A stretch of 11,780 nucleotides of DNA. Origin: a virus. Taxonomy: Duplodnaviria > Heunggongvirae > Uroviricota > Caudoviricetes. A program made the position numbers and the translations under genes. Shown here piece by piece: positions 1 through 11,780 of the stretch. The stretch is from the IMG/VR virus record IMGVR_UViG_2548877011_000017; one strand, given 5' to 3'. How positions within the stretch are numbered: position 1 is the first letter of the stretch; each line of letters opens with the position of its first letter. Below the pieces are notes generated by a model that saw only the letters and a program-made list of their open reading frames with translations, was not told the origin of the DNA and did no database searches.

Positions 1-2799
1 TCAGGCACCGTGACATTTTTTGTACTTTATTCCCGAGCCACAGGGGCATTGTTCATTCCGGCCGACCGCACCAAAAACTTCAGTTAATTTAGTCTTTGCT
101 GCTTTATGGGCAAGCTGTACGATGTAATTTGATTGATTTTGGATTTCTTGACGCTGTACACCTGTGAGGCCTTCGATATAGGGAGCAAGGCGCTGCATTT
201 CGACATCAGCTGCTTTATGCTGACCCGATAGTGCTAATATGACTGCGTATTGGCTTCGAACCTGAATCAGTCGATGTACTAGACCTGCCTCATTGACAAC
301 CGGCAGGACATGTTGCTCCATGACTTCCTTGGCACCGTCGTAATCCTTTATGGCAACAAACTCATCCGCCAGATCTTGGCCCACCCTGACCATGGATTCC
401 GGGGCCATGGCCAGATTGTAGAACTTCATCGAATGAATACGCAGTAATGGTGACAGTTTTCCCTGCGCATCACGAATTCTGGCCAGCAACTCCAGAGCAT
501 CAGCCATATGTTTAAAGTGTTCCTGCATATTTTCGGAATGATTAATAGTTTTCCATAATGCGTCGGCGTTTTTTCCTATGACATCAGCAGGTGTGATACC
601 AAATAAAGAATAGTACCCTTGTATAACATTACAGCTTAATGTTTCAGCATCCTTGAGTTTTTTTAATCTCCAGAGTGCAATGGCATGGTTGTAGTCAAAG
701 ATGCGTTTATGTTCTTCATCTGGGAGTTGGGGGCGGACTTCCTGTGCCAGCTTTTGAACTTCTCGTGCATCATTGCTTTCTGCCGAAAATAACATTCGTT
801 TCATTGCATAGGCCATCTCTTCTTGATAGCCGAACTTGTGCTCCGCAAGTAAAGCTCCCATGATGTTTAACCTCTGAGCAATGTGGTCGGATATTCCGTC
901 TTTAAGCTCAACGAAAACAAGGCCATCCAATGCCCAGAATTTATGAACAGGTCCCAATAAGTCCGATGTTGCAGCACGCTCCAAGCTTGCAAGAATGTCG
1001 ACCGTCACGCCCATCTCATAAAACATTTCTTGGCCTGAGAGTTCGATCAACGTCGTGACATCATTGAGCTTAATATAAAGTTGAGTCAACAACGATAACC
1101 GTTTTGTATTGCGGGTATTATGAAGACTTTCAACTAAAAGGTCTTTCAGCGCTAGTAGCGCTTTGTTCGATATACCCTGATCCATCAGTTCCAGATGTTG
1201 CAGTCCTAGCCCCCTGACAGCATCATGTACCTTCAGGGTCTGGTTTCCATAAATTTCAATAGTGCCAGTAGCGCGCATTTTCCTAATTAAAGAAGCAGCA
1301 CTGCTTGGTGAAATGTTCAGCGAATTGATTAGGAGCGTAGAAATCTCTTCGCGACTCAGCCCTACGTCAGAGAGACTGAACAATGCCAGCGCGCTCTGAA
1401 GTAGTGATTCAAATCCCTGAAATACACGTGACAGAATAATTTCTTGGGCGGTTTCCGCAGTATGGGTTTGTTGCTGGAGTTCAGCACACAGAGCATCGAC
1501 ATTACGCTCATAATCAGAAACGGCGATTTTTGCGGCGCTCTCTACATACAGGGGAAGACCACCAGTGTAAGCCCGTAGCTGCTCGTATCCCATAGCGGTG
1601 GCAAATCCTCCGATATCGTTTACAACGACAGCTACCGTATCGAGATTCCATCCCTGCAGGCCCTCGCGCTGTAGCCCCGTCATGACCTCCAGTTCGCGAA
1701 CGTTTTCGTGAGGCTGGCACAACAGCACAAAACGAATATGTGTAGTTGCATTCAGAACATCCAGTAGATTTTCCGCAGGTACACGATGGGCGTTATCCAG
1801 AACCAGCACCAAGGTGGTACCCTGCTCTTTCAGGTAGGTATCAAAACTCCTAAGAGCCTCAAAACCACTGGCACCGGGGAGCAAAATCCTGCGCAAACCG
1901 TCTTGGTCACGGGCTGTAAATCTAGCAGCCATCTCGCGCACCAGCGTACTGGCCAGAGCTGGACCGGGAAGATCACCGGTGTCGTAATAAGCACAAAGTG
2001 CAGTGGAGTGTAATGCGGCCTGTGCGGCCCAAGCTGTCTTGCCTGCACCTGAGAGTCCACAAAGGATACGGATCCGCTCACCAGATGTGAGAGAAGGTTC
2101 TTCGTTCTGTGGGCGGTACAGTGCTGGTGGTGCAGGAAAGTCCTGTAGCTGAACGATCAACTGTTCAAATAGTTCAGTAAGTTCTTCCGTGAAAAACGTA
2201 TGTTGTCCATTGGTATCGCCTCCGGTGGCGGCAAGCTGAACCAATCCTGCTAACTTCCAAATCAAGGATTCTGGGGACAATAGTGAAAATTTCAGCTTTT
2301 CTGCTTCTGCGATACACCATGTGGCCGCATCAGCCAGAGTACTCCATGCGGGCGGAAGTGCCGGGTGACGTCCAGCTGTCGACTGGGGCCAGACAATAAG
2401 AACATCAGAAGGAAGCTTTTTATCGTCAATCATCTTCTGAAGCAGCGGTCCAGGCGCCTGGTTTACAATAATCACAAAAGAAGCCACCCCTTCGCGGTTT
2501 GCCGAAGTATGCTCATTTCTGAGCTTTACAAATCGCTCCAGAGCCCCCGACACATCGTTGGGCATAATAGGTTTTGAACGGGTTTTAACCTGAATGTAGA
2601 GACGTTCCTGTTTGGATTTCAGCTCAATATCCTCATCAAGCTCGACAGTTACTGAGTCCATAGCTGCCCTCTGCGCCAAAAGTAAGCAGCCTACAGCGTA
2701 AAGATGCTGGTAAAGGAACCCCCGGTGTACCGCTTCGATACGCACCAACTGCACAGGATCCAGTACGTCCAGATTTTGTTTGTTTTCACTTCCCCACAT
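1..2799 (-). CDS. Multidomain NTPase (932 aa): N-terminal PD-(D/E)xK-like nuclease-type domain, central STAND-type P-loop NTPase, helical C-terminal region, terminal SEC-C zinc motif; candidate anti-phage defence protein
   Basis: Complete ORF: ATG at 2799-2797 with AAGGAA 6 nt upstream (plus-strand ttcctt 2806-2811) and TGA at 3-1. Translation shows Walker A GLSGAGKT (nt ~2035-2058), Walker B-like LVLVLDNAH, a following IRFVLLCQPHE strand, an N-terminal GFLYQ...VELDEDIEL...YIQVK pattern (E/D...QxK type nuclease core) and C-terminal CPCGSGIKYKKCHG (nt ~10-51). The CDS call is confident; the function is inferred. Confidence 0.85.
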   Translation of the reverse strand: MWGSENKQNLDVLDPVQLVRIEAVHRGFLYQHLYAVGCLLLAQRAAMDSVTVELDEDIELKSKQERLYIQVKTRSKPIMPNDVSGALERFVKLRNEHTSANREGVASFVIIVNQAPGPLLQKMIDDKKLPSDVLIVWPQSTAGRHPALPPAWSTLADAATWCIAEAEKLKFSLLSPESLIWKLAGLVQLAATGGDTNGQHTFFTEELTELFEQLIVQLQDFPAPPALYRPQNEEPSLTSGERIRILCGLSGAGKTAWAAQAALHSTALCAYYDTGDLPGPALASTLVREMAARFTARDQDGLRRILLPGASGFEALRSFDTYLKEQGTTLVLVLDNAHRVPAENLLDVLNATTHIRFVLLCQPHENVRELEVMTGLQREGLQGWNLDTVAVVVNDIGGFATAMGYEQLRAYTGGLPLYVESAAKIAVSDYERNVDALCAELQQQTHTAETAQEIILSRVFQGFESLLQSALALFSLSDVGLSREEISTLLINSLNISPSSAASLIRKMRATGTIEIYGNQTLKVHDAVRGLGLQHLELMDQGISNKALLALKDLLVESLHNTRNTKRLSLLTQLYIKLNDVTTLIELSGQEMFYEMGVTVDILASLERAATSDLLGPVHKFWALDGLVFVELKDGISDHIAQRLNIMGALLAEHKFGYQEEMAYAMKRMLFSAESNDAREVQKLAQEVRPQLPDEEHKRIFDYNHAIALWRLKKLKDAETLSCNVIQGYYSLFGITPADVIGKNADALWKTINHSENMQEHFKHMADALELLARIRDAQGKLSPLLRIHSMKFYNLAMAPESMVRVGQDLADEFVAIKDYDGAKEVMEQHVLPVVNEAGLVHRLIQVRSQYAVILALSGQHKAADVEMQRLAPYIEGLTGVQRQEIQNQSNYIVQLAHKAAKTKLTEVFGAVGRNEQCPCGSGIKYKKCHGA

Positions 2800-2859
2800 G
2801 ACCTATTCCTTGAGCTATTTGTTTGACGGACTCACATTAGTACTTCAATGTAATCAATT

Positions 2860-2900
2860 GAACTTGAATTATAATTAAAAGAGGCAAAGAAAAGTCATTT
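2860..2900 (-). promoter_or_regulatory. Candidate sigma70 promoter for the 932-aa gene
   Basis: Perfect TATAAT on the minus strand (plus-strand attata at 2868-2873), with a weak -35-like ATGACT/TGACTT 18-19 nt upstream, inside a 243-bp AT-rich spacer. No transcription start data. Confidence 0.3.
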
Positions 2901-2965
2901 GGCCTATTCTCCGTTGATTAATACAAACTAACGATACCAACGTTCACCTAGCTCAAAGCTGACAA

Positions 2966-2980
2966 CCAGACTAGGTCTGG
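2966..2980. promoter_or_regulatory. Perfect 15-bp palindrome CCAGAC-TAG-GTCTGG in the spacer upstream of the 932-aa gene (possible operator or RNA hairpin)
   Basis: Read directly: 6-bp arms around a 3-bp centre. It is not followed by a T-run on either strand, so it is not called a terminator. Confidence 0.3.
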
Positions 2981-3042
2981 GCCTGTGCCATCGAAGTGTC
3001 AATTAATATCTGAACTAATGCTCTTTAATTTCGTCACTTCAA

Positions 3043-3213
3043 TTAATACCGAACATTTCCCTGATAAAATTCCAGTATGCGCTGCATAACTTCGCTCTGA
3101 CGACACTCGCGACAAATTATATTCTGTCGTCTGTTGTAACGGCGTATTTCGCCATCTAGCAATGAATAAATCAGGTCAGGGTCGCTCTTCTTTTTCACTG
3201 CCGCTCTCGACAT
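3043..3213 (-). CDS. Small hypothetical protein (56 aa from ATG 3213), or the C-terminal part of a frameshifted longer protein
   Basis: Open frame MSRAAVKKKSDPDLIYSLLDGEIRRYNRRQNIICRECRQSEVMQRILEFYQGNVRY ending at TAA 3045-3043. The ATG sits at the end of an A8 run (plus-strand T8 3213-3220), with no convincing SD. The ORF track extends this frame to ATG 3294, overlapping the upstream gene by 119 nt. Confidence 0.35.
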   Translation of the reverse strand: MSRAAVKKKSDPDLIYSLLDGEIRRYNRRQNIICRECRQSEVMQRILEFYQGNVRY

Positions 3214-3451
3214 TTTTTTTGCGGGCTTTTCCCCAGTCCTTACGAGCCTGCTCCGAAGGAAATATTCCATGTCCTGAACCATATACTGCGCCACTAACTA
3301 CCAGCTCTTTCACCAGAACTTCTATCAGGTGTCTCGTCGCCCCGGTTTCATTTTCCAGTTGTTTACGCGTTTTTCGCCCATCTCTGCGTACCAGTTCCAC
3401 AATGCGCGCCTTCACTTCTTCCCGCAGTTCGGGAGTAAAAACTTTTGCCAC
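3176..3451 (-). CDS. Small basic hypothetical protein (91 aa), possibly DNA-binding
   Basis: GTG start at 3451-3449 preceded by a strong AGGAGG 4 nt upstream (plus-strand cctcct 3456-3461); TGA at 3178-3176. Translation is K/R/E-rich with a helix-turn-helix-like stretch (TRKQLENETGATRHLIEVLV). Its frame ends 12 codons after the A8 tract. Confidence 0.6.
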   Translation of the reverse strand: MAKVFTPELREEVKARIVELVRRDGRKTRKQLENETGATRHLIEVLVKELVVSGAVYGSGHGIFPSEQARKDWGKARKKNVESGSEKEERP

Positions 3452-3488
3452 AAGCCCTCCTGAAAATTACCCCATGACCTGAAATCTG

Positions 3489-4559
3489 TTACCCTCTGAA
3501 TCCCGGCGGAATTTCGGTGTCCGGTTCAGAAATATGATTAACACAACGCTGGTTGTTCGTGCCGCTTACCGGGAGCAACCAGGGGTTTTCAAAATTCCGG
3601 TCCGGTCCAAAAAACGTCGTCGCTCGCTGAACAAATTCCGTTCCCGTTTTCCCGGTAGCAGCCAGGTATCTTGTGTAACGCCTTACACCATCCAGCATGG
3701 CCTCTGGTGGCACCCCCTCGCGTAATCTGGCCTTCCAGGCACTGAAAGCGGATTTCTTCGGGTTTGCCCCGGCTCGTAACGGGTATTCCCGCCAGACCTG
3801 TTCGAACACATCCGGATAATCCACTCGTCCCACAGGCTGCCCGGTGTTTTCCGGGACTACCCGATCGGCTTCCCGCTGAATGGCGGAATCGGCTTCAGGC
3901 TGCTGCAGTTGGTGTGATTGCTCCGGCCCAGCGGTCATCGCCTGCTGCACAGCGCCCGAATCGGCTTTCAGCGCATACGCTGAATCGGCTTCCGGTGTCG
4001 TGCCTGCGGGCTGGCCAGGAGTGACGGTCTGAACATCCCCTACATGGTTCGTGGCGTTTTTTACGCCATGGACCATAGTGTTTTGATCTTCTTTATCTGT
4101 ATCTCTATCTGTATCTTTATCTGTCGTGACTCGTCGTGACATGTGCGTGACATTTCGTGACGCGCCGTGACAATCGCCATTTTGTTCCCGCTTTCTTTCC
4201 CTCTCACGCTGCGCCCTCTTGCGCTCTGCCGGAGATTTTGCGGTTTGCGAAATATTGCCGTTGTCCTCTTTAAGCACCTGGCGTTTTTCCCATCCAGTGA
4301 TTAAATCACCATCAAGTACCCGCCCCTGCATCGTCTGCAAAATTGAATCAATTACCTCTTCTGTCACGTCGAGCGCACTTGCCAAATCTTCTGTCGTGAC
4401 ATCAATGTGACCTCGCGTGACATTTCGTGACGCGCTCACCAGGAGGTGGATATACACTGCCATCACTGTTGCAATTGGCTGCCCTGACACCCTGGCAATT
4501 GTTCGCCACTTAGGGTCATTTGGCATGTCATGCCATAATCTGAGCCAGGCGTTAGCCAT
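3489..4559 (-). CDS. Phage replication initiation protein (lambda O-like replisome organiser) with the origin embedded in the gene
   Basis: N-terminus MANAWLRLWHDMPNDPKWRTIA is typical of phage replisome-organiser N-terminal domains; there is a low-complexity acidic/Q-rich linker and a conserved-looking C-terminal domain. ATG 4559 has GAGGTGA upstream; the ORF track begins 2 codons earlier at GTG 4565. Iteron clusters lie inside the coding sequence. Confidence 0.8.
   Translation of the reverse strand: MANAWLRLWHDMPNDPKWRTIARVSGQPIATVMAVYIHLLVSASRNVTRGHIDVTTEDLASALDVTEEVIDSILQTMQGRVLDGDLITGWEKRQVLKEDNGNISQTAKSPAERKRAQRERERKREQNGDCHGASRNVTHMSRRVTTDKDTDRDTDKEDQNTMVHGVKNATNHVGDVQTVTPGQPAGTTPEADSAYALKADSGAVQQAMTAGPEQSHQLQQPEADSAIQREADRVVPENTGQPVGRVDYPDVFEQVWREYPLRAGANPKKSAFSAWKARLREGVPPEAMLDGVRRYTRYLAATGKTGTEFVQRATTFFGPDRNFENPWLLPVSGTNNQRCVNHISEPDTEIPPGFRG
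4125..4171. repeat. Iteron cluster A: five CGTGAC repeats with 10-11 bp phasing, flanked by a (TATCTGTATCT)n AT-rich stretch (4091-4124); putative ori
   Basis: CGTGAC at 4125, 4135, 4146, 4156 and 4166, read directly. The helical-turn spacing inside an initiator gene matches lambda-type ori organisation. Confidence 0.55.
4395..4431. repeat. Iteron cluster B: four (C/T)GTGAC repeats with 10-11 bp phasing
   Basis: CGTGAC at 4395, 4416 and 4426 and TGTGAC at 4406. The 19-mer CGTGACATTTCGTGACGCG is shared with cluster A (4146-4164 vs 4416-4434). An inverted copy GTCACG lies at 4363-4368. Confidence 0.5.
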
Positions 4560-4630
4560 ACTCACCTCTTCTGATACCGAATCTTTTTACTCACGAATTG
4601 CCGGAAGCGATTCGATATGGCTATTGTCAG

Positions 4631-5056
4631 TCAATGTACTGCCACAGCATTTCCTGCCGGGCCACCACGGTTCATCTGATTGAAACCGGCGATTGCCACT
4701 GCGACAAAATCATCAGCGTCTCTCACCAGTCGCTCCCGCGTCTCCACCAACTCCCGAAAATAAGCTGAACTGTGGCTGCGCATTCTGGCCACCAGCAAAG
4801 GTGGCATTGCCTTTTCGATCGCTGGTAACAACGCCTGAATTTTTTCAACTGCATCAGGGGTGTCTTTCTCTACCCAGCGGAAAATTTTCTGGGTATTGCG
4901 AGCCAGGGCTTCCGGATGGCTGTCGTCATACAGTTCAGGAAACGTCATACCCAACTCAAAATAAGCCTGGGTTATTCCAGCTGCTGGAACTTTTTCGCCA
5001 TCAGGACGCGCCCAGGCATTCATCGCCATGCGGATGTGTTCATGCTTGATTTTCAT
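4631..5056 (-). CDS. YdaT-like protein (141 aa; CII-position protein of Rac/CP-933P-type lambdoid prophages)
   Basis: ATG 5056-5054 with AGGAG 8 nt upstream. The size and position directly downstream of the Cro/YdaS-like gene match the ydaS-ydaT arrangement. The start overlaps the upstream gene end by 17 nt. Confidence 0.7.
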   Translation of the reverse strand: MKIKHEHIRMAMNAWARPDGEKVPAAGITQAYFELGMTFPELYDDSHPEALARNTQKIFRWVEKDTPDAVEKIQALLPAIEKAMPPLLVARMRSHSSAYFRELVETRERLVRDADDFVAVAIAGFNQMNRGGPAGNAVAVH

Positions 5057-5321
5057 GAATCAAGCTCCTAGTAAGTGGTTGTGTTAACGTTTTGGTATCT
5101 TCCAGCTCGGGCCAAATATTCATCCAATCAAAAGGCCTTAGTTGCTGACGTGTAACTTCACCATTACTGGCTCGCTCAATAAGGACACATAACGATGCCC
5201 CTAACATTTGACCTTTACTCAATGCCTTTCTTAGATAACCGATGCTAGTACCACACTCACATGCAAACATACGCTGTTCATCTGACGAAAGAGAATTGAG
5301 AAATATTCTTAATTCTTCCAT
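5040..5321 (-). CDS. Cro/YdaS-like HTH regulator (93 aa)
   Basis: ATG 5321-5319 with AAGGAG 6 nt upstream. HTH-like segment CECGTSIGYLRKALSKGQ and a C-terminal GEVTRQQLRPFDW motif characteristic of YdaS-type Cro proteins. Divergent from the repressor gene. Confidence 0.75.
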   Translation of the reverse strand: MEELRIFLNSLSSDEQRMFACECGTSIGYLRKALSKGQMLGASLCVLIERASNGEVTRQQLRPFDWMNIWPELEDTKTLTQPLTRSLIHENQA

Positions 5322-5333
5322 AGCTACTCCTTA

Positions 5334-5420
5334 GTAAACACAGCAAAGAATACCCACAGGTAAACAAAAGTCAATACCCTTGGGTTGTTTACCTTGCGGT
5401 AATCGCATCTATTATTTACC
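5334..5420. promoter_or_regulatory. Divergent promoter/operator region between the Cro-like and repressor genes, with four copies of a GTAAACA half-site
   Basis: GTAAACA 5334-5340, GGTAAACA 5359-5366, inverted TGTTTACC 5386-5393 and TATTTACC 5413-5420, spaced about 25-27 bp in a 100-bp divergent intergenic region. Confidence 0.45.
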
Positions 5421-5421
5421 T

Positions 5422-5841
5422 ATGGACAAATATGAATTTAGACGACAACAACTCATCAAAATTCGTGATGAGAAATGCGATGGTAAAGCGGTTAACGTGG
5501 CCAGAAAGATCGGTCGCGAGCCTTCTTATGTATCAAGAATGTTGTACCCAGAGGGGAAAAAAGGAAAAAAACGGATCGCTGATGATATGGTGGAGATTAT
5601 AGAAGAGTCCTTTGGGTTACCCCGGGGATGGATGGATGGTATCGTTTCATCATCAACGAACACAGCCTCCAATTATGAAACAAGGGTTCTAACGCCACGA
5701 CAACGTATTTTTTTAGATCTCTTAGACGAACTGCCAGAAAGTGAAGCGGATAACTTATTAAAAACTCTTGAAGAGAAAAAACAGTATTACAATATGATCT
5801 ACGAAGAAATCCGTAAAAAGAAAGCACAAAACGCATCATAA
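5422..5841 (+). CDS. CI/DicA-like prophage repressor (139 aa from ATG 5422)
   Basis: HTH segment KAVNVARKIGREPSYVSRML and a C-terminal LTPRQRIFLDLLDELPESEADN region resembling the DicA/RacR C-terminus; stop TAA 5839-5841. The ORF track start at 5380 is a TTG; ATG 5422 is preferred although it has a weak SD. Confidence 0.8.
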   Translation: MDKYEFRRQQLIKIRDEKCDGKAVNVARKIGREPSYVSRMLYPEGKKGKKRIADDMVEIIEESFGLPRGWMDGIVSSSTNTASNYETRVLTPRQRIFLDLLDELPESEADNLLKTLEEKKQYYNMIYEEIRKKKAQNAS

Positions 5842-5882
5842 CTCACCAAACAACCAGTCACCAGTTAAGACACATCAAAAAA

Positions 5883-5921
5883 TTACCCATGGGTATTTAC
5901 TTTTTGGATACCCATGGGTAT
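5883..5921. promoter_or_regulatory. Two near-identical 14-bp palindromes (TTACCCATGGGTAT and ATACCCATGGGTAT) 25 bp apart; candidate operator pair over the promoter of the downstream small-gene operon
   Basis: Palindromes at 5883-5896 and 5908-5921. A possible -35 TTTACT (5896-5901) and -10 TATCCT (5919-5924) with a 17-bp spacer overlap them. Confidence 0.4.
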
Positions 5922-6106
5922 CCTTCCTTTCATACCAACCCACCCCACCCCACAGAATGCAGGGCAATACTTCGAGTTACCAGGCAGTGGTCAGGGGTTA
6001 AGTAGCCAGCCCGAGGCGTAAGAACATGACGGCAGGGTTCAACTTTAATAACTATGCAGCAGGTTTTTGTTCCGCTACCCCGGCGTTAAGGGGAAATGAG
6101 GTCAAC

Positions 6107-6262
6107 ATGGATACTATCGATCTTGGCAACAACGAATCTCTGGTGTACGGCGTGTTTCCCAACCAGGACGGTACGTTCACCGCGATGACGTATACCAAAA
6201 GCAAAACGTTTAAAACCGAAAATGGTGCCCGTCGCTGGCTGGAAAGAAACTCAGGTGAGTGA
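6107..6262 (+). CDS. ydfA: YdfA-like small protein (51 aa), copy 1
   Basis: MDTIDLGNNESLVYGVFPNQDGTFTAMTYTKSKTFKTENGARRWLERNSGE; GAGGT 4 nt upstream of ATG 6107. The length and sequence match my recollection of Qin-prophage YdfA (DUF1391). The ORF track gives a longer alternative from ATG 6026. Confidence 0.65.
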   Translation: MDTIDLGNNESLVYGVFPNQDGTFTAMTYTKSKTFKTENGARRWLERNSGE

Positions 6263-6263
6263 T

Positions 6264-6392
6264 ATGGATTTCGACACAATCATGGAAAAGGCTTACGAAG
6301 AATACTTCGAAGGTCTTGCCGAAGGCGAAGAAGCTCACAGCTTCAACGAATTTAAACAGGTGCTTTCCAGTTCGGCAAAATCTAACGGCTGA
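6264..6392 (+). CDS. ydfB: YdfB-like small protein (42 aa), copy 1
   Basis: ATG 6264 lies 1 nt after the ydfA-like stop, with GGTGAG upstream; translation MDFDTIMEKAYEEYFEGLAEGEEAHSFNEFKQVLSSSAKSNG, stop TGA 6390-6392. Below the ORF-track size cut-off; identified by manual translation. Confidence 0.6.
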   Translation: MDFDTIMEKAYEEYFEGLAEGEEAHSFNEFKQVLSSSAKSNG

Positions 6393-6421
6393 TAAGCGAA
6401 ACAGCACCGCGAGGAATCAGT

Positions 6422-6622
6422 ATGCAGAAACGAGAACCCGTCATCATCGCGCCAGACTATACCGATGATGAACTTTATGAGTGGATGCACCAGAAAATTA
6501 ATGCAGCGCAGGATCTGAAATGGGCCAATGAAGCCAGAGCTAAGCAGGCTGAAAATCTGTCCGCTCTGGAGCAGGATATCACCAATCTGGAAACGAGTTA
6601 CCAGGCAGTGGTCACGGGTTAA
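6422..6622 (+). CDS. ydfC: YdfC-like protein, copy 1 (66 aa; C-terminus altered by the duplication junction)
   Basis: GAGGAA 7 nt upstream of ATG 6422. It matches copy 2 through ...QDITNLE, then reads across the repeat junction into copy 2 (TSYQAVVTG stop). Confidence 0.6.
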   Translation: MQKREPVIIAPDYTDDELYEWMHQKINAAQDLKWANEARAKQAENLSALEQDITNLETSYQAVVTG

Positions 6623-6727
6623 GTAGCCAGCCCGAGGCGTAAGAACATGACGGCAGGGTTCAACTTTAATAACTATGCAGCAGGTTTTTGTTCCGCTACC
6701 CCGGCGTTAAGGGGAAATGAGGTCAGC

Positions 6728-6883
6728 ATGGATACTATCGATCTTGGCAACAGCGAATCTCTGGTATGTGGCGTGTTCCCCAACCAGTACGGTACGTTCA
6801 CCGCAATGACGTATACCAAAAGCAAAACGTTTAAAACCGAATCTGGAGCGCGTCGCTGGCTGGAAAGAAATTCAGGTGGGTGA
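6728..6883 (+). CDS. ydfA: YdfA-like small protein (51 aa), copy 2
   Basis: Paralogue of 6107-6262 at +621 offset, with 4 amino-acid differences; same RBS context. Confidence 0.65.
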   Translation: MDTIDLGNSESLVCGVFPNQYGTFTAMTYTKSKTFKTESGARRWLERNSGG

Positions 6884-6884
6884 T

Positions 6885-7013
6885 ATGGATTTCGACACAA
6901 TCATGGAAAAGGCTTACGAAGAATACTTCGAAGGCCTTGCCGAAGGCGAAGAAGCTCACAGCTTCAACGAATTTAAACAGGTGCTTTCCAGTTCGGCAAA
7001 ATCTAATGGCTGA
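6885..7013 (+). CDS. ydfB: YdfB-like small protein (42 aa), copy 2
   Basis: Paralogue of 6264-6392 at +621 offset; ATG 6885, stop TGA 7011-7013. Confidence 0.6.
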   Translation: MDFDTIMEKAYEEYFEGLAEGEEAHSFNEFKQVLSSSAKSNG

Positions 7014-7042
7014 TAAGCGAAACAGCACCGCGAGGAATCAGT

Positions 7043-7324
7043 ATGCAGAAACGAGAACCCGTCATCATCGCGCCAGACTATACCAATGATGAACTTTATG
7101 AGTGGATGCACCAGAAAATTAATGCAGCGCAGGATCTGAAATGGGCTAATGAAGTCAGGGCTAAGCAGGCTGAAAATCTGTCCTCTCTGGAGCAGGATAT
7201 CACCAATCTGGAAAAAGAAACGTTAATACGTCTGAAGGTTGTTTTGAAATTGGTGTCACTATCAGTAACCCTGTATTTACTGAAGATGCCATTAACAAGA
7301 GAAAACACGAACGGGAGCTATTAA
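7043..7324 (+). CDS. ydfC: YdfC-like protein, copy 2 (93-aa ORF; the C-terminal 36 residues overlap the dicB-like frame)
   Basis: Same start context as copy 1. After DITNLE it continues KETLIRLKVV... to TAA 7322-7324, reading the dicB-like region in a different frame. Confidence 0.6.
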   Translation: MQKREPVIIAPDYTNDELYEWMHQKINAAQDLKWANEVRAKQAENLSSLEQDITNLEKETLIRLKVVLKLVSLSVTLYLLKMPLTRENTNGSY

Positions 7325-7389
7325 ATAAAATATGCATTCTTTCAATGCTGGCCCGTTTACGTCCGATACAAAAAGGATGCTGGCAATGA
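7219..7389 (+). pseudogene. dicB: dicB-like (cell-division inhibitor) reading frame with no start codon; 5'-truncated remnant or frameshift-dependent frame
   Basis: Frame translation NVNTSEGCFEIGVTISNPVFTEDAINKRKHERELLNKICILSMLARLRPIQKGCWQ matches my recollection of E. coli Qin DicB (62 aa) over residues 7-62. The frame is open from stop 7171-7173 but has no ATG/GTG/TTG before NVNTSE. Its TGA 7387-7389 overlaps the ATG of the next gene (ATGA). Confidence 0.4.
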
Positions 7390-7577
7390 ATACAGCATTT
7401 GCACTTGTTCTGACAGTTTTTCTTGTTTCCGGAGAGCCAGTTGATATTGCAGTCAGTGTTCACAGGACAATGCAGGAGTGTGTGACTGCAGCAACCGAAC
7501 AGAAAATTCCCGGTAACTGTTACCCGGTCGATAAAGTTATTCACCAGGATAATAACGAAATCCCGGCAGGTCTTTAA
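7386..7577 (+). CDS. ydfD: YdfD-like small hydrophobic protein (63 aa)
   Basis: ATG 7386 with AAGGA 9 nt upstream; MNTAFALVLTVFLVSGEPVDIAVSVHRTMQEC... has a hydrophobic N-terminus. The length and sequence match my recollection of Qin YdfD. The ORF track gives longer in-frame alternatives from 7332 and 7377. Confidence 0.65.
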   Translation: MNTAFALVLTVFLVSGEPVDIAVSVHRTMQECVTAATEQKIPGNCYPVDKVIHQDNNEIPAGL

Positions 7578-7669
7578 AACAGTTCCGTAATAAACATCCG
7601 ATTTCATTCTTATATGCCAGCAATGGCAGGGATTTGTTCACCCTTAAATCTGTAATGAGGTAAAACAAA

Positions 7670-10141
7670 ATGAGTAAAGTCTTTATTTGCGCCGCCATTC
7701 CGGACGAACAGGCAATAAAGGAAGAAGGTGCAGTCGCTGTAGCCACAGCTATTGAAGCTGGCGACGAACGCCGTGCTCGAGCAAAATTTCACTGGCAATT
7801 CCTGGAACATTATCCGGCTGCTCAGGACTGCGCTTATAAATTTATTGTCTGCGAGGATAAACCTGGCATACCCCGCCCTGCCCTCGATTCATGGGATGCT
7901 GAATATATGCAGGAAAACCGCTGGGATGAGGAGTCTGCTTCCTTTGTCCCGGTTGAGACTGAATCCGATCCGATGAACGTCACTTTTGACAAGCTGGCCC
8001 CTGAAGTACAGAACGCTGTCATGGTTAAGTTCGACACATGTGAAAACATCACCGTTGATATGGTTATTAGCGCACAGGAATTGTTGCAGGAAGACATGGC
8101 AACATTCGACGGACATATCGTTGAAGCGTTGATGAAAATGCCAGAAGTTAACGCCATGTATCCGGAGCTTAAGCTGCATGCCATCGGGTGGGTTAAGCAT
8201 AAATGTAAGCCTGGTGCCAAATGGCCCGAAATTCAGGCAGAGATGCGCATCTGGAAAAAACGTCGCGAAGGTGAACGCAAGGAAACCGGAAAATACACGT
8301 CTGTTGTTGATCTCGCCCGCGCCAGAACCAATCAACAGCACACTGAAAATTCAACAGGAAAAATCAGCCCGGTCATTGCTGCCATTCATCGCGAATACAA
8401 GCAGACATGGAAAACACTGGATGACGAACTGGCCTACGCTCTCTGGCCTGGTGATGTGGATGCCGGAAACATTGACGGCAGCATCCATCGCTGGGCAAAA
8501 AATGAAGTTATCGACAACGACCGCGAAGACTGGAAGCGTATCTCGGCATCAATGCGCAAACAGCCTGATGCCCTTCGCTACGACCGCCAGACTATTTTTG
8601 GCCTTGTCCGTGAACGTCCGATCGACATTCACAAAGATCCCGTAGCACTGAACAAATATATCTGCGAATACCTGACGACAAAGGGCGTGTTTGAGAATGA
8701 AGAAACAGACCTGGGCACTGTTGATGTTCTCCAGTCATCAGAAACACAAACTGATGCAGTGGAAACTGAGGTATCTGATATCCCAAAAAATGAAACCGCG
8801 CCGGAAGCTGAACCATCTGTAGAGCGTGAGGGGCCGTTCTACTTCCTCTTCACCGACAAGGATGGCGAAAAATACGGTCGCGCAAACAAACTTTCTGGTC
8901 TGGATAAGGCGCTGTCTGCTGGGGCTACTGAAATCACGAAAGAAGAATATTTCGCCCGCAAAAACGGTACATACTCAGGTTCACAACAAAATACTGGTGC
9001 ATCTGACACGACCGCACAACCAGGGCCGGTAAAAGTTACCGCTGACGAAGTAAACAAAATTATGCAGGCAGCCAATATCAGCCAGCCTGACGCCGATGAA
9101 CTGCTTGCAGTATCACGTGGTGAATTTGTTGAAGGGATTAGCGACCCGAATGATCCGAAATGGGTTAAGGGGATCCAGACCCGCGATTCTGTGAACCAGA
9201 ACCAGCAAGAAACGGAACAGAACGACCAGAAAGCGGAACAAAACAGCCCAAATACGCAACAAAACGAGCCAGAAACGAAACAACCTGAACCAGTAGTGCA
9301 ACAGGAACCGGAAAAGATCTGCACCGCCTGCGGTCAGAGCGGTGGCGGCAACTGCCCTGATTGTGGTGCGGTGATGGGTGACGCAACATACCAGGAAATA
9401 TTCGATGGAGAGAATCAGCCTGAAGTTCAGGAAAATGATCCGGAGGAAATGGAAGGCACTGCGCATCAGCACAAGGAGAACACTGGCGGCAATCAGCATC
9501 ATGCCAGCGATAGTGAAACTGGCGAGGCGTCAGATCCCTTAATTAAGGCGAACGGTCATCATAATCTCACATCCACCAGCAGAGCGGGGATTCATCTGAT
9601 GATCGACCTTGAAACCATGGGAAAAAATCCCGATGCCCCGATTATCTCAATAGGTGCAATATTTTTCGATCCGCAAACCGGAGATATGGGACCGGAATTT
9701 AGTAAGACTATCGATCTGGAAACTGCTGGCGGAGTCATTGATCGGGACACCATTAAATGGTGGCTTAAGCAATCACGCGAAGCGCAATCTGCCATTATGA
9801 CCGATGAAATCCCGTTAGATGATGCACTGTTACAATTGCGGGAATTTATCGACGAAAACTCCGGTGAATTTTTTGTTCATGTCTGGGGAAATGGAGCCAA
9901 CTTCGACAACACGATTTTGCGCCGTTCATACGAACGGCAGGGGATCCCCTGCCCGTGGCGTTACTACAACGATCGCGATGTACGCACAATCGTTGAGCTG
10001 GGGAAAGCCATAGACTTCGATGCCAGAACGGCTATTCCATTCGAAGGTGAGCGCCATAATGCACTTGATGACGCCCGTTACCAGGCAAAATACGTTTCAG
10101 CTATCTGGCAAAAACTGATCCCGAGTCAGGCTGATTCTTAA
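7670..10141 (+). CDS. Large phage protein (823 aa) with C-terminal DnaQ-like DEDDh 3'-5' exonuclease domain, internal Cys4 zinc ribbon and Q/E/N-rich linker
   Basis: ATG 7670 with GAGGT about 10 nt upstream. C-terminal motifs HLMIDLETMG (Exo I, D-x-E), WGNGANFDNT (Exo II) and HNALDDARYQA (Exo III, H-x4-D) at nt ~9590-10130; CTAC-x9-CPDC at nt ~9320-9363. It occupies the slot before xis-int where Qin has the ydfE fragment and Rac has recE. Confidence 0.85.
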   Translation: MSKVFICAAIPDEQAIKEEGAVAVATAIEAGDERRARAKFHWQFLEHYPAAQDCAYKFIVCEDKPGIPRPALDSWDAEYMQENRWDEESASFVPVETESDPMNVTFDKLAPEVQNAVMVKFDTCENITVDMVISAQELLQEDMATFDGHIVEALMKMPEVNAMYPELKLHAIGWVKHKCKPGAKWPEIQAEMRIWKKRREGERKETGKYTSVVDLARARTNQQHTENSTGKISPVIAAIHREYKQTWKTLDDELAYALWPGDVDAGNIDGSIHRWAKNEVIDNDREDWKRISASMRKQPDALRYDRQTIFGLVRERPIDIHKDPVALNKYICEYLTTKGVFENEETDLGTVDVLQSSETQTDAVETEVSDIPKNETAPEAEPSVEREGPFYFLFTDKDGEKYGRANKLSGLDKALSAGATEITKEEYFARKNGTYSGSQQNTGASDTTAQPGPVKVTADEVNKIMQAANISQPDADELLAVSRGEFVEGISDPNDPKWVKGIQTRDSVNQNQQETEQNDQKAEQNSPNTQQNEPETKQPEPVVQQEPEKICTACGQSGGGNCPDCGAVMGDATYQEIFDGENQPEVQENDPEEMEGTAHQHKENTGGNQHHASDSETGEASDPLIKANGHHNLTSTSRAGIHLMIDLETMGKNPDAPIISIGAIFFDPQTGDMGPEFSKTIDLETAGGVIDRDTIKWWLKQSREAQSAIMTDEIPLDDALLQLREFIDENSGEFFVHVWGNGANFDNTILRRSYERQGIPCPWRYYNDRDVRTIVELGKAIDFDARTAIPFEGERHNALDDARYQAKYVSAIWQKLIPSQADS

Positions 10142-10152
10142 TGTTCAACTGT

Positions 10153-10184
10153 CGCCGGTTGTGACTGGTATTCTGCAACCGGCG
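10153..10184 (+). other. Inverted repeat (9-bp stem CGCCGGTTG / CAACCGGCG, 14-nt loop) between the exonuclease gene and xis; possible RNA structure
   Basis: Read directly. There is no downstream U-tract, so it is not a canonical intrinsic terminator. Confidence 0.2.
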
Positions 10185-10213
10185 CTCGTCTGATGTAAGA
10201 GATAAAGAAATCG

Positions 10214-10465
10214 ATGAGCGAAGTAATCATGATTGTCTCTCCCGGCAAATGGGTATCCGAAGAGCAGTTAATTGCGCTGAAAGGAATAAAAAAAGGTACG
10301 TTAAAAAAGGCCCGGGAAAAATCGTTTATGGAAGGAAGGGAATATAAGCATGTCGCTCATGACGGTATGCCATGGGATAACAGTCCATGCTTTTACAACC
10401 TGGAAGAAATTGATCGCTGGATTGAGCGCCAGGCATCAGCAAGACCAAGACGTCATCTTACTTGA
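10214..10465 (+). CDS. xis: Excisionase-like small DNA-binding protein (83 aa)
   Basis: Small ORF immediately upstream of the integrase on the same strand; basic N-terminal half (GKWVSEEQLIALKGIKKGTLKKAREK). The start is uncertain (ATG 10214 or 10229, both with weak SD). Confidence 0.6.
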   Translation: MSEVIMIVSPGKWVSEEQLIALKGIKKGTLKKAREKSFMEGREYKHVAHDGMPWDNSPCFYNLEEIDRWIERQASARPRRHLT

Positions 10466-10484
10466 CTAAAAGCCACACTAACTA

Positions 10485-11780
10485 ATGAGAGAAGTTGAAA
10501 TGAAATATCCGACAGGCGTGGAAAACCATGGAGGGAAATTACGTATCTGGTTTGTTTATAAAGGCGTAAGAGTCAGGGAAAATCTGGGGGTTCCTGACAC
10601 AGCAAAAAACAGGCGCGTTGCAGGTGAGCTACGCGCCTCTGTTTGTTACGCAATAAAAACTGGTGTTTTCGACTATGCAAAACAGTTTCCCTCCTCACGC
10701 AATCTGGAAAAATTTGGTGAGGCCCGACAAGATTTAACCATAAAAGAACTGGCTGAAAAATTTCTGGCACTGAAAGAAACTGAAGTCGCAAAAACATCAC
10801 TCAACACATACCGTGCCGTCATCAAAAATATCCTGAGCATAATCGGTGAAAAAAATCTTGCCTCATCGATTAATAAAGAAAAATTACTGGAGGTTCGTAA
10901 AGAGCTACTGACTGGATACCAGATCCCCAAAAGTAACTATATTGTTACACAACCAGGGAGATCGGCTGTAACTGTAAATAATTACATGACAAATCTTAAC
11001 GCCGTGTTCCAGTTTGGTGTTGATAACGGTTACCTGGCAGATAACCCGTTTAAGGGGATCTCGCCATTAAAGGAATCAAGAACCATTCCGGATCCTCTTT
11101 CGCGGGAGGAATTCATCCGTCTTATCGATGCGTGCAGAAATCAGCAAGCCAAAAATTTATGGTGTGTTTCTGTTTATACTGGCGTTCGCCCTGGTGAGCT
11201 GTGTGCACTTGGATGGGAGGACATAGATCTGAAAAATGGAACAATGATGATCAGGAGAAATTTAGCAAAAGACCGTTTCACGGTACCAAAAACACAGGCG
11301 GGAACCAATCGGGTCATTCATCTTATTAAGCCAGCAATCGACGCTCTCCGGAGTCAGATGACATTAACGAGACTGAGCAAAGAGCATATCATTGATGTTC
11401 ACCTCAGAGAGTATGGCAGAACAGAAAAACATAAATGCACCTTTGTTTTTCAACCTGAAGTGTCAGCGAGAGTAAAAAATTATGGTGACCATTTTACCGT
11501 TGACTCAATAAGGCAGATGTGGGACGCAGCGATAAAACGTGCCGGACTCCGCCATCGAAAATCATATCAGTCGAGACATACTTATGCCTGCTGGTCGCTG
11601 ACAGCTGGTGCTAACCCGGCATTTATAGCAAACCAGATGGGCCATGCAGATGCGCAAATGGTATTTCAGGTATACGGAAAATGGATGTCTGAAAACAATA
11701 ATGCACAGGTAGCTTTGTTAAATACACAGTTAAGCGAGTTTGCCCCAACCATGCCCCATAACGAAGCAATGAAAAATTAA
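10485..11780 (+). CDS. int: Phage tyrosine integrase (site-specific recombinase, 431 aa)
   Basis: C-terminal catalytic region with R...HxxR (SRHTYA) and the probable tyrosine in QVYGKWM; N-terminal arm-binding-like domain (GVENHGGKLRIWFVYKGVRVRENLG). Stop TAA is at 11778-11780, the window edge. An alternative start is ATG 10500. Confidence 0.9.
   Translation: MREVEMKYPTGVENHGGKLRIWFVYKGVRVRENLGVPDTAKNRRVAGELRASVCYAIKTGVFDYAKQFPSSRNLEKFGEARQDLTIKELAEKFLALKETEVAKTSLNTYRAVIKNILSIIGEKNLASSINKEKLLEVRKELLTGYQIPKSNYIVTQPGRSAVTVNNYMTNLNAVFQFGVDNGYLADNPFKGISPLKESRTIPDPLSREEFIRLIDACRNQQAKNLWCVSVYTGVRPGELCALGWEDIDLKNGTMMIRRNLAKDRFTVPKTQAGTNRVIHLIKPAIDALRSQMTLTRLSKEHIIDVHLREYGRTEKHKCTFVFQPEVSARVKNYGDHFTVDSIRQMWDAAIKRAGLRHRKSYQSRHTYACWSLTAGANPAFIANQMGHADAQMVFQVYGKWMSENNNAQVALLNTQLSEFAPTMPHNEAMKN

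What the first reader, a model, noticed from the sequence alone, without database searches (positions are those of the whole stretch)
1..2799. Prophage-borne 932-aa nuclease-STAND NTPase-SEC-C protein: candidate single-gene anti-phage defence
The translated protein has an N-terminal E/D...QxK pattern (GFLYQ, VELDEDIEL, YIQVK) like PD-(D/E)xK/Cap4-type effector nucleases, a STAND-like P-loop core (GLSGAGKT, LVLVLDNAH, IRFVLLCQPHE), a probable winged-helix and about 400 aa of helical repeats. This effector-NTPase-sensor layout is that of Avs/bNACHT antiviral proteins. It is shorter than typical Avs proteins and ends in a SEC-C motif, so it may be an undescribed variant. It sits as cargo after the replication module behind its own AT-rich promoter region.
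Basis: partly seen in the sequence, partly recalled or inferred. Interest (0 to 1): 0.8.

Follow-up and report, generated by a model that had tools for sequence, protein, structure and literature searches.

The report
Prophage nuclease-STAND immune sensor with SecA-type tail
An E. coli prophage carries a single 932-residue gene built like a bacterial NLR/Avs antiviral sensor (DNA-cutting domain, ATP switch, helical sensor) that unusually ends in the small metal-binding knob SecA uses to dock on SecB and ribosomes; it very probably protects the lysogen against other phages, but this has not been tested.

Summary
Window 1-2799 (minus strand) is one complete 932-aa ORF. Profile, motif and structure evidence agree on five parts: a Cap4-type PD-(D/E)xK nuclease (aa 15-213), a STAND NTPase with helical and winged-helix domains (241-540), a TPR-like solenoid (541-908) and a SecA-type CxCx8CH metal-binding tail (911-932). 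Catalytic and switch residues are 95-100% conserved across 219 full-length homologues.

The family is patchy. It occurs in 16 of 5,426 complete E. coli genomes and in at least 184 species spanning Alpha-, Beta- and Gammaproteobacteria, Desulfobacterota and Negativicutes. It rides on prophages, conjugative plasmids, a Tn7-linked island and genomic islands. Recurrent neighbours are Gabija, AbiH, Lamassu and Ppl-like genes. Here it sits in a lambdoid-prophage hotspot (DUF977 | gene | hokD) where phage Tritos carries other defence cargo.

It matches no Avs1-5, bNACHT or other PADLOC model, and no solved Avs by sequence. No searchable paper names it.

Best reading: an uncharacterised, compact Avs-like single-gene defence. 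Sensing of a phage protein would trigger ATP-dependent oligomerisation and DNA cleavage. The trigger, the phenotype and the role of the SEC-C tail are untested. I could not exclude that it lies among the unnamed or unlisted clades of Lee et al. 2026.

The parts
1..2799 (-). Complete CDS of the 932-aa nuclease-STAND-TPR-SEC-C protein (ATG 2799-2797, stop 3-1). The DNA is 100% identical to the locus annotated WP_000264572.1, 'SEC-C metal-binding domain-containing protein'.
2161..2757 (-). Cap4-type PD-(D/E)xK nuclease domain (aa 15-213), the predicted effector.
2584..2643 (-). Nuclease active-site block E53-x-D55-x-D57-x-E59 ... Q70-V71-K72, lying on strands β2 and β3.
   Evidence: Conserved at 97-99.5% in 219 full-length homologues. 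Secondary-structure placement.
1645..2079 (-). P-loop nucleotide-binding domain (aa 241-385). Walker A GLSGAGKT is at 2035-2058 (K254). Walker B LVLVLDN is at 1792-1812 (D335, N336).
   Evidence: AAA_22 above cut-off. K254 and D335 are 100% conserved and N336 is 95%. The model shows a five-stranded core.
1360..1644 (-). STAND helical domain (aa 386-480) carrying the GxP signature TGGLPLYV (G414, P416; nt 1549-1563).
1180..1359 (-). Winged-helix domain (aa 481-540) with a conserved V-H525-D526 at nt 1222-1230. This is the counterpart of the MHD motif of NB-ARC proteins, the ADP-contacting histidine.
   Evidence: H-H-E-E-H topology in the model. H525 is 98% and D526 95% conserved.
76..1179 (-). 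TPR-like α-solenoid (aa 541-908), the predicted ligand sensor.
4..69 (-). SecA-type metal-binding domain / SEC-C motif (aa 911-932): C918-x-C920-x8-C929-H930 with conserved S922 and Y926.
   Evidence: Pfam SEC-C 38.8 bits. 16 of 21 residues are identical to the E. coli SecA MBD peptide 1sx0. Motif definition from bioRxiv 10.1101/613315. It is the most conserved segment of the family, at 0.75 pairwise identity.
2800..3042 (-). AT-rich upstream intergenic region with TATAAT at 2873-2868 and Shine-Dalgarno-like AAGGAA at 2811-2806. The part from about 2800 to 2953 is absent from related phages, so it travels with the gene.
   Evidence: Sequence read. GC 0.39. Homology to phage Tritos begins at 2954. 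The consensus scan found no minus-strand promoter, so promoter function is inferred only.

Best explanation
The gene encodes a compact, single-polypeptide antiviral STAND (Avs-like, NLR-like) defence protein, carried as a moron in a defence hotspot of a Qin/Rac-type lambdoid prophage.

**Proposed mechanism** (by analogy with SeAvs3, EcAvs4 and SeAvs7):
1. In uninfected cells the protein is a closed monomer. The winged-helix His525 is presumed to hold bound ADP, which keeps the N-terminal Cap4-type nuclease inactive.
2. During infection by another phage, the TPR-like solenoid (aa 541-908) binds a phage-derived ligand, most likely a conserved phage protein.
3. This opens the NTPase, exchanges ADP for ATP (Walker A K254) and drives oligomerisation.
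4. Oligomerisation brings the Cap4 nuclease domains together into an active assembly that degrades DNA (active site E53/D55/D57/E59, Q70-x-K72). Phage replication stops, probably at the cost of the infected cell.

**Other features.**
- The invariant Asn336, in place of the second Walker B acidic residue, suggests a binding-driven switch with slow hydrolysis.
- The C-terminal SecA-type metal-binding domain is an accessory module, present in about 79% of the family. It probably tethers or regulates the protein through SecB or ribosomes, or autoinhibits it as it does in SecA.

**Shown here:** the domain identities, conservation of catalytic and switch residues, mobile and defence-island context, and absence of a universally conserved partner gene.

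**Inferred:** the ligand class, oligomerisation, DNA cleavage, the abortive outcome and the tail's function.
For: **Architecture.**
- Pfam Cap4_nuclease, AAA_22 and SEC-C all score above their cut-offs.
- Full model pLDDT 79.9.

**Purifying selection on both activities (219 full-length homologues).**
- E53, D55, D57, E59, Q70 and K72: 97-99.5%
- K254 and D335: 100%
- P416: 100%
- H525: 98%

**Effector swap.** Homologue P0264 keeps the NTPase, sensor and SEC-C but has a TIR-like N-terminus.

**Defence context.**
- Gabija is adjacent in Vibrio cholerae and Yersinia.
- AbiH is a neighbour in 9 loci, GajA/GajB in at least 5, LmuB in 5 and a Ppl-like gene in 4 of 89 loci.
- Druantia-type genes lie nearby in Variovorax, and Tn7 cargo in Alteromonas.

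**Hotspot.**
- The same DUF977|gene|hokD slot is used in prophages with different immunity regions.
- Phage Tritos carries PDC-S15 there, and Rosmerta (RmrT/RmrA) just beyond hokD.

**Patchy, mobile distribution.**
- 16 of 5,426 E. coli genomes.
- At least 184 species across several phyla.
- 53 plasmids, 20 of them conjugative.
- IS-disrupted and truncated copies exist.

**Mechanistic precedent.** Cap4-NTPase-TPR Avs proteins are activated by phage proteins and tetramerise through their Cap4 domains (PMC13581612).
Against: - No experiment exists: neither phage resistance, nor nuclease activity, nor a trigger is known.
- No PADLOC Avs or bNACHT model matches, and the best PADLOC hit is only the nuclease domain of LmuA. 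No solved Avs matches by sequence.
- The sensor is not hypervariable (0.36-0.41 pairwise identity against 0.48-0.49 for the enzymatic domains). There is no sign of an arms-race signature.
- Walker B has Asn instead of a second acidic residue, so ATPase competence is uncertain.
- No minus-strand promoter was called by the consensus scan, so expression in the lysogen is unproven.
- The TIR-swapped relative is a single metagenomic sequence whose TIR score is below the Pfam cut-off.
Confidence: 0.75

Rival explanations
1. It is a defence or conflict nuclease that senses nucleic-acid structures or other mobile DNA, as Lamassu/DdmABC-type Cap4 systems do for plasmids or replication intermediates. 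On this reading it is not a pattern-recognition receptor for a phage protein.
Against: The similarity to LmuA is confined to the nuclease domain. There is no SMC-like LmuB partner in the window. The sensor is a TPR-like solenoid, whose closest structural matches are protein- or peptide-binding modules (LGN, Rap, MalT). Characterised TPR-sensor Avs families bind proteins.
Confidence: 0.1
2. It is primarily an addiction or selfish-stability module, or a decaying remnant, that benefits the prophage or plasmid rather than protecting against phages. For example, it could be a latent toxin unleashed on element loss.
Against: There is no cognate antitoxin or universally conserved partner in 89 loci. 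The full-length architecture and all catalytic residues are under strong purifying selection across phyla. The regulated STAND switch architecture is typical of sensors, not of constitutive toxins.
Confidence: 0.06
3. It is a phage replication or regulatory factor: an ORC/Cdc6-like initiator or loader belonging to the adjacent replication module, or a MalT-like transcription regulator.
Against: Syntenic phages with the same replication module lack the gene, and the aligned backbone starts only at 2954. There is no DNA-binding HTH output domain; the N-terminal domain is a nuclease. The STAND signatures GxP and WHD His-Asp are conserved. Most family members are outside prophages and next to defence systems.
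Confidence: 0.03

Closest known systems
Avs3 (SeAvs3) and Avs7 (SeAvs7): antiviral STAND proteins with an N-terminal Cap4-like nuclease (Gao et al. 2022; Lee et al. 2026, PMC13581612)
MalT / AP-ATPase / NB-ARC branch of STAND NTPases (MalT, Apaf-1, plant NLRs, Pyrococcus PH0952)
   Different: MalT has a LuxR-type DNA-binding output, Apaf-1 a CARD, and plant NLRs CC or TIR domains. This protein has a nuclease output. Walker B is hhhhDN rather than hhhhDD. Sequence identity is only 10-14%.
Cap4 (CBASS effector), Lamassu LmuA and Hachiman HamA nucleases
   Same: Same nuclease fold and E/D...QxK-type active site.
   Different: Those nucleases are controlled by SAVED/cyclic-oligonucleotide binding, an SMC-like LmuB, or a HamB helicase. 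Here the controller is a fused STAND NTPase.
SecA C-terminal metal-binding domain and its copies in YecA and YchJ
   Same: CxCx8CH with the conserved Ser and aromatic residue. It is 16/21 identical to the SecA MBD, which is as close as YecA and YchJ are to SecA (73%; bioRxiv 10.1101/613315).
   Different: Here it is attached to an immune-type STAND nuclease rather than to a translocase or chaperone. Binding to SecB or ribosomes is untested. Similar tails also occur on PADLOC E2/E1-E2 (CBASS-associated) and PDC-S12 models.

Membership tests
STAND NTPase superfamily (Leipe, Koonin & Aravind 2004 definition, from own knowledge) | P-loop NTPase core with Walker A and Walker B | tested here: met
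   GLSGAGKT and LVLVLD are present, with K254 and D335 100% conserved. AAA_22 scores above its cut-off. The second Walker B acidic residue is Asn in 95% of members, which is a deviation.
STAND NTPase superfamily | Helical domain with a GxP motif, followed by a winged helix with a conserved nucleotide-contacting His | tested here: met
   GGLPL has P416 at 100%. VHD has H525 at 98% and D526 at 95%. WHD topology appears in the model. Whether His525 actually contacts the nucleotide was not testable.
STAND NTPase superfamily | Fold-level similarity of NBD-HD-WHD to established STAND proteins, and C-terminal superstructure-forming repeats | tested here: met
Avs (antiviral STAND) in the broad sense | Effector-NTPase-sensor tripartite layout with a defence-type effector | tested here: met
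   Cap4 nuclease, STAND NTPase and TPR-like sensor. One relative has a TIR-like effector instead.
Avs (antiviral STAND) in the broad sense | Genomic association with defence systems or mobile elements | tested here: met
   Gabija, AbiH, Lamassu, Ppl-like and Druantia-type neighbours. The prophage slot is shared with PDC-S15 and lies near Rosmerta. No formal enrichment statistic was computed.
Avs (antiviral STAND) in the broad sense | Confers phage resistance; activated by a phage component | not testable with these tools
   This requires plaque assays and trigger screens.
Named families Avs1-5 (AVAST I-V) | Match to the family HMMs or sequence similarity to solved representatives | tested here: not met
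   No Avs/AVAST model appears among PADLOC hits at E<=1. No Avs chain was found by phmmer or hmmsearch against the PDB.
Named families Avs6-24 and the 589 STAND clades of Lee et al. 2026 | Placement in their NTPase clades and sensor structural clusters | not testable with these tools
   The supplementary tables are not held, and the main text gives no accession numbers for these proteins. Their Cap4-seeded search makes inclusion in the catalogue plausible. The C-terminal region after the WHD is about 394 aa, close to their 400-aa sensor cut-off.
bNACHT (bacterial NACHT NLR-like proteins) | NACHT-type NTPase module | tested here: not met
   No NACHT Pfam hit and no bNACHT PADLOC hit. The structural neighbours are MalT, AP-ATPase and NB-ARC types.
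Cap4 / DUF4297-type PD-(D/E)xK nucleases | Profile match, fold and a conserved acidic...QxK active site | tested here: met
Lamassu (LmuA-LmuB) | LmuA effector encoded together with an SMC-like LmuB | tested here: not met
   The LmuA hit covers only aa 26-119. There is no LmuB in the window or in the E. coli locus.
SecA-like metal-binding domain (SEC-C) | CxCx8C[HC] with a conserved Ser and an aromatic residue; Pfam PF02810 | tested here: met
   C918, C920, S922, Y926, C929 and H930 are present. Pfam score 38.8 bits. Alignment to SecA, YchJ and other PDB peptides. Motif definition from 10.1101/613315. Binding of metal, SecB or ribosomes was not testable.

The most novel reading that the evidence does not exclude
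The SecA-type metal-binding tail is a functional host-factor interface of an NLR-like immune receptor. It could dock the sensor on SecB (a tetramer) or on ribosomes. That might survey newly made phage proteins, use the host factor as an assembly scaffold, or guard it. It could also autoinhibit the protein until SecB or the ribosome is engaged, as it does in SecA. This would be a second, independent case of host-factor co-option by bacterial STANDs, alongside EF-Tu in Avs7 and DnaJ in bNACHT25.

Two observations are consistent with a modular 'adaptor' role for the C-terminus. The tail is the most conserved segment of the family. And the one clade that lost it (16 loci) has instead a conserved, unannotated 151-aa gene encoded convergently just downstream.
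Probability: 0.2. Interest if true: 0.75.

Novelty: new variant of a known kind. Interest (0 to 1): 0.5.

Why it matters
If it is confirmed as a defence gene, it adds a compact (932-aa) and very widely transferred Avs-like family to the repertoire of prophage-borne immunity in E. coli and many other Proteobacteria. Its small size and single-gene nature make it experimentally convenient.

The more interesting point is the tail. A near-canonical SecA metal-binding domain, known to bind SecB and ribosomes, is fused to an NLR-like nuclease and is the best-conserved part of the family. That makes a specific question directly testable: do bacterial pattern-recognition receptors routinely recruit or monitor core host machinery? 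Simple deletions and a ΔsecB host would address it.

It also documents the DUF977|hokD junction of Qin/Rac-type lambdoid prophages as a defence-cargo hotspot.

Tried and rejected
- **Housekeeping or replication role** (helicase, primase, terminase, ORC/Cdc6). Rejected because the profile and fold place the protein in STAND, and syntenic phages lack the gene.
- **Membership of Avs1-5, bNACHT, PD-λ/PD-T, Gao, Rst or PDC candidates.** No PADLOC model matches beyond the isolated nuclease (LmuA, HamA, DUF4297) and SEC-C (E2, PDC-S12) segments.
- **Obligatory partner gene.** Clustering 601 neighbour ORFs from 89 loci found no universal neighbour. AbiH recurs in 9 loci but in varying orientation and distance, and it is absent in E. 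coli, so I treat it as island co-residence. The Vibrio downstream 321-aa gene is unrelated to AbiH.
- **First SEC-C count.** My first regex missed the CxCx8C-x-C variant (…KKCGC) of betaproteobacterial members and overcounted SEC-C-less loci. Corrected.
- **Literature.** No paper holds the accession WP_000264572. SEC-C is not mentioned in Lee et al. 2026, DefensePredictor or the domain-centric NAR paper. The only SEC-C defence protein found, lactococcal Rugutis, is unrelated. Brenes & Laub 2025 is not held. The supplements of Lee et al. are not held.
- **Promoter and terminator scans.** No minus-strand promoter or terminator was called around the gene.
- **Rfam.** Nothing in the window.
Full report
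**1. The observation.** The window carries one complete ORF on the minus strand at 1..2799, with its ATG at 2799, its stop at 3-1 and a length of 932 aa. Three Pfam models score above their curated cut-offs. SEC-C (aa 914-931) scores 38.8 bits against 20.4. AAA_22 (239-364) scores 32.6 against 27. Cap4_nuclease (25-77) scores 27.1 against 26.2, rising to 29.0 for the isolated N-terminal segment.

**2a. Structure of the whole protein.** An AlphaFold2 model built on 26 homologues has mean pLDDT 79.9. It resolves the following parts:
- an α/β domain (aa 15-213)
- a five-stranded P-loop core (241-385)
- a helical domain (386-480)
- a winged helix with H-H-E-E-H topology (481-540)
- an all-helical solenoid (541-908)
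- a small C-terminal knuckle

**2c. Residue conservation.** An exhaustive profile search found 3,379 relatives at E<1e-3 and 390 clusters (50% identity) at E<1e-30. Nearly all full-length relatives keep the entire architecture at about 880-960 aa. Across 219 full-length sequences:

| Element | Residues | Conservation |
|---|---|---|
| Nuclease active site | E53, D55, D57, E59, Q70, K72 | 97-99.5% |
| Walker A | K254 | 100% |
| Walker B | D335 | 100% |
| Residue after Walker B Asp | N336 | Asn in 95%, Asp in 10 sequences |
| GxP signature | P416 in GGLPL | 100% |
| Winged-helix His-Asp | H525 / D526 | 98% / 95% |

The GxP motif and the winged-helix His-Asp are the STAND-specific signatures. The VHD here corresponds to the MHD motif of NB-ARC proteins. 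That equivalence rests on my knowledge of the family and is supported by the structural matches. Both enzymatic activities are under purifying selection.

**2d. The tail.** The last 22 residues read C918-x-C920-x8-C929-H930 with S922 and Y926. This is the CxCx8CH motif, with the conserved serine and aromatic residue, that defines SecA-like metal-binding domains (bioRxiv 10.1101/613315). The segment is 16/21 identical to the E. coli SecA MBD peptide. In SecA this domain binds SecB and ribosomes and takes part in autoinhibition. The tail is present in 172 of 219 full-length homologues. After correcting a regex miss, it is present in 68 of 87 full-length genomic loci. It is the most conserved segment of the family at 0.75 mean pairwise identity. 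The enzymatic domains reach 0.48-0.49 and the sensor 0.36-0.41.

**2e. Context in E. coli.**
- The DNA occurs in 16 of 5,426 complete E. coli genomes, always chromosomal, and is annotated only as 'SEC-C metal-binding domain-containing protein'.
- It lies in a Qin/Rac-type lambdoid prophage integrated beside a tRNA-Ser gene next to mtfA. It sits between the replication module (O-like replisome organiser, DUF977) and hokD.
- The same slot is used in prophages with different immunity regions.
- Related phages align with the window only from about 2954-3055 onward. The gene and about 150 bp of upstream DNA therefore form an inserted cargo unit.
- In phage Tritos the slot instead holds a PDC-S15 candidate defence gene (E 1e-98), with Rosmerta RmrT/RmrA just beyond hokD. 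This is a defence hotspot.
- One genome has an IS3 insertion in the gene, and truncated copies exist.

**2f. Context elsewhere.**
- A scan of species-representative genomes found relatives in at least 184 species. These span Gamma-, Beta- and Alphaproteobacteria, Desulfobacterota and Sporomusa.
- Relatives occur in 53 plasmid records, 20 of them conjugative.
- Only two phage records carry a relative, and both are metagenomic.
- Neighbourhoods contain Gabija directly adjacent in Vibrio cholerae and Yersinia. AbiH lies next door in Pseudomonas and Alteromonas. Druantia-type genes lie nearby in Variovorax, and Tn7 TnsD/TnsE in Alteromonas.
- I clustered 601 neighbour ORFs from 89 loci. No neighbour is universal. 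The recurrent annotated families are AbiH (9 loci), GajA/GajB (at least 5), LmuB (5) and a Ppl-like ATPase (4).
- The protein is therefore a stand-alone gene that habitually resides in defence islands and on mobile elements.

**2g. Effector swap.** One relative, P0264, aligns from the NTPase onward and keeps SEC-C, but it has a different 160-aa N-terminus with a TIR_2 match (E 1.2e-4, below the Pfam cut-off). Such modular effector exchange is typical of Avs/NLR-like proteins. The evidence here is a single metagenomic sequence.

**3. Most likely mechanism.** I propose the following by analogy with structurally characterised Cap4-bearing Avs proteins. SeAvs3 and SeAvs7 have an ADP-bound autoinhibited monomer. 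A phage protein is captured by the TPR sensor, and ATP-dependent tetramerisation follows through the NTPase and Cap4 domains. The result is dsDNA cleavage (PMC13581612). This protein would sense a phage-derived ligand with residues 541-908, switch nucleotide state, oligomerise and unleash its nuclease.

- **Shown here:** domain identities, conserved catalytic and switch residues, context.
- **Inferred:** ligand class, oligomerisation, substrate, abortive outcome.
- Asn336 suggests slow or absent hydrolysis.
- Expression from its own promoter in the lysogen is plausible but unproven. The gene has an AT-rich 243-bp spacer, a perfect TATAAT at 2873-2868 and an SD at 2811-2806, and it travels with its upstream DNA. 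The consensus scan called no minus-strand promoter.

**4. Comparison with known systems.** It works like an Avs and belongs to the STAND superfamily, since all tested defining features are met. It is not a member of Avs1-5 or bNACHT: there are no PADLOC or Pfam NACHT hits and no sequence match to solved Avs chains. Its NTPase is structurally nearest to the MalT/AP-ATPase/NB-ARC branch.

Lee et al. 2026 catalogued 589 STAND clades and 684 sensor clusters, seeding searches with Cap4-bearing proteins, and named Avs7-24. Their supplementary tables are not available to me. I therefore cannot exclude that this family is one of their clades, or even one of the E. coli families without a known trigger (Avs22-24). 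The region after the WHD is about 394 aa, right at their 400-aa sensor cut-off.

No searchable paper mentions this protein's accession or a SEC-C-tailed STAND.

**5. Novelty and interest.** The kind (Cap4-STAND-TPR antiviral sensor on a prophage) is well known. The variant features are the compact size and, above all, the conserved SecA-type metal-binding tail. Avs7 recruits EF-Tu and bNACHT25 monitors DnaJ. A tail known to bind SecB and ribosomes therefore suggests another host-factor interface. This is speculative, and I give it about 0.2 probability, but it is simple to test.

A side observation fits a modular C-terminus. The only sizeable clade lacking the tail comprises 16 loci, mostly Alphaproteobacteria, and ends in '…NPPPPQWQMP…'. 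It always has a conserved 151-aa gene of unknown fold encoded convergently about 85 nt downstream, and none of the 68 tail-bearing loci has it. Because this is one clade, the association may reflect a single evolutionary event.

**6. Verdict.** Its interpretation is supported by every computational test available, with three corrections: the protein is Avs-like rather than bNACHT-like, it is not in Avs1-5, and its promoter is unverified. Function as a defence system remains a strong inference (confidence 0.75), not a demonstrated fact. Interest is moderate, at 0.5.

Noticed in passing
L046:10734-11189 (-) and 15 further loci (L047, L050, L052, L054, L056, L057, L059, L061, L063, L065, L067, L069, L072, L073, L077): In the one sizeable clade of the family that lacks the SEC-C tail, a conserved 151-aa gene (about 70-80% identity between loci) is always encoded convergently about 85 nt downstream. 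It has no Pfam or PDB similarity. None of the 68 SEC-C-bearing loci has it. It may be a partner or substitute for the tail, or the pattern may reflect a single clade-specific event.
   Followed up: partly
L004:12860-13762, L010:12822-13781, L011:3061-4020, L003:4465-5424 and others (9 loci): AbiH genes recur immediately beside family members in Pseudomonas, Alteromonas, Halopseudomonas and Aliiglaciecola, and a few genes away in Vibrio. They appear in both orientations. AbiH is absent from the E. coli prophage locus. This could be island co-residence or a loose functional pairing.
   Followed up: partly
window 5973-7214: A 621-bp tandem duplication with copies at 95% identity over the 300-nt reference stretch the tool compared. 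It duplicates the small early-left-operon ORFs: the DUF1391-like 78-aa ORF at 6026-6262 and 6647-6883, and the ydfC-like ORF at 6422-6622 and 7043-7324.
   Followed up: partly
window 3043-3451 (-): The DUF977 gene directly upstream of the STAND gene is split into two overlapping ORFs (83 and 91 aa). It is annotated as frameshifted in the identical E. coli locus, where the prophage integrase is also frameshifted. The prophage may be partly decayed while the STAND gene stays intact.
   Followed up: no
L002:4507-5841 (+), L002:1627-3383 (-): Phage Tritos carries a PDC-S15 candidate defence gene in the same DUF977|hokD slot, and a Rosmerta (RmrT/RmrA) pair just beyond hokD. This marks the junction of Qin/Rac-type lambdoid phages as a defence-cargo hotspot.
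   Followed up: partly
window 4-69 (-); PADLOC models PDLC00833, PDLC00865, PDLC00870-00872 and PDLC04917: SEC-C-type C-terminal tails also occur in PADLOC models for E2 / E1-E2 proteins (CBASS-associated, by my own knowledge) and in candidate system PDC-S12. The SecA-like metal-binding knob therefore recurs on unrelated defence proteins.
   Followed up: no
window 7670-10141 (+): An 823-aa early-left-operon protein with a C-terminal DEDDh 3'-5' exonuclease domain, variously annotated 'exodeoxyribonuclease VIII' or '3'-5' exoribonuclease'. It has a long acidic, low-complexity middle region. The window has no dicB ORF and no Rfam DicF hit, unlike related prophages.
   Followed up: no
NZ_OZ546984.1 361511-365751 (hit H13): In one E. 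coli genome the STAND gene is interrupted by an IS3-family ISEc52 element. Truncated copies (194-530 aa) also occur in the 90% cluster. This suggests occasional inactivation, as expected for a costly or potentially toxic gene.
   Followed up: no

What the first reader, a model, noticed from the sequence alone, without database searches (positions are those of the whole stretch)
4090..4431. Origin-like iteron arrays inside the replication initiator gene
There are nine copies of (C/T)GTGAC in two clusters (4125-4171, 4395-4431) with 10-11 bp phasing, a shared 19-mer, and an adjacent TATCTGTATCT-type AT-rich repeat (4091-4124). This is the lambda O / ori-lambda arrangement. The repeats also impose VT and TD-x-D codon repeats on the protein linker.
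Basis: partly seen in the sequence, partly recalled or inferred. Interest (0 to 1): 0.5.

Follow-up and report, generated by a model that had tools for sequence, protein, structure and literature searches.

The report
Replication origin inside prophage initiator gene
The short repeats are real and are almost certainly the replication origin of a very common E. coli prophage, written inside the gene for the protein that binds it, as in phage lambda, but this has not been tested at the bench.

Summary
Nine same-strand (C/T)GTGAC copies lie at 10-11 bp spacing in two arrays (4125-4171, 4395-4431), next to a 28% GC repeat tract. Shuffled sequence never comes close.

The gene (3489-4559, minus strand) encodes a phage "replisome organizer". 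It has a winged-helix N-domain like the DnaD N-terminal domain, a disordered linker, and a C-domain like the DnaT C-terminal domain.

The repeat is a DNA signal, not a peptide repeat:
- GTCAC is read in all three reading frames.
- Synonymous sites inside it are frozen.
- About 70 diverse homologs keep the same layout: an array in the N-domain coding region, a second array in the linker, a purine/AT-rich tract, then a GC hairpin.
- The hexamer changes with the clade (GTCACG, GTAACG, CGAACG, GCAACG, GTGACG).
- A natural chimera with an unrelated N-domain and the same C-domain carries AAGGGGCTT arrays at the same positions.

Best reading: an iteron-type origin embedded in its initiator gene. It is analogous to lambda O/ori-lambda and SPP1 G38P/oriL, but is not a lambda O homolog. 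Binding and origin activity are inferred, not shown. I rate it a new member of a known kind, of moderate interest.

The parts
3489..4559 (-). Initiator gene (356 aa; ATG at 4559, stop at 3489-3491). NCBI names it 'phage replisome organizer'; it falls in phrog_3729, 'replication initiation protein'.
   Evidence: No Pfam family reaches threshold. At least 80% of window 3400-4700 is present in 1646 of 5426 complete E. coli genomes.
4275..4559 (-). Coding region for the N-terminal winged-helix domain (aa 1-95), the presumed iteron reader.
4395..4431 (-). Array A: four GTCAC(G) iterons on the coding strand, spaced 10, 10 and 11 bp (going 5' to 3' on that strand). It encodes the loop aa 43-56 (ASRNVTRGHIDVTT) between helix 3 and the winged helix.
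   Evidence: Synonymous sites are frozen: majority-codon fraction 0.92 against 0.53 elsewhere in the N-domain. The same 5-mer as in array B is phased here in 54 of 68 homologous loci.
4363..4368 (+). A single inverted copy of the iteron core (CGTGAC reads on the - strand), 33 nt downstream of array A on the coding strand.
   Evidence: It is conserved at +33 in most GTCAC-class loci but not in other classes, so its significance is uncertain.
4182..4232 (-). Coding region for a conserved basic helix (aa 110-126, PAERKRAQRERERKREQ) just before array B.
4125..4171 (-). Array B: five GTCAC(G) iterons on the coding strand, spaced 10, 10, 11 and 10 bp (going 5' to 3' on that strand). It lies in the disordered linker (aa 130-145) and is the array next to the unwinding tract.
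   Evidence: At least 3 phased copies occur at this position in 69 of 79 homologous loci. The structure model gives pLDDT below 50 for aa 127-243.
4075..4124 (.). AT-rich tract, purine-rich on the coding strand: (GATAAAGATACA)n, encoding TDKDTDRDTDKED. Presumed DNA unwinding element and the joint between modules.
   Evidence: 28% GC and the least stable 40-mer of the gene. In homologs the tract averages AT 0.66 against 0.44 for the gene, and purine 0.75 against 0.56. Codon bias in GC-rich hosts: GAT:GAC 80:3 against 208:350, and AGR:CGN 43:3 against 76:603. Its length varies from 24 to 48 nt among E. coli copies. DNA homology with the alternative-N-domain gene starts at its end.
4044..4076 (.). 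A 33-nt palindrome with a 14-bp stem and 5-nt loop, directly after the tract. It encodes MVHGVKNATNH.
   Evidence: Folded as single-stranded DNA, the + strand gives -12 kcal/mol, z -5.6, with 0 of 200 shuffles as good. Hairpins at the equivalent place in homologs: perfect stem of 6 or more in 41% against 15% background, and 7 or more in 22% against 4%.
3492..3827 (-). Coding region for the C-terminal domain (aa 245-356), which resembles the DnaT C-terminal single-strand-DNA-binding domain.
   Evidence: A profile of alignment A3 matches PDB DnaT chains 6aep (E 1.7e-8), 2ru8 and 9zbt. The last 24 aa match the NCBIfam DnaT model weakly. pLDDT is 84-95.

Best explanation
The region 4044-4431 is the vegetative, theta-type replication origin of this Rac/lambda-like E. 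coli prophage. It is embedded in the gene for its own initiator.

Proposed mechanism (every step below is inferred; none has been tested):
1. The initiator is transcribed leftward from the cro-side early promoter, through the origin.
2. Its N-terminal winged-helix domain recognises the hexamer GTCACG.
3. The copies sit one helical turn apart, so five initiators line up on one face of array B (4125-4171) and four on array A (4395-4431), about 230 bp away. The two arrays may be bridged by a loop or wrap.
4. The resulting strain opens the adjoining 28% GC, strand-asymmetric tract (4075-4124).
5. The palindrome at 4044-4076 can extrude once the DNA is single-stranded.
6. The DnaT-like C-terminal domain holds single-stranded DNA and/or recruits the host DnaB-DnaC helicase complex. 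This fits the absence of any phage helicase or loader gene next to the initiator.

What the data show directly: the repeats are real and phased, they are constrained at the DNA level, they covary with the N-domain, and the layout is conserved.
For: Clustering and phasing.
- They are far beyond chance.

DNA-level constraint.
- GTCAC is read in three frames, as VT, SR, GH and CH.
- Among 23 GTCAC-class homologs, codons overlapping the core are 96-100% fixed, while the spacer codon R49 is free at 0.39. The overall majority-codon fraction is 0.92 against 0.53 elsewhere (Mann-Whitney p = 4e-5).

Conservation across homologs.
- 69 of 79 homologous loci have at least 3 phased copies at the array B position. 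They come from Gamma-, Beta- and Alphaproteobacteria and beyond, and share 37-99% N-domain identity.
- 54 of 68 loci carry the same 5-mer, phased, at the array A position.

Covariation.
- The hexamer differs by clade: GTCACG, CGAACG, GTAACG, GTGACG, GCAACG, GGAACG.
- Both arrays change together within a locus.

Link to the N-domain.
- Among 21 GTCAC-class loci, no flanking ORF family and no C-domain family is shared by more than 6. The N-domain is the only constant partner.
- Natural swap: P0035 (locus L166) has an unrelated N-domain, the same C-domain and the same neighbouring genes. It carries AAGGGGCTT twice and then three times at 11-bp spacing, about 256 bp apart, and nowhere else in 4.1 kb. 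DNA homology to the window begins exactly at the end of the purine tract.

The tract.
- It is AT- and purine-rich in all hosts, with extreme synonymous bias.
- It is the least stable segment of the gene.

The protein.
- The N-domain is predicted to be a winged helix like the DnaD N-terminal domain.
- The C-domain is DnaT-like.
- The culturable phage Tritos has the same module with no helicase or loader gene beside it.

Precedents.
- Lambda (PMC7466680, PMC3349717) and SPP1 (PMC5737612) both have origins of this design inside the initiator gene.
Against: - There is no experimental evidence of binding, unwinding or origin activity for this family. I found no paper on it.
- The loci compared are phylogenetically related, so the p-values overstate independence.
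- The N-domain's Pfam match is below threshold, and Foldseek on the full-length model found nothing significant.
- I could not identify residues that determine hexamer specificity.
- In one search, 14 of 68 loci that have array B lack phased copies of the same 5-mer at the array A position, so array A's role may differ from origin firing.
- The flank survey covered only 1.5 kb on each side and only same-strand ORFs.
Confidence: 0.8

Rival explanations
1. The arrays are bound by the initiator but act mainly in control rather than as the start site. They could serve as an autoregulatory roadblock or operator inside the gene, or as copy-control 'handcuffing' sites like plasmid control iterons, with the true start site elsewhere in the phage. 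This is most plausible for array A alone.
For: - In one search, 14 of 68 loci with array B lack phased copies of the same 5-mer at the array A position, so array A is dispensable for the basic design.
- Array A has no AT-rich tract of its own.
- SPP1 G38P binds a second site, oriR, that is not the theta origin (PMC5737612, PMC5615212).
Against: - Array B is always followed directly by a DNA-level AT/purine tract and a hairpin. That is the signature of a firing origin.
- No second iteron cluster exists in the 11.8-kb window.
- The 356-bp equivalent region in SPP1 is sufficient for replication in vitro (PMC5737612).
Confidence: 0.1
2. The repeats are sites for a different DNA-binding protein or process. 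Candidates are the CII-like/YdaT activator (lambda CII binds direct repeats 10 bp apart), an antisense promoter, a terminase pac site, or a partition centromere.
For: - The 10-bp phased direct repeats recall TTGC-N6-TTGC (from memory).
- A weak sigma-70-like match (GTGACA, 16 nt, GACAAT; 9 of 12) lies on the + strand at 4147-4174.
- A YdaT/CII-like gene sits directly upstream.
Against: - No flanking gene family co-occurs with the GTCAC arrays in more than 6 of 21 loci.
- L166 has the same YdaT and Cro-type neighbours as the window but completely different iterons, which track its different N-domain.
- The -35 resemblance exists only for the GTCAC class.
- No terminase or partition genes are nearby.
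Confidence: 0.04
3. The repeats have no DNA-level function. They would be a by-product of a repetitive, low-complexity peptide linker or of replication slippage.
For: - The tract encodes a low-complexity acidic and basic linker, and its length is polymorphic.
- The linker is predicted to be disordered.
Against: - The core is read in three frames, so there is no common peptide.
- Synonymous positions are fixed.
- Tract codon choice runs against host GC bias.
- Both arrays change hexamer in concert across clades.
- An unrelated N-domain family has the same two-array layout.
Confidence: 0.02

Closest known systems
Phage lambda O protein and ori-lambda (also the Stx phages 933W and P27)
   Same: - The origin lies inside the initiator gene, between the coding regions for the DNA-binding N-domain and the C-domain that recruits the helicase.
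- Iterons lie next to an AT-rich tract of about 40 bp that unwinds.
- Extra iterons add amino acids to the protein (PMC7466680). Here 21 nt, two iterons, adds 7 aa in some E. coli variants.
- The prophage context is lambdoid, with cI/cro/cII-like genes, int and xis.
   Different: - There is no Phage_rep_O domain.
- The iterons are 6-bp cores in direct orientation every 10-11 bp. Lambda has four 18-19 bp imperfect inverted repeats with spacers (PMC3349717, PMC7466680).
- There are two arrays about 230 bp apart, one of them inside the N-domain coding region.
- There is no P-type loader gene, and the C-domain is DnaT-like.
Bacillus phage SPP1 replisome organizer G38P and oriL (and the PF09681 Phage_rep_org_N proteins of Gram-positive phages)
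   Same: - A 'replisome organizer' without an AAA+ domain.
- The origin is embedded in the organizer gene, as direct repeats (AB boxes) plus an adjacent AT-rich unwinding element (PMC5737612).
- NCBI names the window protein 'phage replisome organizer'.
- There is a weak but full-length PF09681 match.
   Different: - The Pfam match is below threshold: 15.9 bits against a 23.3-bit cut-off.
- SPP1 encodes its own loader (G39P) and helicase (G40P) next to gene 38. This module has neither.
- The repeat sequences and geometry are different.
- The host is Gram-negative.
DnaD (N-terminal domain) and DnaT (C-terminal domain), host primosome and initiation adaptors
   Same: - The C-domain profile matches DnaT C-terminal structures (6aep at E 1.7e-8).
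   Different: - These are domain-level resemblances only.
- The NCBIfam DnaT equivalog scores 18 bits against a 201-bit cut-off.
- DnaD and DnaT are not known as iteron-specific origin binders (from memory).
Iteron-containing plasmid origins (Rep winged-helix initiators such as pPS10, R6K and RK2)
   Same: - Winged-helix initiator.
- Multiple direct repeats beside an AT-rich unwinding element.
- The initiator is encoded in cis.
- Separate iteron clusters can act in control ('handcuffing', from memory).
   Different: - Plasmid iterons are about 17-22 bp and lie outside the rep gene.
- Here the cores are 6 bp at helical-turn spacing and lie inside the coding sequence.

Membership tests
Lambda O / ori-lambda (Pfam Phage_rep_O initiators) | The initiator carries the Phage_rep_O N-terminal domain. 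| tested here: not met
   No Pfam family at E <= 0.01 for the 356-aa protein. Scanning 43 N-domain homologs at E <= 1 never lists Phage_rep_O among the top families.
Lambda O / ori-lambda (Pfam Phage_rep_O initiators) | The origin lies inside the initiator gene, in the segment between the N- and C-domain coding regions. | tested here: met
   Array B and the tract fall at aa 130-157, inside the disordered segment aa 127-243 between two confidently folded domains.
Lambda O / ori-lambda (Pfam Phage_rep_O initiators) | Four or more iterons of 18-19 bp, each an imperfect inverted repeat. | tested here: not met
   The repeats are 6-bp cores in 10-11 bp units, all in one orientation. The arrays have no fold-back potential, z about 0.
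Lambda O / ori-lambda (Pfam Phage_rep_O initiators) | An AT-rich unwinding tract directly beside the iterons. | tested here: met
   4075-4124 has 28% GC and holds the least stable 40-mer of the gene. The feature is conserved across homologs with DNA-level codon bias.
Lambda O / ori-lambda (Pfam Phage_rep_O initiators) | A partner P-type helicase loader is encoded downstream. | tested here: not met
   The downstream genes are DUF977/Ren-like and a defence-like ATPase. Phage Tritos has the same arrangement.
Phage replisome organizer with an embedded origin (SPP1 G38P/oriL; PF09681 N-domain) | The N-domain belongs to PF09681 (Phage_rep_org_N). | tested here: inconclusive
   E 0.013 and 15.9 bits against the 23.3-bit cut-off, though aa 5-123 cover profile positions 1-119 of 121. 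It is the top family, matching 8 of 43 homologs, with a best E of 0.0022.
Phage replisome organizer with an embedded origin (SPP1 G38P/oriL; PF09681 N-domain) | Direct repeats plus an adjacent AT-rich unwinding element inside the organizer gene. | tested here: met
Phage replisome organizer with an embedded origin (SPP1 G38P/oriL; PF09681 N-domain) | The organizer binds the repeats, and the fragment supports replication. | not testable with these tools
   This needs gel-shift or footprinting assays and a plasmid replication assay. Here there is only indirect support: covariation and the natural domain swap.
Generic iteron-type origin | The repeats covary with the cognate initiator's DNA-binding domain. 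| tested here: met
   There are six or more hexamer classes that follow N-domain clades. An unrelated N-domain carries AAGGGGCTT arrays at the same positions. No other gene is a constant partner.
Generic iteron-type origin | The initiator has a sequence-specific DNA-binding fold. | tested here: met
   [not shown]
DnaT (primosomal protein I) | A full-length equivalog of E. coli DnaT. | tested here: not met
   NCBIfam NF002770 scores 18.2 bits against a 201-bit cut-off and matches only the last 24 aa. The 'primosomal protein I' labels in phage records are domain-level at best.
DnaT (primosomal protein I) | A C-terminal three-helix single-strand-DNA-binding domain. | tested here: met
   The A3 profile matches PDB 6aep (E 1.7e-8), 2ru8 (E 2.3e-6) and 9zbt (E 8.9e-6) over profile positions 212-310. 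The model is helical with pLDDT 84-95.

The most novel reading that the evidence does not exclude
The family may share an origin 'grammar' that goes beyond the lambda model. It would have four parts:
- two arrays of helically phased hexamers held about 230-260 bp apart, one written into a variable loop of the DNA-binding domain's own coding sequence;
- a strand-asymmetric tract of the (GATAAA)n type with 3- and 6-nt periodicity, serving as a loading platform for single-stranded DNA;
- a GC hairpin whose sequence varies but whose structure is kept;
- a DnaT-like domain that plugs the phage directly into the host restart primosome, so that no phage loader is needed.

In this reading the ~250-bp spacing (a loop or wrap) and the hairpin are mechanistically required. 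The unwinding tract would double as the recombination joint where specificity modules (N-domain plus iterons) are exchanged. At least two unrelated N-domain families use the same grammar.
Probability: 0.25. Interest if true: 0.55.

Novelty: new member of a known kind. Interest (0 to 1): 0.4.

Why it matters
- Reach. At least 80% of the 1.3-kb stretch holding this module is present in about 30% of complete E. coli genomes. Relatives occur across Proteobacteria. None of the two phage records I opened or the eight E. coli rows listed shows an annotated origin here.
- Practical use. A sequence rule (phased hexamer arrays, then a purine/AT tract, then a hairpin, all inside the organizer gene) would let origins and replication-specificity groups be read from sequence. 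It would also explain mosaic exchange at the tract, and supply small origin-and-initiator cassettes of differing specificity.
- Mechanism. The module is a tractable case of a loader-less phage initiator that probably borrows the host helicase-loading pathway through a DnaT-like domain.
- Caution. The design itself is what specialists would expect from lambda and SPP1.

Tried and rejected
- Rfam scan of the whole window: no hit.
- DnaA boxes: none within one mismatch near the gene. GATC is not enriched. Host DnaA or SeqA control is therefore not indicated.
- Promoter and terminator scan: one weak antisense promoter-like match, created by the iterons themselves, plus the palindrome. I rejected the promoter as a general explanation because other hexamer classes lack it.
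- PDB sequence search with the N-domain profile: nothing.
- Specificity-determining residues: I looked for residues tracking the hexamer class outside the array A-encoded loop and found no consistent pattern. The loop residue His51 is kept in one GTCAC locus that lacks array A (L121) but not in another (L155).
- The inverted copy after array A: conserved only within the GTCAC clade, so I do not treat it as a family feature.
- Literature searches for this family's origin, for sequence strings, and for 'replisome organizer' with DnaT or iteron found no description. The Stx-phage 'Eru' replication-module paper does not analyse origins.
- I recall a palindrome beside ori-lambda's AT-rich tract, but could not confirm it in the papers I read. 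I leave it as a recollection.
Full report
**What is in the sequence**

The interval lies in a minus-strand gene (3489-4559, 356 aa, ATG at 4559). On the + strand, (C/T)GTGAC occurs at 4125, 4135, 4146, 4156 and 4166, and at 4395, 4406, 4416 and 4426. The spacings are 10-11 bp. A tenth, inverted copy lies at 4363-4368.

Only five other + strand copies occur in the rest of the 11.8-kb window. In 1000 dinucleotide-preserving shuffles, the largest same-strand count in any 310 bp averaged 1.7 and never exceeded 4, against 9 observed. Pairs spaced 10-11 bp never exceeded 1, against 7 observed.

The two arrays share an exact 21-mer, GCGTGACATTTCGTGACGCGC, at 4145 and 4415. Beside array 4125-4171 lies a 12-bp repeat, TCTTTATCTGTA, in 2.9 copies at 4090-4124. 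The stretch 4075-4124 has 28% GC, the lowest in the 3400-4700 profile covering the gene. The least stable 40-mer of the gene starts at 4081, about 3.6 sd below the gene mean.

**The gene and its setting**

The window is a Rac/lambda-like E. coli prophage. It carries an integrase and excisionase, a RecE-type exonuclease, a CI-like repressor, a Cro/YdaS-like gene and a CII/YdaT-like gene, then this gene, then DUF977/Ren-like. At least 80% of window 3400-4700 is present in 1646 of 5426 complete E. coli genomes. It is also present at 95-97% identity in isolated temperate phages such as Tritos and Evi.

The protein has no Pfam family at threshold. It falls in phrog_3729, 'replication initiation protein', and NCBI names it 'phage replisome organizer'.

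A profile of the C-terminal part matches solved DnaT C-terminal domains, with 6aep at E 1.7e-8. It is not a DnaT equivalog.

**The repeat is a DNA signal, not a peptide repeat**

On the coding strand the core GTCAC is read in all three frames: GTC-ACG (Val-Thr), G-TCA-C (Ser-Arg), and GT-CAC (Gly-His or Cys-His).

Among 23 homologs that use GTCAC, with N-domains 65-91% identical to the window's, codons overlapping the cores are 96-100% fixed. The spacer codon Arg49 is free. The majority-codon fraction is 0.92 in array A against 0.53 elsewhere in the N-domain (p = 4e-5). The arrays have no fold-back structure, z about 0.

**Comparative evidence**

I fetched phage loci and 80 loci from one-genome-per-species bacterial genomes. 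Their N-domains are 37-99% identical to the window's, and they come from Gamma-, Beta- and Alphaproteobacteria and beyond.

In 69 of 79 loci, at least 3 copies of a 5-mer lie 9-12 bp apart at the array B position, 330-460 nt from the start codon. In 54 of 68 loci the same 5-mer is also phased at the array A position, 120-190 nt from the start.

The hexamer is not constant. It is GTCACG in 23 loci and CGAACG in 19. GTAACG, GTGACG, GCAACG, GGAACG and others make up the rest. All share an ACG core. The binding-site sequence therefore covaries with the N-domain clade, and the two arrays of a locus change together.

Among 21 GTCAC-class loci, no flanking ORF family and no C-terminal domain family is shared by more than six. 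The N-domain is the only constant partner.

**A natural swap experiment**

E. coli protein P0035 (phrog_1701) has an unrelated N-domain but the same C-domain. It also has YdaT and DUF977 neighbours like the window's, plus a Cro-type gene (P22_Cro).

Its gene carries AAGGGGCTT at 1685 and 1696, and at 1941, 1952 and 1963. The spacing is 11 bp, the arrays are about 256 bp apart, and the motif occurs nowhere else in 4.1 kb. A purine-rich tract follows, and then the same palindrome as in the window.

DNA similarity to the window is at background level through the arrays and the tract. It becomes more than 90% identical from AAAACACTATGG onward. So the iterons travel with the N-domain, the hairpin and the DnaT-like domain travel together, and the tract is the joint.

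**The tract and the hairpin**

Across homologs, the 40 nt after array B average AT 0.66 against 0.44 for the gene, and purine 0.75 against 0.56 on the coding strand.

In 39 loci from hosts with at least 55% GC, codon choice in the tract is strongly skewed:
- Asp is GAT:GAC 80:3, against 208:350 elsewhere in the gene.
- Arg is AGR:CGN 43:3, against 76:603 elsewhere.
- Lys is AAA:AAG 49:22, against 104:266 elsewhere.

The base composition is therefore selected at the DNA level. Among E. coli copies the tract length varies from 24 to 48 nt.

Directly after the tract the window has a 33-nt palindrome at 4044-4076. As single-stranded DNA the + strand folds at -12 kcal/mol, z -5.6. Homologs have hairpins of unrelated sequence at the same place, often with 4-nt loops such as TGAC, TAAC or TATC. 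A perfect stem of 6 or more occurs in 41% against 15% in background windows, and 7 or more in 22% against 4%.

**Mechanism**

The best-supported reading is an iteron-type origin embedded in its initiator gene. Winged-helix N-domains would bind one hexamer per helical turn on one face of the DNA. The adjoining AT/purine tract would then melt, and the DnaT-like C-domain would engage single-stranded DNA and/or the host DnaB-DnaC pathway.

The last point fits the absence of any helicase or loader gene beside the initiator in the window and in phage Tritos. By contrast, an Aeromonas relative with a different C-domain has a DnaC-like loader downstream, and a Ralstonia relative has a DnaB helicase downstream.

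Binding, unwinding, helicase recruitment and the roles of array A and the hairpin are all inferences. No DnaA boxes or GATC clusters are nearby.

**Comparison with what is known**

The design matches lambda: the origin sits in the middle of O, with iterons and an AT-rich tract of about 38 bp, and extra iterons add residues to O (PMC7466680, PMC3349717). It also matches SPP1: oriL is embedded in gene 38 of the replisome organizer G38P, with AB-box repeats and an unwinding element, and 356 bp suffice in vitro (PMC5737612).

It is not a lambda O homolog, and its iterons are a different type: 6-bp direct cores every 10-11 bp rather than 18-19 bp inverted repeats. It has two arrays and lacks a P or G39P-type partner. 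I found no paper describing the origin of this family.

**Verdict**

It is a new, uncharacterised member of a known kind of origin. It has some distinctive and widely conserved features and very wide distribution, but the design is unsurprising. I give it interest 0.4, and confidence 0.8 that the arrays are the initiator's binding sites and part of the origin.

Noticed in passing
L166 1685-2060 (E. coli GCA_038071335.1); compare window 4040-4431: A second initiator family (P0035, phrog_1701) has an unrelated N-domain fused to the same DnaT-like C-domain. Its gene carries AAGGGGCTT arrays of 2 and 3 copies at 11-bp spacing, about 256 bp apart. A purine tract follows, then the same palindrome. 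DNA homology with the window starts at the end of the tract.
   Followed up: yes
window 4044-4076: A 33-nt palindrome (14-bp stem, loop TTTTT) lies directly after the AT-rich tract. Hairpins of unrelated sequence occupy the same place in many homologs, often with TGAC, TAAC or TATC loops. Its function is unknown. It could be a priming or helicase-loading signal, a boundary of unwinding, or an mRNA structure.
   Followed up: partly
L086 and proteins P0003, P0022, P0057, P0090 (array A region, equivalent to window about 4400-4420): Some E. coli and E. albertii variants have two extra iterons in array A. This is a 21-nt insertion that keeps the reading frame and adds 7 residues (TCHGVSR-like) to the loop. 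The (GATAAAGATACA)n tract also varies from 24 to 48 nt among otherwise near-identical copies.
   Followed up: partly
window 1-2799 (- strand): A 932-aa ORF lies just downstream of the replication module. It has a Cap4-like nuclease N-terminus, an AAA ATPase domain and a C-terminal SEC-C motif, plus a weak hit to a DUF4297 anti-phage family. It looks like a prophage-borne defence gene.
   Followed up: no
window 5973-6272 and 6594-6893: A direct repeat of at least 300 nt at 95% identity, with starts 621 bp apart. It duplicates several small ORFs between the repressor region and the recE side.
   Followed up: no
window 9193-9283: A 21-bp tandem repeat (GAAACAAAACGAGCCAGAAAC, 4.3 copies, 74% matches) lies inside the 823-aa RecE-type exonuclease gene (7670-10141).
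   Followed up: no
window 3958-3991 (and L166 2107-2235): GAATCGGCTT is repeated 24 bp apart. It encodes the repeated EADSA motif in the linker before the C-domain. Some close homologs (for example P0006) lack about 30 residues of this linker, overlapping one EADSA copy, which may reflect deletion between the direct repeats.
   Followed up: no
window 4147-4174 (+ strand): The iteron GTGACA resembles a -35 hexamer. The scan reports a weak antisense promoter-like site (GTGACA, 16 nt, GACAAT; 9 of 12 matches). It is probably incidental, because other iteron classes lack the resemblance.
   Followed up: partly

What the first reader, a model, noticed from the sequence alone, without database searches (positions are those of the whole stretch)
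7171..7389. dicB-like frame lacks its start codon and begins at the duplication boundary
56 codons match the remembered DicB sequence from residue 7 to the end, but there is no start codon in frame. The upstream ydfC-like ORF reads across the region in another frame next to an A5 run (7212-7216), and no dicF-like sRNA region is evident. The break coincides with the right edge of the tandem repeat, suggesting a recombination or deletion scar. The frame still ends in ATGA overlap with ydfD-like, so coupling to downstream genes is preserved.
Basis: partly seen in the sequence, partly recalled or inferred. Interest (0 to 1): 0.6.

Follow-up and report, generated by a model that had tools for sequence, protein, structure and literature searches.

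The report
Start-less dicB remnant at rearrangement scar
One copy of a well-known prophage cell-division-inhibitor operon in a 2012 E. coli draft genome has lost the DicF RNA gene and the first six codons of dicB, leaving a dead gene fragment that is seen in no other genome and may be an assembly error.

Summary
The frame at 7174-7386 matches DicB residues 7-62 exactly (56/56) and has no ATG, GTG or TTG before codon 49. No DicF is detectable in the window. The break lies at the right edge of a 621-bp repeat.

The window comes from the draft genome of E. coli NCCP15657 (AJLU01000085) and covers a Qin-like prophage beside rspB. Intact relatives carry a 629-bp stretch here: ydfC codons 59-72, dicF, the dicB ribosome-binding site and dicB codons 1-6. 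In the window that stretch is missing. In its place are 624 bp (6594-7217) carrying a second ydfA-ydfB-ydfC' copy.

This second copy is not a fresh duplicate. It differs from copy 1 at 22 sites and is 100% identical to a different, racR-type prophage that is also present in the closest complete genome. Both junctions are blunt. Neither junction occurs in 5,426 complete E. coli genomes, in three contig collections, or among 15 billion proteins.

The remnant is almost certainly inactive: published ΔN6/ΔN7 truncations and N-terminal fusions of DicB lose most activity. The scar is either an assembly or gap-filling chimera between two related prophages (about 0.55) or a private illegitimate recombination (about 0.4). 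Only reads or resequencing can decide. Interest is low.

The parts
5973..6593 (+). Repeat copy 1 (A type, native to this prophage). It holds ydfA (6107-6262), ydfB (6264-6392) and ydfC codons 1-57 (from 6422). The ORF then runs into 9 foreign codons and stops at 6622.
   Evidence: Window 1-6593 is 99.97% identical to Z1323HEC0108 (L002), 2 mismatches. Gene names are taken from the annotation of L002. The 66-aa truncated YdfC is found on one contig only.
6593..6594 (.). Junction J2. ydfC codon 57 (A type) is joined bluntly to the intergenic sequence upstream of ydfA (B type, L001 2695).
   Evidence: The parental sequences share no microhomology on either side. The junction is not contiguous in any of 5,426 complete E. 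coli genomes.
6594..7217 (+). Repeat copy 2 (B type, matching a second, paralogous prophage). It holds ydfA (6728-6883), ydfB (6885-7013) and ydfC codons 1-58 (7043-7216).
   Evidence: 624/624 identical to L001 2695-3318 (O103:H2 12009) and to the racR-type prophage of Z1323HEC0108 (L004). It has 22 mismatches to copy 1 and 24 to the A-type copy of Z1323HEC0108.
7217..7218 (.). Junction J1. ydfC codon 58/59 is joined bluntly to the third base of dicB codon 6. 629 bp are missing: ydfC codons 59-72, dicF, the dicB SD (GAGGA) and ATG, and dicB codons 1-6.
   Evidence: This corresponds to L001 3318|3948. There is no microhomology. DicF lies at L001 3705-3756 and L002 8483-8534, inside the missing stretch. 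A 29-mer across J1 is absent from the metagenome, viral and GTDB genome contigs and from the complete E. coli genomes.
7043..7324 (+). Chimeric ORF of 93 aa. It consists of YdfC residues 1-58 followed by 35 residues read from dicB DNA in the wrong frame.
   Evidence: The exact protein (WP_001171967.1) is the only member of its 90%-identity cluster among about 15 billion proteins and sits on one contig.
7218..7389 (+). dicB remnant: codons 7-62 plus the stop. It has no start codon and no ribosome-binding site, so it is a pseudogene fragment.
   Evidence: Pfam DicB profile positions 7-62 of 62, E=6e-33. 56/56 identity to WP_000449192.1. No ATG, GTG or TTG before residue 49.
7386..7577 (+). ydfD (63 aa, DUF1482, lysis protein). 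The gene is intact, with its own AAGGA 8 nt upstream. Its ATG overlaps the dicB stop (ATGA).
   Evidence: Pfam DUF1482, E=3.7e-25. The exact protein is seen on at least 1000 contigs.
7670..10141 (+). Full-length ydfE-type 3'-5' exonuclease gene (823 aa), the downstream part of the operon.
   Evidence: Pfam YdfE_N, YdfE_C and Rv2179c-like, from the collection's precomputed hits. Annotated as 'exonuclease' in relatives.

Best explanation
The frame is a dead remnant of dicB (codons 7-62) in one copy of the prophage dicBF operon (ydfA-ydfB-ydfC-dicF-dicB-ydfD-ydfE). The 629 bp that normally carry the end of ydfC, the DicF sRNA, the dicB ribosome-binding site and dicB codons 1-6 are absent. In their place is a 624-bp ydfA-ydfB-ydfC' segment whose sequence is that of a second, paralogous (racR-type) prophage.

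Nothing initiates translation in the dicB frame. The only ORF that crosses the junction is in another frame. As written, this locus therefore makes neither DicF nor DicB, while ydfD and ydfE stay intact.

The most likely origin is that the arrangement is not biological. I think it is a chimera made when a short-read draft of a strain with several near-identical prophages was scaffolded and gap-filled: three pieces (A-left, B-left and the shared dicB-ydfD-ydfE piece) were abutted, and the repeated ydfC3'-dicF-dicB5' piece was left out.

Shown: the anatomy of the locus, its uniqueness, the paralogous origin of copy 2, and the lack of a start codon. Inferred: the loss of function and the artefactual origin. 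The confidence given (0.55) is for the artefactual origin. That the remnant is inactive, whatever its origin, I put at about 0.95.
For: Identity and truncation.

Missing dicF.

Replacement rather than duplication: window 1-10149 spans 10,157 bp in Z1323HEC0108 (629 bp out, 621-624 bp in). The left part is 99.97% identical to that genome, which has an intact ydfC-dicF-dicB.

Paralogous origin of copy 2: it is 100% identical to the racR-type prophage present in the same relative and in O103:H2 12009, and it differs from copy 1 at 22 sites.

Junction anatomy: both junctions have zero microhomology. The two left breakpoints fall 3 nt apart in ydfC (L001 3315 and 3318), just after the last site that distinguishes the two paralogues. 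J2 is exactly 30 nt after that site. This is where paths unique to each paralogue would end in an assembly graph.

Uniqueness: neither junction is contiguous in 5,426 complete E. coli genomes or in phage records. The J1 29-mer is absent from three contig collections. The fusion protein and the truncated YdfC each occur on one contig among 15 billion proteins.

Source: a 2012 draft of strain NCCP15657. The same laboratory's sister strains were assembled from 500-bp-insert Illumina reads with CLC, SSPACE, IMAGE and manual gap filling (PMC4436796).

Loss of function even if the frame were translated: DicB ΔN6/ΔN7 and N-terminal fusions lose most division-inhibiting activity (PMC4967827).
Against: No reads were available, so the artefact is inferred and not shown.

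The assembly method of NCCP15657 itself could not be read. Only the sister strains' method is documented.

Graph-based misassemblies usually join through shared k-mers, and these joins are blunt. A concatenation step or manual step therefore has to be assumed.

The 30-nt spacing fits k=31 only for J2. Copy 2 ends 33 nt after the same site, and the boundaries at L001 2695 and 3948 are not explained by differences between the A and B paralogues. I could not reconstruct a specific pipeline step that yields exactly this product.

The exact exonuclease protein downstream is listed in UniRef100 with n=8 members, so the right flank may be a natural haplotype.
Confidence: 0.55

Rival explanations
1. 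The rearrangement is real and private to strain NCCP15657. Illegitimate, homology-independent joining between two prophages in the same cell put a racR-type ydfA-ydfC' fragment in place of ydfC3'-dicF-dicB5' in the Qin-site prophage. One route would be end joining after breaks at the same ydfC site in both copies. Another would be two successive events. The result is a copy of the operon that has lost both division inhibitors but keeps the lysis gene ydfD and the exonuclease.
For: The sequence is a deposited contig without ambiguous bases, and the ORFs on both sides are intact.

Prophage regions of this family are visibly mosaic. Alleles of the A type and the B/C type alternate downstream. The same early region sits next to different integrase modules in different strains.

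Blunt joins are not what a k-mer graph produces by itself.

Strains with several dicBF operons (PMC6832061) can lose one copy at no cost, and dicF and dicB are toxic when expressed (PMC10448788).
Against: E. coli lacks classical end joining, and two zero-microhomology junctions 624 bp apart are unusual.

Two independent events would have to break ydfC within 3 nt of each other. For breakpoints spread over about 1 kb that is roughly 1% (inference).

Template switching is not supported, because the 3' ends have no complementarity to the acceptor sites.

The closest relative, 99.97% identical on the left flank, is intact.

No second occurrence exists in any collection searched.
Confidence: 0.4
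2. An in-situ tandem duplication of the 621-bp ydfA-ydfB-ydfC' unit occurred within one prophage, and a deletion then formed at its right edge.
For: There are two head-to-tail copies with period 621, and the dicB break lies at the right edge of copy 2.
Against: The copies differ at 22 of 621 sites. Copy 2 is 624/624 identical to a different prophage lineage, and copy 1 is A type. A recent duplication would give identical copies. An old duplication would not leave copy 2 identical to another prophage, and it would be seen in other genomes, which it is not.
Confidence: 0.03
3. The remnant is expressed. One route is a -1 ribosomal slip at the A-run (GAA AAA G, 7211-7217), which would carry ribosomes from the ydfC frame into the dicB frame and give a YdfC(1-58)::DicB(7-62) fusion. 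The other route is initiation at a non-canonical codon inside the dicB frame.
For: The dicB frame is -1 relative to the ydfC frame. In the shifted frame the A-site Lys codon AAA re-pairs with AAA (read). One extra A in the run would fuse the two frames.
Against: G_GAA_AAA is not an X_XXY_YYZ heptamer. The downstream fold is unremarkable (z=-1.58) and the hairpin starts about 25 nt away. A5 is too short for efficient transcriptional slippage (established knowledge). The junction is unique, so there is no conservation to support an evolved signal. N-terminal fusions and the ΔN6 truncation largely disable DicB anyway (PMC4967827).
Confidence: 0.02

Closest known systems
dicBF operon of the Qin cryptic prophage of E. 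coli K-12 (ydfA-ydfB-ydfC-dicF-dicB-ydfD-ydfE, repressed by DicA)
   Same: The gene order and gene families are the same: ydfA (DUF1391), ydfB, ydfC, dicB, ydfD (DUF1482) and ydfE-type exonuclease. The chromosomal site is also the same, next to rspB-rspA-ynfA-ynfB-speG. The region lies downstream of a CI-like repressor gene in the prophage immunity region (PMC6832061, PMC10448788).
   Different: dicF is absent. dicB lacks its ribosome-binding site, start codon and codons 1-6. ydfA-ydfB-ydfC' is present twice. ydfE, the excisionase gene and the integrase gene are full length here; from memory, K-12 Qin is disrupted at these genes. The repressor here is a 139-aa protein with no Pfam hit.
Intact paralogous operons in E. 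coli Z1323HEC0108 (tRNA-Ser-side prophage, L002) and O103:H2 12009 (racR-type prophage, L001)
   Same: Window 1-6593 is 99.97% identical to L002, and window 6594-7217 is 100% identical to L001 and L004. dicB codons 7-62 and ydfD encode the same proteins (WP_000449192.1 residues 7-62, WP_001090200.1).
   Different: Both relatives have one ydfA-ydfB-ydfC unit followed by 629 bp that contain DicF (76.7 bits) and the dicB start. The window has neither.
Engineered DicB ΔN6/ΔN7 truncations and MBP/EGFP-DicB N-terminal fusions (Yang et al. 2016, Open Biol, PMC4967827)
   Same: The remnant encodes exactly the ΔN6 polypeptide (residues 7-62). A frameshift product would be an N-terminal fusion.
   Different: The engineered constructs had a start codon and a promoter. 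They were expressed, showed weakened but not abolished activity, and still bound MinC. The remnant here has no initiation signal.

Membership tests
DicB (Pfam PF05358), cell-division inhibitor | Sequence match to the DicB profile | tested here: met
   E=6.2e-33, 112.7 bits against a cut-off of 27, but only profile positions 7-62 of 62. 56/56 identical to an annotated DicB.
DicB (Pfam PF05358), cell-division inhibitor | Complete 62-codon ORF with a start codon and ribosome-binding site | tested here: not met
   There is no ATG, GTG or TTG between the upstream stop (7171-7173) and residue 49. The native GAGGA...ATG lies in the missing 629 bp.
DicB (Pfam PF05358), cell-division inhibitor | Intact N-terminus, which is required for division inhibition | tested here: not met
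   Residues 1-6 are absent. The published ΔN2 to ΔN26 truncations all lose most activity (PMC4967827). Activity of this particular remnant was not tested.
DicB (Pfam PF05358), cell-division inhibitor | Binds MinC and causes filamentation when expressed | not testable with these tools
   This needs expression and microscopy or a pull-down experiment.
DicF sRNA (Rfam RF00039) | Match to the covariance model between ydfC and dicB | tested here: not met
   There are no hits in the window at gathering score or at E<=10 over 5300-8000. The positive controls L001 and L002 each score 76.7 bits.
dicBF operon (Qin-type) | Gene order ydfA-ydfB-ydfC-dicF-dicB-ydfD-ydfE downstream of the immunity repressor | tested here: inconclusive
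   The order is kept for ydfA, ydfB, ydfC', 'dicB, ydfD and ydfE. However, the ydfA-ydfB-ydfC' unit is doubled, dicF is missing and dicB is truncated.
Recent in-situ tandem duplication | The two copies are (near-)identical and derive from the same element | tested here: not met
   There are 22 differences in 621 bp, and copy 2 is 100% identical to a different prophage type.
Programmed -1 ribosomal frameshift site | X_XXY_YYZ slippery heptamer, a stimulatory structure 5-9 nt downstream, and conservation | tested here: not met
   The heptamer is G_GAA_AAA. The fold of 7218-7300 has z=-1.58 and the hairpin is distant. The junction is found in one record only.

The most novel reading that the evidence does not exclude
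The rearrangement is real. Both prophage copies of ydfC would have been broken at the same site (CTGGAAA^AAG), and the ends joined without homology. This produces a dicBF operon that has lost both division inhibitors (DicF and DicB) but keeps the lysis gene ydfD. Derepression of this prophage would then tend towards YdfD-driven lysis instead of protective filamentation, because DicB normally offsets YdfD lysis (PMC8835842). A small amount of a YdfC::DicB fusion could also arise by slippage at the A5 run.
Probability: 0.3. Interest if true: 0.25.

Novelty: not a real feature. Interest (0 to 1): 0.08.

Why it matters
It matters little for biology. The dicBF operon, DicB, DicF and YdfD are well studied, and pathogenic E. 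coli strains often carry several dicBF operons (PMC6832061), so a broken copy would probably be redundant.

If the scar is real, it is a private pseudogenisation with an unusual homology-free junction pair. It would also make a small natural test of what a dicBF operon does with YdfD but without DicB and DicF.

If it is an artefact, it is a useful caution. RefSeq carries two singleton 'hypothetical proteins' (WP_001171967.1 and WP_001171932.1) that exist only because of these two junctions. Tandem repeats and truncated genes in short-read drafts of genomes with many prophages should be checked against reads before they are interpreted.

Tried and rejected
1. I looked for either junction elsewhere. 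I searched the complete E. coli genomes, phage records, an exact 29-mer in the metagenome, viral and GTDB contigs, and exact and 90%-cluster protein look-ups. Nothing was found beyond the source contig.

2. I looked for a natural module boundary at ydfC codon 57/58 or at dicB codon 6 that could explain the breakpoints. Phage and prophage relatives are continuous there. The PPompW-type homology starts after ydfC, at L001 3474. Rejected.

3. I tried to explain all four breakpoints as de Bruijn node ends, using the A and B copies of the closest genome as stand-ins. Only J2 fits (30 nt after the last distinguishing site, k=31). Copy 2 ends 33 nt after the same site, and 2695 and 3948 do not fit. 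The argument is kept only as weak support.

4. I tested whether the right flank is a column-by-column consensus of collapsed paralogues. Alleles do alternate between the A type and the B/C type, and no complete genome matches better than 99.7%. However, two opposite alleles lie 3 nt apart, and UniRef lists the exact exonuclease with n=8. Inconclusive.

5. I tried to read the NCCP15657 genome announcement (PMC3393477, DOI) and a sister paper. They are not held.

6. I considered a frameshift or alternative start that would rescue DicB. The heptamer, the downstream fold, the uniqueness of the junction and the published truncation data all argue against it. Rejected.

7. I searched for a DicF remnant with permissive thresholds. 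None was found.

Full report
**What is in the sequence**

The stretch 7171-7389 starts with a TGA stop. It continues as an open frame (7174-7386) and ends in a TGA (7387-7389) that overlaps the ATG of the next gene. The translation hits Pfam DicB at E=6e-33, but only over profile positions 7-62 of 62. It is 56/56 identical to residues 7-62 of the DicB annotated in E. coli O103:H2 12009. The frame has no ATG, GTG or TTG before the residue that corresponds to DicB Met49. A 93-aa ORF (7043-7324) starts as ydfC and runs across the break in another frame, next to the A5 run at 7212-7216. Rfam finds no DicF anywhere in the window, at gathering score or at E<=10.

**Where the window comes from**

The exact 93-aa ORF is encoded on a single contig in the collection of 153 billion gene positions. 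That contig is AJLU01000085.1 of assembly GCA_000258785.1. This is the 2012 draft genome of the Shiga-toxin-producing E. coli strain NCCP15657. The contig continues into rspB, rspA, ynfA, ynfB and speG. The element therefore sits at the chromosomal site of the K-12 Qin prophage, and here it has a full-length exonuclease, excisionase and integrase.

**Comparison with intact relatives**

Window 1-6593 is 99.97% identical (2 mismatches) to a prophage of the complete genome Z1323HEC0108 (L002, called type A here). That prophage has the normal order ydfA, ydfB, ydfC, DicF, dicB, ydfD, exonuclease. Window 1-10149 corresponds to 10,157 bp in that genome.

The difference is a replacement. The 629 bp between ydfC codon 58 and the last base of dicB codon 6 are missing. 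They are L001 3319-3947 and carry ydfC codons 59-72, DicF at L001 3705-3756, and the dicB GAGGA...ATG. In their place the window has 6594-7217.

**The repeat is not a fresh duplication**

That 624-bp segment is a second ydfA-ydfB-ydfC' unit. It differs from copy 1 (5973-6593) at 22 sites. It is 624/624 identical to the corresponding part of a different, racR-type prophage (type B). I checked this in O103:H2 12009 (L001) and in Z1323HEC0108 itself (L004). The closest relative therefore carries both paralogues, and both are intact there.

**The junctions**

J2 (6593|6594) joins ydfC codon 57 of type A to a point 42 nt inside the A/B-homologous intergenic region upstream of type-B ydfA. J1 (7217|7218) joins type-B ydfC codon 58/59 to dicB codon 6/7. 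Neither junction has a single base of microhomology with the parental sequences. The two left breakpoints are 3 nt apart in ydfC coordinates (L001 3315 and 3318). Both lie just past the last site that distinguishes A from B, and J2 is exactly 30 nt past it.

**Uniqueness**

- Neither junction is contiguous in any of 5,426 complete E. coli genomes. The best hits are two separate pieces.
- No phage record has a homology boundary at these positions.
- A 29-mer across J1 is absent from the metagenome, viral and GTDB genome contig collections.
- The fusion protein is the only member of its 90%-identity cluster among about 15 billion proteins, and the 66-aa truncated YdfC created by J2 is on one contig only.
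- By contrast, the flanking proteins are common, on 383 to more than 1000 contigs.

**Function**

In K-12 the dicBF operon is transcribed from dicBp under DicA repression. DicF is cut out of the polycistronic RNA, and DicB (62 aa) recruits MinC to block division and also blocks ManYZ-dependent phage entry (PMC10448788; PMC6832061).

In the sequence as written, this copy can produce neither product. dicF is gone and the dicB frame has no initiation signal.

Rescue by a -1 slip at the A-run is geometrically possible, because the dicB frame is -1 relative to the ydfC frame, but it is not supported. The heptamer G_GAA_AAA is non-canonical. The downstream fold is ordinary (z=-1.58). There is no conservation to suggest an evolved signal.

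Even a translated product would be crippled. Yang et al. showed that DicB ΔN2 to ΔN26, including ΔN6 and ΔN7, and N-terminal MBP or EGFP fusions all lose most inhibitory activity (PMC4967827).

ydfD keeps its own AAGGA and ATG. However, the ATGA overlap no longer implies coupling, because ribosomes on the crossing ORF stop at 7324. If the locus is real, it would express the lysis protein YdfD without DicB, which normally offsets that lysis (PMC8835842). Other dicBF copies in the strain would probably compensate.

**Origin**

I see two readings and cannot separate them without reads.

(a) Assembly or gap-closure chimera, about 0.55. Strains of this kind carry several near-identical dicBF prophages. 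Here a patch that exactly matches a paralogue is set between two blunt joins, and the piece that A and B share is the piece that is missing. Both paralogue-specific pieces stop at almost the same coordinate, just after their last distinguishing site. Nothing like this exists elsewhere. Sister genomes from the same laboratory were built from 500-bp-insert Illumina reads with CLC, SSPACE, IMAGE and manual gap filling (PMC4436796).

Against this reading, I could not read the method used for this strain. Blunt joins require a concatenation step. Only one of the four boundaries fits a simple k=31 argument.

(b) A genuine, private illegitimate recombination between the two prophages, about 0.4. The family is visibly mosaic, and losing one toxic operon copy costs nothing. 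Against this, two homology-free joins and two coincident breakpoints are unusual for E. coli, and template switching has no priming homology.

**Verdict**

The locus is an inactive, rearranged copy of a well-known operon, seen in one draft assembly only. Interest is low.

Noticed in passing
window 5884-5920 (+): A long hairpin or inverted repeat with 16 pairs counted (TACCCATGGGTA...TACCCATGGGTA), followed by a T-rich tail. It lies between the CI-like repressor gene (5422-5841) and ydfA, just outside the duplicated unit. It could be a terminator or an operator-like palindrome of the dicBp region.
   Followed up: no
window 1-2799 (-): A 932-aa protein with a C-terminal SEC-C motif. The collection's precomputed Pfam hits also list weak AAA_22 and weak Cap4-nuclease hits, and there is a weak N-terminal hit to the Lamassu effector LmuA (E=5e-7). 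It is a possible prophage-borne anti-phage defence gene. The exact protein is on 383 contigs.
   Followed up: partly
window 6337 and 6361: These are the only two differences between window 1-6593 and Z1323HEC0108. At both sites copy 1 carries the type-B allele. This could be a short gene-conversion tract or bleed-through between paralogues during assembly.
   Followed up: partly
window 7218-8400: Alleles alternate between type A and type B/C at successive variable sites, including opposite alleles 3 nt apart at 7844 and 7847. No complete E. coli genome matches 7218-8700 better than 99.7%.
   Followed up: partly
window ~10150-11780 versus L002 11658-13157: Here this early region is joined to an excisionase and integrase next to rspB (the Qin site). 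The near-identical early region (99.3% identity over the aligned parts of window 1-10149) in Z1323HEC0108 is joined to a different DUF4224/integrase module next to a tRNA-Ser gene. The integration modules appear to have been swapped.
   Followed up: no
O111 genomes, for example NC_013364.1 1440321-1440975: In O111 strains the ydfC-codon-57 and dicB-codon-7 landmarks are about 544 bp apart instead of 629 bp. This suggests a natural variant of the ydfC-dicF-dicB spacer that is about 85 bp shorter.
   Followed up: no
L005 (NZ_CP027388.1, ompW-site prophage) 2344-3172: The PPompW-type prophage has ydfA followed directly by the dicF-dicB region, with no annotated ydfB or ydfC. Its homology to the racR type starts only after ydfC, at L001 3474.
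   Followed up: partly
window 3176-3451 (-) versus L002 4543-4951: The DUF977 gene is an intact 91-aa ORF here, but it is annotated as frameshifted in the otherwise near-identical Z1323HEC0108 prophage.
   Followed up: no
window 7332-7577 (+): An ATG at 7332 gives an in-frame, 18-codon N-terminal extension of ydfD (81 aa) that overlaps the 3' end of dicB. It is probably only a by-product of mechanical ORF listing, because relatives annotate the 63-aa form.
   Followed up: no
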